Shown here: piece by piece, positions 1 to 64,000 of the stretch
How the letters are laid out: each line of letters starts with the position of its first letter
Numbering within the stretch: position 1 is the stretch's first letter
NCBI GenBank assembly: GCA_963797095.1
Contig: CAWCNY010000005.1
Coordinates: 1 to 64,000 of the forward strand
Length of the DNA stretch: 64,000 nt
Source of the DNA: an uncultured Chloroflexia bacterium
Lineage (GTDB): Bacteria > Chloroflexota > Chloroflexia > QHBQ01 > JADMIH01
Direction: 5' to 3'
The notes under the pieces: model-generated
What the model was told of the DNA's origin: nothing
Databases searched by the model: none
The model's input: only the letters and a program-made list of their open reading frames with translations
Translations under genes and position numbers: made by a program

Positions 1-219
1 TGGGGTTTTTTGCAAGACCCCCCAAAACGGTGCATTTCAGCGTGCAGGTGATGTGGGGACGTTGGGTAGAGGTCTTGGACGGTGGAGGCTGCCTGCATAG
101 GGCGTCACCTTGGCAGGCGTGGATTCCATCGGTCGTGCTATCGGGTGTATACTTCTCACGGAAAATGGGGGTAAATCATCACAAATGCACCGTTTTGGGG
201 GGTCTTGCAAAAAACCCCA
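1..219. repeat. MITE-like element bounded by a perfect 37-bp inverted repeat
   Basis: 1-37 tggggttttttgcaagaccccccaaaacggtgcattt is the exact reverse complement of 183-219; the ~145 bp interior is non-coding; may extend left of the window. Confidence 0.7.
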
Positions 220-699
220 TACTGCGTGCTCGATCTGCTCGCCACAATGGGCGCGACCCCGACCGGCGGTAAACTGCCCCGCCGAGCCAGTGAAAGCACT
301 ATAGCACAGAAGTTCTAAATTCGCAATCCCCAATGTGGGCTATTTTGTGTGGAGATCGAGGCTTTGCCACTATTTGTGGTGTATCTTGCCCCACGGTTTG
401 GTTGAGTGGCTGTATGGCTGCTAAAGTTGGCGGAAGCTGGCGGAGCGGAGTGGGAGCTGTGGACAAGGTCATTCTGCCGTATCCATAGGCCGCGTCGCTG
501 GATGTGACCCCCCGCACCACACGAGAGTGAAGACCGTCCCCGGCCAGTCGCTACAAGTCTGCAGCCACCTCTCCGACAGATCCGGGCACCCGAGCGCAGG
601 CCAGGACCTGCCCCGGGGCAACTCACACGTGCGCGCGAGCCCGCTGGGACGCTGTGTGGGGCAATCAGGACTGCCATATATGCGACGTGCGAGGGTGGC

Positions 700-847
700 A
701 GCGACCGGCACCTGCTTGTACCAAAAGTGCCGTCAAGCGTGGCAGAGTTGGTCGACAGAGCCTCCACCCCCCGAGTTAGCGGCGTTGCTTGATCATGTGT
801 CTCACTCTAGACCCCTCTCCGCCCCAACCTGACCAACCAGCGACTAG
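700..847 (+). pseudogene. possible degenerate IS701-like transposase C-terminal remnant
   Basis: CRQAWQSWSTEPPPPELAALLDHV resembles the C-terminus of some IS701-group transposases, followed by ctag; very degraded. Confidence 0.3.
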
Positions 848-1160
848 TACAGCTTCGCTCAAATAAGCCTGCAGTATGGGGCCTGTCATGAGCCGCAACG
901 CTGCCAGGAAACTGTGGGTCTATTTAGCCCTAGGTGTACTAAACTAATTCCAACATGAGATCCGCAAAGGCCCGTGCACGAGGCATGTAGATTTCACCTT
1001 GGTATCAGTTTAGGAGAACAAGACAGGAGAAATGTCCGCTAAGTTACGCGCGTGTTGAAAAACACCCTAACGCTAACAATCGGGCCACTTTGTGTCTGTC
1101 TTGTGTCTAACCTTGAGGCGATACCAGGTGTGGCAAGCGCGAAGTGGACGGTATCTCCTC

Positions 1161-2024
1161 TTAAGTGCGCTGCACAACAGCAATGATGTGCGTGCCTCCA
1201 TCTAGAGCGCCGGGCTCTTTGCAGTACTCGGTCTCCCAACCCAGGAAAGCTTGCCACGTGGCGGACTTTGCTGGATCGGAGGCGATTATATTTAGTGCCT
1301 CTTCGTTGCCCAGCGACAGAAAGTTGGAGGCGGAGGCCGCTACGATCTCGCAAGAGTGTTTGCTCAGCAGTGCCTCGAACTCGGACCACCTGAACATATG
1401 GCAATGGTGCCCACGCGGTGTTACCTCACCGTACAGGTCGCCCGTCGCCTGTACGTGCTGTACAGGCTCCAGGCCGAACTGCTCGATTGCAGACAGTATT
1501 CCGCCAAGGAGGGCGCGTGTGGATCCAACCAGCGACATCACGCTGATCAGCAGGTAGCCTCCCGCTTTCGTGACGCGAAGTAGCTCGCTAATCGCTTCTT
1601 CTGCGCGCTCCAGGACGTAGCTGACAACCCCACCATAACAGACCACGGCATCGTAGGTCCCAGTGGGTATGCCGGAGAGGTCAACAATGTCCAACTGCGT
1701 CCAGGCGGTCACTGCTTGCTGGCAGCCGGCTTCGCGCACGTGCTCTCTGTTGAGTTCAAGCTGCCTGGGCGAAATATCGCCTACTGTCACAGCAGCGCCG
1801 AGTTTGGCAAGCTCAATTGTAAAGCGTCCTGCTCCGGCACCTGCCTCCAGCACGCTTGCTCCCGGCTGGATGTATTGCTGCAGGTAGTGCTTGTGCAAGT
1901 GGAAATTGACTGAGTTGCTCAGCCCGGCCTCCGGTTCGAAGCGCGCCCACTCGCGCTCGGCATAATCGTCATAATAGCGGGCGATGTGGTTGGGGTCGTA
2001 CTTTGTACTCATATCTTGCCCCAT
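1161..2024 (-). CDS. class I SAM-dependent methyltransferase
   Basis: VLEAGAGAGRF motif I, GDIS acidic loop, YDAVVC, LLRVTKAGGYL. Confidence 0.9.
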   Translation of the reverse strand: MGQDMSTKYDPNHIARYYDDYAEREWARFEPEAGLSNSVNFHLHKHYLQQYIQPGASVLEAGAGAGRFTIELAKLGAAVTVGDISPRQLELNREHVREAGCQQAVTAWTQLDIVDLSGIPTGTYDAVVCYGGVVSYVLERAEEAISELLRVTKAGGYLLISVMSLVGSTRALLGGILSAIEQFGLEPVQHVQATGDLYGEVTPRGHHCHMFRWSEFEALLSKHSCEIVAASASNFLSLGNEEALNIIASDPAKSATWQAFLGWETEYCKEPGALDGGTHIIAVVQRT

Positions 2025-2307
2025 GTGGTTGTGGTGCGTCCTGGTGACTGTATCGGGTGATTCCCCTGGATTGATGTGTCTCTGAATGCGAGGCTAAGTT
2101 GCGTGCACTGAGCAAGCGCCTGTTCCAGCATAAACAAAGGCTGGGAAAGTGACAAGCGATACTGAGGTTGGTGCCTTGATATCCACTCGGTAGGCTTGTT
2201 GGAAGTTACCGCAACCGTAACACAGTCTCTACAAAGGCCGACACTGCGTTTACCATGGCCGGCACAAAACGTTTTCCAACGTCCGTTGTCGTGGCTACTT
2301 CGCGCAT

Positions 2308-3658
2308 CCGTGCGTGGAAAGAGCAGTAATGTAAACTCGTAAGGTTAATAAGACTGCGGGTCTAGAGCTTCTCCTGGCGTGATCCGATACCCAGCGATTA
2401 GAATCAAAGTGCCCTCGTTCGAGTGGCATTCTTGTATGGGAGAAGTATTCTGATTTGGTCGCATTTCTTCAGTTCTTTGTAATGCTTGTGATCCCCGCGT
2501 TCTGGCGCCGATTTATTGGCCGGATTTGGAAAAGGCCTGCCAGTGATTCCCTTCCTACGGCCGCGGTGGCCGGTGCCTTGGCTGGCGCTATGATAGACCT
2601 TTGCCGTAGCAAGGGAGAACTGATAGGTGAGAATGCGCTACTGCGCCAACAGTTGGTTGTCTTGCGCCGTCAGGTCAGCCGGCCACAGCTCACCAGTTCA
2701 GATCGAGCCCTGTTGGTGCTGTTGGCGAGCAGGCTGCGAACCTGGAAGAGTGCTCTGTTCATCGTCCAACCCGATACCCTACTCCGCTGGCACAGACAGG
2801 GCTTCCGCCTGTTCTGGAGGAGAAAGTCCAGAGCGGCTTCTCGTGAACCGAAGACACCTATGGAGACCATAGAGTTGATCAAGCAAATGGCTTTGGAGAA
2901 CCGGCTGTGGGGAGCCGAGCGGATAAGGGGAGAGTTGCTCAAGCTGCACATTAGGGTGTGTAAGCGCACTATCCAGAAGTACATGCGCCAATCCCGCAGA
3001 CCCGCTCCCACCGAACGCAGATCGAACCAAAACTGGCGGACCTTCCTGCATAACCATGCTTCTGTCACATGGGCTTGCGATTTCCTACCCGTGTACGACC
3101 TGTTCTTCCGCCCATTGTTCATCTTCGTCATCATCGAGCTTGGCTCTCGGCGGGTAGTTCATTTCGGCGTCACTCGATCTCCAACAGACGAATGGGCCGC
3201 CCAGCAACTCAAGGAAGCAACACCATTCGGGGACGCGCCGCGGTTCTTGATACGGGACAACGACAGCAAGTATGGAAAGAAGTTCACGCATGTGGCGGTG
3301 AGCAGTAGCATCGAGGTGCTGCGAACGCCTTACAAAGCGCCGAGGGCGAACGCTGTGTGCGAGAGGTTGATGGGCAGTGTTCGTCGCGAGTGCTTGGACC
3401 ACATTCTGATCTGGCGTGAGAAGCATCTGTATCGAGTGGTGAAGGAATATGTGCGGTACTACAACTCCGCTCGTCCACATCAAGGGCTCGGACAGGCTAT
3501 ACCGGATCGGGCGGGCTCATCGATGCAGTCAATGCAGCAAGTTCCGCCGAGTAACCCCGAAGTTGGCGGGAAGGTAATCAGCTTGTCAGTGCTTGGCGGC
3601 TTGCATCACGATTATCGGCGGGCTGCATGAGCGCGGATGACAATGGTAGCCACCACAG
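2308..3658 (+). mobile_element. insertion sequence with integrase-core (rve, IS3/IS481-like) transposase
   Basis: ORF 2455-3630; imperfect ends ccgtgcgtgg / ccaccacag; boundaries approximate. Confidence 0.65.
2455..3630 (+). CDS. integrase core domain transposase
   Basis: WGAERIRGEL, WACDF, FLIRDNDSKY, PRANAVCER (DDE), YYNSARPHQGL, LGGLHHDYRRAA. Confidence 0.92.
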   Translation: MVAFLQFFVMLVIPAFWRRFIGRIWKRPASDSLPTAAVAGALAGAMIDLCRSKGELIGENALLRQQLVVLRRQVSRPQLTSSDRALLVLLASRLRTWKSALFIVQPDTLLRWHRQGFRLFWRRKSRAASREPKTPMETIELIKQMALENRLWGAERIRGELLKLHIRVCKRTIQKYMRQSRRPAPTERRSNQNWRTFLHNHASVTWACDFLPVYDLFFRPLFIFVIIELGSRRVVHFGVTRSPTDEWAAQQLKEATPFGDAPRFLIRDNDSKYGKKFTHVAVSSSIEVLRTPYKAPRANAVCERLMGSVRRECLDHILIWREKHLYRVVKEYVRYYNSARPHQGLGQAIPDRAGSSMQSMQQVPPSNPEVGGKVISLSVLGGLHHDYRRAA

Positions 3659-3920
3659 CCGATGCAATGGACCCAAGAGATCTGGAATATCGAATTAGGA
3701 AGGAACCGATTGACGGCTCTTCGCAATCCATTGACCTAACCAGATATTTGAATTGGCCATGAAACGGAGGCGCACGCTACGGTGCGCCTCCAAAGCCAAA
3801 TCTCGTACACTGCCTAAAGACGGCAGTCAGAGACGGCACGACCATATGGATAATGGGCATTAACGGCCGCACGGCAAAAGTGCTGACATGTCTGGAGAGC
3901 AGTCATGAAAGAAGGAATAG

Positions 3921-4130
3921 ATGATGATGAAACAGTACTTGTTGGTCATTTCAGTTCTTGTGCAGGCACTCTTAGCATTCGCACTTGGGTTCCTGCTTCT
4001 GCAACAAGATCGATTACTTCTCTCAAAAGACGTCGTAGGAGCTCTCTATGCTCTACTAATCCTAATCTCAATAGGGAATGTCATTTTCTTGCTGCTATTA
4101 CGGCGCCATGCTTCGCACAGAAAGCAATAG
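3921..4130 (+). CDS. small two-TM membrane protein (possible orphan Rhs immunity protein)
   Basis: 69 aa, two hydrophobic segments, gaagga RBS-like sequence, immediately before an Rhs core fragment. Confidence 0.45.
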   Translation: MMMKQYLLVISVLVQALLAFALGFLLLQQDRLLLSKDVVGALYALLILISIGNVIFLLLLRRHASHRKQ

Positions 4131-4139
4131 TCTGGCTCG

Positions 4140-4657
4140 GGCCCCGCAAGTGTTGTTGGCGTGCAGAAGTTCGACCCGTGGGGCAAGGTGCTGACACCAA
4201 ACGCATCACCCACACCAGTGCCAGTCAGCCAAACAAAGTTCAACTTTACAGGGCAGAAGCTGGACGGAACAGGGCTGTTGGACTACCATGCTCGCATGTA
4301 TGACCCTGCTCTGGGTAGGTTCGTGTCTCCTGATAGCATTGTGCCTGGGGCTTCTTCGGGCGTGGGTGGTGCTGGTGGCACTGTAGGGAAAGTAGGAAAC
4401 TCTGGGCTGACCGTGGATTTCCACGAGACAGGTTTTCTCTCATCTGTTGCCAGCGAAAACAGCCTAACTCTGCAGAGGGGCTTCTGGTTCCAGTTGAGTG
4501 CGGCAGACAAGCAAGCAGCCAATGAGCCTTCTGGTCCACGCAATCCACAAAGCCTCAGCCGTTATGCCTACGTACTGAACAATCCAGTGCGATATACTGA
4601 CCCGACAGGGCATTGGTTGGCTGTCCATAAGAGTTGCAATGGGTGCTATCAAGATAG
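4140..4657 (+). pseudogene. RHS repeat-associated core fragment with toxin tip truncated by IS3 remnant
   Basis: FDPWG..FTGQKLDGTGLLDYHARMYDPALGRFVSPD..NPQSLSRYAYVLNNPVRYTDPTGH; only ~15 aa follow DPTGH before the IS end. Confidence 0.88.
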
Positions 4658-4889
4658 TAAGGTGGCCCAGGTTGTCAAGACCACCGGGAGGCGCTTTCTA
4701 AGGTGAGATTGCTTCCTTCCGTGATGGGTGTTGCTTGCGTCTCTGGTGTCGCTGCTAGCCGGTGGTAGAGTGCCGCCGGTGTTCGGTAGTTAAGGGCTTG
4801 GTGGGGCCGGTCATGGTTGTAGAAATCGATGTACTGGCCGAGGCTCTGCCTTGCCTCTCTAGGGGTGCAGTATTCGTGCAGGTACACCT
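4658..4889 (-). mobile_element. IS3-family remnant (3' end of transposase plus right IR)
   Basis: VYLHEY..ARQSLGQYIDFYNHDRPHQALNYRTPA; terminal ..ggtcttgacaacctgggccacctta on the minus strand. Confidence 0.8.
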
Positions 4890-5367
4890 GTGGGCTAAGG
4901 GCCGTGCGCCTTGAAGTATTGCTATTAGTATGAAGTAGCCAGAGGGCGCATCCCGTGCTATCCTCGCTGCAGACGTTGAGTTGGCGGGGACGCCCAGGGG
5001 TGCGCGGCGTCAGGGCCGGTCGACCTGTGAGTTGGGACAGGGTACCAACCCAAGCCCGTATTGCTATTTGACCGCCCGTCCGATTCCACTCAACTGAGAA
5101 GGCGTCATTCCGGCGTCAAGCTCGTATCGGTATGTGTAAACGCCTACGCCCGAACGATGCGCCCTCGAATTGGCCTGGCCTCGAATTATGAGTATGGAGA
5201 TTATCTGACGAAAGGAGGTTTATACAGTGATGGATATGGATGCTCCATTTGGCCCACCTCAGCGGTATGTGGGGCTTGATGTCCACAAGCACTTCGTGGT
5301 GGTCGCTGCCGTAGATGGCCGACAGCAAATCGTCTTGCGTCCCTGTCGGCTGTCGTTCAACGACTGA
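4890..5367 (+). mobile_element. IS110-family remnant: ~340 bp non-coding left end plus truncated recombinase N-terminus (5230-5367)
   Basis: RBS aaaggagg at 5211; unlisted ORF MDMDAPFGPPQRYVGLDVHKHFVVVAAVD carries the IS110 RuvC-like GLDVHK motif; cut off by the intron fragment. Confidence 0.78.
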
Positions 5368-5737
5368 GATACACCTGGAGTGGATGCCCTCTTTACTCCG
5401 GGGTCTGGTGTCCCAGTCAGAGAATTGCACGCTTCCCTGACCTTCAGCAGACATGTCCCGATGTCTACCTCTTGACCCAGCATTGCCGTCTTGGTCAGCC
5501 AACCTCCGGCAACTCTTTTCTGACGAAGCCTCATCAAGGGTTCACTCTCGTTCATCCGTCCAGGTTTTCCCTAGCCCGCTCTGTACCGTTGGCTGGCCTT
5601 CGGCTTAGGCGTTATCCCCAGCTTCGCACCTCATGTTATCATGACGCACGTGAGGATTGGGAACAGGCTTTGGACACTAGCCTGGGTTGATTAGTTTTGC
5701 CGTTCAACCACTCATACGAAGCGACCTCGTATCGCAC
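5366..5737 (-). ncRNA. group II intron 5' fragment (domain I only, no ORF or domain V visible)
   Basis: minus strand begins GTGCGATACGAGGTCGCTTCGTATGAGTGG (canonical GUGYG start); EBS1 hairpin gtcagggaa-gcGTGCAA-ttctctgac (5416-5441) complementary to the 5' exon TTGCAC. Confidence 0.82.
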
Positions 5738-5857
5738 GTGCAACTCAAAGCCACAAATCAGTGCAACCCAAAGTCTCACTCAGTGCAATCCAAAGCCGCG
5801 CGCAGTGCAACTCAAATCCTAAAGTTACATCAGTGCGACCCAATTCTGCAAGTGACA
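5738..5857 (-). mobile_element. Tn5053/Tn402- or Tn7-like transposon end with five transposase-binding repeats
   Basis: minus strand TGTCACTTGCAGAATTGGGTCGCAC; plus-strand repeats (CA)GTGCAAYYCAAAG at 5738, 5761, 5783, 5805 and 5833 (last more degenerate), spaced 23/22/22/28 bp. Confidence 0.78.
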
Positions 5858-5948
5858 CCTGGATGTGGAAAACCTGTCCTGAAGCCGCAAGCTAGGTTAG
5901 TATTAGTAACGAGAATGGCCCTTCTCAGAACTTATCTCAGGAGTTGAT

Positions 5949-6725
5949 ATGACTTTCATTATTACCATTTACGTGAACGAAGGGATCGTAATGGCCAGCG
6001 ACAGCCGTCTAACTTTGAGCCGCACCTTCTCCAACGAAAACCAGTTCAAAGATCGTCAAAGCCAGACCCTCCTCGATATTGTCCAATCCGATGCCAACTT
6101 TAAGCTTTTCCTCTCCCCGAACGGTGTCGGAATTTCAACATGTGGCGACGCCAGTATCAACGGCGTGCCGTTGGCCGGATATATCGAAGCATTCATAGAC
6201 GAGCAAATCACTCAGGTGCTCAACAGCCCCATCGAGAACGATGAAATTGTCGAAGGGATGGAAGTAGACAAAGTCGCCGAGCAACTACTTGACTATTTCA
6301 AGAAGCTACCTGGACCACCCGACACCGCTTTTCACGTGGCGGGTTACAGAACAGACGGCAACAAGCGCGTCCAGGAAATCTGGCGGGTCGGCATCAAAGC
6401 CGGCGAGAAATCGCTGGTAAACAGCAAGGGCGAAAAGGGTGTGCTGTGGGACGGCGAAGGTGATGTCATGTACCGGTTGATCCAGCCTGTCTTCCGCCGC
6501 TCGGACAAGGGCGACTACATGCCTCTCGAAGACCCCGACATCGCATTCCACTACTTCACCATTCAGGACGCGATCGACTTCGCCGTCTACGCTGTCAGGA
6601 CAACCGTAGATACAATAAGGTTCATCGCTTCCCGCTCCAAGACTGTCGGCGGACCCATTGATGTACTCGTAATTAAGCCGCGAGATGCTTTCTGGGTGCA
6701 ACGCAAGCAACTGCAAGTGAGATAG
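5949..6725 (+). CDS. proteasome beta-subunit-like Ntn-hydrolase
   Basis: after Met removal: Thr1, Asp17-Ser-Arg19 (TFIITIYVNEGIVMASDSR), downstream Lys (NFKLF), FHVAGY, C-terminal TVGGPIDVLVI. Confidence 0.75.
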   Translation: MTFIITIYVNEGIVMASDSRLTLSRTFSNENQFKDRQSQTLLDIVQSDANFKLFLSPNGVGISTCGDASINGVPLAGYIEAFIDEQITQVLNSPIENDEIVEGMEVDKVAEQLLDYFKKLPGPPDTAFHVAGYRTDGNKRVQEIWRVGIKAGEKSLVNSKGEKGVLWDGEGDVMYRLIQPVFRRSDKGDYMPLEDPDIAFHYFTIQDAIDFAVYAVRTTVDTIRFIASRSKTVGGPIDVLVIKPRDAFWVQRKQLQVR

Positions 6726-6777
6726 TGGTTCAATATGAATTACCATACACTTGATTCTAAAGAAAGCCGGGTATTTC

Positions 6778-7800
6778 ATGCACGATGACGTTTCGGTAGT
6801 CACTCCCTATCAAGAGCAAGCAGCTGCTACTGCGATCCAACTCTTCGATGAGCGACTGGTCACACCAGCCATAGGCATGGATCAGCACCCTGCCGCCGTC
6901 TATCTGGCCCATCTCGCGCCGGGCTCGCGAAGGACGATGACCAATGCCCTCAATACGATGGCGGGTTTGCTGACCAAGAATCGATGCAACATTCAAACGC
7001 TCGATTGGAGCGCCCTACGCTATCAGCACACAACCGCTTTGCGAACACTCCTCGCCGATCTTTACGCCCCGTCCACCGCCAACAAGATGCTGGCCGCTTT
7101 GCGCGGTGTCTTACAGGAAGCATGGCGCTTGGGCAAAATGAGCGCGGAGGAATACCGGAGAGCCGCCGATTTACCCTCTGTGCGCGGGAGCACATTGCCG
7201 CGAGGAAGAGCCATCACCAAAAGCGAGCTATCTCGCCTCTTTGCCTCCTGCGCCAGAGATCGTGGCCCGGCGGGCAGACGTGATGCCGCTATCCTTGCCG
7301 TGCTCTACAACTGCGGCCTCCGTCGAAGCGAGCTGGTCGACCTCGACCTTTCCGACTATGACACCAACGATGCAGCACTCATGGTTCGAAGTGGCAAGGG
7401 CAGAAAGGCACGTGTCAGCTATACCACCGATATAAGCCAGAAAGCAATAGACGGATGGCTGGAGGCCAGGGGTCTGAGCGCGGGTCCCCTTTTCACACCG
7501 GTCAATAAGTCAGGCAAAGTAAGCCTCCGCAGGCTAAGCGACCAGGCCATTCGCAAGCTACTATTGAAGCGCGCTGCCGAGGCTGGGGTAAGCCACTTCT
7601 CTCCCCACGACCTTCGACGCACAATGATAGGGGATCTCCTGGATGCTGGTGCCGATATTTCCACTGTGCAGCGATTGGCAGGCCACGCCAATGTAACTAC
7701 CACAGCACGCTATGACCGTCGTGGCGAATCTGCCAAGCGGAGAGCTGCCAATCTGCTTCAGGTACCACTTACGAGTGAAAGTGAAGATAATGGCATCTGA
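6778..7800 (+). CDS. tyrosine recombinase/integrase
   Basis: GLRRSE (R), GKG (K), HDLRR (HxxR), AGH, TARYD (Y); N-terminal core-binding domain; start uncertain (6751 TTG or 6778 ATG). Confidence 0.92.
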   Translation: MHDDVSVVTPYQEQAAATAIQLFDERLVTPAIGMDQHPAAVYLAHLAPGSRRTMTNALNTMAGLLTKNRCNIQTLDWSALRYQHTTALRTLLADLYAPSTANKMLAALRGVLQEAWRLGKMSAEEYRRAADLPSVRGSTLPRGRAITKSELSRLFASCARDRGPAGRRDAAILAVLYNCGLRRSELVDLDLSDYDTNDAALMVRSGKGRKARVSYTTDISQKAIDGWLEARGLSAGPLFTPVNKSGKVSLRRLSDQAIRKLLLKRAAEAGVSHFSPHDLRRTMIGDLLDAGADISTVQRLAGHANVTTTARYDRRGESAKRRAANLLQVPLTSESEDNGI

Positions 7801-7844
7801 CGATCCCGAAGTCTTGGCCGGTATCGTTCAATAACGAGGACAAA

Positions 7845-9188
7845 ATGTCTGATAACGCAAGCGATCTTCTCCTATATGGTGTGGCTGCCGCCAAAGCCAA
7901 CAGCCGCGATGAGGCACGCAACTACCTTGAATGGGTGCTTCGCACCGACGCCGACTTCGACCAGCAAGCCGAGGCATGGTACTGGCTGAGCAGAATCACA
8001 GACGATCCCAAAGAGAAACGGGATTGCCTGGAGAATGTGCTCGCTATCACGCCGCGTCACCCGGAAGCGCAGCGCGACATGGCAATCCTGGAGGGTAGGC
8101 TGAAGCCGGAAACTATGCATGACCCCCTCCACAGCGTCGCACCGTTGGCACCTGGCCCCACTGTCGGCCAAAGTGATCTACAAACCTATAAGTGCCCCCA
8201 ATGTGGCGCGCGGATGACTGCGCGCGAGACCGATGGAAAGTTGGTCTGTGGCTTCTGCGGCTACGAGGCAGGCGGCAGTAAAAACTCGACGCTGAACCCT
8301 AGCGCCGTCGATGAGCAGGATTGGGTTGCCGCCATCTATTCAATGAAAGGCCACAGGTGGGAAGTGCCCACCGAGCGGGCCTTCAAATGCAACGCCTGTG
8401 GTGCCACAGTTGTAATGCCGCCTTCGAATGTCAGCACGAATTGCCCGTTCTGCGGAACCCCCTACGTAGCGCAAAGCTCCCAGGAGCAAGAGCTGATTGA
8501 GCCGAATGGCATCCTTCCCTTCGCGTTTGACGAAAAAATGGCATGGGCGTGCGTAGTCAAGTGGTTGGGAACACAACGATTCGCCCCGGCTGATCTCGGA
8601 CACCAGGCCATGCAAAACTCACCGCGACCGATCTATGTGCCCTTCTGGACTTTCGATATTGATGGCGAAATCGGCTGGCGAGGCTGGGAAGTAAGCACCG
8701 AGTTTGGAAGGGCAACCCGCGCGCCCGCCTCGGGTAGTGCCCCCATCTATTTCGATGATTTGCTGGTTCCAGGTACGCACTCACTTCCGGCTCACCTGCT
8801 CTCAGCCCTCCAATTCGATACCAAACACTTGCTCCCATATTCGATAGATATGCTGGCTAATTGGCCTGCCGAAGTCTATGCCGTATCCGTGGCCGATGCA
8901 TCGCTGGTAGCCCGCGACCACGCGATCCATTCCAGGCAGACTCAGGACTTTATCAATACAACCGTGTCAATCAACGGCAACATACAGGATCTAATTGTCG
9001 AAACGCCCGACCTGTCAGTCCTCTCCTACAAGCTTGCCCTTCTGCCGGTCTGGGTCGGAAGTTACATCTATGGTGGCAAAACATTTGCGGTGCTCGTCAA
9101 CGGGCAAAGCGGTGTCGTCGAAGGTGAGGTTCCTCGCAATCGCATGCAGCAGGTGCTTGGCGAACTTTTCGGCGTTGTTTTTGGTTGA
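7845..9188 (+). CDS. TPR + zinc-ribbon domain protein
   Basis: N-terminal TPR-like (EAWYWLS), four CxxC motifs (CPQCG, CGFCG, CNACG, CPFCG), PNGILPF..YVPFWTFD..VLVNGQSG. Confidence 0.75.
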   Translation: MSDNASDLLLYGVAAAKANSRDEARNYLEWVLRTDADFDQQAEAWYWLSRITDDPKEKRDCLENVLAITPRHPEAQRDMAILEGRLKPETMHDPLHSVAPLAPGPTVGQSDLQTYKCPQCGARMTARETDGKLVCGFCGYEAGGSKNSTLNPSAVDEQDWVAAIYSMKGHRWEVPTERAFKCNACGATVVMPPSNVSTNCPFCGTPYVAQSSQEQELIEPNGILPFAFDEKMAWACVVKWLGTQRFAPADLGHQAMQNSPRPIYVPFWTFDIDGEIGWRGWEVSTEFGRATRAPASGSAPIYFDDLLVPGTHSLPAHLLSALQFDTKHLLPYSIDMLANWPAEVYAVSVADASLVARDHAIHSRQTQDFINTTVSINGNIQDLIVETPDLSVLSYKLALLPVWVGSYIYGGKTFAVLVNGQSGVVEGEVPRNRMQQVLGELFGVVFG

Positions 9189-9266
9189 TGTGGTGGTTGA
9201 TGTGGTGGTTGATGTGGTGGTTGATGTGGTGGTTGATGTGGTGGTTGATGTGGTGGTTGATGTGGT
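9183..9266. repeat. tandem repeat (GGTTGATGTGGT)x7
   Basis: seven perfect 12-bp units, the first overlapping the upstream stop codon. Confidence 0.95.
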
Positions 9267-9303
9267 ATTCTAAGGGATATGTAGCACATGCTGGGAGCAT
9301 TAC

Positions 9304-10089
9304 ATGGACCTGATTTTCGACCAGACAAAAGAGCGAATACAACGTTGGGCATCAGACCCTGATGTGCTGGGTGTACTGTTGGTCGGCTCCAAAAGTCGGG
9401 GCTTTGGAGATGATCTGTCAGATGATGATCTTGAGGTGATCCTGACTGAGGAGGCCGCTGCCCGTCTCCGACCGGTTGAGTGCTCTGATCTGTTGATCGA
9501 GGGCGAAAGTCCAAATCGCAAGCTCATATATGACGCCGAGTACCTGGGAATTGATGCTCTCCGCTCGAAGATGGCATCCCACCTGGACCTCGATCATTGG
9601 CCATATGAGAGCAGTCCGATCCTGTTCGATCGATCGGGCGAACTGGAAGACCTTGTACCCGCGCTCGGTTCCATGCCTGCCGACTTTCGGTCCAAAAGAC
9701 TTCTTCACGCAACCATAGATGCCTGGATACCGCCCTACAGGGCCGGCAAGTGCATAAAGCGCGGGCAAGTGACCGCCGCGCGGCTGCTTGTCGCACGCGG
9801 AGCGCGGGCGCTCTGCCGCGTCATCTTTGCTCTGGAATGGCGGTGGGTGCCGCTCGACCATTGGCTGCAACGCGAGCTGGCCACACTGGAAGACCCCGCC
9901 GGTGTAGCCCCACTAATAATCGAGGCACTGGAGACCGGCGAAGCCAAACCGCTCTCGGACGGCCTGGCGGCTCTGGAGTCGGCCCTGGAGGCCGTGGGCG
10001 TGCCCGGACCAGAAGGCCGCAACGACCTCTTCATGGAGCTGATTTACCCGTCACGAGCCGAGGAGCGAGCAATCTATGGGCTCCAATGA
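9304..10089 (+). CDS. nucleotidyltransferase-fold protein (polymerase-beta superfamily) with helical C-terminal domain
   Basis: GVLLVGSKSRGFGDDLSDDDLEVI matches the hhGS..DxD motif. Confidence 0.7.
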   Translation: MDLIFDQTKERIQRWASDPDVLGVLLVGSKSRGFGDDLSDDDLEVILTEEAAARLRPVECSDLLIEGESPNRKLIYDAEYLGIDALRSKMASHLDLDHWPYESSPILFDRSGELEDLVPALGSMPADFRSKRLLHATIDAWIPPYRAGKCIKRGQVTAARLLVARGARALCRVIFALEWRWVPLDHWLQRELATLEDPAGVAPLIIEALETGEAKPLSDGLAALESALEAVGVPGPEGRNDLFMELIYPSRAEERAIYGLQ

Positions 10090-10396
10090 GAGTGTCAGCG
10101 TGACCTCCTGGCAGGAGAGCACCCCACCTACTGAAGCCGCGATCCAACGCAAGCTGCGCCAGGAGAACCTGAGCGCTTACGGCTGGTCAAACGGTCCTGG
10201 CCATGTATATGCTGCCCATTCCCATTCCTACAACAAAGTGATCTACGTTGTGAGAGGCACAATCACATTCGGATTGCCCGATCATCAAGAACGGTTGGAG
10301 CTAGAAGAGGGCGACCGTCTCTATCTGCCCGCCGGCACGCGCCATAATGCGGTCGCCGGCCCAGAAGGTGTCAACTGCCTGGAAGCCCACTGCTGA
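10076..10396 (+). CDS. cupin domain protein
   Basis: YAAHSH..GDRLYLPAGTRHNA. Confidence 0.85.
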   Translation: MGSNESVSVTSWQESTPPTEAAIQRKLRQENLSAYGWSNGPGHVYAAHSHSYNKVIYVVRGTITFGLPDHQERLELEEGDRLYLPAGTRHNAVAGPEGVNCLEAHC

Positions 10397-10660
10397 CTCT
10401 CAGCACCTCATACTGCCCCAAGCCAATTGCAATCGTCGCTGGCCTCCATCGCTTATGATACAGGCGTTGGCAATTTCGGACGGCAGGCAACCCATGCATT
10501 TGGACTGAATTTGCGGTTGCGCCCTCCCGCCGAAAACGAGGCATTCCGGCGAACACCCACTATTGCACCTGTGTCAAGGTTCGCAGCAAGAGTAGCAAGA
10601 TCGTTTATCACGTTGGAAACTTGGGTGCGAAGTGCCGTGTCTTTCATTTTCTCCTCCAGG

Positions 10661-12013
10661 TCAAAGAATATGGAGCGCCTGGGCGCCTTTGCGTAATTCA
10701 TCGCGAAAATCCGGGTGTGCCACACTGATCAACGCCTCGGCACGCCCGCGCACGCTTTTCCCGTACAACTGGGCTACCCCGTACTCGGTTACCACGAAAT
10801 GAACGTCGTTTCGTGTGGTCGTGACACCAGCACCCACATCCAGGACTGGCACGATCCGAGACACATGGCCGCGGAGTGCCGTCGAAGGCAGGGCGATAAT
10901 CGGCTTGCCGCCCTTCGACCGGGCAGCCCCACGCATAAAATCAACTTGCCCTCCCACACCGCTGTACAGCTTGGCGCCTATCGAGTCGGCGCAAACTTGC
11001 CCGGTGAGGTCTATCTGAAGTGCCGAATTGATCGCCACCATGTTATCGTTGCGGCTGATATTGAATGGATCGTTCGTAAAGTCCACAGGTCGAAGCTCAA
11101 TAATGGGATTGTCATGTACGAAATCGAAAAGCTTGCGTGTCCCCAGCGCGAATGATGCTACCACCTTGTTCGGCAGGAAGTTCTTTCGCTCGCCCGTAAT
11201 GACTCCCGCTTCAATCAAATCGATTATGCCATCTGAGAACATCTCGCTGTGAACGCCCAGGTCCTGCTTGTCTGCAAGAAAGCTCAGCACAGCATCCGGG
11301 ATCGCCCCGATCCCCATCTGCAAAGTATCGCCGTCCGAGATCAGTTCCGCGATATAGCCCCCGATCTTCTGATAAAGTGGCGTGGGCGTGCTCTGCGGCA
11401 TCTCAGGCAGGTCGTAACTGACTGGCACACAATAGTCGATATCACTGAGGTGGATAAACGAATTGCCCCAGACTCTGGGCACTTTGGGGTTGATCTCCGC
11501 GATCACGATCCTCGCGCTCTCCGTAGCTGGCTTCGTGGCACCCACTTCTACACCGAAGCTACAAAAGCCATGCGCATCAGGAGGGGAGACCGACACAAGA
11601 GCCACGTCGAGCGGCAAATAGCCCTCGTGAAAGAGTCGCGGGATTTCATTCAGAAACACAGGCGTAAAGTCTGCGAGGCCCGCCTGCACTGCGTTCCTCA
11701 CATTCTGCCCTATGAACAAACTGTTGCTATGAAAGCTATCCTTCAGTTCAGGCGCTGCATATTCAGCATGTCCCGCCGTAAGCACGTGAATGATTTCCAC
11801 TCCCCTTAGCTCAGGAGCACGCGTCACAAGTCCATGAGCCAGCACAAGTGGCTCTCCGCAACCGCCCCCGATATAAACGCGTTGGCCCGACTGAATCACG
11901 CGCAGGGCTTCTTCTACAGTCGTAAGTTTGCCCGTGTACTTGGCGGGCCAGTTTTCCGGCTCGGAAGCTTCAGCTTGTGAGTTGAGGGCCGCGTGAGAAC
12001 CGTCGGCAATCAT
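10661..12013 (-). CDS. acetyl-CoA hydrolase/transferase (4-hydroxybutyrate CoA-transferase-like)
   Basis: LQMGIGAIPDAV, HSEMFSDG, SGVGGQVDFMRGA, VVTEYGVA. Confidence 0.93.
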   Translation of the reverse strand: MIADGSHAALNSQAEASEPENWPAKYTGKLTTVEEALRVIQSGQRVYIGGGCGEPLVLAHGLVTRAPELRGVEIIHVLTAGHAEYAAPELKDSFHSNSLFIGQNVRNAVQAGLADFTPVFLNEIPRLFHEGYLPLDVALVSVSPPDAHGFCSFGVEVGATKPATESARIVIAEINPKVPRVWGNSFIHLSDIDYCVPVSYDLPEMPQSTPTPLYQKIGGYIAELISDGDTLQMGIGAIPDAVLSFLADKQDLGVHSEMFSDGIIDLIEAGVITGERKNFLPNKVVASFALGTRKLFDFVHDNPIIELRPVDFTNDPFNISRNDNMVAINSALQIDLTGQVCADSIGAKLYSGVGGQVDFMRGAARSKGGKPIIALPSTALRGHVSRIVPVLDVGAGVTTTRNDVHFVVTEYGVAQLYGKSVRGRAEALISVAHPDFRDELRKGAQALHIL

Positions 12014-12243
12014 AAGTCCTCCTTCTTCTCCAACTGCATGATAATCTTCTCAAGACCGGTTTACAAGTCCTCAACATAGAATGGAGGGCAAGAGTTATCG
12101 CCGGGAAATACCAAAATCAGCGAAAAACAGCAAAAGAATCATCTGTTATAATGGGCATGATCCTATCCGACGGAGCGGGTTGGCCTGAACGCCAGGAAGC
12201 AGGATCTTGCAGGCAACTTCAAAACGAGTAGCAGGTGCAGAGC

Positions 12244-12954
12244 ATGAAGTTTCTGATAGTGGACGACGACCAGAGTATCGTTGAGGCCGTCACAATAGGT
12301 TTACAGTTTCAGTGGCAAGACGCGGAAGTGATCACGGCTAAGGATGGCGAGCAGGGAGTGGAACTTTTCTTTGACGAGTCTCCCGATGTGACACTTCTTG
12401 ATGTAAATATGCCGGGAATGAGCGGGTACGAAGTATTACAAAGGATACGAGAATTATCCGATGCCCCCGTTGTGATGCTAACAGCGCGTGGCGATGAGAT
12501 GAGCAAAGTGAAAGGACTTGAAATGGGCGCTGACGACTATCTTGTCAAGCCATTCAGCCATCTGGAGCTTTTCGCCCGCATCAAAGCTGTACTGCGGCGC
12601 GCTGAGCTTCCCGGCCCTGTTAGCGCTGCGCCTTCCTTTGTTTCAGGCGAGGTTACCGTCAATTTCGACAGCCGCGAAGTTACCGTTGACTCTGAGGCGG
12701 TTAGGCTCACTCCTACGGAATACAAGCTCCTATACCAGTTGGTGAGAAATGCGGGGCGCGTGCTCCCATATGATACGCTCCTCAGTAAGGTTTGGGGCGA
12801 CGAATACCGAGGCGACCTCGATTACTTGAAGACCTACATCAGCCGGCTCCGCAAGAAGCTGAACGATAATTCGGAAGACCCCCGCTACATAATTACCGAG
12901 CGCGGTGTCGGCTATCGTTTTGCAAGGGTAACCCCGCGCGGGGAAGCTCATTAG
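12244..12954 (+). CDS. OmpR-family response regulator
   Basis: IVDDD, LLDVNMP, GADDYLVKPF, winged helix LTPTEY..TERGVGY. Confidence 0.95.
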   Translation: MKFLIVDDDQSIVEAVTIGLQFQWQDAEVITAKDGEQGVELFFDESPDVTLLDVNMPGMSGYEVLQRIRELSDAPVVMLTARGDEMSKVKGLEMGADDYLVKPFSHLELFARIKAVLRRAELPGPVSAAPSFVSGEVTVNFDSREVTVDSEAVRLTPTEYKLLYQLVRNAGRVLPYDTLLSKVWGDEYRGDLDYLKTYISRLRKKLNDNSEDPRYIITERGVGYRFARVTPRGEAH

Positions 12955-12975
12955 CGATGGGTAGAGAGTCAAGCA

Positions 12976-14283
12976 GTGGATGTCCTTTTTGAAGAGACCG
13001 GGTCAAAAGATCAGGCAGCCGCGCAACGCAGCAATCGCCGTGTCGAGCAATTGCTGGCGCTCAATAAGGCGGCAATCGCAATAACAGGCGAACTGGAGCT
13101 TGACGCGCTCCTTCAGCGCATCGTCGATGCCGCACGCGAGCTGGTGCAGTGCAAATACTCCGCTTTGGGAGTTCTCGGGGACGACGGTTACATCGTGCGT
13201 TTCCCGACATCGGGGATCTCACAAACCGAGCGTGAGCAGATAGGTGCTCCTCCCAGGGGCCACGGGCTGCTTGGTGTCATGTTGCGGGCAGGCCGTAGCC
13301 TGCGTATTCCAGACATGAGCAAGGACCCAAGAGGCGTTGGATTTCCCCCTAATCACCCGCCGATGACCAGTCTGCTAGGCGTGCCGATCTTGGTGCGCGG
13401 CAAGCTGGTTGGCGACCTTTACTTGACCGATAAGATCAGTGGCCCCGAATTCGCGGAAGAGGACGAGTGGATAGTTCAACTGCTCGCAACACACGCTGCT
13501 ACTGCTCTCACAAACTCCGAATTGCACGCAGAAAAGACCGAAGCTCTCCAACGTCTGCGCGAATTGGACGTTATGAAGGACGAATTCTTGTCCACCGCCG
13601 CCCATGAGCTGCGCACTCCTCTTACTACGATACGCATGTCGGCGGGGCTTGCACACGAGCAAATGAAGGCATTGGCGGCTCAGGGCAACCTCGATCCTCG
13701 CCTGGTTGACCTGGTCGGGCTCGTGCTCGATGGCAGCATTCGCATGCATGCCCTTGTCAACGACTTGCTCGACCTCACCCGTCTGGAGCAAGGGCGCGCT
13801 ACCCTCAGCATTGATGATGTAGACCTGCGTGATGTGGTGCGCGCTTCCGTAGAAGCAACCAAAGCCCTCTTTGAGAACAAAGGGCAGCAGTTGGCGGTTC
13901 ACTTGCCGGAAGTCCAGTGCTGGGTGCGAGGCGATGCAGCGCGGTTGGAGCAGATAGTAATTAACCTTCTTACAAACGCACACAAGTACACCCCTGAAGG
14001 TTCCAGGACTGAAGTGCGCGCGGTTCGAGCCGGGTCGGAATGCCGGGTGCTGGTGCGCGACAATGGGCCTGGAATACTGGCGGAGGAAGCGGACCTCATT
14101 TTCGACCGTTTCTACCGCAGCAAGCAACACCGGCAGGACCGCACCCCCAGCACGGGCCTGGGTCTGCCTATAGCAAAGACCATTGCCGAGCTTCATCGAG
14201 GACGAATTTGGGAAGAACCGGCCCCCGGCGGGGGCGGCCTGTTTGTCCTGACCCTTCCAGCGGCTAGTCCAAGCGAAAACTAA
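12976..14283 (+). CDS. cytoplasmic GAF-domain sensor histidine kinase
   Basis: GAF (GFPPNHPPMTSLLGVP), HELRTPL, NLLTNAHKY, DNGPG, GLGL. Confidence 0.93.
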   Translation: MDVLFEETGSKDQAAAQRSNRRVEQLLALNKAAIAITGELELDALLQRIVDAARELVQCKYSALGVLGDDGYIVRFPTSGISQTEREQIGAPPRGHGLLGVMLRAGRSLRIPDMSKDPRGVGFPPNHPPMTSLLGVPILVRGKLVGDLYLTDKISGPEFAEEDEWIVQLLATHAATALTNSELHAEKTEALQRLRELDVMKDEFLSTAAHELRTPLTTIRMSAGLAHEQMKALAAQGNLDPRLVDLVGLVLDGSIRMHALVNDLLDLTRLEQGRATLSIDDVDLRDVVRASVEATKALFENKGQQLAVHLPEVQCWVRGDAARLEQIVINLLTNAHKYTPEGSRTEVRAVRAGSECRVLVRDNGPGILAEEADLIFDRFYRSKQHRQDRTPSTGLGLPIAKTIAELHRGRIWEEPAPGGGGLFVLTLPAASPSEN

Positions 14284-16559
14284 TGCCCCGCATACAAAGG
14301 TCAGTACCTATCCGCTGGTCGCTCTTTTCACTCTGTACTCTTTTCGTCGCTTCACTGGTCGTGGCCTGGTTGGCTCTGCCGGCGCTTGCGTTTGCGCATG
14401 CCGAACTCTACAGAAGTGACCCGAGGAATGGTGCTGTCCTCGATACCCCTCCTGCCGAGGCAAAGCTCTATTTCACGGAGGATGTTGGCCTTGAGTTCAG
14501 CAGTGCCGTGCTCTATGATCGCTCCCAGAAAGAATACCCGACCGGAACCCTAACACACTCCGGCAGCGATACCGCCAGCATGGTCGTGCCGCTGCCTCAG
14601 GATATACCCAATGGCGCTTACATCCTTATCTGGCGAGTGATTTCGGGGGTTGACGGCCACCTGACTCTTGGAACTGTCTCCTTCAATGTCGGACCCGTTG
14701 ATCCCAACGAGCCTCCGATCAATTCGACCTTCGCGCAGCGCGTTGGCAACGGTGAGCTCAGCGCCGATAGCGATAATGCCGACCCATTTCGCTGGGTTGT
14801 GCGCGCGTGGGTTCTGGCCGCCGCCACTCTTCTGCTCGGCGGGTCCGTATTTACGGTATTGATCATCGAGCCTTCGGCCGCCGAGAGTGACCAGGAAGGC
14901 GAAACCCTATGGCGAGCGGCCGGCGCGCGTTTCGCGGGCGTGGCGGCGGGCGTGGCTGCCGGGCTTATCGCAGGCCTGGTATTCGATCTACTCGCCCAGG
15001 TGGCCCTGATTGGGAACACCGATCTGCTGGCCGCCCTTAGTCAGGGCGATACTCTGCTAACCCTGCTAAACTCCACGCGCTTCGGATTTGCCTGGATCAT
15101 GAAGGCGCTGGCGGCGGCCCTGTTGCTCTTCTTGATGATCCTGGTGTGGGCCTTCAACAGGCGCGGTGGCTCCGGTCTGTGGGAGATCGGCATAGCTGCC
15201 GGTTCGCTCCTCCTCCTGGCGGAATCGCTGAGCAGCCACGCTGCCGCTGCCGTCAACTATGGTCAACTGCTTGGCTTGCCGATACCTCTCATTAGCGATT
15301 GGCTGCATCTTGTGACGGTGGCCACCTGGACCGGCGGGCTTGGCTATATGGTACTTGTGCTCTTCCCCACATTTCGCAGGCTCAACTATACTTCAGAGAC
15401 GCGGCGCGCCTTCCTTGCCAGGAGCATCCCGCGATTTTCCCGCCTGGCAATCGTCAGCGTAATAACCCTGGCCACCACCGGTCTATTCAATCTTGTGGTG
15501 CATACCATTGACGTTGAGGCCATAATCACAACTACCTACGGGCAGGTGCTGCTCATAAAAGTGGCGTTGTTCGTGGTGCTGGTGGCGTTGGGGGCCGTAA
15601 ACCTGCGTCGACTCAGTCCGCGCTTGCAGGCGGCGCGCACCGGCAAGACCGGCGGTACGCTCACTCAGATGTCCGAGGACAGCACTAACGCAGTGACCGG
15701 TCTATGGCATAGCGTTCAACTCGAAGCGGTGCTCGCTGCCACCGCGATAGTGTGCGCGGCGGGGCTTACGCTACTTCCTCCGCCTACTGGCGGAATCGCC
15801 AGCACACCGGTCGCCTCGACGCAGCAGCCCGTTGCCCAGCCTACCCCTGATAGCACTGTTGCTTCCTCATCTCAAACCGTCGGCGCAGGCTACACGCTCA
15901 CTATGACTTTACAGAAGGGAGACACAGCCGACCAGGTGACCTTGGAGGTCCTGAGGAGCGATCCGGCTTCCCCGCCCCTGACTGACGTGACAACCATGAT
16001 TTTCCGGGTGACACCCCAAGACCTGGAGGCCGGAAGTAGCTCCTTCGAGCAAGACCAGACCGATACGCTCGAGCCAGACAAAGCTGCCTGGAAAGTAAAA
16101 GGAGCCATTCTGCCGATCGATGGCCATTACATCATCAACGTAACTCTCCGGCGACTCGAGTCGGATGATCTGCGAGCCGCTTTCTCAGTCAACGTTGCAG
16201 AAGGCAGCAGCCCGGTAGTTGCTCCCACCACGGCGCTCCAGGTGCGGCTCGTGACAGATCCAAGCCCGCCCATATCGGGAACCGTGAAACTGTCGATAAC
16301 CCTGCTCGATGGTGACGGCAAACCTATTGAAGGAGCTCAACTGAGCGTTGCGGCCGGCCGCCCCGCCTCGCAAGAGGCTCCCCTTGTCGTCGCCGCCCTT
16401 CCTGTCGAAGGCAATCGTGGTGTCTTCATAGCTTCGTTTGACCTGCACACACCCGGCTCCTGGCTACTCGCCTTTACTGTCGAGCGCCCGGGTTTGCCTA
16501 CCCTCAAGAGCGATGCCGGCTTCGATGTGCAAGCTCCTGACGCAGACACGAGTCCTTGA
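14283..16559 (+). CDS. CopC-CopD fusion copper resistance/uptake protein with C-terminal Ig-like (YtkA-like) domains
   Basis: signal peptide then HAEL, WRVISGVDGH (CopC); SSHAAA, DWLHL..WTGG, YGQVLLIK (CopD). Confidence 0.85.
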   Translation: MPRIQRSVPIRWSLFSLCTLFVASLVVAWLALPALAFAHAELYRSDPRNGAVLDTPPAEAKLYFTEDVGLEFSSAVLYDRSQKEYPTGTLTHSGSDTASMVVPLPQDIPNGAYILIWRVISGVDGHLTLGTVSFNVGPVDPNEPPINSTFAQRVGNGELSADSDNADPFRWVVRAWVLAAATLLLGGSVFTVLIIEPSAAESDQEGETLWRAAGARFAGVAAGVAAGLIAGLVFDLLAQVALIGNTDLLAALSQGDTLLTLLNSTRFGFAWIMKALAAALLLFLMILVWAFNRRGGSGLWEIGIAAGSLLLLAESLSSHAAAAVNYGQLLGLPIPLISDWLHLVTVATWTGGLGYMVLVLFPTFRRLNYTSETRRAFLARSIPRFSRLAIVSVITLATTGLFNLVVHTIDVEAIITTTYGQVLLIKVALFVVLVALGAVNLRRLSPRLQAARTGKTGGTLTQMSEDSTNAVTGLWHSVQLEAVLAATAIVCAAGLTLLPPPTGGIASTPVASTQQPVAQPTPDSTVASSSQTVGAGYTLTMTLQKGDTADQVTLEVLRSDPASPPLTDVTTMIFRVTPQDLEAGSSSFEQDQTDTLEPDKAAWKVKGAILPIDGHYIINVTLRRLESDDLRAAFSVNVAEGSSPVVAPTTALQVRLVTDPSPPISGTVKLSITLLDGDGKPIEGAQLSVAAGRPASQEAPLVVAALPVEGNRGVFIASFDLHTPGSWLLAFTVERPGLPTLKSDAGFDVQAPDADTSP

Positions 16560-16586
16560 CTGGCATCGCACGCTTATTCCAACACC

Positions 16587-17546
16587 TCAATAGCCGGTGA
16601 GCCTATCAATCATCCCCCGCTCGCGTGCCTGGTTCTCCACCCAGCGGAAGAAGAAGTACGAGATGACCGCACTCAGCGCCGCGCTGGCCGCGAGGATCGC
16701 CAGTAGCTGCCAGTTGTCGAGCGCCGCAAGGAGGGGACTGATCGGCTGCACTACCGTCGTGCCGTTGGGGCCGGGAACCGTTGCCGTCAGCACCCCGCCA
16801 TTCAAAGCGCGTCTCATGCCCTCAAGCCAGTAGGTAATAGGCAGGCCAAGGCTGATCTCGCGGATAAACGGAGGCAATATATCCACCGGGGAATATGCAC
16901 CACTGAACAGGAGCAAGCTGCCGGCCGTGACCTCGCCGATTGCGCCCCCATGCCGGGCGACCACAAGCGCCACTCCCGCTAGAATCAACCCCAATGACAA
17001 CAACGAGACCATCCCCAAAGGGAAGTAGACCGCCAGCCATCCCCACTCTATCCTGCTGACGTCCAGCTGGAGTCCAAGAAACAGCAGGCCGGTGGTCAGG
17101 AGCACCAGCGTGGTCATAATGCCCAGCGTGATCTTGGCAACCCCCCTCCCAAGTAAGTACGCGAGCTTGCGGGCAGGCGAGGTATAGACGTACTTGAGCA
17201 TCTTGTAATTCTCCCGGTCGTCGAGGATCGTCCACGCCAAACCCGACATCGTTTCGATCACCAGCACGAAGAACGCGTTGCTCAAATAGAGGTAGTTGAA
17301 GTAATCGCCACGCTGCCCACCCGCGATAACCTGGTACATAAGGACCAGGATCAAAGCGGTGGCCATCGGCCTCAGAATGGTGAAGATGAAGAAGACCAGC
17401 GGGTCCGCCCAGTTCCCCTCCACCTGCCAGCCCAGTCGGGCAGCAACCCTGAAAGTGCGCAGGTGCTCGCGCCACGCCGAAACTTCCGGTTCCTCCTGAT
17501 CTACCGCGTTTGTTGAGGCAAGTTGCATAGTCTTTTCATTCTCCAT
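16587..17546 (-). CDS. ABC-2 type transporter permease
   Basis: multiple TMs, DDRENYKMLKYVYTSP, LPITYWLEGMR; start moved to 17546 to avoid overlap. Confidence 0.85.
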   Translation of the reverse strand: MENEKTMQLASTNAVDQEEPEVSAWREHLRTFRVAARLGWQVEGNWADPLVFFIFTILRPMATALILVLMYQVIAGGQRGDYFNYLYLSNAFFVLVIETMSGLAWTILDDRENYKMLKYVYTSPARKLAYLLGRGVAKITLGIMTTLVLLTTGLLFLGLQLDVSRIEWGWLAVYFPLGMVSLLSLGLILAGVALVVARHGGAIGEVTAGSLLLFSGAYSPVDILPPFIREISLGLPITYWLEGMRRALNGGVLTATVPGPNGTTVVQPISPLLAALDNWQLLAILAASAALSAVISYFFFRWVENQARERGMIDRLTGY

Positions 17547-17566
17547 CGGTGGTCGACAGTTTGATG

Positions 17567-18412
17567 TTACTGCCAGCGGAGGCTCAGCCGTGCCTCCACT
17601 TTTGCCAGCCATTCCATTCGCTTGAGCATGAGGAATGCTGCCGTTACGAATATCACTCCCATCCCTGCAAGAATCAAAAGCTCCAGCCAGGGTGCGAGCA
17701 CGCCAACCAGCTGGCCGGGAAAGAGCAATTGCCTCATAGCATCCAGGCCCAGGCTGACCGGGACAGCAGCCGAAACGAGGGTGACGGCTCCCTGCATGAA
17801 AGCAGGCACGCTGCTGAAGAGCCTGCTCAGCGGGAAGTTCAAACCCGACAGGAAGAAAACAGGCTCCTGAAGCGCAAGCGATACCTGCCAAGCCTCTCTA
17901 CCCCACATCAGGAAGACTGAGCTAAGCAACATCCCCATCCCATACAGCGCAATCATTGCCACCACGAACACCAGCAAAGCAAAAGCCCATTGGCTCCCAT
18001 CGAACTGCACACTGTAAAGTATCGAGCCGACAAGGGCAATGGCTCCCGCGCGCATGGTGCTCATGTACAACCCGCCCACGCCCATGCCCAGCAATATCGA
18101 CATCAACGGCGCGGGCGACATGATGTATATCTCCAACAACCCCGCCTGCTTGTCCCAGTAGAGTTGCGAAGCCATCATCCAGAGCACGTTCAGCCAGAAG
18201 GTTGCCATAGCGCCACCAAGCACCACAAAACCCACATATGCCTCAGGTGCATTCAGTGCCCTGTACAAAAACACAAACGCAGAGACGTTTATCAGCGGTA
18301 TCACAATATCGAAGAAGAGCCAGCTAAGCTCTCGATGCGCCCCGAAAACACGAGGATAGCCGCGCGCAACAGCGCCCCGCAAGAATAGCTCAAATCCCCT
18401 GCTCTGTCTCAC
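17567..18412 (-). CDS. ABC-2 type transporter permease
   Basis: TMs, DKQAGLLEIYIMSP, GLDAMRQLL. Confidence 0.87.
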   Translation of the reverse strand: MRQSRGFELFLRGAVARGYPRVFGAHRELSWLFFDIVIPLINVSAFVFLYRALNAPEAYVGFVVLGGAMATFWLNVLWMMASQLYWDKQAGLLEIYIMSPAPLMSILLGMGVGGLYMSTMRAGAIALVGSILYSVQFDGSQWAFALLVFVVAMIALYGMGMLLSSVFLMWGREAWQVSLALQEPVFFLSGLNFPLSRLFSSVPAFMQGAVTLVSAAVPVSLGLDAMRQLLFPGQLVGVLAPWLELLILAGMGVIFVTAAFLMLKRMEWLAKVEARLSLRWQ

Positions 18413-18425
18413 GTTACGCTCCTTC

Positions 18426-19553
18426 TTATGCCTCGCTTGTCAGGCTGCGGCCAACCAGCTTGATGAATACGTCCTCAAGAGTTGGCTCGTCCTTCTCAAG
18501 TGCCAGGATACCCCCGTTATGCGCCGCCAGCGTGCTCACCACTGAGCCGATAGCCAACTCCTCTTCAAGGATGAAGCGCAGCCTGTGCGCAGCGCCACCT
18601 TCATCGGGCGTAGAGGTTACCCGTACCACGCCGGGCGCAGCTTGCAGAGCACTCACCGTGCGGTCTGTTACACCCGATGCGCTGATTTCAAACGTGGGCT
18701 GTTTCTGAAGGAGGCGCTTGAGGTTGGCCGGTGTGTCACAGGCCAGCACTTTGCCGTGGTCTATGATCGCTATACGGTCGCATAGTTCGTCCGCCTCTGC
18801 CATATAGTGTGTCGTGAGCAGAAGCGTGCGCCTGGGGTTCTCGTGCAGCCACTCTCTCGTGAAGTCGCGAATGATGCGGGCCGCATGCACGTCCAGGCCG
18901 AGCGTCGGCTCGTCCAGGAACATCACTTTGGGGTCAGTGATGAACCCTCGGCAGAAATTCATCCGCTGGCGCTGGCCCGTGCTGAGCGAGCTAACCAGCG
19001 CGTTACGCTTGTCCTCCAGTTCCACGATCTTGAGCATCTCGTCGATGCGCGCATTGGAGTCTTTCCACGTTACGCCGTAAAACTGGCTGAACATCCAGAG
19101 ATTTTCGCGAACCGTCAGGATGCCGTAGCCGCTCGTTTCACCTCCGCTCACCATGTTGATCCGGCGGCGCACTTCCTGCGATTGCTTGACAACGTCCAGC
19201 CCATCAACGCGAGCTATGCCGTTGGTGGGAGCAAGCAGGGTAGTAAGAATCTTGATGAGCGTGGTCTTCCCCGCCCCGTTCGGTCCAAGAAGCCCAAATA
19301 ACTCCCCCTGATAGACGTCCAGGTCCACCCCGTCAAGCGCGGCGAGCGTCTTCGGCGGCTCCCCGTTGCCCTTCTTCCTATCCTTCTTTTCTGCTCTTAC
19401 TTTGTAAATGCGGGTAAGATTCTCGACCTCAATTGCGAGCGGTTTGCCCGCATTGCGTTCAACGGCCTGCGCATTGGCGATCTTTGCCGCCTCTTCCATT
19501 GCCTCCCTTAGCTCGGTATCTGAAATAGTGTCGTGTTGAATGTCCAAGCTCAT
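18426..19553 (-). CDS. ABC transporter ATP-binding protein
   Basis: GPNGAGKT, LSTGQRQR, FLDEPT, TTHYMAEA; likely start MSLDIQ. Confidence 0.93.
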   Translation of the reverse strand: MSLDIQHDTISDTELREAMEEAAKIANAQAVERNAGKPLAIEVENLTRIYKVRAEKKDRKKGNGEPPKTLAALDGVDLDVYQGELFGLLGPNGAGKTTLIKILTTLLAPTNGIARVDGLDVVKQSQEVRRRINMVSGGETSGYGILTVRENLWMFSQFYGVTWKDSNARIDEMLKIVELEDKRNALVSSLSTGQRQRMNFCRGFITDPKVMFLDEPTLGLDVHAARIIRDFTREWLHENPRRTLLLTTHYMAEADELCDRIAIIDHGKVLACDTPANLKRLLQKQPTFEISASGVTDRTVSALQAAPGVVRVTSTPDEGGAAHRLRFILEEELAIGSVVSTLAAHNGGILALEKDEPTLEDVFIKLVGRSLTSEA

Positions 19554-19846
19554 AGAACCTCCGGGGAAATAATAAGACAGTCGCCACTCTCCTACCGGCA
19601 TGCTGGCCACATCCGGCAGCGCAGCCCGTTCTACCGGCAGTTGGCCCTTGATGCAGGTTCATCGGTCGCGACATGGGCGCGATGGTAAGCTACATGCTGA
19701 CAGGGGTGCTAGTAGCATAACACGAACCCTGGGCCGTCACATTCCGACCATCCGCGCAAATCTATCTACGTCTATGGTCGTAGAACCTGGTTGAGTGGTA
19801 TACTAGCAATCCGGAGAGCATAAATCGCAACAAAGGAGGACCCTCG

Positions 19847-20527
19847 ATGCTTGTAGCCTATCTTGCTGTTATCACGCTGGGATCTTATCTATTGGGGGCG
19901 ATCCCCATAGGCGCTCTGGTGGCCGCCCACCAGAAGATAGACATTGCGAAACATGGCAGCGGAAAGATCGGCACTACAAACGTATTGAGGACAGTCGGAC
20001 GCCGAGCCGCCGCCATGGTGCTGGTGGGAGACCTCCTGAAAGGCGCGATAGCCGTACTCCTCACGAGATGGGTCGCCTCCTGGTTCGGCCTGGACCAGGA
20101 TCACATCCAGATTGCCGGCTTTCAAGCGTCCGTGATTACTGTGGCATCGCTGCTTGCAACGGTTGCGGTGGTTACCGGGCACGTGTGGTCATTGTACCTG
20201 CGGCTCACTTATGGAGCGTGGCACGGCGGCCGTGGCGTAGCTACCGCCATGGGTGCGATCTTTATTGTCAATCCCTGGGTAATCGTGCTCGCGGTTGCGG
20301 TGGCTATTCCAAGCATCGCCATTTCGCGCTACGTATCGCTGGGGTCGATCCTCGGCGCAGTCACCGCTGCCCTGGCTATTGTTGCCTTAGTCGTGTTCGG
20401 CCAGATGGATGCGCTATCCCTGTTGTTTGTCCTCGTGGCGCTCTTCGTAATCGTCCTGCACCGGGACAACATTCAGCGACTCTTGAAAGGCACCGAACGC
20501 AAGCTGGGCGAACGAGCTAGCACCTAG
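19847..20527 (+). CDS. plsY: glycerol-3-phosphate acyltransferase PlsY
   Basis: SYLLGAIP, GSGKIGTTNVLRT, DLLKG, GGRGVAT, RYVSLGS, HRDNIQRL. Confidence 0.93.
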   Translation: MLVAYLAVITLGSYLLGAIPIGALVAAHQKIDIAKHGSGKIGTTNVLRTVGRRAAAMVLVGDLLKGAIAVLLTRWVASWFGLDQDHIQIAGFQASVITVASLLATVAVVTGHVWSLYLRLTYGAWHGGRGVATAMGAIFIVNPWVIVLAVAVAIPSIAISRYVSLGSILGAVTAALAIVALVVFGQMDALSLLFVLVALFVIVLHRDNIQRLLKGTERKLGERAST

Positions 20528-20536
20528 CCGGCCTCC

Positions 20537-20935
20537 TTATAGGGGCCACGCGGCAAGCGGGATCGCAACCAGCATGACCACCAGGCTCAGCCCGAAAAAG
20601 AGTGCCGCCTGGGTGCCCTTTGCTGTATCACCCGTAGCTCGGTCCGCACGCACGCGGCCCACGTGAGCCAGCGCCACGGCCGCGATCATCGCCGGCGGGT
20701 GCACCCAGCTCAGGAAAGGATCGGCACCATCCCATCTCCCCTCACCGAACCACAGTACAGCGCCGATCAAGAACTGAATATCCACTGAAAGCGTAAAGAA
20801 GAACGAAATGCGATCCGCAATCCCGTCCCACGGACGAGACCCTGTAATCGCTATCACCGCCAGCACGATCGCCGCAATTGCCAGAAGCAGCACAACCCAC
20901 CGCCAGATACTGTGTATGGTAACTATCCAGTCCAT
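20537..20935 (-). CDS. hypothetical four-TM membrane protein
   Basis: IHSIWRW, DIQFLIG, HP..M..AH conserved-looking His residues; RBS ggggg. Confidence 0.7.
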   Translation of the reverse strand: MDWIVTIHSIWRWVVLLLAIAAIVLAVIAITGSRPWDGIADRISFFFTLSVDIQFLIGAVLWFGEGRWDGADPFLSWVHPPAMIAAVALAHVGRVRADRATGDTAKGTQAALFFGLSLVVMLVAIPLAAWPL

Positions 20936-20992
20936 TCGGTGCCCCCTGCTTGAATTATCTTTTCGGTTTCAGGACTTACGGGATATGTAGCT

Positions 20993-21973
20993 TTATCGAC
21001 CTGATACCAGTTCGGGCCATGCTTCGCTGAACAAGCCCTGGAGCAGACTAACTTTATAGCCGTTCTGCGACAGCGGGCGCGCATCTTCGACCATCAGCGC
21101 CGACAATTCGTCGCGTGAGATCGAAGAGATTGAGGTGCCCCGCAGACGCTCTTCCACGCTCGCCACTCTAATGGGAGTGACCGCCACCCCACCAAGTGCC
21201 ACCCTTGCCTCGACAATCGTATCGCCATCAAATTGCATAGCGAGAGCCAGGCCGGCCAGCGCGAAAGTCCACGTAGCGCGCGACATTGCCTTTCGGTATA
21301 GCGACTTGCCCGTAAACGCAGGCAATCTCATGCTGGTTATGATTGCGCTCTCAGGAATGTCAATCATCGTGCGGCGGTCCGGTGTCGGAAAGCGATAGAA
21401 CTTGCCTATGGGAACCTCCATAGCACCTTCCGGCGTGTAATATTGGACGGTCGCCTCAAGTGCCAGCAAGGCAACAGCCGGATCGGAAGGGTGGACGCTT
21501 ACACACACGCTCCGCTCAGGCTCTGTATTGAAGATAGCATGAAGTTCATTCTCCCCACCACGTGCGAAACACCGCTCTCCACCCTTCAACCAGCAGTTGA
21601 AAGGCCCCCGATAATACCAACACCTCGGCACCTGAAGCAGATTCCCGCCGAGCGTGCCCATGTTTCGCAGTTGCGGTGCTGCCGACAGGCGACAAGAGTC
21701 AGCAAGCGCGGTGTACTTGTCCCGGATAACCGGATGTGACGCCACCTCGCTCAACGTAGCCAGCGCCCCGATCTCGATCCCCTGGTCGGTGGCCTTTATT
21801 TCCCTGCCCTCGCGCCAGCGGGATATGTCAACAAGTGTGTCGGGGCTTGCCAGGTCGTCCTTCATTAGCGGGAGCAGCTCGGTCCCCCCGGCGATGATTC
21901 TCGCGTCGCCATTTCTAAGCAGACTTGCTGCCTGCCAGGGATCGTCAGCGCTCAGATAGGAGAAGTTTCTCAT
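20993..21973 (-). CDS. xanthine dehydrogenase family FAD-binding subunit
   Basis: IAGGTELL, QLRNMGTLGGNL, RCWYYR, HPSD, LGGVA. Confidence 0.92.
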   Translation of the reverse strand: MRNFSYLSADDPWQAASLLRNGDARIIAGGTELLPLMKDDLASPDTLVDISRWREGREIKATDQGIEIGALATLSEVASHPVIRDKYTALADSCRLSAAPQLRNMGTLGGNLLQVPRCWYYRGPFNCWLKGGERCFARGGENELHAIFNTEPERSVCVSVHPSDPAVALLALEATVQYYTPEGAMEVPIGKFYRFPTPDRRTMIDIPESAIITSMRLPAFTGKSLYRKAMSRATWTFALAGLALAMQFDGDTIVEARVALGGVAVTPIRVASVEERLRGTSISSISRDELSALMVEDARPLSQNGYKVSLLQGLFSEAWPELVSGR

Positions 21974-24318
21974 CTCTGCTTGCGCCCCCGATCTTGTTCA
22001 CCCTGCTGTGCGTTGATGGCTTCTAGCATCCTGCGCGTGGTCACGGGAAGCGAATGGACCCGCACGCCTGTTGCGTTATAGATAGCGTTGGCGATGGCGG
22101 CAGCCGTCGGGATGATGGGCGGTTCACCTGCTCCCTTTACTCCGATATGGTTCGCCAGCGTATCCGCCTTTCCAACCGCGTCCACCAGCATTTGCGGCGT
22201 GTCCACCACCGTCGGAATATGATAGCCATCCAGGCCCACGTTCAGCACTATTCCGGAAGTCTCGTCTACAATCTGCTCTTCAGTTAGGGCTAATCCCATA
22301 CCCTGGAGTATGCCTCCGTAGAACTGGCTGTTCAAGCCCTTCGGATTGATAACTCGACCGACATCGTGCACAGCCGCTATCCGCACAAGGCGAACCTGCC
22401 CTGTCAGAACATTTACCTCAACCTCCGCGATCTGAGCGCCCCAGGTCTTGACCTGCTGGGGCGGGTTGGGACCGCGATACCCCTTCCCCGTCACCATGTA
22501 GTCGCCGATCTCTTCAAGTATGCTCTTGAGCGGCCTCCGACCTTCCTTGCTGCCTTCAATCGACACGTAGCCGTCTTCAAGTGTGAGATAGTTAGCCGGC
22601 AACTCCATGAAGTACGACGCGATTTCGAGAAGTTGGCGGCGCGCATCACCGGCAGCCATCCGCACCGCCGGTCCGACCGATGCCGTCGTGATGCTGCCCC
22701 AGCTTGCAGGGCCATAAGGTCCTTTCTGAGTATCGCCAAGTCGGAAACGAATCGATTCCAGCGGCACGCCCAATTCCTCAGCAGCTATTTGGGCCAGCGC
22801 CGTCCTCGTGCCCGTACCGATATCCTGCATACCGGACGTTACTTCAATAGTTCCATCCGAATTGACACGCACGACTGCGTGCGCAGGTGGGCCTCCACCC
22901 CCTCCCCAGGTCTGGCTCGCAATGCCGATCCCGCGCCGCCAGGGCCTGTGCAACTCCAGACTGCCGCGAACAGGTAAATTCGCCTTTCGATCCATTCCCA
23001 TAAGGTCCAGCGCGCGGTCGTAGCACTCCAACAGGTGCTTGCTGGAGTAATCTTGCTGAGATACCTGGTCTGCGGGCATATGGTTCTTCTTGCGAAAATC
23101 GAGAGGGTCGATGCCCAGCTTATCGCACAAATCGTCAATTGCCGATTCCAGGCCAAACGTGCCTTCCACATAGCCGGGCGCGCGAAATGCGGAATGGCTG
23201 CCCATATTAGTCCGCACGCCCAGCATCAGCGTTCGCACGTTGGGGCAGCGATACAGTTCTTGGGCTGGGCCTACGACCGGGGCGGCCCAGGTCCCGTAAG
23301 CGCCGACGCTATAGAGCGCCTCCATATCGATCGCGGTGAGCGTTCCATCCTTTCGCGCGCCAATCTTGATCTTTTGAATCGTTGCACCCCGATACCCAGT
23401 GAGAGTATTCTCTTCCTGGCGGGTCAGCATCAGCTTGACCGGCCTCCCCGCCATACGGGCGAGCAGTGCGCAAATCACCGGCTGCTTGAGCGTCTGGCCT
23501 TTGCTCCCGAAGCCGCCTCCCATGTACTCGCAGATCACACGCACGCGGCTGAGAGGAATGTCGAGAGCATTGGCAACCCGGTCACGCACCCCAAAAATGT
23601 ACTGCGTCGACTCCCAGATCGTCAGTTCATCTCCCTCCCAGGCAGCCACGCTTCCATGTGTCTCCAGCGAGTTATGCAACTGGGTGGAGGTAGTGAAGAC
23701 CCCCTCGACTATCACGTCCGCCTGTTTGAAGCCCTTTTGTACATCACCGCGGCTGTACAACTCACCTTCCCGCCCGTCGCTTTTGAGCACGTTACCGCGC
23801 GGGTGTATCTGCGCGGCACCCGGTTTGGCCGCCTCCTCCACATTCAAAAGCGCTGGCAGCACCTCGTACCCTACCTCGATCAATCTGACGGCATCGCGTG
23901 CCGTGTCGAGGTCGTCGGCAGCCACCGCAGCGACCTCCTCACCCACAAAGCGCAAAGTCTCATCGAAGAGTTTGCTCGAACCGCTATACCACGAAATGTC
24001 AGGGGCGTTGTCTTTCGTCAAAATGGCGCGCACGCCCGGCAGCTTCTCAGCCGCTTCTGTATTTATCGAGACAATTCGAGCGTGGGGGTGAGGCGAGCGC
24101 AGAACCGCGGCGATCACCATTCCTGGGAGCGTAACATCGTAAGTATAGTGCGCATCGCCTGTCACCCGCTCGCGCGCGTCTATCCTGTTGGTACTCTTGC
24201 CAACCACTTTGAAATCGCGCCCCTCCTCCCAGGGAGTAGGCTCATCCTCTTCGATGACAACCGTCTCCTCGTGAATCCGGCCCTCGATTTCAACTTTGGT
24301 CTTGATTACGCGGGTCAA
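21970..24318 (-). CDS. xanthine dehydrogenase family molybdopterin-binding subunit
   Basis: RSPHPHARI, MGGGFGSK, FRAPG, DIGTG, KGAGE; TTG start at 24318 with aaggag RBS. Confidence 0.93.
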   Translation of the reverse strand: MTRVIKTKVEIEGRIHEETVVIEEDEPTPWEEGRDFKVVGKSTNRIDARERVTGDAHYTYDVTLPGMVIAAVLRSPHPHARIVSINTEAAEKLPGVRAILTKDNAPDISWYSGSSKLFDETLRFVGEEVAAVAADDLDTARDAVRLIEVGYEVLPALLNVEEAAKPGAAQIHPRGNVLKSDGREGELYSRGDVQKGFKQADVIVEGVFTTSTQLHNSLETHGSVAAWEGDELTIWESTQYIFGVRDRVANALDIPLSRVRVICEYMGGGFGSKGQTLKQPVICALLARMAGRPVKLMLTRQEENTLTGYRGATIQKIKIGARKDGTLTAIDMEALYSVGAYGTWAAPVVGPAQELYRCPNVRTLMLGVRTNMGSHSAFRAPGYVEGTFGLESAIDDLCDKLGIDPLDFRKKNHMPADQVSQQDYSSKHLLECYDRALDLMGMDRKANLPVRGSLELHRPWRRGIGIASQTWGGGGGPPAHAVVRVNSDGTIEVTSGMQDIGTGTRTALAQIAAEELGVPLESIRFRLGDTQKGPYGPASWGSITTASVGPAVRMAAGDARRQLLEIASYFMELPANYLTLEDGYVSIEGSKEGRRPLKSILEEIGDYMVTGKGYRGPNPPQQVKTWGAQIAEVEVNVLTGQVRLVRIAAVHDVGRVINPKGLNSQFYGGILQGMGLALTEEQIVDETSGIVLNVGLDGYHIPTVVDTPQMLVDAVGKADTLANHIGVKGAGEPPIIPTAAAIANAIYNATGVRVHSLPVTTRRMLEAINAQQGEQDRGRKQR

Positions 24319-24854
24319 CGTTTGCTCCTTTCCGGTAGAGCTTGCTGAGCCAGCTGAGCGGCCCGTTGCACCGCATCGATGATGCCCTGGTACGCCCCAC
24401 AACGGCAGAGATTTCCGGCCATGGCGGCCCTGATTTCATCCTCACCGGGTTCGGGATTATCTTTCAGCAGCGCGGTCGCCGACATCAGCTGGCCTGGGGT
24501 GCAAAAGCCGCATTGTAGAGCGTCGCAATCGATGAACGCCTGCTGCAAAGGGTTAAGCGTACCATCCGGCCTCGCGAGTCCTTCCACCGTGGTGATCTCG
24601 CTCTCCTTACATGAGGCTGCCAGCGTGAGGCAGGCCAGCACCGGCACGCCGTCCCGAAGCACTGTACAAGCGCCGCAGTGCCCCATATCACACACCTTCT
24701 TCGTGCCGGTCAGATATAGCTGGTCGCGGAGCAGATCAAGCAAGGTGCGGCGCGATGGCACCTCCACCCGGTACGGTTTGCCGTTCACATTAAGTCTGAT
24801 TGCATGCATCTCCGATGGCGGCGTCGGAGTGCTGTGGTCGCTATCTGTGGTCAT
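24315..24854 (-). CDS. (2Fe-2S)-binding subunit of Mo-hydroxylase
   Basis: GTKKVCDMGHCGACT, QCGFCTPG, GNLCRCG. Confidence 0.95.
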   Translation of the reverse strand: MTTDSDHSTPTPPSEMHAIRLNVNGKPYRVEVPSRRTLLDLLRDQLYLTGTKKVCDMGHCGACTVLRDGVPVLACLTLAASCKESEITTVEGLARPDGTLNPLQQAFIDCDALQCGFCTPGQLMSATALLKDNPEPGEDEIRAAMAGNLCRCGAYQGIIDAVQRAAQLAQQALPERSKR

Positions 24855-24944
24855 AGAATGCTCTTTGCTCGATTATTAGTGCAACAGGCAAGGCCGCTCA
24901 ACGGAATCGAGCGGCCCATATTCGGCATTGGCCGGAAGGTCGCT

Positions 24945-25973
24945 CTAAGGCTCGACCTGTACCGCCCAATCGCTCTGTATCACCTGCCCTCTATACTGGA
25001 ACTCGAACCACATCTTGTAAAGGCCCGGCGCCGGGAATACGTGATGGAATAGCACGTAAGGCCCATAAGTTGTCGACGGTTTGACGTCCTGCGGGCCTAA
25101 GATCGAAGCTTGAGCGGTCTGCTGGACGGGTGCGAGGGTTGGGGCGGGTTGGACGGTGCGGGTCGCGAGGGCGTTTTGCAAGTCAGGCACCAGCGTTGGT
25201 GGCGATAGCGTTGGAGTTACTGTTCCACTGGCGGCCACAGTCGGGCTGGGCGTAGCCGTGCCAGCGGCGGTCGTAGTGTGGGATGGCGATGTCCCTACCT
25301 CCCACGAGAACTGCCGCCCTTCCTGGTCAATTATCCAGAGGTAGCCGGGCGCATCGAGAAACGACCACAAACCGGTGACCGGCACACCACGCTCCGTAAC
25401 ATAAACGGCCAGTTGCTCGTCGCGACCGGCGTGCAAAGGTTGAGAGCCGGTCACGAGGTCCAATTGCAAGCCGTACTGCCGGTTCACTTTTGAGCGGTTA
25501 GTATCATCCTCCAACGCGGGCGCTGGCCCTTCGTCGGCGGCCTGGATGGTATAAGCGTACACCTGCGTACCGTCACCTGCGGGCTGGAAGATAGCGTAGT
25601 CGTAATACTTGCTCCGCACGGGAAAGTATGTTGGGAGCGATACGCCACTGAGCACCACTCGGTTGGTATAAGTATGCTTGAAGTGCGTGAGGTCGCGGCT
25701 GATAAGCACGTTGTGGACCGCCGCACCAAGCACGGGCGCGAAGTTGGTGGCCGCCTTCCCGCTGCTCGTATCCGTCAATTCATAATTGACCGTGCTCTGC
25801 TGCGGTGGGTTCAGTCTCTGAGGCTCGATACTGAACGCCACTTGATATTTCCCCACCCCATCAGGTCTATCAATGGTCGTGATACCGGTACACGCAGTGA
25901 GAGTCAGCACTGCCAAACTCGCGACCAGCACGGCAATGCCGCTCCTCAGACCCCACAAGCTCGAACGGACCAC
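24945..25973 (-). CDS. putative lipoprotein
   Basis: lipobox LTAC, Thr/Pro-rich stretch, FPAPGLYKMWFEFQ. Confidence 0.7.
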   Translation of the reverse strand: MVRSSLWGLRSGIAVLVASLAVLTLTACTGITTIDRPDGVGKYQVAFSIEPQRLNPPQQSTVNYELTDTSSGKAATNFAPVLGAAVHNVLISRDLTHFKHTYTNRVVLSGVSLPTYFPVRSKYYDYAIFQPAGDGTQVYAYTIQAADEGPAPALEDDTNRSKVNRQYGLQLDLVTGSQPLHAGRDEQLAVYVTERGVPVTGLWSFLDAPGYLWIIDQEGRQFSWEVGTSPSHTTTAAGTATPSPTVAASGTVTPTLSPPTLVPDLQNALATRTVQPAPTLAPVQQTAQASILGPQDVKPSTTYGPYVLFHHVFPAPGLYKMWFEFQYRGQVIQSDWAVQVEP

Positions 25974-26089
25974 TCCTTGCTCCTCCTTTGCGGTGTGCCA
26001 ACCAGGGGATTATATCACAGCTATCCCCCAATTGGCCTATTGAATCATCTTAATATTCCGCACGCGGGGTAAAAGGAATAGATCCTCCA

Positions 26090-28117
26090 TCAGGGCACCA
26101 GCAACTCACCATGGACAAGCTTCGGCTCGTAGTGTTGCATGGTGATACAGTTGGTTGGGCAGATCTGGGCGCACAGGCCGCACCGTATACAGAGCCACTC
26201 GTCCATGATCATCGCCGCGCCATATTTCCAGCGCCTGGCCTCTCTCAAGCGAGGCTCCTCTGGGCTGCCGTTCACGGTCTCAATCAGGCCGAGGTCGGCC
26301 ATATGGAGCACATTAGTCGGGCAAACTTCTATACAGGCGTTGCACAGGATACAGTTATCTCCGTCAAGGAAGATATTCAACTGGCATTGCAGGCATCGGC
26401 GAGCCTCCTCGAACGCTTCCTGCGGCGGCAACCCCTGCTCCACCTCTTGAGTGAGGCTGAAGCGAGTGCTGAGAGGTTCGGTCGGCATGTGGCGTCGAGG
26501 CACCGCGTCATAGTCCTCTGCGTCGACCAACCTGCGCTGCATCGTATCTGCCGTCCAGATCGAGATCGGCTGCCACGACATACGTATCGTAGCCTCAGGG
26601 GCGATCTCTTCGCGAACGGTTTCGGCTTGCGCCCACTCGTTGATCTGCCTGGTGACCTCCAGGTGATAATCGGACACATAATCGAGGTAGGGCACAAGAG
26701 CGAATTCGGCCTGGAGCGAAACTTTGTCCTGCTTGGTGTCGATGCCTCGCAGGAACTGGTCGATTGCAATTGCAGCTTTCTGCCCATCCCCTATGGCGGC
26801 GATAATCGTGCGAGCGCCCGCAACGTAGTCCCCTGCCGCGAACAGGCCGGGCACGCTGCTCATCCACGTGGCCTCATCGACCTGGATGCGCTTGCGCCTG
26901 TTGAGGGCCACACCCATCGTTGGAGGAAGCCACTCGGTCTCCGGACTCTGCCCTGTGGCAGCGATGACCGTATCAAGATCAAGCACAAACTCCGAACCTG
27001 GGATCGGCACCGGCGAGCGTCGCCCCGAGGCGTCAGGCTCGCCCAGGCGGTTGCGAATGCACCGCAGACCAATCACCTGGTTGTTCTCCTCCACGACCTC
27101 GATCGGAGATACCAGGAACCTGAAGTCCACCCCTTCGATCTCGGCTTCGCGCGCTTCCTCCTCGTACACTTGCATTTCATTGCGCGACCGCCTGTACAGC
27201 ACATAGACCTTCTCGGCACCCATTCTCAACGAAGAACGCGAGCAGTCCATAGCCGTAAATCCGCCGCCGATCACCGCCACACGCTTGCCGATGTACGGTC
27301 GCTGGTGCAAGTTCACCCTCTCCATAAACCACAGGCCCGGATAGAGCCCCTTGACATTCTCATAGTCCTCGCCGGGTAGCTCCATTTGCTGGGGCTTCTG
27401 CGTGCCCGCCGCGATCAAGACTGCGTCATGGCGCTTCATCAGGTCATCAAGTGGTATAGCATCGGGGTTCACCTTTTCAGCGCCCGGCCACGTGCCGATG
27501 CCGATTGGCGAATTGAGCTTGATTTCGACCCCCAATGCGGTCAGGTACTCGTTGATCTCTCGCCTGCAAAGGTCGCGAGGCAAACGCCATTCGGGGATCC
27601 CGGCGGTCAGCATTCCACCGGCCACCGGCAGCGATTCATAGACCGTGACACCGTAACCGAGTTTCGCCAGGTCGCGTGCGGCGGCGATTCCGGTTGGGCC
27701 TGCGCCGATCACAGCTATAGTCTTGCCCGAGGTTCGAGGAGCGCGCTCAGGAGGGATCCATGGCCCTCTATAGTCGGCGGCAACACGCTTCAGCCAGCAT
27801 ATAGCGATCGGCTCATCGAGGCGGCCACGCCTGCAAGCCGGTTCGCATGGCCTCGCGCACACTCGGCCCAGGATACCGGGAATAACGTTGTCTTCCAGGT
27901 TGACCCGGTAAGATTCCTCATAGTCCTCGGCTGCGATGTGCGCGATATACCGTGCCACGTCAGTGTAAGCGGGACAGGCATACTGGCACGAGATGTTCGC
28001 CAGGAACCACTCATTGTCGCCCGTATTCAGGTGATAAGGATTGGCTGCCCGTTCGGCATGACCAACGCTCGCCTCGGACCTCACCAGGCCCAACAACCTC
28101 ATTCGTTCATCAGCCAT
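26090..28117 (-). CDS. GltD-like NAD(P)/FAD oxidoreductase with extra C-terminal 4Fe-4S ferredoxin domain
   Basis: CQYACP, GRVCARPCE, GAGPTG, GGGFTAMD, EARRCLQC, CILCNACIEVCP, CIRCGLCAQICP. Confidence 0.9.
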   Translation of the reverse strand: MADERMRLLGLVRSEASVGHAERAANPYHLNTGDNEWFLANISCQYACPAYTDVARYIAHIAAEDYEESYRVNLEDNVIPGILGRVCARPCEPACRRGRLDEPIAICWLKRVAADYRGPWIPPERAPRTSGKTIAVIGAGPTGIAAARDLAKLGYGVTVYESLPVAGGMLTAGIPEWRLPRDLCRREINEYLTALGVEIKLNSPIGIGTWPGAEKVNPDAIPLDDLMKRHDAVLIAAGTQKPQQMELPGEDYENVKGLYPGLWFMERVNLHQRPYIGKRVAVIGGGFTAMDCSRSSLRMGAEKVYVLYRRSRNEMQVYEEEAREAEIEGVDFRFLVSPIEVVEENNQVIGLRCIRNRLGEPDASGRRSPVPIPGSEFVLDLDTVIAATGQSPETEWLPPTMGVALNRRKRIQVDEATWMSSVPGLFAAGDYVAGARTIIAAIGDGQKAAIAIDQFLRGIDTKQDKVSLQAEFALVPYLDYVSDYHLEVTRQINEWAQAETVREEIAPEATIRMSWQPISIWTADTMQRRLVDAEDYDAVPRRHMPTEPLSTRFSLTQEVEQGLPPQEAFEEARRCLQCQLNIFLDGDNCILCNACIEVCPTNVLHMADLGLIETVNGSPEEPRLREARRWKYGAAMIMDEWLCIRCGLCAQICPTNCITMQHYEPKLVHGELLVP

Positions 28118-28202
28118 TGAACACTCCTTTCACAACACGCAATCGTGTATTTGCAATTTGCTTAATTGCGCAATTGGTTGTCTTGCCGACACTTTTGCGC
28201 GG

Positions 28203-28847
28203 TCAGGTTGTTGGCAAATTAGCCAGATCAAGCAGCCAGCGCTCTTCATGGAGCGTGCTTGGATGCCCATGCCCGGGGAAAATGCGCGTATCATCCGGCA
28301 GTTGCGCAAGCCGCACCAGACTCAGTTGTAGCTGCTGAGAATTTCCACCTGGAAAATCGGTGCGCCCGATTCCGTGCCAGACCAATATGTCCCCTGAAAA
28401 AAGAGCTTTGGCCTCGGCTTCATGCAGGCAGATGCTGCCAGGCGTGTGGCCCGGAGTGTGCATCACCGTGAAACACATCTCCCCGATCTGCAGCTCCTCT
28501 CCATCATGAAGAAACCGGTCTGCCCGCCTTCCCTTGAGCGGTGGTATTTTCACATCTGGGTCTTCGGTGCCCAGGCTGGGATCAGCCAGGCGAGGAGCAT
28601 CCCATACATGCGCGCACAGAGGCGCTGCAATAGCCTCGGCCAGTGCGTAATTGTCGGCTATCTGGTCCCAGTGACCGTGCGTGCTCACAATGATATCTAC
28701 CGTCACACCGGCCGCCTTCACAGCTTTCAGATAAAGTGCCTTGGTGCCAAGAGGGGCGTCCACGATCAGGGCAGACCCGCCCGCCCTGTCATATACAAGG
28801 TAGCCCACAGCGCTCCTGGCGGCTCCCAGCACCGCTTCGATCTTCAC
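28203..28847 (-). CDS. MBL-fold metallo-hydrolase (glyoxalase II-like)
   Basis: THGHWDQ, HTPGHTPGS, FSGD, GRTDFPGG, PGHG. Confidence 0.92.
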   Translation of the reverse strand: MKIEAVLGAARSAVGYLVYDRAGGSALIVDAPLGTKALYLKAVKAAGVTVDIIVSTHGHWDQIADNYALAEAIAAPLCAHVWDAPRLADPSLGTEDPDVKIPPLKGRRADRFLHDGEELQIGEMCFTVMHTPGHTPGSICLHEAEAKALFSGDILVWHGIGRTDFPGGNSQQLQLSLVRLAQLPDDTRIFPGHGHPSTLHEERWLLDLANLPTT

Positions 28848-29563
28848 TGGCTCCCCTTCCTTTCCGCCATACGCTCAGCCCGCATCGCGACCAGTCGCAA
28901 CGGTCCCTCAGCAGAGGCCATTGAGGGCAACGCAGACACCGCAGCTTGTTGCGCACGTCGAATATTGGTATTACGCGCCAACTCCGGTATGAGAAACTTT
29001 TGGAGCATGGGCAGTTCAATGCCGCGAGGTATGAAGAGTACCAGCCTGCAAGAAGCATTGAGCGCATTTCGTACTGAATAGGCCTGCGTTCCACTCCAGG
29101 CAGCCACATTGCCCGCACCAATCTGGAGCGAGACCCCGGCCTGACCAACAATAATCGTCCCCTCCAGCACTGTGCACAGGATCGAACCCGTACCCCCCGC
29201 TGGGGCCACAAGTTCCACCCCAGGCGTAAGTTCCACCACAAGATGTGTGCCCTCATCCGACGCATGAACGACCTGGATGGGTGGGTCAGTAGTGGCAGAT
29301 CGCCTCGCGCCGACAATTGTCGGAACACTGGGGAAGGGTACTGTCGAGTCGTTTGCCTGTGTGTCACCTTCGGCCAGCAGAACGGTAGATGACACACCAA
29401 GTGCCTTCGCGATCTTGACAAGGCTCGCGAGCGACGGATTGGACCGCCCGCTCTCCACCTGGCTGAGGAATCCTTTGGTGAGGCCCGCCGCCCGCGCCAA
29501 TTGGGAAAGGCTGAAATGTTGCTCGATGCGCGCGGCTTTTATCTTCTCACCCAATGTTGCCAT
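28844..29563 (-). CDS. XRE-family HTH regulator with cupin sensor domain
   Basis: LSQLARAAGLTKGFLSQVESGRSNPSLASL, followed by a cupin-like region. Confidence 0.88.
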   Translation of the reverse strand: MATLGEKIKAARIEQHFSLSQLARAAGLTKGFLSQVESGRSNPSLASLVKIAKALGVSSTVLLAEGDTQANDSTVPFPSVPTIVGARRSATTDPPIQVVHASDEGTHLVVELTPGVELVAPAGGTGSILCTVLEGTIIVGQAGVSLQIGAGNVAAWSGTQAYSVRNALNASCRLVLFIPRGIELPMLQKFLIPELARNTNIRRAQQAAVSALPSMASAEGPLRLVAMRAERMAERKGSQ

Positions 29564-29565
29564 CG

Positions 29566-29640
29566 TTTAGTCCTGCTAAATCTGTTTAGTGTGGCATAAC
29601 CCTCTGTACAGAATATATCACCGGGCATTAAGGATGTCAA
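29566..29640 (-). promoter_or_regulatory. sigma70-like promoter and putative XRE operator
   Basis: minus strand TTGACA(29640-29635)-17-TATATT(29617-29612); palindrome TTTAG-N5-CTAAA at 29566-29580 plus a degenerate copy at ~29584. Confidence 0.6.
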
Positions 29641-29700
29641 GTGCGCTCGGCTACGCAAGCCGGTTATGAGTCAAATAGAAAGCGTTTAGATGTGCGGTTA

Positions 29701-30050
29701 GTAGGGCCACCCACGACGGGTGGCCTCTTGGGACGAGATCACGGCCTGTAAACAGGGCATCCACGAGAGGCAATGGTGTCGCTAAACTCACGAACATCGC
29801 ACAAGCGCGGGCCTTGCTAACGTGTGCCCTGTTATTACACCATCCCAACATAGTCGTGAAGGAACGCAAGAGAGTAGCCCAGCGCGTAAGCCCTGTGGTA
29901 AGCCCTGTGGTAAGCCCAACATAACGCCATAGCCCCGTAGGGGCGCAAAAAACATGCACTCCGGCCCTGTATGACGCGATCATGCAATGATCTTACGTCC
30001 CTGTGGGACTACTTAGCTGGGTGGTATGCGCCCCTTGTGGGTGCCCCTAC
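29701..30050. repeat. cluster of GTAG-type REP-like palindromes and a 12-bp tandem repeat
   Basis: gtagggccacccacgacgggtggcc (29701), gtaggggcgc (29937), ..gggtgcccctac (30050); (gtaagccctgtg)x2.7 at 29886-29917. Confidence 0.5.
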
Positions 30051-30225
30051 TCCGGTATTTTCTCTATCATGAGTCTGAACGCTTATCCAAATAGGTACCT
30101 TTCGGAAAACCAACGCGGTATGTTATAGTTAGGAGCAGTATCGACGATGTGCTTGCGACGATAGTGTCGCGTGTCCCAAAACCTGGCAATTAGCATCTGA
30201 CCTGATTGCCGATACACGACCTCTA

Positions 30226-31398
30226 ATGAGAACTGCAAGGCTCGCCAACCTCGATTTCCCTCTCCTCTTCTGTACTGTGGCCGCCACCATAGTGGGTGTG
30301 CTCATGGTGTTCAGTGCCACAGCCGGTTCGCGCACAGGCAGCGCGCTCACTCTAGATGACTTCGCTGTCAGGCAGGCTATATTCGGCGTCATTGGCCTGG
30401 TGCTCCTGATAATTCTTGCCCGAATCGATTACCGGTTCTTCGAGAGCTTCACCCTACCGTTCTACCTGGTAACCGTTGGCTTGCTGGGCCTTGTTATGCT
30501 GATGGGCGTCATTAACTTCGGCTCTCAGCGCTGGTTGAACATCGGCCTGATCCCTATCCAGCCCAGCGAGCTTGCCAAGCTAAGTCTGATCGTGATGCTC
30601 GCCAAGCTCCTCTGCGACCGGGAGCGCGAGCTAAACAAAATCAAGTGGTTCATTGCGGCGGCGGCTCTTACTCTCATACCGGCGGTGATCGTCTTCGCAC
30701 AGCCCGACCTCGGCACGACCATCATCCTCTGCGTGATCTTCCTCGGCCTAACCGTTGCAGCCGGTGTCTCATGGCGCATCTTCGCCCTGGTCTCTGCGCT
30801 GACCGTCCCCGCCGCCTATGCCTTCTGGACCTGGATCATCCACGATTATCAGCGTGAGCGCCTCCTTATCTTCCTCCATCCTGAGAGCGACCCCAGCGGC
30901 GCTGGCTACAATATTATCCAGGCACGCATTACTGCCGGTTCAGGCGGCCTGCTCGGTCAGGGCTACATGAACGGCTCACAAAGCCAGCTTGCCTTTATCA
31001 AAGTTCAGTACAGCGACTTCATCTTCTCGGTGGTGGCCGAGCAATTCGGGTTCATCGGCTCGGTAGCTCTCATCCTCCTCCTGTTCATCATTGTTTGGAG
31101 GTGCATCGTAGTGGCCTCACGCGCCCCCAATCTCATGGGCAGTCTGATCGCGGTCGGCGTAGCCACATGGATCGGCATGCAGATCTTCATAAATGTCGGC
31201 ATGAACATTGGCCTTATGCCGGTCACCGGCATTCCCCTCCCATTCATAAGCTATGGAGGTTCCTCGCTGATGAGCATTCTATTGGCGTTAGGGCTGGTAC
31301 AGAGCGTGGCCGCCCAATCCTCTACAGTAGTATTCGGCGGCAGCCTGGTGTCGCCCGGTTGGGCGCGCGCCGGTAGAACCACGCTAAGGCCCAGATAG
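30226..31398 (+). CDS. rodA: rod shape-determining protein RodA (SEDS family)
   Basis: GSQRWL, IQPSELAK, QPDLGT, YQRERL, GYNIIQ, DFIFSVVAEQFG, TGIPLPFISYGGSS. Confidence 0.88.
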   Translation: MRTARLANLDFPLLFCTVAATIVGVLMVFSATAGSRTGSALTLDDFAVRQAIFGVIGLVLLIILARIDYRFFESFTLPFYLVTVGLLGLVMLMGVINFGSQRWLNIGLIPIQPSELAKLSLIVMLAKLLCDRERELNKIKWFIAAAALTLIPAVIVFAQPDLGTTIILCVIFLGLTVAAGVSWRIFALVSALTVPAAYAFWTWIIHDYQRERLLIFLHPESDPSGAGYNIIQARITAGSGGLLGQGYMNGSQSQLAFIKVQYSDFIFSVVAEQFGFIGSVALILLLFIIVWRCIVVASRAPNLMGSLIAVGVATWIGMQIFINVGMNIGLMPVTGIPLPFISYGGSSLMSILLALGLVQSVAAQSSTVVFGGSLVSPGWARAGRTTLRPR

Positions 31399-31424
31399 CG
31401 ATCTGAAACGCCAAATGAGGCAAT

Positions 31425-31460
<36 letters not shown>

Positions 31461-31521
31461 ACTTGCTATTGGGATCTTCCAGCATTCGTCGTCTTCCAAC
31501 TACTGACTAACGAGTGAGAAA

Positions 31522-32052
31522 ATGAACAACTCGGACAACGAACAAACTCCCGGCGACGCGGCAGCGCAGGCGCTCTCCGGCTTGGGGCACACCATACGCA
31601 AAGGGCTTGACAGGGTCAGCTTCGAGGCCGACAAAATGCTGCGCACCAACCGCGTGCGCTCCGAAACTCAGCGGCTCCAGAGGCAGTCAAGCAAGCTGAT
31701 GGGCGAGATCAGCGAAAAGGTGCTTGAGTTGGAGGCCCAGGGAGCGGAGTTGGAGCCATCTCTTCAGGCGATGGTTAATCAGGTACGGGCGATGCGCAAG
31801 AAGCTAGCCGATAAAGCAAAGGAGATCGAGTCCATCAACAGCGAAGTATGGATCGAGCCTCCTCCCCCCGAATCGCAGATACTTACCGGGCAGGCAAGGC
31901 CGGTTGCTCTCCCTCCGGGCGACGGACCTGTGGAGAAGAAAAAGACCGTAAACGAGCGGCAGGAGACCCCCAGGACACAGCTCTGCCCCAACTGTCACGG
32001 CCCGCTTCGCCCGATGTCCGTCTTCTGCCCCAATTGCGGCTACAAGCTCTAG
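31522..32052 (+). CDS. coiled-coil + C-terminal zinc-ribbon protein
   Basis: CPNCH..FCPNCG. Confidence 0.8.
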   Translation: MNNSDNEQTPGDAAAQALSGLGHTIRKGLDRVSFEADKMLRTNRVRSETQRLQRQSSKLMGEISEKVLELEAQGAELEPSLQAMVNQVRAMRKKLADKAKEIESINSEVWIEPPPPESQILTGQARPVALPPGDGPVEKKKTVNERQETPRTQLCPNCHGPLRPMSVFCPNCGYKL

Positions 32053-32060
32053 CGCCACCT

Positions 32061-32801
32061 ATGGACCTGAAACCTGAGCCAATCCAGGTCGAGGAGCAGC
32101 CCCCCGCCCTTTCCCGCCACGTATTCTTTCCAGGGCGCGCCCTCGGCGACGAGCCTGCGCCCATGCTTGAGGGCAGAATTCACGTTCCTCTCGATGGAGA
32201 GTTGCATCCTGGGGTTGTGCTGTGCCACGCTAACCCATCGGCGGGCGGTAACATGGAAATGAAGGTAATGGCGGCCCTGGAACATGCCTTGGCCGCATCG
32301 GGATTCGCAACCCTGCGTTACAATTCGCGAGGCGTAGGGCAGAGCCGTGGTAAGGTGTCGAAGACCGCCGACCGCAAACTGGTAGCACCTGAGGGCGCAC
32401 CCGAAACCGAGGACGTTGGTGCGGCGCTTGACTTCCTGGGAGTGCAAACAGGCGTCGATGGCGACCGGCTCGCCCTGGTCGGCCATTCGTTCGGTAGCCG
32501 CATTTCGCTGGCCTATCTTGCATCGCACACCCTGGAGGTACGCGTCGAGGCAGTCGCGTGCATCGGGCTTCCGGTGGCCTGGCGCAATCTCGATCACCTG
32601 GGGCAGTGGCCCCATCCCAAGCTCTTTATTACCGGCGAGCGAGATGACTTCAGTCCTCCGGCGCGGCTCCGCGAATTCGTTGAGACCCTGCCTGAGCCTA
32701 AAACGGTTATGACATTGAAAGACACAGGCCACTTTTTCGAGGGGCGTGAGCGCGACCTGGCGAATCTGGTGGCCGGATTTCTGACGAGAGTGAGGAAGTG
32801 A
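32061..32801 (+). CDS. alpha/beta fold hydrolase
   Basis: RYNSRGVGQS, GHSFG, GERDDF, GHFF; start MDLKP. Confidence 0.87.
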   Translation: MDLKPEPIQVEEQPPALSRHVFFPGRALGDEPAPMLEGRIHVPLDGELHPGVVLCHANPSAGGNMEMKVMAALEHALAASGFATLRYNSRGVGQSRGKVSKTADRKLVAPEGAPETEDVGAALDFLGVQTGVDGDRLALVGHSFGSRISLAYLASHTLEVRVEAVACIGLPVAWRNLDHLGQWPHPKLFITGERDDFSPPARLREFVETLPEPKTVMTLKDTGHFFEGRERDLANLVAGFLTRVRK

Positions 32802-32804
32802 AAA

Positions 32805-33137
32805 GTGCTTACTGCTGAAGAAGTGCGCCATGTAGCGATGCTGGCGCGGCTTGGATTGACCGACGACGAAGTTGAGACAATGCGCGAGCAACTGGTTCAG
32901 GTGCTCGACTACATCGCCATTCTCGACAAACTTGACACATCACAAATACCACCCACCGCTCAGATACTGTCGCATCTGAACGTAGCGCGGTCCGACAAGG
33001 CGCGCCCTGCCTGGCCCACTGATGCTCTACTCGCCAACGCGCCGTCAAGCGAAGGTGACTTCATCCGCGTACCTGCCGTGCTCGAAGAGTTCAAGGCCAA
33101 AGCCGAAGGTGCGGAAAGCGAGGGTGAAGATGCCTGA
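32805..33137 (+). CDS. gatC: Asp-tRNA(Asn)/Glu-tRNA(Gln) amidotransferase subunit C
   Basis: EEVRHVAMLARL..ANAP..FIRVPAVL, upstream of gatA. Confidence 0.95.
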   Translation: MLTAEEVRHVAMLARLGLTDDEVETMREQLVQVLDYIAILDKLDTSQIPPTAQILSHLNVARSDKARPAWPTDALLANAPSSEGDFIRVPAVLEEFKAKAEGAESEGEDA

Positions 33138-34624
33138 GATTGATACTTTCATGACCATTGCCGAAGCCCGCCAATTGCTCGAACTCAGGCGATTTATCAT
33201 CCGAGGAACTAACCCACGCCCACCTGGAGCGTATCACCCGTGCCGACGGCGATATATCGGCATTCACCACCATCAGCGAAGAGCGTGCTCTCGAAGCGGC
33301 GCGCGACTTCGACCGCAGGCACGCCGCCGGAGAGGGCAGCCGCTCCACGCTCGATGGCATCCCGATGAGCCTCAAGGACGTGCTGATAACCGAAGGTGTC
33401 CGCACAACTTGCGGCTCCCGCCAGCTTTACAATTTCGTGCCCCCGTTTAGCGGCACTGTGCCCAGGAAGCTGGCTCAAGCAGGGGCGGTCCTCCTTGGCA
33501 AAACCAATTGCGACGAGTTCGCCATGGGTTCTTCCACCGAAAACTCAGCGTGGGGTCCGTCGCACAATCCGTGGGACACCGAGCGCGTGCCTGGAGGCTC
33601 CAGCGGCGGCTCCGCTGCTGCGGTGGCCGCTGGTATGGGCGCTTATTCGCTCGGCACCGACACCGGTGGCAGCGTGCGCCAACCTGCTTCCCTCACTGGC
33701 GTGACGGGTCTCAAGCCCACCTATGGCCGTGTGTCCCGCTTTGGTCTTGTGGCCTTCGCCTCCTCGCTCGATCAGATCGGGCCGTTCACACACACGGCCT
33801 ACGATGCCGCCCTCGTAATGGAGGTAGTCGCTGGTCACGATCCCAACAACTCAACCTCACAGCCCGTACCGGTCCTCCGCTACACCGAATCCCTGGATGC
33901 CAATGGAGCCTCACTCGAAGGGCTTCGCATCGGCATCCCGGCGGAGTTCTGGGGTGAAGGGTTGCAGCAAGGAGTCAGCGAAACCGTGAGGGCGGCAATC
34001 CATCAGCTTCGTAGATTGGGGGCGGAATTACGCGAAGTGAGCCTTCCCAACACTCCTTATGCACTCGCGACCTACTACATCATCGCGCCGGCCGAGGCCA
34101 GTTCCAACCTCGCCCGCTATGATGGTATGAAATATGGGTACCGCGACCCCGGTCAGGTTGGCTCGGTAGAATCTATGCTTGCCACGCGTGACTACGCTTT
34201 CGGCCCGGAAGTAAAACGCAGGATCATGTTGGGTACCTATGCCTTGAGCGCAGGCTACTACGATGCCTATTACAAGAAAGCGCAGCAGGTGCGCACCCTG
34301 ATCGCCCGCGACTACACTCAGACTTTTGAGCAAGTGGATGTACTCGTTGGCCCAACCACCCCTACGGTAGCGTTCCGCATAGGAGACAAGGTTGACGATC
34401 CCCTGGCCATGTACCTCAACGATGTGTACACCGTCCCGGCCAACCTCGCCGGAATCCCCGGTCTCTCCGTCCCCTGCGGCTTCGTTGATGGCCTGCCGGT
34501 AGGCCTCCAAATTCTCGGCAAACACTTCGACGAAGCTACGATATTGCGCGTCGCGCATGCATACCAGACCGCCACCGGCTGGCACTTGCAAAGACCGGGC
34601 GAAGCAGCAAAACAAACCACTTAA
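33130..34624 (+). CDS. gatA: Asp-tRNA(Asn)/Glu-tRNA(Gln) amidotransferase subunit A (apparent extra base near 33183)
   Basis: [45 protein letters not shown]; N-terminus [17 protein letters not shown] is in a different frame from [10 protein letters not shown]. Confidence 0.92.
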
Positions 34625-34785
34625 AACTCACGACCCCAATTCATCCCAAAGATGAAGCCTATCGTACCAAGTACCGCCGCTCTACCAGTTACGTTCCACC
34701 AATGATCACCTCGGACGCCCGAGCTACGACGATTAAGCTATTGCCTTGTTGAGCACCCCGGTACGGTGAGCAAGGAGAATTACGA

Positions 34786-34995
34786 GTGGCTACTATTTCA
34801 ACTGACTCAGCGATCTCAGCGGTCCCGTCGGTGCACAGGGAAGGAATTGTCGAGAACTTCTCTGCCTTCGACTTTGAACTCAGCCCCGACGATATGGCAG
34901 CGATCGCCACGCCGGACACCGGGGCTAGCCTCCTCATCGACCACCGCGACCCACAAGTCGCGAAGTGGATGGGTGGAGCGAAACTCAACGCCTAG
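34786..34995 (+). pseudogene. aldo/keto reductase C-terminal remnant
   Basis: PSVHREGIVENFSAFDFELSPDDMAAI..DHRDP. Confidence 0.7.
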
Positions 34996-35078
34996 TACCC
35001 TGAACCCGAGACACCTGGCTTCCCGCTCGTTCGGAGTTGCGGACGTGCTTGAAGAGTTTTCGACAAGGAGATCACGTT

Positions 35079-35435
35079 ATGACCGATGCGACTAATGCAC
35101 CCACTTCAGACCAGAAGCCCGCTCAACGCAATCCATATAGTGGCATAGCCCCTGCACTGGGTGACTACACCGATAACGTGCTGTTCGGAGATGTATGGGA
35201 ACGCCCGGGCCTATCTAAGCGCGACCGCAGCCTGATCACTGTGGCGACACTGGTCGCAGGTTACCGCACCAACGAGCTTCCGTTCCACCTGAAGAGAGCA
35301 CTCGAAAACGGTGTCACACGCGAGGAACTGGTCGAATTGATCACGCATCTCGCCTTCTATGCAGGCTGGCCGGCAGCAAGCACGGCGGTGGCAATCGCAC
35401 GGCGCGTCTTCGAAGAAAATGGAAATGGCGCCTGA
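35079..35435 (+). CDS. carboxymuconolactone decarboxylase family protein
   Basis: LFGDVWERPGLSKRDRSLIT, HLAFYAGWP; aaggag RBS. Confidence 0.92.
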   Translation: MTDATNAPTSDQKPAQRNPYSGIAPALGDYTDNVLFGDVWERPGLSKRDRSLITVATLVAGYRTNELPFHLKRALENGVTREELVELITHLAFYAGWPAASTAVAIARRVFEENGNGA

Positions 35436-35504
35436 TCACCAAACGGAAAGGCACCGGGTGAACCCGGCCTTTTTATGGCCGCTACTAATTTAGGGAGGAA
35501 GCAA

Positions 35505-35899
35505 ATGAGCATTTCCCATGAACACGCGCAAGACTTGCCCGCCCAGCAAGGTAGCGCCGGCAACTTCATCGGCGACGTCCAGGTCCACATGGTAGCGGCG
35601 AGCCCAGACGTTCAAGCGGGTGTGGGCCGGGTCACCTTCGCAAGCCGGGGCGTACGCTTTGGCACACGCACTTCGGCGAGCAGACCCTCTACTTCCTGGA
35701 AGGTCTGGGCCGGGTGCAGCAGCGAGGTGAACAGCCTGTGGATGCCGCGCCCGGAGATATAGCCCGCATACCCGTGGGAGTTGAGCATTGGCACGGTGCG
35801 CACCCCGACGAGCAGCACGCAATGACACACCTGTCGATCACCTTCGGCATTACTAGCCGGCTCGAACGGGTGAGCGATGAAGACTATCACGACAATTAA
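35505..35899 (+). pseudogene. cupin domain protein, frameshifted near 35645
   Basis: NFIGDV..RVTF in one frame, WHTH..EQTLY..EHWHGA..MTHL in another. Confidence 0.75.
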
Positions 35900-36834
35900 C
35901 TGGGGCGTGGTCATAATTCAGAATCGGGCTTTTGTCGCACGCCTGGAGATATGCCACATGCCCGCCCAATGCAGCCGAAATGGTTCCCTAAACGACGAGG
36001 CTCCTGAGGACCATTGGGGAACCGCTTGAGTTAGCAGTTCGGGCTCTTTGCGTCGCCATTCCTCACCGGCGGTTTCAAGAGAGGTCCTGCCCCTGACATG
36101 CTGGCAAGGTTCGACTTCGCCCCACACCTACTCAAGTCGAGTTTCCCAACGGCCGTTCATGTCCCTTCCGGGCAGACCATCGTAGCGTGAAACGGGTTGC
36201 CCCTGGCCTGGCAGGTCCTTTCAAAGCACCGTTCCTGATTCTGGCGGACAACGAGATCTTAACACCTTTTGCACTACCGCTACTGTAGTCACGACCATTG
36301 TACTGAATACCAGTACCGGCGGCCCGAGTACAGGCGGAGCTTGATCGCCTCTTAGCGGTCGCATCGGCCAAGAGCAACAAGCGATACCGAAACCCAAGTG
36401 ATATAATGTCTAGCGGCAACCCCCACGGGGTAGCCAGGCAGGTAAGCGGGCAGGCGGTACACGTCTGGCTCATTGATTCGCTTCAAGGAATTTGCTTGCT
36501 TGTGATGACTCCGCATGGCGTAAACGCCAGCAGCTTCTACGGTTTTGCACCGATGCATACTCATCCATATGCCATTAAGGTTGCACTATAGGAGACACCT
36601 AAGATGCTTTTACGCTGCACAAGGGTTTCGTGCAACAACCCGCTAACATCTTGCATTATCAAAGTGCGGACTACTACCCGAAGGCAATAGTGGCGTGTAG
36701 CATTGGTTAGCTTCCACGTTACTTCAATTATACGACAAAGGAGAGACTATGAGCAACCTTTTATCAGCCGAACCACAGCCCATAAATGGGCATGGCTTTC
36801 AAGGTTTTCTGTAAGGGTCCTAAGGGGGTAGCGT

Positions 36835-39513
36835 ATGCCCTCCCTCTCCTTGCCAACTGGCACCGTTACTTTCCTCTTCACCGACATAGAGGGGAGTACC
36901 ACGTTGTGGGAGCGATTTCCGGAGGAAACGCACCTTGCCCTCGTCAGGCATGACACCCTGGTCGAGGATGCTGTCACCGAGCATGGGGGCGTACTGGTGA
37001 GACCCCGTGGGGAGGGTGATAGCCGCTTTGCGGTGTTTCCACTTGCTACCGACGCTGTGGCGGGAGCAATCGCCATACAGAAGGCTCTCGCTGCTGAGCC
37101 CTGGCAAACCCCGACCCCCCTCCGGGTGCGAATAGCCCTTCACACGGGCGATGCCGATCTTAGAGCCGGCGACTACTACGGCTCCGCGGTCAACCGCTGT
37201 GCGCGACTGCGATCCGCTGCGCACGGAGGGCAAACGCTCATCTCGAGGGCAACATACTCCCTCGTGCGCGACTATCCTCTCTCGGGCCTGGAATTACGCG
37301 ACCTGGGAGAGCACCGTCTCAAAGACTTGGTGCAACCCGAGCACATCTACCAGGTAATCAGCCCTGACCTTCGTGCCGACTTCCCGCCCCTGACCACACT
37401 AGATGCTCGTCCCAGTAATCTTCCTCTGATGCGCAGCCCACTGATCGGACGCGAAAAGGAACTGGCTGCCGTGCGTGACTTGCTCATGCAAGACGCCGTT
37501 GCTCTGCTCACCCTCACCGGCCCGGGCGGCACGGGCAAAACTAGCCTTGCGCTGCAGGCAGCCGCCGAGGTGATTGACTACTTCCAGGACGGGGCCTGCT
37601 TCGTCTCGCTCGCCTCAGTCACCGACCCGAACCTGGTGACTATGCAGATGGCCGAGGTGCTAGGCGTGGCAGAAACCGTCACCCAGCCGCTCCTGCAGAG
37701 CCTCATTGATCATCTACGCGAAAAACGGTTGCTGCTGGTGTTAGACAACTTCGAGCAGGTGGTAGAGGCCGCGCCCGCGCTCGCGCAACTGCTTTCATAC
37801 GCACGCCACCTCAAACTCCTCGTCACGAGCCGGGCGTTGCTCCGTTTGAGCGTCGAGCACGACTTTCCGGTACCTCCGCTGGCCTCGCCGGACCCCAGAC
37901 GCCTTCCCCCACTCGCTCAGCTTGCCGAATACGATGCCATCCGCCTGTTCGTCGAGCGCGCCATGGCTGCCAGCAGTAGCTTCGAGCTAGCCGAAGCGAA
38001 CGCTTCCGCTGTAGCGGAAATCTGCGCTCGGCTCGATGGGCTGCCGCTCGCTATCGAGCTGGCAGCAGCGCGAGTGGTCATCCTGCCGCCAGGGGCGATG
38101 CTAAAGCGATTGGAAAGCCGGTTGCGGGTGCTCACGGGAGGGGCTAGGGATCTGCCTGCTCGTCAACAGACCCTGCGGAGTACGATTGAGTGGAGCCACG
38201 ATCTGCTCAATGAAGGAGAGCAACGCCTCTTCCGAAGGCTGGCTGTCTTCTCGGGCGGGCGAACGCTCGAGGCGATCGAAGTCATCTGCGGGCCGGAGAC
38301 CGGCGCTGGCGCTCATTCCGATGCGGGCGATGTCGATGTGTTGGAAGGCGTGGCATCGCTGGTGGACAAGAGCCTGCTCAATCGGGAGGAACGGATCGAG
38401 GGTGGGGAGCCGCGCTTTGTCATGCTCGAAACGATCCACGAATACGCCCGCGAGCGTCTTGAAGAGAGCGGCGAGTTGCAGGAGATCAGCGAGCGTCATG
38501 CGCGCTACTTCCTGGACCTCGTGGAAAAAGCCGAACCCGAGTTGAACGGCGACGAGCAGTCGGTCTGGCTCGGGCGCCTGGAAGAAGAATACGATAACAT
38601 ACGAGCCGCACTGAGTTGGGCTCCCCACCATGCGCCTGAGCTGGGTTTGCGCCTGGCCGGGGCGTTGTGGCTATACTGGGAGATCCGGGGCTACCTGAGT
38701 GAAACCAGGCACCTATTAGCCGACCTGCTTGCTCAGCCTGAGACGCTGGCGCATACTGCCGAGCGGGCAAAAGCTCTTCAAAGTGCCGGCAATCTGGCCG
38801 ACACCCAGGGTGACTATGACGCCGCTCGCGCCTACTATAACGAAAGCCTGGTGATCTACCGGGAGCTTGGGGATACGCTTAGCGCTGCAAGGCCGCTCAA
38901 TGGGCTGGGGTTGGTATCGTGGGGTCAGGGCGATTTGGCTACCGCGCGATCCTTCCTTGAGGAAAGTCTGGCGATCAAGCGCGAGCTTGGAACTCCATCT
39001 TCAATCTCGATCACCCTCAATAACCTCGGCCTGGTAGCCCTTGCACAGGGTGACTCTGCTACCGCCCGTGCCTACCTTGAGGAGTCTCTCGCCATCGATC
39101 GGGAACTTGGGGACAAGGATGCTGTCGCCACCTCTCAGGTAAATCTAAGCGCGGTGGTGCTCGATTCCGGCAACTACGAGGAAGCGCGCCCGCTTCTCAT
39201 GGAAGGTCTAGCGCGTTTCAGCGAAGTGGGCGACATCCGGGGCGTAATTGATGCCCTCGAAAATCTAGCGGGCCTGGCGAGCCGAACTGGCGGTTTTGAA
39301 AGAGCGGCCTGGCTGGGCGGGGCAGCCGAAGGCTTGCGGGAAGAGATAGGCGTCTCAATGTCGAGCCCGGAAAGAGAGCGCCAGGAAACGCTCCTGGCTC
39401 TGGCCCGTGCGCAGGTTGACCCAGCTACTTGGGCCGAGCAATGGGCGATGGGGAAGGGAGTGACCAATGATCTGGATCGGGTCATCGCTTACGCAAAGGA
39501 CGAAGTCCGGTAG
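36835..39513 (+). CDS. adenylate/guanylate cyclase - STAND ATPase - TPR protein
   Basis: [22 protein letters not shown]; [26 protein letters not shown]; C-terminal TPRs. Confidence 0.93.
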
Positions 39514-39557
39514 GCGGCAACGGCAAATAGCGTTGCGACACTATAGCTTAGGATCGA

Positions 39558-39884
39558 ATGCATTCTGAATTTGTAGGCCGCCACCGAGAACTGTCGCTGC
39601 TTTTGGCGCAATATGCTGAAGCAGCGCAAGGACGCGTGCGCTTCGCTATGCTGTCCGGTGATCCTGGCATTGGCAAGACGAGGTTGCTGGACGAGTTCGT
39701 AGCGCGGATCCCAGGCGAGAGTTCGCTCGTGCTTCGGGGCGGCGCTTCGGAAGCGGAAGGTATGCCGCCCTATCTCCCGTTTCTGGAAATGCTGGATCGA
39801 TACATTAAATCGGTGCCGGCGGAGCTACTGCGCGAACAGGTGGGCATCTCGGCTTCCGTCTTAGGTACTATACTGCCGCAGCTA
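39558..39884 (+). pseudogene. AAA ATPase (STAND/AAA_16-like) N-terminal fragment truncated by ISAzo13
   Basis: FVGRHREL, GDPGIGKTRL, PPYLPF; ends at the IS terminus. Confidence 0.85.
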
Positions 39885-41173
39885 AGGAGCCTTCCGAGAA
39901 TTAGCTGACATAGAGAGGGAGATATGCGAAGATAGAGAGTATGGAAAAGCTCTCGACCGAACAAGAATACCAACAGCTTCGGACACTGCTAAATGAGAAG
40001 CAATGGAGACAGTACCTGGCAGCCGAGGCTCAACGCAGAGGAAGCACCAGCACAGTAGCTCGGGAGGCAGGGGTATCCCTCAACACGGTCAAGCGGGGTC
40101 TGAAAGAACGGGAGGCAGGGGACAACTATCAACCAGGAGAACGCATCCGCAAGCCTGGTGGGGGCATGAAAAAGCTTGCACAGACCGATCCCACCCTGCT
40201 CCCCGATCTGGAGAGGGAATTGGAACCCAAGGGTGACCCGATGAGCCTTGTACGATGGACCACCAAATCGTTGGCACACCTGGTGCAAGCCCTTGAAGGC
40301 AAAGGGCATCACATCAAGAAGTCAGCACTGGCCGAATTGCTGCACGAGCAGAGATTTTCTCTGCGCGTCAACAAGAAGAATATCGAAGGCCAATCGCACC
40401 CTGACCGGGATGAGCAATTTACTCACATCAACGCTCGGTGCAAAGAGTTTGAACACAAAGGCGCTCCTATCATCTCCGTTGACTGCAAGAAGAAGGAGTT
40501 GATAGGCCAGTTCAGGAACAACGGACGGGAATGGCAGGCTCAAGGGGAAGAGAGGGTGGTATCGGTGTATGACTTTGTTTCCCTGGCCGATGGCAAGGCC
40601 ATCCCCTACGGGATATATGACCTGGTGCATAACGTGGGGTTTGTGAACGTGGGGTTTGTGAATGTGGGTATTGACCATGATACGGCTGAGTTTGCGGTGG
40701 AGAGTATCCGCAGGTGGTGGCAGAAGTGGGGCAAAACCCTCTATCCAGGCAAAAAGGAACTGCTGATCACCGCTGATGGAGGAGGCTCCAATGGGGTGAG
40801 AAACCGCCTGTGGAAGCAAAAGCTACAGGCACTGGCCAATGAAGAACAACTGGCCATCACGGTGGCGCATTATCCCCCTGCTACCAGCAAATGGAACAAG
40901 ATAGAGCATCGAGTGTTTTCGTACATATCAATAAATTGGCGGGCCACCCCGCTCACGTCTATGGAAGTGGTGTTGGAACTGATCTCGCATACTACCACCC
41001 AAGAGGGGTTAGTGGTGAGGGCGCTCAAGGACAGCCATGCATATCCGACAGGGATCAAGGTCACTGATGAGCAAGTGGCTGCCCTCAATCTGTTCAAAGA
41101 TGCCTTCCACGGGGAATGGAACTACACTATCAAGCCTCAGCTACTTTGATCACCTTATCTGCGGAAGGCTCCT
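39885..41173 (+). mobile_element. ISAzo13-family insertion sequence
   Basis: IRs aggagccttccgagaattag / cttatctgcggaaggctcct flanked by cTA / TAg. Confidence 0.88.
39941..41149 (+). CDS. ISAzo13-family transposase
   Basis: GDPMS..WTTKS, HPDRDEQF, ISVDCKKKELIG, DGGGSNG, SKWNKIEHR, FHGEWNY. Confidence 0.93.
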   Translation: MEKLSTEQEYQQLRTLLNEKQWRQYLAAEAQRRGSTSTVAREAGVSLNTVKRGLKEREAGDNYQPGERIRKPGGGMKKLAQTDPTLLPDLERELEPKGDPMSLVRWTTKSLAHLVQALEGKGHHIKKSALAELLHEQRFSLRVNKKNIEGQSHPDRDEQFTHINARCKEFEHKGAPIISVDCKKKELIGQFRNNGREWQAQGEERVVSVYDFVSLADGKAIPYGIYDLVHNVGFVNVGFVNVGIDHDTAEFAVESIRRWWQKWGKTLYPGKKELLITADGGGSNGVRNRLWKQKLQALANEEQLAITVAHYPPATSKWNKIEHRVFSYISINWRATPLTSMEVVLELISHTTTQEGLVVRALKDSHAYPTGIKVTDEQVAALNLFKDAFHGEWNYTIKPQLL

Positions 41174-41396
41174 TAGTGGCGCCATCTGGTTAGGATTATT
41201 GGCCCACGGCCATACGGCCAACAGCCAATGCAGCCCCCAGTATACTGGCTCTGTCTAGCCCTCAGTCACTGCTTGCCCCCGATTTTGAATTGCCTCAAAA
41301 AGGTTGCACGGAACGTGGAAAAGAACAGACACGTTCCGTGCAGCCTCTATAATGTGTAAGCATCTCACGCCCAGCATCGTGTTTGCACCTACCTCC

Positions 41397-41840
41397 ATGA
41401 GTGCCGCCATCAAAACCAACCGCACACGAAAGCTGTCCGTATCAGCGCCCGCCCTCTGGCTTGTGCTGGGGCTGGCCGCAGCCTTCTTCATGGTAAGATA
41501 CGGGCAGGAAGTCCTGATGGAGCACGACTTGAACGCGCAGGTCCTGGTCCAGGAGCGGCAGAACAAGCAAATGGATGACGAGAACCATCGCCTCCAGGCC
41601 GCCCTGGAATATTACCAATCGGACAAATACATAGAACAGCGCGCCCGCGAAGATCTCAACCTGCGCAGGCCCGACGAAGAGGTGCTCATCCCAGTAGGCG
41701 ATACCGTCGGTCAAACCCAACCCGACTCTCAACAAGGGTCCGCCACCGCCGAAAACAACACGCAGCAAAGTAGCCCGACAGACAACTCCCCCAACTGGGA
41801 AAGATGGTTCGAGCTATTCAGTCCATTTGAGCAACCCTAG
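41397..41840 (+). CDS. septum formation initiator (FtsB/DivIC-like) protein
   Basis: single TM, coiled coil, YIEQRAREDLNLRRPDE; start uncertain. Confidence 0.8.
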   Translation: MSAAIKTNRTRKLSVSAPALWLVLGLAAAFFMVRYGQEVLMEHDLNAQVLVQERQNKQMDDENHRLQAALEYYQSDKYIEQRAREDLNLRRPDEEVLIPVGDTVGQTQPDSQQGSATAENNTQQSSPTDNSPNWERWFELFSPFEQP

Positions 41841-41968
41841 ATTGCAGCCGCTCGGCGAACTCACTTTCTGATATTTAACACCTAGCCAGGTCTGCCCCAC
41901 CCGGCCACAACGGTTCTTCTCAGGATTGTCCCGGCGCGGTGAGTGACGAGAACTGAAGAGACGAGAAT

Positions 41969-41997
41969 GTAGGGGAGGGTTTGAAACCCTCCCCTAC
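41969..41997. repeat. GTAG-type REP-like palindrome between convergent genes
   Basis: gtaggggagggttt-g-aaaccctcccctac. Confidence 0.75.
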
Positions 41998-42004
41998 CCA
42001 AACG

Positions 42005-43570
42005 CTATCTGACAGCGCTAAGTATCGTGATACCCGGCGTGAGAGCGTTAGGCCCACTGTATGATGAATTTAGAATTTGTACTACGTATTGATCATCAAA
42101 TGTCGCCGTGAACGCCGCGCCGGTATCGAGCCTGTAGGCCAGCATAAGCGAGTGGTTGCCTACGAACCGCCCGCCTTTTTGTACAATGGCGAAGCCCGTC
42201 AAGCCGGCATTTATCTGCCTTGCTTCGCCTTCCACCGCAGTGCCGTCCGTCTTTATCTCCCATACGGCATATTGACTGGTAGATGGATTGTGGAAGAAGA
42301 TATGGGTGTCGTCTATATACGAGATGGCTCTCCAATGGCGGTCTGCCCCAGCCCTGACCCTTTCGGTGACTGGTACCATGTTGGTCAGGTTGCCACTGCT
42401 GTCTACAACGGCGGTCATGTAATGCACGAAGTTATCTATCCGCCCATCGTCCAGGAAGAAGAAGATGTGGCCGTTGTACCCGCCGACGACATCCGCGTAA
42501 GGCACCCCCAGAGTCTTCGTTACAGGCGGCCCAACAATACCATTCACATCAATAGGAACCGCATCCAACACTTTGGTGGAACTGTCGAACAACTCTATCC
42601 AGTTGCCACCTGGAGAGGTCACACTGGTGCGACCCGCGCGGCAGAGAAATTGGGTAAGTTGATTGAATGATCCATCGGGGTTAAGTTGCGCTGTATCACA
42701 CAGACCCGACTGCTTGTAGACATCGAGATACCCGCCCTCGGTTGATGCGACGTGCGTCCAGCCCGACGAGTTGAGATTGAAGGTTGGTTGTTTGAAAAGG
42801 GTCCCCTCCTGGTCTATTATGTAAGGTTGCCCCGTTCCAGCACCGTTGAGCAGGAGAACTTGGCCCGTCGGTTCGACCGGCTTGGGAGTTGGGGTCGCAG
42901 TTGGGCCAATTGTAGGCGTCGGCTGGGGGGTCCCTCCGTGCCTCTTGTTGAAGTAAAAGACACCAAGCAGAGACAACAGCACCTCGTTGGGGGTGTTGGC
43001 AAACTCGGGGTGGAACTCGAACACCGCCCTCTCGAAGTACTGGACGGTATAGGTCTTGCCATCGGTGTCGCTCACCTCCGAAAACTCATCGGAAATAGGG
43101 AAGCCTTGCTGTGCGAGGCCACCATGCTCTTCCCAATACTTTCGGAACGCCCCTCCAATCGTCTTACCTGTCTCGGTGAACTTGCGGGGGTTGGTGGTGC
43201 TGGCTTGCTGGTTAGGAGCGTTGCCTGCATACTTCTCATTGGAATAGAAGACGCCCAGAAGGGAGAGAAGAACGTTGAAGGGTGGCTGGTTTTCGGGGTG
43301 CAACTCGAAGACGGCGCGCTCGAAATATTGCATTGTATAGGTCTTGCCATCGGTGTCCGACTGCTCCTGGAGCTCTTCTGAGATGGGGAAGCCTTGCTGG
43401 GCCAGCCCGCCGTGCGTGTTCCAGTAAGTGAGGAACAGACCCTTCACCGTATGTCCGGTTTCGGGGAAAAAGCGCGTGTCGTCGGCTTTCGCCACGCCCC
43501 CGGCCGCTGGAAAGGTGGCAACGGCCAATGCCATAATCGCCAGCACAAAAGACCATCTTTGCTTGATCAT
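42005..43570 (-). CDS. secreted protein with two FPETG-type repeats and a beta-rich C-terminal domain
   Basis: signal peptide; FFPETGH..YW..GGL..GFPISE..QYFERAVFE x2; PT linker. Confidence 0.8.
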   Translation of the reverse strand: MIKQRWSFVLAIMALAVATFPAAGGVAKADDTRFFPETGHTVKGLFLTYWNTHGGLAQQGFPISEELQEQSDTDGKTYTMQYFERAVFELHPENQPPFNVLLSLLGVFYSNEKYAGNAPNQQASTTNPRKFTETGKTIGGAFRKYWEEHGGLAQQGFPISDEFSEVSDTDGKTYTVQYFERAVFEFHPEFANTPNEVLLSLLGVFYFNKRHGGTPQPTPTIGPTATPTPKPVEPTGQVLLLNGAGTGQPYIIDQEGTLFKQPTFNLNSSGWTHVASTEGGYLDVYKQSGLCDTAQLNPDGSFNQLTQFLCRAGRTSVTSPGGNWIELFDSSTKVLDAVPIDVNGIVGPPVTKTLGVPYADVVGGYNGHIFFFLDDGRIDNFVHYMTAVVDSSGNLTNMVPVTERVRAGADRHWRAISYIDDTHIFFHNPSTSQYAVWEIKTDGTAVEGEARQINAGLTGFAIVQKGGRFVGNHSLMLAYRLDTGAAFTATFDDQYVVQILNSSYSGPNALTPGITILSAVR

Positions 43571-43672
43571 CGGTATGCTCGGCTTTCCCGCAGATGCGGA
43601 CTAAATCTCAACCTCTTATCCAAGGCAAAACATCAAACGGCCATAAAAAAGGCGTGGGCAGGATTGGCCTTG

Positions 43673-43701
43673 ATAGTAGCAGAAATACCACCCCAAGTCA
43701 A
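43673..43701 (-). promoter_or_regulatory. sigma70-like promoter for the 43570 gene
   Basis: TTGACT(43701-43696)-17-TACTAT(43678-43673). Confidence 0.65.
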
Positions 43702-43715
43702 TCCATTCGTGAACG

Positions 43716-45204
43716 GTAAATGTCCAGAGTTGCGGTGGGGCAATTTCCACGATATTGTATGAGGCATGAGCTGGGAAGAAGAAGTAATGGCTTTGCGGGC
43801 TGAAGTAGTCATCCTCAAAGAGCAGCTTGCCCAAGCATTGGCTGCGAACAGCCAGTTGCAGGCACAACTAGACAAGTACCGAAGCGAACCACCCTCTTTC
43901 GTCAAGCCCAACACTGCCAAGTCCAAAGACCAGGCTAACTCCGAGAAGAAACCACGCCGCAAACGAGCCAAAGACCAAAATGGTGCCAGGCGTAGAGAGC
44001 AAACGCCTACCCAAACGGTGCAGCACCACATAGAGATGTGCCCTGACTGTGGATATGGACTAAGCCAGCCCCAACTGGCCTCCGGCTCCAGACGCCAGGT
44101 GATAGAACTCCCTCCTCCCCTTCCTGTAGAAGTCACCGAGCACCAGTTGTTCAAGAGTTGGTGCGCCCGATGCTCCAAATGGCATTATCCTCCACTCGAT
44201 TTGAGCGCTCAGGGGGAGGTGATTGGACAAAGCAGAATGGGGATACGCATCGCCTCCCTGATAGCTTACTTACGCACCACCCTGAGAATGCCGGTGCGTC
44301 TGATTAGAGAATACCTGCACATCGTGCACAACTTGCTCATCTCTACAGGTGAGATTGCGGACCTGCTGCACCGAGTGGCCGAGGCAGAGAAGGTGAGAAA
44401 AGCAGCACAAGATATCAAAGAGGGGATAAGACAGAGCAGTGTGGTGCATGGGGACGAGACAGGGTGGCGAGAAGGTGGGCAGAATGGCTATATCTGGTGC
44501 TTCTGCACGCCCCATGGTGAGCGATACTACGAGTATGACCACAGTCGGGGAGGAGCAGTGGCCAGGCGCATCCTCGGCTCACAGTTCAAGGGTACACTGG
44601 TCACCGACTTCTACGCGGCACACAATGAATTCCCAGGAGAACACCAACGATGCTGGGTGCATCTGCTGAGGGACTTACACGAGTTGAAGGAAGAGCACAA
44701 AGGGAATGAAGAAGTGGTGGAGTGGGCCAAAGGGGTGCGGGTTCTGTATGACACAGCCCAAGAGTGCCTGCATTCCCCCTGTTCAGAGCATGGTCCACCA
44801 AGCCAACAAGAGAGAGAAGTGTTGTACATACAGCTAATGGAAGGTGTGAGAGAGTTGGGAGGTAAGTACGCCTCAGCCAAGCCTCACAAGGAGCACCCAT
44901 GCCACACACTATGCAAGAGGCTGCTTCGCCACCAGGACGAGCTATTCCGCTTCGTACTACAAAGTGGCCTCTCGGCGGACAACAACCTGGCGGAGAGGAG
45001 TGTGCGGGCGGTGGTGGTGATGCGCAAGGTGTCGGGAGGGTCGCAATCAGCAAGGGGGAGTGCCACACGCATGAGGCTGGCTACATTGTTCGGCACCTGG
45101 CGAGCCAAGGGTCTCAACCCCTTCTTTGAGTGTTTCACCCTCCTCTCTCAACCCCAACCCCAGCCCCAACCCCAGCCCCTCACACCCTAATTCTGAACGC
45201 TATC
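43716..45204 (+). mobile_element. IS66-family element, single ORF (ISBst12-like)
   Basis: imperfect IRs gtaaatgtccagagttg / taattctgaacgctatc; direct repeat tcgtgaacgg at 43707-43716 and 45203-45212 contains the target duplication. Confidence 0.85.
43766..45190 (+). CDS. IS66-family transposase
   Basis: coiled coil, CPDCG, HGDETGWR, LVTDFY, QRCWVHLLR, DNNLAERSVR. Confidence 0.94.
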   Translation: MSWEEEVMALRAEVVILKEQLAQALAANSQLQAQLDKYRSEPPSFVKPNTAKSKDQANSEKKPRRKRAKDQNGARRREQTPTQTVQHHIEMCPDCGYGLSQPQLASGSRRQVIELPPPLPVEVTEHQLFKSWCARCSKWHYPPLDLSAQGEVIGQSRMGIRIASLIAYLRTTLRMPVRLIREYLHIVHNLLISTGEIADLLHRVAEAEKVRKAAQDIKEGIRQSSVVHGDETGWREGGQNGYIWCFCTPHGERYYEYDHSRGGAVARRILGSQFKGTLVTDFYAAHNEFPGEHQRCWVHLLRDLHELKEEHKGNEEVVEWAKGVRVLYDTAQECLHSPCSEHGPPSQQEREVLYIQLMEGVRELGGKYASAKPHKEHPCHTLCKRLLRHQDELFRFVLQSGLSADNNLAERSVRAVVVMRKVSGGSQSARGSATRMRLATLFGTWRAKGLNPFFECFTLLSQPQPQPQPQPLTP

Positions 45205-45215
45205 GTGAACGGAAG

Positions 45216-45401
45216 CAGGCTCTATTCAAAGTCAGGAAGATGCTGGTTGCAAGAGAGCTAACTACGCCTTGTCATTCTTCGCTGCGCGAAGAATTTGAGA
45301 TATCAGGCATGGCACCAAGCTGGGCATCTCAGATTCTGAGCGCAGCGAAGAATGACATACCCCAACTTGGCACTGCATTCCCCGACTCTGAATAGACCCT
45401 G
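45216..45401. mobile_element. non-autonomous element bounded by ISAs1-type ends
   Basis: caggctctattcaaagtcagg / cccgactctgaatagaccctg match each other (18/21) and the ISAs1 end ctgactttgaatagaccctg at 48891-48910. Confidence 0.75.
45270..45357. repeat. inverted REP pair (REPIN-like), GTCATYCTGAGC..GCGAAG type
   Basis: tgtcattcttcgctgcgc / gcgcagcgaagaatgaca perfect 18-bp IR; related single copy at 62442. Confidence 0.7.
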
Positions 45402-45417
45402 TCCGGCGCGCGTTTGC

Positions 45418-45446
45418 TTGACACCACTCCTCTGGTGTGGTACAAT
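45418..45446 (+). promoter_or_regulatory. sigma70 promoter of tRNA-fMet
   Basis: TTGACA-17-TACAAT with extended TG. Confidence 0.85.
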
Positions 45447-45457
45447 CATTAAGTTGA

Positions 45458-45532
45458 CGCGGGGTGGAGCAGTGGAAGCTCGTTGGGCTCATAACCCAAA
45501 GGTCGTAGGTTCGAATCCTACCCCCGCTACCA
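45458..45532 (+). tRNA. initiator tRNA-Met (CAT)
   Basis: cloverleaf, C1 mismatch, GGG/CCC in the anticodon stem, GGTTCGAATCC, encoded CCA. Confidence 0.97.
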
Positions 45533-45535
45533 TTC

Positions 45536-45563
45536 GAGGAACCTCCAGGAGGTTCCTCTTTTT
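45536..45563 (+). terminator. intrinsic terminator
   Basis: gaggaacctcc-a-ggaggttcctc followed by ttttt. Confidence 0.85.
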
Positions 45564-45743
45564 GTTATCTCCCACCTGCTGTATACTATTGACATCTAAC
45601 ATGGCGTGGCCTGGAACAGACTGCCTCCCGGTGCACCCAAATGGTAGTTTCAAGTTCTGCTTCAACAGTCAGGCATTGAACTTCGCGGATTGCATGTAAC
45701 CGGCCTGCCAACATTAAAAACTCTTCGTACACAGGAGACCTTA

Positions 45744-47558
45744 ATGGAAACCAAAACCATACCGACACGGGCCGAAGTGCCGGCGGCATACAAGTGGGAC
45801 CTCGAAGTAATATTCCCACAGGACACTCAATGGGAAGACGAGTTCAGCCAGGTAAGCCCATTGGTGGACCAATTGAAAGCCTTCCAGGGACGCCTCGGAG
45901 AAAGCGCTGATACCCTCCTTGCCGCCCTCAAACTACGCGACGACATCAGCCACAGGCTTGAAAGGCTTTTTGCGTACGCCCGCATGCGGCGCGACGAGGA
46001 CAACACTAGAGCCCACTATCAGGCACTGGAGGACAGGGCACGCGCCCTCTATACTCGCGTTGAAGAGGCTTCGTCCTTCTTCAACCCTGAGATGCTCGAA
46101 GTCGGGCAAGACAAGGTTATGCAGTTCGCCGCCACCAACGACGACTTGAAGGTATACGAGCATCTTCTGGACGATCTCTTCCGCGAAAAAGAGCACATGC
46201 TGAGCGCCCCCGAAGAGGCTTTGCTTGCCGGTGCGAGCGAAGTAGCGGCAGGCCCTTCGCAAATCTTCGACATGCTGAACGATGCCGACATGACCTTCGG
46301 CGAGATCGAAGACGAAGAAGGTAGCAAGGTTCCCCTGAGCCAGGGCCGCTACTTGCGATACATCCTTTCCTCCAATCGCCAGGTGCGCCGCAACGCCTTC
46401 CTCAAGTTCCATGAGGCTTATCACCACAACCGCAACACCATCGCGGCCTGCTATTCCACCCAGGTGAAAGCCGACATCTTCTACTCCCGCGCGCGCAAGT
46501 ACGGCTCTTCCCTCGAAGCCGCTCTGTTCAGGGACAACATCCCCGCGAGTGTGTACGATAACCTCATCGGAGCCGTGCACAACAGGATGGACCTCCTCTA
46601 CAGGTATTTGGAGCTTCGCAAGCGCACGCTGGGTCTGGATGAGCTCCACATGTACGACCTGCATGTGCCGCTCGTTCCCGAAGCCGAAAGTGAGTTTCCA
46701 TTCGACCGCTCGGCACGAATAGTGGAGGAAGCGGTCGCGCCCCTTGGTGAAAAATATCAGGCTGCCGTCAAAGAGGGCTTCACCTCGCGCTGGTCAGACG
46801 TCTATGAAACCGTGGGCAAGACTTCGGGCGCTTACAGTTGGGGCGTTTATGGAACCCACCCCGTGATGCTGCTCAACCATCAGGACACCTTGCGCGATGT
46901 CTTCACCCTGGCTCACGAAACCGGCCACTCCATCCACACCTACTACACCTTCAAGAATCAGCCCTACGTTTATGGCAACTACACCCTCTTCGTGGCCGAG
47001 GTGGCATCTACTCTCAACGAGGAACTTCTCACCGACTACCTGCTAAAAAGCTCGAACGACAGGGACGTAAAACTGGCCGTGGTAAACCACAGCTTGGAAC
47101 AATTCAGGACCACCCTCTACAGGCAGACCATGTTCGCCGAGTTCGAGAAGATCGCACACGAACGCGCTGAAGGGGGCGAAGCGCTAACCGCCGACCTCCT
47201 CTCCGAGATCCACTACGACCTGAACAAGCTATATCACGGCGACGGTGTAAACGTGGACTCGGAGGTCGCGATTGAATGGGCAAGAATCCCCCACTTCTAT
47301 CGCAGCTTCTACGTCTACAAGTATGCCACAGGCATCTCGGCAGCGGTCGCCTTGTCTCAGCAGATCCTGACTGAGGGACAGCCTGCCGTGGACAGGTACT
47401 TGCAGTTCCTGAGCAAGGGCAGCAGCATGTACTCGATAGACCTCCTGCGCGATGCAGGCGTCGATATGTCCACCCCCGACCCGGTAAACCGGGCTCTCAG
47501 CAGCTTTGAGAAGCGCCTGGACGAAATGGAGCAGCTGCTCGGCATAACCGTAAGCTAA
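45744..47558 (+). CDS. pepF: oligoendopeptidase F
   Basis: YKWDL, GKTSGAYS, TLAHETGHSIH, FVAEVAST, WARIPHFY..YVYKYATG. Confidence 0.95.
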   Translation: METKTIPTRAEVPAAYKWDLEVIFPQDTQWEDEFSQVSPLVDQLKAFQGRLGESADTLLAALKLRDDISHRLERLFAYARMRRDEDNTRAHYQALEDRARALYTRVEEASSFFNPEMLEVGQDKVMQFAATNDDLKVYEHLLDDLFREKEHMLSAPEEALLAGASEVAAGPSQIFDMLNDADMTFGEIEDEEGSKVPLSQGRYLRYILSSNRQVRRNAFLKFHEAYHHNRNTIAACYSTQVKADIFYSRARKYGSSLEAALFRDNIPASVYDNLIGAVHNRMDLLYRYLELRKRTLGLDELHMYDLHVPLVPEAESEFPFDRSARIVEEAVAPLGEKYQAAVKEGFTSRWSDVYETVGKTSGAYSWGVYGTHPVMLLNHQDTLRDVFTLAHETGHSIHTYYTFKNQPYVYGNYTLFVAEVASTLNEELLTDYLLKSSNDRDVKLAVVNHSLEQFRTTLYRQTMFAEFEKIAHERAEGGEALTADLLSEIHYDLNKLYHGDGVNVDSEVAIEWARIPHFYRSFYVYKYATGISAAVALSQQILTEGQPAVDRYLQFLSKGSSMYSIDLLRDAGVDMSTPDPVNRALSSFEKRLDEMEQLLGITVS

Positions 47559-47639
47559 CGCCCACAGGCCAACGAAACCGGAGTATGCCTCACCCCTGAT
47601 CGCAAACTCGCCGGTACATGACCCGTTTCCAATTTCCAA

Positions 47640-47680
47640 AACAGAGAGGAATGGCAATATATTCTCCATTCCTCTCTGTT
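47640..47680. terminator. 15-bp stem-loop downstream of pepF
   Basis: aacagagaggaatgg / ccattcctctctgtt. Confidence 0.5.
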
Positions 47681-47847
47681 CGTGAACTTCCCTCGCATTC
47701 CGGCCAACCCAGTGACTCCCGTGGCCTACCTGACAAAATCGAGCGCGATCCATTTCAACTGCACTTCAGCATGACCATTCGTAGGATCAAATCGTAATTG
47801 CGCCAGCGGCCCGCTAAGTTCGTCAAATGTGATGAAAGTCCAATAGA

Positions 47848-48910
47848 CATGGGTGCCGCCGGCTAGGCTTTACTCGCCCCAAATCCCCTAGCCAGTCCAC
47901 CATACATCGCATCTTTTTCGGAGTGGATGCGCAGGTGCTTGAGGCTAAACTGACACAGTGGGCTGAAGCAGTGCTCATGGCTTTGCGAACAAGGGTCGCC
48001 CAAGAGGGAGAAGGTCTGGAATGGGTAGAGTGGGAGGCAGTTGCTGTTGATGGGAAAAGTCCAAGAGGTTCTCGTAAGCAGGGAGATGCCAATGCCCATC
48101 TGCTGAGCGCCCTCAGCCAGAGTATAGGATTGGTGTTGGGGCAGGTAGCCGTGGACGACAAGACCAACGAAATCAATGCTATGCTTGACCTACTCGCTGC
48201 CCTGGTGCTGCGTGGCAAAGTGATTACGGGCGACGCCTTGCTCACTCAGCATAAGATAGCCAAGCAGATTGTAGAACATGGAGGTGATTACCTGCTGGTG
48301 GTCAAGGACAACCAGCCGTTGTTGCGAGAGGATATAGAGGCGGTGTTTGAAGCTCCCCACATGTTGGACCTGACCCCGCAGGACTTATCCCGCAGGAGTT
48401 ATCTTCCGAACGCTGTGCGCGAGAGGTGAGCATGCATGGTAATCGCATAGAAGAGCGAGTGCTGCGTCGCTCCACTGCTCTGGTTGATTGCTACAGCAGC
48501 CTGAGCCTCGCAGGTGGGGAGGAGTTGTGGGCGGGCTTGGGGCAGGTGTTACAAATAAAGCGCACCATCACCGACAAGCGCACGGGGCGTACAACCACAG
48601 AAGTGGCCCATGCCATCACCTCCCTCTCACCGCAGCGTGCGACTCCTGCTCAGTTGCTGAGAGCCTGGAGAGAACACTGGCATATAGAGAACAAGCTTCA
48701 CTGGGTGCGAGATGTGACCTTTGATGAGGACCGCTCAACTGTGCGTGCGGGGAGCATACCTCAGGTGATGGCAGCTTTGCGCAATCTTGCCATCAGTTTG
48801 TTGCGCCTCCTCGGAGCCCTAACATAGCCAAAGCTTGCCGCTTTTGTGCTGCTCGTCCTGCTCAGGTGCTGGCTGCCCTTGGCTGCCTTTCTGACTTTGA
48901 ATAGACCCTG
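47848..48910 (+). mobile_element. ISAs1-family remnant, 5'-truncated and frameshifted
   Basis: [29 protein letters not shown]; second frame HGNRIEER, HWHIENKLHWVRDVTFDED, LRNLAI; right end ctgactttgaatagaccctg. Confidence 0.88.
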
Positions 48911-48927
48911 CCCCCGCCGCATCCGCC

Positions 48928-48956
48928 TTGCGCTTTCCTACCCGATCTGATATAAT
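48928..48956 (+). promoter_or_regulatory. sigma70 promoter of rpsT
   Basis: TTGCGC-17-TATAAT with extended TG. Confidence 0.7.
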
Positions 48957-49072
48957 CAACTTTGCGGTCCAAAACAGGACCGAAATTAGATTGCCCAACT
49001 TGAAGCCGGCGTATGCGTCGGCAATCATTCATACAAAGCACGCAGAGTATCATTACCGGAGGAAAGACTCAC

Positions 49073-49336
49073 TTGGCGAACATCAAATCCGCACTCAAAA
49101 GAATACGCTCCTCGGCGCGCAAACGGGCGCGCAACAAGCCTGTACGCTCCGCCCTCAAGACCTATGTAAAGTCCGCCCAGATGCAAATCGCTGCCGGCAG
49201 CGACGAATCGCCTCAGGCCGTCGTACTCGCCATCAGCGCCCTAGACAAGGCCGCCAGCAAGGGCATAATCCACAAGAACCAGGCCGCCCGCCGCAAGGCA
49301 CGCCTCATGGCAAAGCTCAACAACGCGGTACAATAA
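49073..49336 (+). CDS. rpsT: 30S ribosomal protein S20
   Basis: TTG start after ggagg; [30 protein letters not shown]. Confidence 0.97.
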
Positions 49337-49445
49337 ACCACCGAACACCTGGTATCACACTCATATTTGGACGAGAGCAATACGCCCTCGTCCTTTTGCT
49401 ATTTCCGTCCATAAGATCAATAATTCAAGATCCAAACCACGCAAC

Positions 49446-49494
49446 CAGGAAGCAGGAAGCAGGAAGCAGGAACCAGAAACTAGGAACTAGGAAC
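49446..49494. repeat. degenerate heptamer tandem repeat (CAGGAAG/TAGGAAC)x7
   Basis: direct reading. Confidence 0.85.
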
Positions 49495-49517
49495 CGGCTG
49501 CAAGGAGCGACAAACCC

Positions 49518-50288
49518 ATGATCCAAAGCATTGATCACATAGTTATCCTCGTAACCAATCTTGAGCAAGCCATCGACGATTACACCGCGCTCGGCTTTAG
49601 AGTAATGCCGGGAGGCGAGCACACCGGCGGCCTCAGCCACAACGCCTTGATCGCGTTCGAGGACGGCTCCTATCTTGAGCTAATCGCATTCCGAGGCCCC
49701 ATCCCACCCGACCACCTATTCTACAGAGAAGGCGTCACCGAGGGCTTGATAACCTATGCCCTCCTCCCCACCGACATCGAAGCCGATGTGGCGGCAGCCC
49801 GCACGCGCGGCCTCAACTATGAGGGGCCACGCCCGGGTGGTCGCCTCAAACCTGATGGCACGCGTATAGAATGGCAAATCGCAACTCCATCGTCTTACGA
49901 CCTACCTTTCCTCTGTGGCGATGTAACACCCCGCGACCTTCGCGTTCCCACCGGCAACGCCCAAAAACACGAAAACGGCGTGACCGGTATCAACACACTG
50001 ACCCTCTGCGTCAAGAACCTGCGTGAGAGTATTCAGAAATACTCGGCTCTACTTGGCGAAGATCCGTACCGGTCCTTCCAGGGAGAGCCAGATCACTCTT
50101 CCAAACGTGTAGCCCGGTTCCGCGTCGGAGAGTCCGGGATAATGCTCAACTCGCCTGGAACGCCCGGCAAAGTCCGCGAAGGCGCGAACGCTCTAGGCCT
50201 CCAATCGAGCTCCGCACACCTGCTAAATCTCGACCAGTCAAGAACGCACGGAGTTCCTCTACTGCTAGTTCCCAAAAGCAAAGAATAA
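49518..50288 (+). CDS. VOC/glyoxalase-like family protein
   Basis: IDHIVI, GGEH..HNALI.F.DGSYLEL, LPFLCGD. Confidence 0.88.
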   Translation: MIQSIDHIVILVTNLEQAIDDYTALGFRVMPGGEHTGGLSHNALIAFEDGSYLELIAFRGPIPPDHLFYREGVTEGLITYALLPTDIEADVAAARTRGLNYEGPRPGGRLKPDGTRIEWQIATPSSYDLPFLCGDVTPRDLRVPTGNAQKHENGVTGINTLTLCVKNLRESIQKYSALLGEDPYRSFQGEPDHSSKRVARFRVGESGIMLNSPGTPGKVREGANALGLQSSSAHLLNLDQSRTHGVPLLLVPKSKE

Positions 50289-50329
50289 CCCCACCTCATA
50301 AGCAAATACGCAGTACGCAATATACCCCA

Positions 50330-51352
50330 CTACCCGCACATCTCCACCACCAGCGCGTCCAGCGACAACTCAGCGTCTGCCTTCCCGGTCTTCACCCCGT
50401 GGTCAAGCACCAGTAGCTTGCGGTGTATCTCCAGCAACTTCTTCATATCGAACTGCCGCGCCTGTCCCACCGCCTTGCGCACAGTAAAATCACTCAATCC
50501 CGACCTCTCGGCCATCCTCCCCTCTGACACCCGCTGGTCAAGCATATCGCGCACCTGGATCAACGTCCGTATCTGCCAGGCCAGCACCGGCAATATCCCC
50601 TCAGGCGACGTTCCCCCGTCCACCAGTCGCTGCAACTGCGCCAATGCCCCCCGTGTATCCCTTCGAGCAGCCGCCGAAGTCATCTCAAACACATCGTCCG
50701 CCTTCGATACCCAGCTCATCTTCTGCAATACCTTCTCGTCAACCGTCCCGCCCTTCCCCACATACAGCGACAACTTCTCAAGCTCATTCGTCAGTGCCGC
50801 CAGGTCCCCGATGGACGCCCCCAACAGCGACAACGCCCCAGGAGTCACCCGCATCCCCAACGCTCGTGCCCGCTCGCCTATCCACCGCTCAAGCGCCGCC
50901 CCCTTCGGTGTAATATGCTCCTCCACCTTCCCGTACCGGGTCGCCGCCTTCAACAAGGCGCTGTTCTTCGCTACCGCCCATCGTTCAACCAATATCAGAA
51001 TCGTGGTATCGGGAACCGAACCAAACACAGACGCGAATCCCTCGGTCAAGCCGGGGTCGGCCTTCCCCCTGCCCCTTGCAGGCGCACCGGCCGTCTCGCC
51101 TCCGTCACCGTCCCCTCCCCTGCTCCCCGCGAACCTCGTCAACAAACCATCGACAACCACCACCCGCCTATCCCCGAAAAACCCATAAGCCTGCACTGCC
51201 CGCGCCAGCTCGTCAGGCAACAGCCGCGCGCCATCCATCCTGGTCATATTCAGGTCGCCAAACCCATCATCCTCAGGCTTATACTTCGCCAGGTAATTTT
51301 GCAGACTCTGCCCAACCAGATAGCGGTCAGGCCCAACAAGCGCGATCAACAT
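50330..51352 (-). CDS. holA: DNA polymerase III subunit delta
   Basis: FFGDRRVVVV, NELEKLSLY, VF, DHGVKTG; near rpsT. Confidence 0.9.
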   Translation of the reverse strand: MLIALVGPDRYLVGQSLQNYLAKYKPEDDGFGDLNMTRMDGARLLPDELARAVQAYGFFGDRRVVVVDGLLTRFAGSRGGDGDGGETAGAPARGRGKADPGLTEGFASVFGSVPDTTILILVERWAVAKNSALLKAATRYGKVEEHITPKGAALERWIGERARALGMRVTPGALSLLGASIGDLAALTNELEKLSLYVGKGGTVDEKVLQKMSWVSKADDVFEMTSAAARRDTRGALAQLQRLVDGGTSPEGILPVLAWQIRTLIQVRDMLDQRVSEGRMAERSGLSDFTVRKAVGQARQFDMKKLLEIHRKLLVLDHGVKTGKADAELSLDALVVEMCG

Positions 51353-51446
51353 TTCAAATCAAGTACAGAACAAAGTGGTCTGCGATCATTCTATCAGACA
51401 ACGTGCACGCTCACTCCGAAATCCGCATCCCCACATTAAAAGAAAA

Positions 51447-51626
51447 CGGCCCTGGATGCGGCCGTAAAGGTTTTGAACCTGCTATTCGCAGGTGGGTGCC
51501 GTTCTTCAGGTTATCGCGTTACCGGGCATTTTCTTTGTACCCAGCGTACGCGGCCCCATCCGCTGCCGGCTCCCTATATTATTGTTAGGATCAAAACCTT
51601 TTTACGGCCTGTACACCACAGGGCTG
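51447..51626 (-). ncRNA. ssrS: 6S RNA
   Basis: minus strand agccctgtggtg..ggccgtaaa..ggttttga / tcaaaacc..tttacggcc..ccagggcc rod; central bubble with GGGAGCC and CGGCACCCACC; T-run at the 3' end. Confidence 0.85.
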
Positions 51627-51634
51627 AGAATGTA

Positions 51635-51663
51635 ACAATACCATACTCGCCCTTCCAAGTCAA
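51635..51663 (-). promoter_or_regulatory. promoter of 6S RNA
   Basis: TTGACT-17-TATTGT with extended TG. Confidence 0.65.
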
Positions 51664-52040
51664 GCAACCCGCGCAATCGTCCAGGGCGGATGCAAAGTCA
51701 GGCGTCAATGCGAAGTTAGCTGGTTGGGCAACCGTGACCGGCATATTGCCAGGTCCGGCTAGGCGTCAATGGCAAGAGCTACTTTCTCGGAAAGGGTTCC
51801 AGCGACCATAATTGCGGGTTCGTGCCTGACTTTGCATCCGCCCTGCGCAATCGTCCCGAATCTCCACCTTCCATACACGTCTTTTGACCTGGATATATAC
51901 CTCCCTCACGCATAATATGAATTGGTGGAGGCTCTCTCGCGGGATCTTCACACAAGGCCAACCTACCGGTGTTGACCACCAACAGTTGACAACTAACGCC
52001 GTTGCCATCGCTAGCTCCCAAACAAAGGAGGAACACCAGC

Positions 52041-52553
52041 ATGAGAGTTCTTATTGCAGTAGCCAGTAAGCATGGCAGCACTCGCGAAATCGCAAGCGTG
52101 ATCGCCAACGAATTGCGGGCGGAAAATCTCACAGTCGAACTGCGTGAAGCAATCGAGGTCGGTGACGTTATCGGCTACGATGCCGTACTGCTTGGCAGCG
52201 CCATCTACGCTGGCAAGTGGCTTTCCGAGGCTCAGCGATTTGCTGCACAACATCAGGTCGAGCTTTCCACCGTCCCCGTCTGGCTTTTCAGTAGCGGTCC
52301 TCTCGGCACTGACGACCCACAACCCCAGGACGACCCCGACCTGCTGGCCACCCCTTTGGGCGACGTCAAACCTCAGGATCATCGCGTATTTACAGGCAAA
52401 CTCGACCTCGCCCGCTTAGGCTTCGGTGAGCGCCTGCTCACAAAGGTTGTCAGCGCGCCCTCCGGCGACTTCCGCGACTGGGAAGAGATCAGGGCGTGGG
52501 CGCAGAAAGTAGCCAACGAAATATGCGCGGAGGGCGCTCTCGCCAACAGATAA
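52041..52553 (+). CDS. flavodoxin-domain protein (HemG-like)
   Basis: ASKHGSTREIA, GSAIYAGKW, WLFSSGPL, GDFRDW. Confidence 0.88.
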   Translation: MRVLIAVASKHGSTREIASVIANELRAENLTVELREAIEVGDVIGYDAVLLGSAIYAGKWLSEAQRFAAQHQVELSTVPVWLFSSGPLGTDDPQPQDDPDLLATPLGDVKPQDHRVFTGKLDLARLGFGERLLTKVVSAPSGDFRDWEEIRAWAQKVANEICAEGALANR

Positions 52554-52987
52554 CCCCCGCGATACCGGCCTCATGCCCTGCAACGCCCAAAGATTGCATC
52601 ATCCATGCGGGTAATTCGTCTCCCCGCGCTGTTACTCCGATGCCATAGATTGGCTTTGAAGCGATAAACTCCTCCTGCTTTTCGCAAGGGCGCGCAACCG
52701 TGCGCCCTTTTATTTGCCGTACCTCTAACCGCGAGTCTCATGCGATTCCGAACCACGTGACCGGCGTGCCCACCTTTTGTCACGGTTATTGTCCTACTTA
52801 TCCGGCTTCCTGTCCCTTAATTGCTTGCCACTCTCGCTCTTATACTCAGCAAGTGTTTGACGTGCAGCTGACCTGGCCGAGATACCTCGCCCACACCCGT
52901 ATCAAAAGTCGCAGCGCACGAACAAATCCACAGGGCAGACAGCGAATTCAGTTCAGTTGAACAAGCAATAATGAAAGGAGACATGCT

Positions 52988-54283
52988 ATGTACGCACCTA
53001 CAAAATTGAGACGAATCAAGCTTTCGATGGTGGGCACAGCCTTGCTCTTAGTCGCGGCGGTTGTCACTCCAACTTTCGCCGCCGACCAGACAGCAAGCAA
53101 CACAGACCGGTCGACCAATCAACCCGACAACTATGCCCTCCAGGGCGATTACATCAATCCGATCGGCACCGGCCTTTCCGTGTTTCAATCTACCGGCGGT
53201 TCGCTCACCATTGGCACCTGGGACTTTAAGTCCTCGTCCACCACATCCGGCGCCATCGCTCTTTACGGTCACTGCACAGGAAGCTCTACCAGTTGCACCG
53301 GCGTAAAAGGAACCAGTAGCGGTGATGGCGGTGTCAACGCTCCCGGAGTCCTGGGAGATGGCGGCAGCGGCTCAGTAGGAGTGAAAGGTATCTCATCCGG
53401 CACCTTCAGCGGCAGTACGTCGGTATACGGCCTCAACTCAGCCACCGCTGACTATGCCTACGGCGTCCTCGGAAGCGTCACGGCAAGCAGCGGTACTAAC
53501 TCCAAAGGCGTATATGGTACAGCCAACCAGGGCATCGGTGTGTACGGCAGTTCTTCGTCCGGCAATGGCGTATACGGCTCCAGTTCGAGTGGTAACGGCG
53601 TATACGGCACCTCCTCCACCGGAGTTGCCCTCTTCGGCAGCAACACCGGCACCGGCTCAGGCTTCTACGGCTTCTCAGCTGGCGGGCCGGGTGGCGTGAT
53701 GGGCTCCAACGGCACGGAAGGTGCTCGCTTCTACACGCGCAACTCTTCCTCCTATGCCCTGGTGACCGGTAGCCTCCCCAACACCTACGGCAACGCCTAC
53801 ATAACCGGCCACATCTATGCTACCGGCGGCTGCTGCTCCACAGTTGAAACCGATGCGGGCAACAAAGAGATGTATGCCAACGAGTCCACTCGCGACCTCT
53901 TTAGCGACCAGGGCACAGCCGCCCTCGTCAACGGCAAGGCCGTCGTCACCATAGATCCCCTATTCGCCCAGACCGTCAACCTCACCTCGGACTACCAGGT
54001 CTTCTTGACCCCCGAATTTTTCGACACGGCCGGTCTCGGTGTCGGCAACATGACCGCCACCGGCTTTGAAGTGCGCGAACTAAACGGAGGCAAGGGCAAC
54101 TTCAAATTTAGCTGGCGCATCGATGCCCTCAGGAAAGGCTACGAGACAAAGCGCATGTCTCCTGCCCCCGCAGCCCCCACCACAAGTGGAGCCGCCTACG
54201 ACCTACCGGCAAATCTACCGACAGCCGTCAACTCCCTTGACGAAGAATCCGCTATCCAAGCAAATCTACAGAAAGGCAAGTAA
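52988..54283 (+). CDS. secreted Gly/Ser-rich repeat protein with tail-fibre-like C-terminal domain
   Basis: signal peptide, repeated GVYG/GVKG motifs, C-terminal D.GTAALVNGKAVVTIDPLF..YQVFLTP..FSWRIDALRKGYE. Confidence 0.72.
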   Translation: MYAPTKLRRIKLSMVGTALLLVAAVVTPTFAADQTASNTDRSTNQPDNYALQGDYINPIGTGLSVFQSTGGSLTIGTWDFKSSSTTSGAIALYGHCTGSSTSCTGVKGTSSGDGGVNAPGVLGDGGSGSVGVKGISSGTFSGSTSVYGLNSATADYAYGVLGSVTASSGTNSKGVYGTANQGIGVYGSSSSGNGVYGSSSSGNGVYGTSSTGVALFGSNTGTGSGFYGFSAGGPGGVMGSNGTEGARFYTRNSSSYALVTGSLPNTYGNAYITGHIYATGGCCSTVETDAGNKEMYANESTRDLFSDQGTAALVNGKAVVTIDPLFAQTVNLTSDYQVFLTPEFFDTAGLGVGNMTATGFEVRELNGGKGNFKFSWRIDALRKGYETKRMSPAPAAPTTSGAAYDLPANLPTAVNSLDEESAIQANLQKGK

Positions 54284-54314
54284 ATCCCCACGAGAATCAG
54301 ATCTCATTCAACTC

Positions 54315-54362
54315 TGGATCAAAGAATACGGGCGGCAAGGGCCGCCCGTATTCTTTGATCCA
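54315..54362. terminator. bidirectional terminator-like 22-bp hairpin
   Basis: tggatcaaagaatacgggcggc-aagg-gccgcccgtattctttgatcca between convergent genes. Confidence 0.8.
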
Positions 54363-54370
54363 CCACATCC

Positions 54371-56296
54371 TCACGGCCTGTTCTTCAGCGCAAAATACGC
54401 AGGCCTCCCAGTCCAATCGCTATTGATAATACTGAAATGGCTCGGCCCCGTGTACCACTCCTGGAACACCGAGAAGTTCAGGTTCCACAGGAACATCACA
54501 CCCATCCACGGGTAATAGTTCTGCGCATACTGAATCGCCCGGACAATATATTCCCCCTGCTCCTGCTGCGTATTGTACTTACATTCACCATACCCATCTT
54601 CCCGGTAATCGCTGCACCACCCGTACTCGGTCACCCACATCTGCTTCTCGCCGTCTCCATACTTCTCCATAATCGCACGCTGCTCCTCGATTCGACGGAA
54701 GTAGAACGAATCGTCCAGGTTGTACCAGTTCACTACGTTCTTCGACGCGTCGAACGGAAAAGCCGGGTCCAGGTTGGGGTTGTCGGGCCACTTCGTCTCA
54801 GGTGGGTTATTGAACCCATAGGGGTGCGTGCCAAGCACGTCGAAATAGCTCCGCACCTCCCCATCGTTGTACTTGAACATCTCCTCCAGGTACCACAGGT
54901 CGGTCACCACAGGCTCCGCGTCCGGCGCTCTAGTGCCATTCGGGTCCTGCACCCCGGTAGGTGCCAGCGCCGCCGACAAAACGATAGCCGATGGGTCCCC
55001 GGCTTTCACACCAAGGTATCCCTCCTTCAGCACCTCAACGTACCTGCCGGGGTTGATTTCCCCACTCTCACCCATCAGGTTCACTTCGTTGAAGATCATA
55101 TATGCCCCCACGCGCCCCCTGTACCGCGATGCCAGCGCATACATGAAATCGTACATATCCTGCGGGTCCTTCGGCAGTCCGTTGAACCCCCCCGTCTCCC
55201 ACGTCGGGGCCTTCACTATAGATAACATCACGTTCAAATTGTGCGACTGCACCGAGTTTACGATCCTGTCCAGCTCATCCCAGTAGAAATTGCCTTTCGG
55301 GTCCTCCGTCTCTTTCCACTCCACCTGCTGCGTCACCCATGTGAAACGCAAATTATTCACCATATTCAGCGCCCGGTCGCGGTCCTGGTAATAAAGCTGC
55401 GCCACCATCCCATCACCCACCGTTGGTCCCTGGAGAAACGCGCTTCCTGCCGCAGGCTTGGCAGGCGGCCAGATCCCTCGCTCCACAGGCTGCCCACCCG
55501 GCACAGGAGTGCCCCAAGCCGTCAGCGTATCCTCTATCCCCAATGCATCCTGTCCTAAGAGCCCCAGCAACACGTTATACGGAGGTACGTTCTCAGGGTG
55601 GTATTCGAACCGGTTGCGCTGGAAATACTGAACTAAATAGCTCTGGCCGTCGGTGGTCGATTGCTCCTGAAATGGCTCCGAGATCGGATACCCGAAGATC
55701 GCCAGCCCTCCGTTATCTCGCCAATAACTCAGGAACGGCTCCGAAAGCGAGTGTTGCGTCTCAGGGAAATAGACCGTATCAGCGGTATCCTTCATCAACT
55801 CCACTGTTGGGAACGTGCGCCAATTGTTCAGCTCCGCACCAAGCAACCCCAGCAATACGTCGTTCGGCGTGTCCGCGAACTCCGGGTGGTACTCGAACCG
55901 GTTGCGCTCAAAATACTGGACCAGGTACTCCTGCCCATCCGCTTCGTTCTTCTCCATCCGTGCGGGCGAGATCGGGTACCCGAATACCGCCAGCCCCCCG
56001 TTCGCCTCCCAGTAGCGCACGAAAACGTCCGGCACTGTAAAGCCTGTCTCCGGGAAAAACCTGTCAGGCCCAACCGTGGCCGTTGCCGTCGGACCTGCGT
56101 CCTCCGTCGGCACAGGTGTGGCAGTAACTGTTTCTGTTACTGTAGTTGTAGCCTCAGGGGTAGTACCCGTCTCAGTAGGTGTACTTGCTTGACCGTAATG
56201 CTGCCCGTAAATATTTCTCGGGCTAGATGTACCAACCAGCGTAAGAGCCGCCAGCACCAGAATAATTGCACCGAGTTTCCTTCGCACCCCGTTCAT
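54371..56296 (-). CDS. secreted GH-A clan (GH5/GH39-like) glycoside hydrolase with FPETG-type repeats
   Basis: FNEVN acid/base, THPYG, WVTEYGW nucleophile, FLWNL; start MNGVRRK after gggagg. Confidence 0.85.
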   Translation of the reverse strand: MNGVRRKLGAIILVLAALTLVGTSSPRNIYGQHYGQASTPTETGTTPEATTTVTETVTATPVPTEDAGPTATATVGPDRFFPETGFTVPDVFVRYWEANGGLAVFGYPISPARMEKNEADGQEYLVQYFERNRFEYHPEFADTPNDVLLGLLGAELNNWRTFPTVELMKDTADTVYFPETQHSLSEPFLSYWRDNGGLAIFGYPISEPFQEQSTTDGQSYLVQYFQRNRFEYHPENVPPYNVLLGLLGQDALGIEDTLTAWGTPVPGGQPVERGIWPPAKPAAGSAFLQGPTVGDGMVAQLYYQDRDRALNMVNNLRFTWVTQQVEWKETEDPKGNFYWDELDRIVNSVQSHNLNVMLSIVKAPTWETGGFNGLPKDPQDMYDFMYALASRYRGRVGAYMIFNEVNLMGESGEINPGRYVEVLKEGYLGVKAGDPSAIVLSAALAPTGVQDPNGTRAPDAEPVVTDLWYLEEMFKYNDGEVRSYFDVLGTHPYGFNNPPETKWPDNPNLDPAFPFDASKNVVNWYNLDDSFYFRRIEEQRAIMEKYGDGEKQMWVTEYGWCSDYREDGYGECKYNTQQEQGEYIVRAIQYAQNYYPWMGVMFLWNLNFSVFQEWYTGPSHFSIINSDWTGRPAYFALKNRP

Positions 56297-56360
56297 TACC
56301 TCCCTGATCGGTAGCTGGTAATCCGCAAACAGATCAGCACTGGGCCAATAACCGGCGTCC

Positions 56361-56388
56361 ACCGACTACCGACTACCGACTACCGGCT
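56361..56388. repeat. heptamer tandem repeat (ACCGACT)x4
   Basis: direct reading; last unit accggct. Confidence 0.8.
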
Positions 56389-57897
56389 GCCATCCGACGG
56401 TATTGGAATAAACCCAACCGAAAACCGTATGTACTCGTCGCTGTATCCAAACGCGCTGCCCGACACACCGGCAATCCCCGTCTTCTCAAAGAGAGACAGG
56501 GCATCTTCTCCAGGCTTCAGCTTGCTCCAGTTATAGATCGTAGCATGGTCGTCCAGCCCGATCGTCTCGAACACATCATGCTCACGGTTGATTTCCTCAA
56601 GCTCGCCTCTCAAGTGCTCCCGCCTCAACGTATAAAGGTTGCTGATCTTCTCCTGGATCTCCGGGTGCTCGTCCACCCACTGTACAAGCGCCGTGAAGTG
56701 CAACTGCCACGACGCGGGCAACCCCGCCGTGAGATTATTCCACGCCACCTTTAAGATGTCCGACCAATCGTCGTTCTGGAACGACACCCATCCGCACCTA
56801 TCCCCTGTCATCGTATACACCTTGGACAGCGAATTGATGAACATAGTGCGCGATGTAATCTCAGGCTCGTCAAACGCTTTCATCCTCGCCCGGTCGTCCT
56901 GTGGCCTCCCCGTTCCGATATAGGCGAGGTCGGCAAGCACCGCGAATTCTCTTCCATCCTCTATTATGGCCCTGTACACCTCTCGGATCTCGTCCGGCGT
57001 GTACGAGAACGCGGTTGGGTTGTTGCTCACAGTGAAATACAGCAGCCGCAGTTCAGGATCATCTGCAAGAGCGTCCCGCATCATCGAGTATGTCACCTTA
57101 AAGCCGCTTTCCTCGCCCGTCTGCATTTTCAGCAGCTTAAGCCCCGCAGTCTCAACCTGCCAGTTGACCACCGCGAAGCCCGGAGCGGGAAACGCAAATG
57201 TCGAGGCTTTGCCGTACTTCCTCTTGAAGTGCAACCCCAACGACAGTATGCACTTGAACAGCGCGTCCAATGCCCCTATGCTGATGAAAGTCTTATCTTC
57301 GGTAGCATTTATTCCCCAGGCCCTCTTGAACCGCTCCGCCAGCATTTGGCGCAACAAAGGATTGCCTACCCCGAACACGTCGTACACGCGCATGTCCCAA
57401 TTGTAATCGCGCAACAGGCGCATCTCGATATCTTCCTCGCGCCTGCTCAGTTCCCGGTGAACCGCCCCATCACTCACCCTTCCTGCGATCTCCTCACCTG
57501 GCAATATTACCCCCAACTCCTCGCCTATCGTCGAGTAATCCACTCCACCAATATGCTCAGTGATCATCCGCACATTGACATCCCCGATTGTGCGATTCGC
57601 CAGTTCGCGCCTCAGCACATCCTCCGAGATGCCGGCCTGGCGTGCCTTGAATATCACGTCAGACATCATCCTTGCCATCACTCGTATCGGCGATGTGGCC
57701 GATAGGAATATTGGCCGGCAGCGTGCCGCCGCTTCCTTCCTTAAGCCACGCACAAAGTCCACCTGCGCCTCCTCATCGGAGGCACCGGGGGCGGGATTTA
57801 TATTATCACTATCTGGGACTGGGATAGAATTGCCGCTCGTTTGCTCGGTGCCAGGCCCTGTCGGCCTAATGATATTCACCAAAAGAAAGTCCTCCAC
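56380..57897 (-). CDS. PLP-dependent aminotransferase class I/II
   Basis: NNPTA, DLAY, NSLSKVYTMTGDRCGW, GSAFG..YIRFS. Confidence 0.87.
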   Translation of the reverse strand: MEDFLLVNIIRPTGPGTEQTSGNSIPVPDSDNINPAPGASDEEAQVDFVRGLRKEAAARCRPIFLSATSPIRVMARMMSDVIFKARQAGISEDVLRRELANRTIGDVNVRMITEHIGGVDYSTIGEELGVILPGEEIAGRVSDGAVHRELSRREEDIEMRLLRDYNWDMRVYDVFGVGNPLLRQMLAERFKRAWGINATEDKTFISIGALDALFKCILSLGLHFKRKYGKASTFAFPAPGFAVVNWQVETAGLKLLKMQTGEESGFKVTYSMMRDALADDPELRLLYFTVSNNPTAFSYTPDEIREVYRAIIEDGREFAVLADLAYIGTGRPQDDRARMKAFDEPEITSRTMFINSLSKVYTMTGDRCGWVSFQNDDWSDILKVAWNNLTAGLPASWQLHFTALVQWVDEHPEIQEKISNLYTLRREHLRGELEEINREHDVFETIGLDDHATIYNWSKLKPGEDALSLFEKTGIAGVSGSAFGYSDEYIRFSVGFIPIPSDGSR

Positions 57898-57989
57898 ATT
57901 GAGGTTGGTACACTGGTCCCGAACATAGATCGGCCCAACCTCAGTATACCGGCGCTATAGACCATTGTCAACGTCACCGCCACCATTCT

Positions 57990-59135
57990 CTACCCAAAAA
58001 GCCCCTCTGCCCTGCGCACGCCCAACCTCAACTGCCACCCCAGCACCACCCAGAAGGCCCTCATCGCCAGCGGGTGACGCGTCCTGTAGAACACTCGCGC
58101 CCTCTTCAACCTCGCCGCCAGGTACTTCCCAAACTCGCTCTCCGCTAACCTTCGCTCATAGCCCTCAAAGCGCCAATCTCCACTCTCCTTCGCCTGCGCC
58201 AACTCCTCCGCCACTATCTCCCCGTACCCCAGCGCCGCCGAGATTCCATCCCCGCCCAGAGGCTCGATCCCCGCTGCGTCTCCCGCCAATAAGACCTTTG
58301 GTGCCGACAACTTCGCATCAGGATCGTACCACCTCGACGGATTCCCCATTAGCGTGAACTCGTCCAGCTTGATGTTCTTTCTGCTCAAGTATGCCCTGAA
58401 CATCTCTTTCATAGGCGCAACCGGTCTATCCCCATACACCCGAAAGTCGCACGCTCCCCTGTTCATCCTCGGCTCGCCCTTCACCTTCGATGGGAAGTCC
58501 CACACGTACCCTTGCAATCCGTCCGGCACATACGAAAAATCGAACACCGCCGCTCTCCTCACAAATTCATCGCTCTTCTCCGGGTCCTCAGGCGTCAATA
58601 TCTCTATCGTCCTGCTCACTCGCGACGGCCCCTCAAGCCCGATCCCATGTCTCACAACGCTCTTCGCCCCGTCAGCCCCCACCACAGCCCCCGCCCTGAT
58701 CTCTCCTGCCGAAGTGTGCAACACCACCTTCCCACTCCCATCACTCTGCATCTCAAGCCTTTCCAATTTCACTCCTTCGCGCACCTCTACGCCCCTGCGC
58801 TTCACCTCGCCCACCAGCGCCGCATCAAACTCGTCACGCCGCACGATCAGCAGCGAGTTCGGCTTCCTGATTCGGAACTCCTGCCCCCGGAACCGGAACA
58901 CCATCTCATTCACCACCTGGAATGGCACATCTAGCTCCAGGCCCAGCTTGTAAATATAGTGCTGTGACAGCAGCGTAAGCCCGCCCCCGCACAGTTTGGG
59001 TCGTGGGTGGTGCGCCGCCTCGATCACCAGCGTTTTGGCGGCCAACTCAGGACTGCGCTCCAACAAATGCAGCGCCACCGAAGAGCCACTCGGCCCCGCT
59101 CCCACAACGACCACCTCATACTCGTCAATTGCCAT
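57990..59135 (-). CDS. geranylgeranyl reductase-family FAD oxidoreductase
   Basis: VVGAGPSGS, PRPKLCGGG, RDEFD, VGADG, GYVWDFP, AGDAAG.EPLGGDGI. Confidence 0.9.
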   Translation of the reverse strand: MAIDEYEVVVVGAGPSGSSVALHLLERSPELAAKTLVIEAAHHPRPKLCGGGLTLLSQHYIYKLGLELDVPFQVVNEMVFRFRGQEFRIRKPNSLLIVRRDEFDAALVGEVKRRGVEVREGVKLERLEMQSDGSGKVVLHTSAGEIRAGAVVGADGAKSVVRHGIGLEGPSRVSRTIEILTPEDPEKSDEFVRRAAVFDFSYVPDGLQGYVWDFPSKVKGEPRMNRGACDFRVYGDRPVAPMKEMFRAYLSRKNIKLDEFTLMGNPSRWYDPDAKLSAPKVLLAGDAAGIEPLGGDGISAALGYGEIVAEELAQAKESGDWRFEGYERRLAESEFGKYLAARLKRARVFYRTRHPLAMRAFWVVLGWQLRLGVRRAEGLFG

Positions 59136-59261
59136 AGCAGCTCCTGCCACAACTAACGGGAAAGACTGCAGAGGCACCGTCGGGTGGACCATCCGCGGAT
59201 CAAAACCTCTACTTAAGAAGGCGAAGCAAGTATCCCAATACGATTATTGTCACAATCAATA

Positions 59262-59294
59262 TGTGTGGGCGATCTATCACGGATCGCCCACACA
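59262..59294. repeat. REP-like palindrome
   Basis: tgtgtgggcgatc / gatcgcccacaca. Confidence 0.55.
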
Positions 59295-59478
59295 GTATAC
59301 CACTCACATTGGGCTATTTCACTGGACTCCAGTTCACTGACCCAGACCAGCGGACAACCTCATGCCTACGGTTAGGAAATAGTTTTTGGACGATTCCCAC
59401 CACTACAACCACACCCCGCATTCGGTTATAATCAGGGCACAAATTAGCCCTCCCCATTGTCAAGGAACGGAGCACGCC

Positions 59479-61914
59479 ATGTCCTTCAAATCTCGGTTTA
59501 CTAACCGTAGCCTCCTCTTGCCCCTCTTTGCCCTCCTCGCCGTGGTCGCCCTCGCCGTCGGCGTCGCCCCTCGCTACTCTACCTCACACTCCGACCCCTC
59601 AATACATCAGGGCCAAAACTCTCCATTCCACGATCTGATCAATGCCTTCCAACCCCAGACAGTCACCTTTGGCCCCGACATCCGAGCCAACTCCGACACC
59701 ACCACCAACGGCCAGCACGAGCCGTCCCTCGCCATGAGCCGCGTCCACACCGATACCGTGGTGGTCGCCTCCAAGGACTACCGCAACGGCAACCAGAAAG
59801 AAGTCTGGATCGATACCTCCACTGATGGCGGCCAAACCTGGCCCGCAGCCCTCCAACTCCAGATGCCCGGCATCAACCCTTCCCTCTTCCCTCTCATGAG
59901 CGATCCCGTGGTCGTCGCCCGCGACGATGGCCGCATCTACGTCGCCTGCCTCGGGTACAGCAACAGCAACGGCGTCTTCATCACCTGGACCGATGACGAT
60001 GGTGTCAACTGGCACACTCCCTCCGTCCAGATCTCCCCCAACGATGGTTCCCTCGACGACAAAGACTGGTTCGCGGTCGATAACACCCCGTCCAGCCCCT
60101 ACTACCACCGCATGTACATCCTCTACGCCCCCGGCGGTGCCTCCCACGTCGCAGAGCAGCACTCCACCGACGGCGGCCTTACCTGGTCCACACGCCAGAA
60201 TATCCCCAACGGCTCCGGCATGGAATATACCTACCCCGTCATCGCCGCTGACGGCACCGTCTACAACTTCATGATGGACAACTGGGGCTCAGGCATCACA
60301 GGCACCATCAACTACACCAAATCCACCAACGGCGGCGTAACGTGGTCTAATCCCACGCCGGTCACCGGCGCCCAACAGCCCAACTCGCCCATCCGGGGCT
60401 CCGATTCCTTCCGCTTCTTCGCCATCCTCAGCGCCGCCGTAGATCCCAACAACGGCTCTCTCTACGTAGCCTGGACCGACAATCGCAACTTCAACACGAA
60501 CGGCACCGACGTCATGTACGTCAAGTCCACCGACAGCGGAGCCTCCTGGACCGCCCCCATCCGCCTCAGCCACGACCCTACAGGCGTAGTCCGTGACCAC
60601 ATCACCCCCGTCATTACCGTCGGTGCCGATAGTCGCCTCCACGCATTCTGGCTCGACCGCCGCCTCGACACAAGCAACTACTTTTGGAATTCCTGGTATT
60701 CCACCAGCACCGACGGCGGCACCACCTGGGAACCCGACGTCAGAGTCAGCACTGCGGCCCAGGACCTCAACCTCGGTCTTCCCCCTGGCAGCGGCGGCGC
60801 TGCGGGCGACTACTGGGGCCTCGACACCTACGCCGACACCGTCTACGTGGCCTGGAATGACGCCCGTACAAGCGAACAGGACATCCTCGTTTCAAGAGGC
60901 TATATCACCTCAGGCAGCGTCCCCTCCCCAACCCCCACCACGCCCATCACCCCAAGCCCAACCCTAACCGACACACCCACACCTACCAACACCAACACCC
61001 CGCCGCCCACATCCACGCCAACAAACACGTCAACCCCCACAATCACCTCCACACCCGTTCCCACTCAGACCCCTGGCGGCGCTACCGCCACTCCGATCCC
61101 CACCGGTACGGCCACATCAACATCCACGGGCACCCCGACCACCGCCCCCACCGACACCCCCCTACCTACTAACACTCAGGGCATCGCGACAACTACACCC
61201 ATACCCACCACGCCGACAACCTCCACCCCCATGCCCACCAACACATCAGCAATACCCACCCCCACCAATTGCCCCACCCAATTTGAGGATGTACTCGATG
61301 GCTCAACCTTCTACATCTACATTCAGGACCTCAGTTGCCGAGCCGTCGTCAACGGCTACCCTTGTGGCGGCCCAGGAGAGCCATGCGTTGGCCCCGGCAA
61401 TCGCCCCTACTTCCGCCCAGCCGACAACGTCACCCGAGGCCAGCTCTCCAAGATAATAGCCCTCGCCGCCAACCTCACAGTCCCGCCGCCCACCCAATCG
61501 TTCCAGGACGTACCCGGCGGCTCGACATTCCACCCCTACGTCGAAGCCCTCTACGCTCAGGGCGCCATCAACGGCTACCCATGTGGCGGCCCCAACGAGC
61601 CGTGCATTGCCCCCGGTAACCTCCCCTACTTCCGCCCCAACGATCCCGCCTCCAGGGGCCAGATCTCCAAAATAGTAGCCATCACCGCCAACGATATAGA
61701 CCCCGCAACCACCCGGACCTTCCAGGACGTACCCACAAACTCCACATTCTACCTCTGGATAGAAAACCTCGCCCAGCGCGGCATCATCACGGGCTACCCA
61801 TGTGGCAGCCCCAACGAACCGTGTATAGCCCCCGACAATCGCCCCTACTTCCGCCCAGCCGACAACGTCACAAGAGGCCAGATGTCCAAAATAGCCGACA
61901 TCACCTTCCCATAG
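59479..61914 (+). CDS. secreted sialidase-fold (BNR/Asp-box) protein with Pro/Thr linker and three SLH domains
   Basis: STDGGQTW/STDGGLTW/STNGGVTW Asp-boxes, DKDW, GDYWGL; FQDVP..F...I..L..RG.I.GY..FRP.DNVTRGQ.SKI x3. Confidence 0.88.
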   Translation: MSFKSRFTNRSLLLPLFALLAVVALAVGVAPRYSTSHSDPSIHQGQNSPFHDLINAFQPQTVTFGPDIRANSDTTTNGQHEPSLAMSRVHTDTVVVASKDYRNGNQKEVWIDTSTDGGQTWPAALQLQMPGINPSLFPLMSDPVVVARDDGRIYVACLGYSNSNGVFITWTDDDGVNWHTPSVQISPNDGSLDDKDWFAVDNTPSSPYYHRMYILYAPGGASHVAEQHSTDGGLTWSTRQNIPNGSGMEYTYPVIAADGTVYNFMMDNWGSGITGTINYTKSTNGGVTWSNPTPVTGAQQPNSPIRGSDSFRFFAILSAAVDPNNGSLYVAWTDNRNFNTNGTDVMYVKSTDSGASWTAPIRLSHDPTGVVRDHITPVITVGADSRLHAFWLDRRLDTSNYFWNSWYSTSTDGGTTWEPDVRVSTAAQDLNLGLPPGSGGAAGDYWGLDTYADTVYVAWNDARTSEQDILVSRGYITSGSVPSPTPTTPITPSPTLTDTPTPTNTNTPPPTSTPTNTSTPTITSTPVPTQTPGGATATPIPTGTATSTSTGTPTTAPTDTPLPTNTQGIATTTPIPTTPTTSTPMPTNTSAIPTPTNCPTQFEDVLDGSTFYIYIQDLSCRAVVNGYPCGGPGEPCVGPGNRPYFRPADNVTRGQLSKIIALAANLTVPPPTQSFQDVPGGSTFHPYVEALYAQGAINGYPCGGPNEPCIAPGNLPYFRPNDPASRGQISKIVAITANDIDPATTRTFQDVPTNSTFYLWIENLAQRGIITGYPCGSPNEPCIAPDNRPYFRPADNVTRGQMSKIADITFP

Positions 61915-61936
61915 CACCCTTTTGACCACCCACACC

Positions 61937-61978
61937 GGGAGGGCACGAAGAAATCACAGGGGTCCTTCGTGCCCTCCC
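61937..61978 (+). terminator. stem-loop after the SLH gene
   Basis: gggagggcacgaag / cttcgtgccctccc. Confidence 0.55.
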
Positions 61979-62441
61979 CATTTCCTCCATGTCTTCGTGT
62001 GCCAAAACAAAGTATCCTATCTACATCACTTGTGCCCTCCATGTCTTTGTAGATCAGTTTGCCCTCAACCCACAAGAAACTACCCATAAGCCTACTTGCA
62101 ATGCCCCACAACCTGTGCAATAATACGAACGAACGTTCCAGACTCTCCCTGCCGCGCAGCAGAAAGAACATGCTGACAGGCTGGGTTCCTATGCACCTTA
62201 ACAGGATTGGTCGGCTAGAAGTCGATGGCCTCCTCAACACCAAAAAGCGCTCCGGTCTCTTATAACCGGAAACAACAACACGGAGCAGTGCTCAAGTGTG
62301 CGTTCGTGTCACACCCTCTAAAGGCAAGATGAGCACTGCGCTACACGAACCAGTTGCGCGCATAGGGACACAAACCCTAAATAGCAACCCAACCGTGCCG
62401 AACTAACGATAACCCTCAAGCAAACGAACCAGGGCACACCC

Positions 62442-62468
62442 TGTCATCCTGAGCAAAGCGAAGGATCT
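62442..62468. repeat. REP-like element
   Basis: tgtcatcctgagcaaagcgaaggatct, same family as 45270-45357. Confidence 0.6.
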
Positions 62469-62723
62469 CGCTCCCAAAGATCACGCTTCGAGAAGGCACC
62501 ACGCAAAAGTGTGTCCCAACGAGCAAGACCCACAACCTTCCTCAACAACCAAAACCAAATAGGGATGCAATCAAATGGCAGAATGCAGGCTAGGTTATGC
62601 AGCGCTCATATACGTCCCTATGCGAGGCTCTTCAGGGTAGTGCCAAAAACGACCGAACCTGTTGAAAAATCCGGGACTCCTCACGCTCTTGTCACAATAG
62701 CAGCAGATGGAGCCGTATCGTGT

Positions 62724-63090
62724 TAATCCAAGAAACGCTTGCAGTTCATCATAAATGCTCTCATGCTGCTCCAGCCACGGCCAATGTCCGCATTCATTCA
62801 AGAATGATAATCGCGCCTGTGGGATCCACTCCTTCAAGGTGAATGCCTGCGTGATCGGTTCGAAATCCTGGTACCGGTAGACGATCAAAGTTGGGGCTTG
62901 CCATGCTCCTATCTTATCCCAGCCCCTGAACTCGCCCAGCGTGCCTATAACTGACCGCTCAATCCGGGCTATCTTGTGGGTGATCCCCACTTGCTCCAGG
63001 TACTCAGAGCGATATGCCCTTGCCTTTGCGGGGTCGTAAAACTGCACCCGAAAGATGATCGACATCAGCTGCCGATAAAGCTCGCCGTAT
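62724..63090 (-). pseudogene. alpha/beta hydrolase C-terminal remnant
   Basis: APTLIV..QD..IPQARL..CGHWPWLEQ; N-terminal half with the nucleophile is missing. Confidence 0.7.
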
Positions 63091-63119
63091 CTACCCCGGC
63101 TTGGTCTTGCCTATGCCCA

Positions 63120-63746
63120 GCTGTTCAAACTCCCCCTCCAATAGGTTGTAGATCGGTTTCCAATAAACTCCGGTCAATTCCATGGCCACTGCTGTCACAC
63201 TGTTGGCCATGAGCCAGTCTGACAACTGCAGCAGGTCATTAGTCATGGTACCGAAACTCCTGACTTCCTTATGAGGCAAAGGCAGTTCCTGTTTATTAGA
63301 GTTCGGCGTGATAAGACAAGCCACTACTGTCTTCTTGTGTATGTCCAATCCACAACAGCGCTCATAAACCACTTGCATAGCAGATACCTCCTGTCCGGTT
63401 GCCTGATTACTTGTCTGTTTAGTTGCTTGCAAGACAACTGAGCATGGTGTCCACCTATTAGTAGAATCTGCTCTACGTGCTTCCCTTCAGGTTACCAGGG
63501 TTACCAGGCTTATCAAACTTGTTACAGTTACCCGGATACGCCGAGTAGTAGCTGTCGGGAGCAACAATCAACGGTGCCTTAGGACACCAGGGTCAAACTC
63601 CTCCTGCGGGCTCGCGGCAGCAAAGCTGCATGCACCAACGTATCCCGACCTTGTTGCGCTCAGAGTGTCTGGAATATAGCACAGCACGGAGCGCGCCAGC
63701 CCCTCATTTTCATTACACGCTGGTGACCCTCAGGGTCATGGCTGGC
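63120..63746 (-). mobile_element. IS110-family remnant: ~365 bp non-coding left end plus truncated recombinase (start 63378)
   Basis: MQVVYERCCGLDIHKKTVVAC..VAMELTGVYWKPIYNLLEG; ggagg RBS; structured upstream region. Confidence 0.85.
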
Positions 63747-63747
63747 T

Positions 63748-64000
63748 CCCCTGAGAATGCTGCTGGTGATGGACAACCTGGTAGGCCATACCACGCCTGA
63801 CTTGCTGGTGTGGATGTTCCAACGTGGGGTACTGCCCTTATACACCCCGCTGTCCGGGTCATGGCTTAACATGGCAGAATCATTCCAGAGGATAATGAAG
63901 AGGCGGGCATTGGAGGGACAACACCCGCAAACGCCGGAAGAGATCATCGAGTGGCTGGAAGCCACAGCACGAGGGTGGAATACACAGCCAACCCCATTCG
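63748..64000 (+). pseudogene. IS630-like DDE transposase fragment (runs off window)
   Basis: [46 protein letters not shown]. Confidence 0.8.

What the first reader, a model, noticed from the sequence alone, without database searches (positions are those of the whole stretch)
5366..5857. Group II intron apparently homing to the transposase-binding repeats of a transposon end
Seen: on the minus strand the intron's GTGCG start directly follows ..TTTGAGTTGCAC, the innermost of five repeats in a TGT-terminated transposon end. The intron's hairpin gtcagggaa-gcGTGCAA-ttctctgac (5416-5441) carries a loop GTGCAA that is perfectly complementary to TTGCAC. That hexamer is the conserved core of 4 of the 5 repeats. 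Established: EBS1-IBS1 pairing sets group II intron target choice; known specialised targets include attC sites, terminators and IS elements. Inference: this intron lineage targets TniA/TnsB-binding sites, a multi-copy, constrained, non-coding target that would let it ride on or disable transposons. I do not know whether this target class has been described.
Basis: partly seen in the sequence, partly recalled or inferred. Interest (0 to 1): 0.8.

Follow-up and report, generated by a model that had tools for sequence, protein, structure and literature searches.

The report
Dead intron in transposon-end repeats
A broken copy of a self-splicing mobile intron sits exactly at the edge of one of the short repeats that a jumping gene's enzyme is thought to grip, and every close relative sits at the same kind of spot, so this intron family appears to home in on those repeats.

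Summary
On the minus strand a group II intron 5' fragment (nt 1 to about 375, window 5737-5361) starts right after ..TTTGAGTTGCAC. That is the innermost of four head-to-tail 22-25-nt units of a transposon right end, and a fifth TGT-terminated unit lies outside them. The hairpin at 5416-5441 is the EBS1 hairpin: in relatives its loop changes together with the 5' exon. A full-length copy (G000:C2:710353-712845; D5/D6 match; RT-X-HNH protein with one frameshift) shows the fragment is a real intron.

All 6 of 6 5' junctions of this lineage follow a unit of the same transposon family (five in this genome, one in a congener), and one 3' remnant also lies in such an end. The family encodes a TnsB-like transposase, a TnsC-like ATPase and a tyrosine recombinase, but no TnsA. 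Three unit positions are used, and empty sites exist.

Two caveats apply. Three of the six 5' exons end in TGTCCC, which EBS1 (GTGCAA) cannot pair with, and no intact copy was found. Homing into mobile elements is known. Homing into arrayed transposase-binding units turned up in none of five literature searches. I rate it a new variant of a known behaviour, of moderate interest.

The parts
5361..5737 (-). Group II intron 5' fragment, nt 1 to about 375 (essentially domain I). Starts with GTGCG at 5737. The 3' side is truncated.
   Evidence: 94-95% identical to nt 1-375 of the full-length copy G000:C2:710353-712845. A sub-threshold RF02012 match lies at 5601-5685 (28.3 bits against a cut-off of 34).
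5416..5441 (-). EBS1 hairpin with a 9-bp stem and the loop GCGTGCAA. EBS1 is GTGCAA at 5430-5425.
   Evidence: Fold. The loop covaries with the 5' exon in relatives.
5511..5523 (-). EBS2 region (TCAGAAAAGAGTT), a single-stranded variable stretch just after the conserved GAGGCTTCGT.
   Evidence: At the same alignment position, relatives carry 5-6 nt complementary to exon positions -14..-8: L108 TTGTT:AACAA, L124 ATAAGA:TCTTAT, L060 ATGTGG:CCACAT, G001 CAAATA:TATTTG. In the window only about 4 bp can form (AAAG:CTTT or CAGA:TTTG).
5738..5760 (-). Unit 4, the innermost unit of the transposon right end: TGATTTGTGGCTTTGAGTTGCAC. It is the intron's 5' exon. IBS1 is TTGCAC at 5743-5738, and the IBS2 core TTTG is at 5749-5746.
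   Evidence: In the intact element the homologous unit is followed by TGGTTCATGAGTGAACC instead of the intron.
5761..5782 (-). Unit 3: TGAGTGAGACTTTGGGTTGCAC.
5783..5804 (-). Unit 2: TGCGCGCGGCTTTGGATTGCAC.
5805..5829 (-). Unit 1, the terminal unit of the end that matches the intact element: TGTAACTTTAGGATTTGAGTTGCAC.
   Evidence: Homology to G000:C3:101348-101439 (94.6% over 92 nt) stops at this TGT.
5830..5857 (-). Extra outer unit TGTCACTTGCAGAATTGGGTCGCAC followed by TGA. It is either a fifth unit or the stub of another element's end.
   Evidence: TGTCAC.. is the usual terminus of this transposon family in congeners. It has no counterpart in the intact element of this genome.

Best explanation
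The window holds a dead 5' fragment of a mobile group II intron. The intron encodes an RT-maturase-HNH protein and has IIB-like EBS1 and EBS2. Its homing site is the boundary between the 22-25-nt direct-repeat units that make up the ends of a TnsA-less Tn7/Tn5053-like transposon family. That family encodes a TnsB-like transposase, a TnsC-like ATPase, a 711-aa protein of no known family and a tyrosine recombinase. Its ends carry 2 units on one side and 4 on the other.

Inferred mechanism:
- The intron RNA pairs EBS2 (CAAA..) with TTTG at -12..-9, and EBS1 (GTGCAA) with TTGCAC at -6..-1 of a unit.
- It reverse-splices at the unit's last base, in front of the T that begins the next unit or the inner palindrome.
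- The HNH domain nicks the other strand to prime cDNA synthesis.

Every unit ends in the same hexamer, so one element offers up to six sites. The units are inverted at the two ends, so the intron always reads inward.

Insertion after the innermost unit, as in the window, leaves the unit array intact, and the intron could travel as cargo. Insertion after the terminal unit splits the array and should cripple that end. The copies ending in TGTCCC most likely came from a sister EBS1 allele (GGGACA, three substitutions away) that was later lost or overwritten by exchange between copies.

Shown: the anatomy, the EBS1 and EBS2 positions, the site pattern and the empty sites. Inferred: the pairing in vivo, the nicking, transposase binding to the units, the effect on transposition and the sister allele.
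For: 1. It is a real intron.
- The full-length copy C2:710353-712845 has a D5/D6 match to RF00029 of 61.7 bits against a cut-off of 40, ending exactly at the 3' junction.
- It encodes RVT_N and RVT_1, followed by a maturase-like stretch and an HNH-type motif read by eye from the second frame.
- Its joined exons reconstitute intron-free ends seen at C3:95258 (minus strand) and in G014.

2. EBS1 and EBS2 are placed by covariation. 13 of 23 relatives match at EBS1 against 2.8 expected.

3. Site pattern.
- 6 of 6 5' junctions follow a unit.
- A D6 remnant at C2:650485-650449 is followed by left-end inner sequence.
- Three positions are used: after the terminal unit (5 cases), after unit 4 of a right end (the window), and after the last unit of a left end.

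4. The insertions look independent. The 25-nt exons are more diverged than the introns in 12 of 15 pairs (Fisher one-sided p<0.05).

5. The target is a transposon end.
- The intact element C3:95265-101440 has 4+2 units and genes with Mu-transpos_C/rve, AAA_22/TniB and Phage_integrase domains.
- Its closest solved relatives are TnsB (7svw, E 4e-29) and TnsC (7m99, E 6e-12).
- Homology between copies stops at the TGT.
- At C2 the TGT interrupts a solute-binding-protein gene.

6. Specificity. 0 of 4 non-transposon TTTGAGTTGCAC sites are occupied. 0 of 79 5' exons of wider relatives that share the intron's 5' motif end in TTGCAC or TGTCCC.
Against: - 3 of 6 5' exons (C2, C1, C3:1132322) end in TGTCCC. 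Only positions -1, -3 and -6 can pair with GTGCAA, and the one such copy that retains EBS1 (C2) carries GTGCAA.
- Intron sequence variants do not sort by exon type, so no sister allele is actually seen.
- EBS2 pairing in the window copy is only about 4 bp.
- 9 of 11 TTGCAC unit sites in this genome are empty.
- No intact copy exists. The lineage was found in 2 of 40 genomes of the order, and in the class sample of 401 genomes copies of 90% identity or more again came only from those two.
- Gene conversion among intron copies could make exons look older than introns and inflate the count of independent events.
- The intact element has no target-site duplication at its flanks (TCAGG against GCTGC), and no TniQ match was found.
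Confidence: 0.7

Rival explanations
1. The intron entered a transposon end once or twice by chance, and the present copies were spread by transposition, duplication and recombination of the transposon. On this view there is no specialised target class.
For: - C2 and C1 have similar exon and intron divergence (2/25 against 7/131) and may stem from one event.
- All copies are decayed and sit in rearranged, nested mobile DNA.
- Bacterial group II introns are commonly found inside other mobile elements (passages of PMC3522654).
Against: - Three different unit positions and both end types are occupied.
- Exons are significantly more diverged than introns in 12 of 15 pairs.
- EBS1 is perfectly complementary to the hexamer shared by all TTGCAC units, so every such unit boundary is a predicted homing site.
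Confidence: 0.12
2. Site choice is set mainly by something other than EBS1-IBS1. Candidates are contacts of the intron protein with the conserved TTTGAGT and the TG(A/G)TT that follows, or a DNA shape or protein-bound state of the unit array. That would let the same intron enter both TTGCAC and TGTCCC units.
For: - 3 of 6 junctions have a non-complementary IBS1, yet the insertion point relative to the unit is identical.
- Intron variants do not sort by exon type.
- All six exons share TTTGAGT at -12..-6, and the known or expected 3' exons start with T.
Against: - In relatives of the same intron clade EBS1 covaries tightly with IBS1, so pairing matters in this clade.
- From recalled knowledge of Ll.LtrB-type introns, three mismatches in IBS1 would normally block reverse splicing.
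- C2 and C5 are identical over nt 294-357 around EBS1 but differ at 13 positions in nt 190-293. That fits exchange between copies.
Confidence: 0.13
3. Cause and effect are reversed: the transposons insert next to intron 5' ends, so the intron is the target.
For: - Other Tn7-like or miniature elements with 5-bp duplications did insert inside this intron's first 70 nt.
- Sibling transposons insert into each other's ends.
Against: - At C2 the units continue on both sides of the intron, and the joined exons equal intron-free ends.
- In the window the intron lies inside the array, not outside the TGT terminus.
Confidence: 0.03

Closest known systems
Group II introns that home into insertion sequences, such as E.c.I4 in IS3-like transposase genes and RmInt1 in ISRm2011-2
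   Same: The homing site lies in another mobile element, so it is multi-copy and dispensable to the host. Occupation of available sites is incomplete, and decay into fragments is common (passages of PMC3522654; the RmInt1 target is recalled).
   Different: Those sites are single positions inside transposase coding sequence. Here the site is non-coding, is repeated 2-4 times per end, and coincides with the presumed transposase-binding units. Splicing therefore cannot rescue any gene, and at the DNA level the insertion changes the architecture of the end.
Class C (IIC) introns that insert at integron attC sites or after terminators, such as S.ma.I2
   Same: The target is a non-coding recombination site used by the host element's own recombinase (passages of PMC4424553).
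   Different: IIC introns lack the endonuclease domain. They recognise a DNA stem-loop plus a very short IBS1 and have no EBS2. This intron has an HNH domain, a 6-nt EBS1 and an EBS2, and its target has no stem-loop upstream.
TnsA-less Tn7-like and Tn5053/Tn402-type transposons, including the transposition module of type V-K CRISPR-associated transposons
   Same: The target element has a TnsB-like DDE transposase, a TnsC/TniB-like ATPase, TG-terminated ends built of arrayed repeats (2 and 4 units) and a recombinase gene at one end. Family traits are taken from passages of PMC7765201. The 2+4 arrangement of Tn402 is recalled, not read.
   Different: It has a tyrosine rather than a serine recombinase. 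There is no TniQ match; a 711-aa protein of no known family stands in that place. No CRISPR parts were seen. No target duplication flanks the one intact copy.

Membership tests
Mobile group II intron | 5' end GUGYG | tested here: met
   GTGCG at window 5737-5733. The same start occurs in all copies.
Mobile group II intron | Domains V/VI (Rfam RF00029) | tested here: met
   Met for the lineage: C2:712769-712845 scores 61.7 bits against a cut-off of 40. Not met in the window copy, which is cut off at nt ~375.
Mobile group II intron | Domain I-IV covariance model | tested here: inconclusive
   RF02012 scores 28.3 bits against a cut-off of 34 in both the window and the C2 copy.
Mobile group II intron | Intron-encoded reverse transcriptase with maturase and endonuclease parts | tested here: met
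   RVT_N (E 1.6e-31) and RVT_1 (E 2.7e-47) in the C2 copy. A maturase-like stretch and an HNH-type motif lie in a second frame after one frameshift; these were read by eye and not scanned. Absent from the window fragment.
Mobile group II intron | EBS1-IBS1 pairing at the 5' junction | tested here: met
   6 of 6 bp pair in the window, in C3:21216 and in G001. 3 of 6 bp pair in C2, and the same would hold for C1 and C3:1132322 if they carried the same EBS1. The EBS1 position is confirmed by covariation.
Mobile group II intron | Self-splicing and retrohoming activity | not testable with these tools
   No intact copy was found. The lookup of sequencing runs was unreachable.
Tn7-like / Tn5053-type transposon end | TG-terminated end at which homology between copies stops | tested here: met
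   Homology stops at TGTAAC (5829). At C2 the TGT interrupts a gene.
Tn7-like / Tn5053-type transposon end | Arrays of about 22-nt direct repeats, in inverted orientation at the two ends | tested here: met
   The intact element has 4 units at one end and 2 at the other. Similar arrays occur in congeners.
Tn7-like / Tn5053-type transposon end | TnsB/TniA-type transposase and TnsC/TniB-type ATPase | tested here: met
   Met in the intact element. Neither gene is present beside the window's end, whose interior holds insertion-sequence debris.
Tn7-like / Tn5053-type transposon end | TniQ/TnsD-type target selector | tested here: not met
   PF06527 finds nothing in the genome. The 711-aa gene matches no Pfam or NCBIfam family, and its best atlas score is 0.83.
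Tn7-like / Tn5053-type transposon end | 5-bp target-site duplication | tested here: not met
   The flanks of the one intact element differ (TCAGG against GCTGC). It abuts another element, so this is weak evidence.
Tn7-like / Tn5053-type transposon end | Transposase binds the repeat units | not testable with these tools
   Inferred by analogy with TnsB on Tn7 ends (abstract of PMC9308760 in the listing).
Class C (IIC) intron | No endonuclease domain, no EBS2, and insertion after a DNA stem-loop | tested here: not met
   An HNH-type motif is present, EBS2 is present, and there is no hairpin in the 25-nt 5' exons.

The most novel reading that the evidence does not exclude
This intron lineage tracks the transposase-binding units themselves rather than one fixed sequence. 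It has entered two transposon subfamilies whose unit hexamers differ at three positions (TTGCAC and TGTCCC), always at the unit boundary. It would do so either by fast switching of EBS1 alleles that follow the co-evolving transposase and binding site, or by reading a feature of the unit array other than IBS1. That would make it a dedicated parasite, and a possible brake, of Tn7-like transposon ends.
Probability: 0.15. Interest if true: 0.75.

Novelty: new variant of a known kind. Interest (0 to 1): 0.5.

Why it matters
Group II introns are known to shelter in other mobile elements, usually at one position in a transposase gene or at integron attC sites. In this case the homing site is the repeated, non-coding unit that the transposase presumably has to bind.

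- One element offers several sites.
- The site is constrained by the transposon's own need for it.
- The outcome depends on which unit is hit: the intron rides as cargo behind the innermost unit, or splits the array after the terminal unit.

It is a natural example of one selfish element using the recognition sites of another. It is also a possible natural way of disabling Tn7-like ends, which are now engineered as CRISPR-associated transposons. The TGTCCC cases offer a testable question about how fast EBS1 can follow a changing target.

Tried and rejected
- **Rfam at gathering thresholds over the window.** It found only a tRNA, so the intron had to be established through the full-length copy.
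- **Hairpin just upstream of EBS1 as an exon-binding site for TGTCCC.** Its loop is CGGGAC. Rejected: relatives carry GNRA tetraloops there (GCAA, GAGA, GTGA), so the match is a coincidence.
- **TGGGACACC as an exon-binding site.** Rejected: it pairs with the intron's own GTGTCC, and the two change together to GGCAC/GTGCC in relatives.
- **The other half of the solute-binding gene cut at C2, to size that element.** No PF00496 match lies nearby. A search for a matching right end found nothing convincing.
- **Metagenome scan with an intron-internal 22-mer.** It returned one contig, identical over the compared stretch to the G001 locus, so it is counted once.
- **G018 intron fragments.** They belong to a different relative with another 5' exon and no clear EBS1 match.
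- **G034 copy.** It starts with TTGCG, lies in a reading frame that looks like an IS6-type transposase (read by eye), and its loop does not match its exon. It was left out of the covariation argument.
- **The 711-aa gene.** It matches no family, and its atlas scores (0.83) are too low to use.
- **Public sequencing runs,** sought for spliced RNA or empty alleles. Four tries were unanswered, so no reads were laid.
- **Supplementary files of papers** are closed. Tables of intron insertion sites in such files, and the Zimmerly intron database, could hold an earlier example that I could not see.

Full report
**What is in the window**

Read on the minus strand, a TGT at 5857 opens a run of five head-to-tail units:
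- TGTCACTTGCAGAATTGGGTCGCAC (5857-5833), followed by TGA
- TGTAACTTTAGGATTTGAGTTGCAC (5829-5805)
- TGCGCGCGGCTTTGGATTGCAC (5804-5783)
- TGAGTGAGACTTTGGGTTGCAC (5782-5761)
- TGATTTGTGGCTTTGAGTTGCAC (5760-5738)

GTGCG follows at 5737. The hairpin GTCAGGGAA-GCGTGCAA-TTCTCTGAC lies at 5441-5416. It folds as a 9-bp stem with an 8-nt loop (dG -11.4 kcal/mol, z -4.6).

**Is it an intron?**

Rfam at gathering thresholds finds only a tRNA in the window. At relaxed thresholds there is a sub-threshold domain I-IV match at 5601-5685 (RF02012, 28.3 bits against 34).

The window's own genome settles the question. The 372 nt are 95% identical to G000:C2:710353-710723, and shorter 5' pieces lie at C1:118181, C3:21216 and C3:1132322. 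The C2 copy is full length:
- It has a D5/D6 match above the Rfam cut-off at 712769-712845 (61.7 bits against 40).
- It has a reading frame with RVT_N and RVT_1.
- After one frameshift, that frame continues in a second frame with a maturase-like stretch and an HNH-type motif, both read by eye.

The intron is 2493 nt long (710353-712845). The window copy is nt 1 to about 375 only. No copy in this genome is intact. The copy in a congener (G001) is broken at nt 1528 by other reverse-transcriptase-coding DNA.

**Is the loop EBS1?**

More distant relatives (about 70% identical) have other 5' exons, and the loop of the homologous hairpin changes with them:
- G038: exon ..CATGAAG, loop CTTCATG.
- G028: exon ..AACTTG, loop CGAGTT, with one G-U pair.

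A scan of public genomes for the conserved intron 5' motif returned 119 stretches, of which 80 loci were listed. Sixty-six of these introns had enough sequence on both sides. In 23 of them the conserved CCCCGGRGTA landmark could be located. In 13 of those 23 the expected window holds a complement of at least 6 bp to the intron's own last six exon bases, against 2.8 expected when the exons of other introns are used. Examples are L108 TCTGGTG:CACCAGA and L124 TGACCT:AGGTCA. L133 has the same junction as G028 and is counted once.

EBS2 was located in the same way. It is a variable single-stranded stretch just after the conserved GAGGCYTCGT. Pairings include L108 TTGTT:AACAA, L124 ATAAGA:TCTTAT, L060 ATGTGG:CCACAT, and in G001 CAAATA:TATTTG at -14..-9. 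In the window copy EBS2 can form only about 4 bp.

Two other elements looked complementary to some exons and were excluded. The neighbouring hairpin loop CGGGAC is a GNRA tetraloop in relatives. TGGGACACC pairs with the intron's own GTGTCC.

**What is the target?**

A search for Mu-transposase-type genes, followed by inverted-repeat mapping, found an intact, intron-free element at G000:C3:95265-101440. Its structure is as follows:
- The right end has four units (..TTTGAGTTGCAC | ..TTTGGATTGCAC | ..TTTGAGTTGCAC | ..TTTGAGTTGCAC), followed by TGGTTCATGAGTGAACC.
- The left end has two units.

Its genes are a tyrosine recombinase, a 577-aa protein with Mu-transpos_C and rve domains, a 340-aa AAA_22/TniB-like ATPase, and a 711-aa protein with no family match. 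The closest solved relatives are TnsB (7svw, E 4e-29) and TnsC (7m99, E 6e-12) of a CRISPR-associated transposon. There is no TnsA gene in the element and no TniQ match in the genome.

Window 5738-5829 is 94.6% identical to this right end, and the homology stops at the TGT. In the window the intron stands exactly where the intact element has TGGTTCA. The outermost unit (5857-5833) lies outside this homology.

That the units are transposase-binding sites is an inference from Tn7 and Tn402 (abstract of PMC9308760 in the listing; passages of PMC7765201). The 2+4 arrangement of Tn402 is recalled, not read.

**Where do the copies sit?**

All 6 of 6 5' junctions follow a unit of this transposon family:
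- Window: after unit 4 of a right end (..TTGCAC).
- C3:21216 and G001: after a terminal unit TGTCAC..TTTGAGTTGCAC.
- C2, C1 and C3:1132322: after a terminal unit TGTYAC..TTTGAGTGTCCC.

A D6 remnant at C2:650485-650449 is followed by left-end inner sequence.

At C2 the next unit and the inner palindrome follow the intron. The joined exons equal intron-free ends at C3:95258 (minus strand) and in G014.

Ends of the family occur in 10 of 40 genomes of the order. That tally includes two genomes flagged unpublished, whose sequences I did not use. The family has two kinds of unit, ending in TTGCAC or in TGTCCC.

In this genome 15 sites match TTTG[AG][GA]TTGCAC. Eleven lie in transposon ends, and two of those are occupied. 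Four lie in a coding repeat followed by CCTGA, and none of those is occupied. None of 79 5' exons of the wider relatives ends in TTGCAC or TGTCCC.

Close copies (90% identity or more) were found only in G000 and G001 among 40 genomes of the order. In the class sample of 401 genomes, 9 had any match at E <= 1e-8, and close copies again came only from those two.

**One event or several?**

The 25-nt exons differ more than the introns in 12 of 15 pairs (one-sided Fisher p<0.05). The pairs C2-C1, C2-C3b and C1... C2-G001 behave differently: C2-C1 and C2-C3b are not significant, and C2-G001 is borderline at p=0.047. Together with the three distinct unit positions, this argues for at least four insertions. 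Gene conversion between intron copies would bias this test.

**The unresolved point**

TGTCCC pairs with GTGCAA at only 3 of 6 positions, yet C2, the only such copy that retains EBS1, carries GTGCAA. Intron variants do not sort by exon type.

GTGCAA and GGGACA differ by three substitutions, as do TTGCAC and TGTCCC. C2 and the window copy are identical over nt 294-357, around EBS1, but differ at 13 positions in nt 190-293. I therefore favour a lost or overwritten sister EBS1 allele. A determinant other than EBS1 cannot be excluded.

**What is known**

Passages of a review list three target specificities for bacterial group II introns: homing sites, terminator motifs and attC sites (PMC4424553). 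Passages of PMC3522654 call targeting of insertion sequences a widely used strategy, with E.c.I4 at fixed positions in IS3-like transposase genes.

Five full-text searches found no report of homing into arrayed transposase-binding units of a transposon end. Supplementary tables and the intron database could not be consulted.

**Verdict**

It is incomplete on mechanism, because half of the junctions do not match EBS1, and all copies are dead. I rate it a new variant of a known behaviour, of moderate interest.

Noticed in passing
window 4881-4925 and 4680-4880 (minus strand): A 45-nt stretch matches the 3' ends (D6 region) of two other group II introns, at C6:300481-300525 and C4:713846-713883. 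It is followed by the C-terminal part of an integrase-core (rve) transposase frame, read by eye. This looks like the stub of a second, different intron in an insertion-sequence gene, joined to the first intron's domain I by 435 nt of unique sequence.
   Followed up: partly
G000:C3:21189-21009, C3:20960-20780 and C3:1132295-1131584: Miniature TGT/TGC-ended elements with subterminal repeats and 5-bp duplications (ATGAG, CCAAA) lie inside the first 70 nt of the intron. Two different element types entered at the same intron position, nt 27. The intron's 5' hairpin may be a preferred target for these elements.
   Followed up: partly
G000:C3:95230-95270; G014 locus L194: Sibling transposons of the two subfamilies are inserted head-to-head into each other's end units. 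The extra outer unit in the window (5857-5830) may be a same-direction case. The ends of this family seem to be hot spots for insertion in general.
   Followed up: partly
window 6751-7800 (+); G001 locus L031: A tyrosine recombinase gene lies about 0.9 kb outside the TGT end. It is only 27% identical to the transposon's own recombinase. A related gene (77% identity over 108 nt) lies about 1 kb outside the intron-bearing end in G001. This recalls the habit of Tn5053-type elements of inserting next to recombinase genes and their sites.
   Followed up: partly
window 5901-5932 and G000:C3:101519-101550: A 32-nt stretch (TATTAGTAACGAGAATGGC..) is shared at 90.6% identity about 75 nt outside the right ends of two copies of the transposon. 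It could be part of a preferred insertion site.
   Followed up: no
G000:C3:7998-10650: A 2.65-kb element has 42-nt inverted repeats starting TGTAAAGTTGGAAATTAAGTGGCAC. It encodes a split transposase with rve and Mu-transpos_C domains and an AAA_22 ATPase. It is a smaller relative of the same transposase type.
   Followed up: partly
G000:C2:306456, C6:508560, C7:127727, C7:128021 and others: A repeated coding motif (..CAGTAYTTCGAGCG..TTTGAGTTGCACCCTGAGAAC) recurs in many places and contains the intron's target 12-mer, yet it is never occupied.
   Followed up: no
window 2455-3630 (+): A 391-aa transposase with HTH and integrase-core domains lies inside what should be the transposon's interior.
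   Followed up: no
G001 locus L175, from intron nt 1528 onward: The congener's intron copy is interrupted by a different reverse-transcriptase coding sequence. This is possibly a nested retroelement.
   Followed up: no

Follow-up and report, generated by a model that had tools for sequence, protein, structure and literature searches.

Inserting at a set distance from promoters is a rare habit among transposable elements and has previously been known from one transposase group, comprising TnGBS, ISLre2 and ISKra4. As outlined in PMC3942029 (citing Brochet 2009 and Guerillot 2013), TnGBS and ISLre2 elements insert upstream of sigmaA promoters, at 15–17 bp from the −35 box and with no local motif, and guidance by the transcription initiation complex is presented there as proposed but unproven. 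The same text describes the ISKra4 group (p-MULT 4; ISKra2, 4, 5 and 6) as having promoters on either side and nearly perfect inverted repeats, and it draws an analogy to yeast Ty3, whose integration site is set by the bound transcription initiation complex and not by the sequence. The mechanistic question of how transposases find promoters has so far rested on this one superfamily. Here we present evidence for the same habit in elements of the ISAs1 and IS66 families, which are unrelated to that group. A search of the literature outside subscription journals, ISfinder/TnPedia and supplements found no published report of promoter targeting by either family.

The window analyzed here is a stretch of 64,000 nucleotides from an uncultured Chloroflexia bacterium, and its relevant features are collected in Table 1. 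The window carries derivatives of an element whose full form (L002) is 1320 bp long, with identical 18-bp inverted ends and one ORF encoding a transposase of 410 aa. This ORF scores 242.5 bits against the ISAs1 model NF033564 (cut-off 70), and the only domains found in it are PF13808 (1.4e-18) and PF01609 (1e-17). We take the ISAs1 family to be characterized, following the ISfinder description, by a length of about 1.2–1.5 kb, a single ORF, and terminal inverted repeats that are short and start CAGGG, all of which were found here. Target duplications in this family measure 8–10 bp. The relatives that we collected are 1179–1409 bp long and start with CAGG or TAGG; exact duplications of 8–10 bp flank 10 of 18 complete elements, one more has a duplication with a single mismatch, and among the wider ISAs1 relatives 34 of 50 show a target duplication. 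By its model and domain matches the element is classified as a member of the ISAs1 family. A search of the PDB with the transposase sequence gave nothing meaningful. When the AlphaFold model (pLDDT 75.4) was used for a structure search, the best PDB matches were Tn5 transposase chains (E 1.4e-7, TMq 0.43–0.46), and the modelled fold is Tn5-like.

Table 1. Coordinates of the elements, predicted promoters and genes discussed in the text
Feature	Position	Strand	Details
Promoter of ORF 42005-43570	43673..43701	-	-35 TTGACT 43701-43696, 17-nt spacer, -10 TACTAT 43678-43673; called from sequence
IS66-family insertion sequence, 1489 bp	43716..45204	+	one ORF 43766-45190, 474 aa; PF03050 and PF13005
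MITE-like ISAs1 derivative, 186 bp	45216..45401		inverted ends 45216-45233 (-) and 45384-45401 (+); non-coding; without target duplication
tRNA-fMet promoter	45418..45446	+	TTGACA 45418-45423, 17 nt, TACAAT 45441-45446; TGn (TGG) precedes -10; predicted
tRNA-Met (anticodon CAT)	45458..45532	+	ARAGORN; Rfam RF00005, 65.7 bits
ISAs1-family copy, 5'-truncated and frameshifted	47879..48910	+	equals positions 305-1320 of the 1320-bp element; right inverted repeat 48893-48910 (+)
rpsT promoter	48928..48956	+	TTGCGC 48928-48933, 17 nt, TATAAT 48951-48956; TGn (TGA) precedes -10; predicted
Ribosomal protein S20 gene	49013..49336	+	PF01649 on residues 22-103 of 107-aa ORF
Type A MITE, second ISAs1 lineage, 164 bp	51682..51845		perfect 10-bp duplication 51672-51681 and 51846-51855

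The truncated copy in the window is 71% identical to L002 over 1035 columns (blastn) and shares 72–81% amino-acid identity with the L002 ORF across three frames (tblastn); PF01609 is recognized on both of its ORF pieces. The 186-bp MITE resembles the full element in the terminal ~20 bp only. Short MITEs of this kind are non-autonomous derivatives moved by the ISAs1-family transposase; a related one (C2:372037-372163) has a 9-bp duplication and another (C4:643890-~644005) is truncated. The flanks of the window MITE differ, with GAACGGAAG adjoining one end and TCCGGCGCG the opposite one. This MITE lacks a duplication and is located at a synteny break; the two ends are probably traces of separate events. 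A search of the genome for a duplication partner of these flanks gave a single match, at C6:863427, which falls within a coding gene and was put down to chance.

Scanning the window for the 18-bp end pattern found it three times, namely at both ends of the MITE and at the right end of the truncated copy. A candidate fourth end at 30373 had 3 mismatches and was attributed to chance; in shuffled sequence 0.10 matches are expected. A sequence-only reading of this DNA had put the three ends at distances of 16, 17 and 18 nt from a −35 box, each promoter having a 17-nt spacer, and the window sequence bears out both statements. The MITE end at 45401 is separated from TTGACA of the tRNA-fMet promoter by 16 nt (45402–45417), and the end of the truncated element at 48910 from TTGCGC of the rpsT promoter by 17 nt (48911–48927). 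The other MITE end, at 45216, is 18 nt away from TTGACT (43701–43696) after deletion of the IS66-family element together with its direct repeat; the ORF served by this promoter starts at 43570 on the minus strand. At all three sites −35 and −10 hexamers are present with a spacer of 16–18 nt, which we used to define a sigma70-type promoter. The true start of the S20 gene, as read from the sequence, is probably the TTG at 49073.

We then extended the comparison to further copies of the element ends. Promoters were called by a scoring matrix whose frequencies follow E. coli compilations, and a promoter score of at least 8 at an offset of 15–19 nt from the element end was counted as a match. Of 37 distinct ends collected from genomes within the genus, 20 have a sigma70-type promoter 15–19 nt away with a mode of 17, the tally by offset being 2 at 15, 4 at 16, 12 at 17, 4 at 18 and 2 at 19. 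Random genome positions score in 0.44–0.54% of cases (binomial for 20/37, 7e-36). Chance can therefore be excluded for the geometry seen in the window, because the wider sample reaches 20/37 where about 0.5% is expected, and the enrichment that the earlier reading had anticipated at other copies is present. Metagenome ends, each verified as a real element end, contributed 10 matches out of 59, a low rate, all at offsets 16–19. Pooling gives 30 promoter-facing ends among 96, at a distance of 17.2 ± 0.9 nt and with a spacer of 17 nt in 23 and of 18 nt in 7 cases. The bases lying between end and promoter have no motif in common, as had been claimed for the window, the relative entropy at flank positions 1–17 of these 30 ends being at most 0.4 bit. 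Either end of the element may face the promoter, and for 8 of 18 complete elements neither end has a promoter that scores. A forward ORF follows downstream only slightly more often in promoter matches (24/27) than in non-matches (22/32), a feature that discriminates poorly in this GC-rich genome. With the promoters called in this way, fixed-distance targeting is very probably a real property of the element. It would explain why elements and MITEs pile up between genes and beside tRNA and ribosomal-protein genes.

A similar picture might arise if insertion was random and copies survived only at harmless sites just upstream of promoters. Intragenic insertions are expected to be purged, and most surviving ends are indeed intergenic. 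A spread of 0.9 bp, however, cannot be produced by selection, for which every site upstream of a promoter would be as harmless as the next. In addition, the remaining 40 offsets of these flanks contain only 6 matches. An IS256-like element in this genome has no favored distance, with 2 of its 10 flanks scoring and these at unrelated offsets. The IS66-family element lies exactly 14 nt away in 15 junctions. We consider survival at harmless sites a very improbable explanation.

Hybrid promoters are created by many insertion sequences, which speaks for another possibility, namely that the promoters did not exist before but were made or activated by the element end in a hybrid or outward-reading manner. 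Against this, the two hexamers are entirely external to the element and situated past the duplication, the flanks vary between copies, and the same geometry is found in lineages with different terminal sequences. Moreover, the same promoters occur in sister species without the element. At the orthologous loci the tRNA-fMet promoter is kept without the MITE in G017, G015 and G004, and the rpsT promoter is present with the same hexamers and without an element in G017 and G025. For the third promoter (43673–43701) no empty site was found in sister species, since its 521-aa gene is one of many paralogs, the family having 17–28 matches per genome. That the element ends made these promoters is hardly credible.

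Having established the distance, we asked what sets it. TTGACA-like hexamers dominate at offsets 16–19 (21/96 ends), which would suit a transposase, or its N-terminal DNA-binding domain, that reads the promoter DNA at the −35 box and perhaps beyond and cuts at a fixed distance with RNA polymerase uninvolved. Measured to the −35 box the distance is also no more variable (sd 0.91) than when measured to the −10 box (sd 0.99). Truly −35-less promoters with the correct spacing between the element and an extended −10 box are rare, with 2–3 clear cases among 39, so that direct reading of the −35 DNA keeps some weight. Yet a −10 box, located some 40 bp away from the cut, is likewise required at a frequency well above background: it follows 14/21 and 10/10 of the TTGACA-like hexamers at element ends but only 4.1% (1205/29375) of those genome-wide. 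The target is the predicted bipartite promoter and more than TTGACA alone. A TGn motif is present in 20 of the 30 promoters, and the element tolerates weak −35 boxes, among them TAGCAA, TTGCGC and TTGTGC. With the Mutator-like elements (PMC3942029) included, direct read-out would moreover imply that three unrelated transposase folds each evolved a way of reading this bipartite signal as sigma does. Direct read-out is in our judgement unlikely but deserves to be taken seriously.

We favor a mechanism in which the promoter occupied by RNA polymerase holoenzyme, rather than the sequence at the insertion point, would serve as the ruler. As the insertions show, the element integrates by a staggered cut of 9–10 bp, whose promoter-proximal edge falls upstream of the −35 hexamer of sigma70-type promoters by 15–19 bp (mode 17). 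In textbook numbering the duplicated target covers roughly −52 to −43, and insertion leaves the core promoter intact, along with about 17 native bases upstream of it. For the ruler, possible contacts are sigma region 4 and the alpha C-terminal domains; alternatively the transposase might respond to a distortion of the DNA caused by the enzyme. A predicted complex of the transposase with residues 436–519 (region 4) of the genome's principal sigma factor scored 0.00 in two runs without controls and favors neither side. To RNA polymerase as the ruler we give an even chance or slightly better; the whole account, of an ISAs1-family element and its MITEs targeted at a fixed distance with the holoenzyme as ruler, appears moderately probable to us.

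The habit extends to other ISAs1 lineages. Two further lineages of the same genome have a promoter at 18–19 nt, at 14/35 of the type A ends and at 3/4 of the type B ends. From the minus-side end of the type A MITE in the window it is 18 nt to TTGACT (51663–51658), followed after 17 nt by TATTGT (51640–51635). In other hosts we looked at elements with a duplication, and a promoter was present in 6/9 from Chloroflexota, 8/11 from Poribacteria and 1/1 from Blastocatellia; the cases outside Chloroflexota include one Acidobacteriota MAG, and offsets in the other ISAs1 lineages are 18–19. Among ISAs1 elements with clean duplications from Actinomycetota 0/13 face a promoter, host and transposase clade being confounded in this comparison (quick tree). 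Of 734 plasmid records with ISAs1 relatives we examined 12 loci. Four ISKpn31 loci proved to be one and the same insertion adjoining ISKpn6. Nine distinct elements from Proteobacteria and Cyanobacteria, 3 of them with inverted repeat and duplication, showed no −35-like box at 16–20 nt when the flanks were read by eye without the matrix.

The IS66-family element between the MITE and the promoter at 43673–43701 had been removed from the locus in the earlier reading, but it is no irrelevant interloper. On this point the earlier interpretation needs correction, while fixed-distance insertion upstream of promoters with no local motif and an intact core promoter stands. The boundaries of the element were set from three other copies in the genome, and its transposase scores 263.9 bits against NF033517 (cut-off 180). 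It is flanked by a direct repeat (43708–43715 and 45205–45212) matching in 7 of 8 bp, and repeats of 8 bp are perfect around 3 of the 4 copies in the genome. Its left end faces the same promoter by a rule of its own, at 14 nt, and at 16 of 30 junctions of this element the same orientation and a distance of 14 nt from the −35 box are found. The IS66-family element is itself targeted to predicted promoters. The two types of targeting element coexist in this Chloroflexota genus on identical promoters, the one at 43673–43701 and that of tRNA-fMet, where the ISAs1 MITE is found in this genome and the IS66-family element in G004.

Convergence of unrelated families is an argument for seeing the target as a feature of the promoter complex. 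It is conceivable, though we put it somewhat below an even chance, that a zone about 10–15 bp upstream of the −35 box of a promoter occupied by RNA polymerase is a general docking site used independently by at least three unrelated DDE superfamilies, the Mutator-like ISLre2/ISKra4, the Tn5-like ISAs1 and IS66. If so, transposases would carry separate solutions for reading the bound holoenzyme, and element ends would be natural markers of active promoters in phyla without transcription-start data. In Chloroflexota and Poribacteria, whose promoters have hardly been mapped, hundreds of natural insertion sites would serve as promoter marks, and the ISAs1 and IS66 elements offer independent systems for testing RNA polymerase as the ruler. 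Compact single-protein elements which integrate beside genes and leave them unbroken are also of interest for bacterial safe-harbour insertion tools.

The ISAs1 element shares with TnGBS, ISLre2 and ISKra4, so far as the source describes them, the fixed distance from the −35 box, with offsets of 15–19 compared to about 15–17 bp. It is not a member of this group, which has a Mutator-like (p-MULT) transposase in place of the Tn5-like PF13808 and PF01609 protein. TnGBS is described as inserting in one orientation, and both orientations occur among the ISAs1 elements; the modal distance is given as 16 for TnGBS/ISLre2 whereas it is 17–19 nt for the ISAs1 elements. The ISKra4 group, as it is portrayed there, resembles our element in its near-perfect repeats, the ISAs1 ends being identical 18-mers either of which faces the promoter, but its transposase is likewise Mutator-like and the family is separate from both ISAs1 and IS66. 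Ty3 is a eukaryotic retroelement that works with an integrase and Pol III factors and serves as an analogy only.

Tn5 and the IS4 family represent the closest solved fold, with a common DDE core carrying an inserted beta-strand domain. They make staggered target cuts of the 9-bp class, and Tn5 has only a weak target preference. They differ from the ISAs1 transposase in giving no sequence-level PDB match to it, and the N-terminal PF13808 domain is a feature of ISAs1. The canonical IS66 elements carry the accessory genes tnpA and tnpB, which are absent from our single-ORF element; this fits the single-ORF (ISBst12-like) subgroup, with which it has in common the NF033517 and PF03050 matches, the zinc-finger domain and the 8-bp duplications.

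The window contains exactly three matches to the 18-letter terminus of the ISAs1-family element, at 45216-45233 (minus strand), 45384-45401 (plus) and 48893-48910 (plus), where 0.10 would be expected after shuffling. The end at 45401 lies 16 nt from the TTGACA of the tRNA-fMet promoter and the end at 48910 lies 17 nt from the TTGCGC of the rpsT promoter, with the S20 gene downstream. On the minus strand the end at 45216 is 18 nt from TTGACT, when the IS66-family element and its repeat are taken out. All three statements of the sequence-only reading, which had placed these ends 16-18 bp upstream of sigma70 -35 boxes, were thus correct, and every spacer is 17 nt. The likely true start of S20 looks like the TTG at 49073, followed by ANIKSA, which would put about 110 nt of leader between promoter and start codon. 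The 521-aa ORF belongs to a large paralogous family with 23 DNA matches in the window genome and 17-28 per sister genome.

Features of the window and element copies elsewhere in its genome (G000, contigs C2 to C6)
Feature	Position	Strand	Remarks
521-aa ORF	42005-43570	-	signal-peptide-like start, no Pfam match
Promoter of ORF starting 43570	43701-43673	-	TTGACT 43701-43696, 17 nt, TACTAT 43678-43673
IS66-family single-ORF element	43716-45204		NF033517, 263.9 bits
Further IS66-family copies	G000 C5:739408-740905, C6:789929-791414, C2:802908-804393		
MITE	45216-45401		186 bp; only ~20-bp termini common with full element
tRNA-fMet promoter	45418-45446	+	TTGACA 45418-45423, 17-nt spacer, TACAAT 45441-45446 preceded by TGG; read from sequence
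tRNA-Met(CAT)	starts 45458	+	3' of TTGACA/TACAAT promoter
ISAs1-family copy	47879-48910		5'-truncated, frameshifted
rpsT promoter	48928-48956	+	TTGCGC 48928-48933, 17 nt, TATAAT 48951-48956 preceded by TGA
S20 gene ORF	49013-49336		ATG-started; S20 Pfam match begins at residue 22
Type A MITE	51682-51845		164 bp, perfect 10-bp duplication
IS256-like element	G000 C2:788113, C2:947864, C2:1275670, C2:593339, C3:587534		1325 bp, five near-identical copies

No intact copy of the ISAs1-family element was found in the window genome. An intact element of a sister species (L002) has 1320 bp and a single 410-aa ORF, which matches the ISAs1 model NF033564 with 242.5 bits (cut-off 70) and carries the domains PF13808 and PF01609. 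The predicted structure of this transposase (pLDDT 75.4) is closest to Tn5 transposase (E 1.4e-7); a sequence search of the PDB gave no matching chain. Homologues are abundant (E 1e-10 or better in 5426 of 8000 scored candidates), and those with names are annotated as "transposase YbfD/YdcC" or "ISAs1 family transposase". A further MITE copy at G000 C4:643890-~644005 matches one of the two arms of the window MITE at 98.6% identity; its other inverted repeat is broken off after 4 nt and there is no promoter at the intact end. Five copies of a repeat (G000 C1:61335, C1:571660, C3:45940, C3:562277 and C5:169926) share a degenerate ISAs1-like end with 3 mismatches and an identical 70-nt continuation, probably an old end buried in another repeated element.

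The window genome has seven exact ends. Of 61 related genomes, 10 contain the end pattern: the window genome itself and 9 of 25 from the same genus, as against none of the 35 from outside it. A metagenome scan gave 99 stretches, 80 of which were turned into loci. From 157 raw ends, six with too short flanks, 129 distinct junctions were left after dropping identical and near-identical flanks. For typing, either the inward DNA had to resemble the transposase or a partner repeat had to be present; the result is 26 right, 19 left, 38 MITE and 46 unverified ends, and chance 18-mers may be among the unverified metagenome ends. Promoters were called on sequence only with a simple -35/-10 matrix of our own, using base frequencies of E. 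coli promoter compilations and a threshold of 8 bits.

The enrichment of -35/-10 motifs that the sequence-only reading expected at other ends was found: 20 of 37 same-genus ends have a scoring promoter at offsets of 15-19 nt from element end to -35 box, with the mode at 17 (15:2, 16:4, 17:12, 18:4, 19:2). This count leaves out the 45216 end, since its flank is split by the IS66-family element. Of the metagenome ends 10/59 verified and 4/33 unverified ones score. Random positions of the window genome score at 0.44% or 0.54% (two estimates), giving binomial values of 7e-36 for same-genus and 1e-12 for metagenome ends, though the genomes compared are in fragments and, even with deduplicated flanks, relatives do not count as fully independent. 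Since coding DNA dominates this baseline, a control within the same-genus flanks is fairer; there, 40 other offsets gave 6 hits in total. In the pooled set 30 of 96 ends score, at a distance of 17.2 +/- 0.9 nt; the spacer measures 17 nt at 23 of them and 18 nt at the other seven, and a TGn occurs in 20 of the 30. Promoters are faced by left (3/19) as well as right (6/26) ends, and positions 1-17 of the promoter-facing flanks contain no motif.

If selection alone accounted for the promoter-adjacent copies, neither the scarcity of hits at other offsets nor the narrow spread would be expected, and the IS256-like control contradicts this explanation as well: only 2 of its 10 flanks score, at offsets 19 and 5, with no common register. 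Each IS256-like copy has one in-frame TAG within the transposase match; a shared defect, recoding or a mis-set frame are candidates. Genome-wide a -10 box follows TTGACA-like hexamers after 16-18 nt in 1205 of 29375 cases (4.1%), at element ends in 14 of 21 and in the other lineages in 10 of 10, and the extended -10 motif peaks at 40-41 nt from the element end. The target, as far as motifs can tell, is the promoter rather than the hexamer alone.

That the elements themselves created these promoters is contradicted by sister species. G017 and G025 have the rpsT promoter (TTGCGC-17-TATAAT) but no element next to it, and G017, G015 and G004 have the tRNA-fMet promoter (TTGACA-17-TACAAT or TATAAT) but no MITE; the promoters are therefore older than the insertions. 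The gene directly preceding the tRNA in G017 and G015 is orthologous to window ~41386-41830, so that the 3.5 kb in between, with the 521-aa gene (missing at the corresponding position in both), the IS66-family element and the MITE, are extra in the window genome. Together with the missing target duplication of the window MITE this suggests that its two ends come from separate events and were joined by recombination.

Of 18 complete elements, 10 have an exact target duplication of 8-10 bp, and in one further the two copies differ by a single mismatch. At least one scoring promoter-facing end is found in 10 of the 18 (6/7 in the same genus). If the duplication is 9-10 bp long and the -35 box lies 17 nt away, the duplicated target would fall at roughly -52 to -43 by conventional promoter numbering. 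This zone is bound by the alpha C-terminal domains, adjacent to sigma region 4 on its upstream side.

Two other ISAs1 lineages of the window genome, types A and B, have 32-40% protein identity. Each of their four full-length copies is flanked by a 10-bp duplication, and one of its ends faces a -35 box at a distance of about 19 nt. For type A, mostly MITEs, 14 of 35 unique flanks score (18:7, 19:7, 20:2), for type B 3 of 4 ends. The type A MITE of the window lies 18 nt from a TTGACT-17-TATTGT promoter facing ORF 50330-51352 across a leader of ~280 nt, which has no Rfam match. Profile searches across species genomes yielded 79 ISAs1 loci, 37 with inverted repeat and duplication; 50 elements were anchored on CAGG- or TAGG-type ends, 34 with duplication. 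Of the elements with duplication, those with one or more flanks scoring at offsets 16-20 number 6/9 in Chloroflexota, 8/11 in Poribacteria and 1/1 in Blastocatellia, and 0/13 in Actinomycetota, to whose promoters the matrix is poorly suited. Three usable plasmid-borne elements from Proteobacteria and Cyanobacteria showed no sign of promoter targeting. In a quick tree every hit falls into one 23-row clade (support 99), apart from actinobacterial rows, host and clade being confounded. Given this distribution, promoter targeting is a trait of a large part of the ISAs1 family, not demonstrably of all.

In the window genome the IS66-family element is represented by four near-identical copies and by four more at 71% identity. 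A -35 box stands at a distance of 14-15 nt for 7 of 8 left ends and for 0 of 5 right ends. Genus-wide 16 of 30 distinct left-end junctions score (13:4, 14:15; binomial 4e-28), or 16/29 without the unpublished G022, which contributes one of the 14 non-hits. In G004 (L163 / L259, G004:C13 ~48887-49035) an IS66-family element lies 14 nt upstream of the tRNA-fMet promoter, which carries the ISAs1 MITE at 16 nt in the window genome; this promoter was targeted independently in two species. With the IS66-family element at 14 nt and the MITE at 18 nt, promoter 43673-43701 has received two unrelated elements, each of which kept to its own distance.

Both kinds of element thus insert at a fixed distance from predicted bipartite promoters of the sigma70 type, on their upstream side and whatever the local sequence. 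This applies to autonomous copies and MITEs alike, for ISAs1 in either orientation and for the IS66-family element in one. The ruler setting the distance would be the holoenzyme-occupied promoter, as insertion depends on a signal 40 bp from the cut, weak -35 boxes suffice and three unrelated transposase families converge on one zone. That the transposase itself reads the promoter DNA directly we consider less likely.

Our literature search, with subscription journals, ISfinder/TnPedia and supplements outside its range, found no report of promoter targeting by ISAs1 or IS66. The accessible text of PMC9208149 describes only gross neighbourhood biases for ISAs1, and that of PMC3281130 and PMC8024623 holds nothing on promoter targeting by either family. 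Published examples of fixed-distance insertion upstream of sigmaA promoters are the Mutator-like elements TnGBS, ISLre2 and the ISKra4 group (PMC3942029); the authors suggested that the elements make contact with the initiation complex, and they tied orientation to repeat asymmetry. The ISAs1 and IS66-family elements resemble these in inserting at a fixed distance upstream of promoters, but they do not belong to this group because their transposases are of other families.
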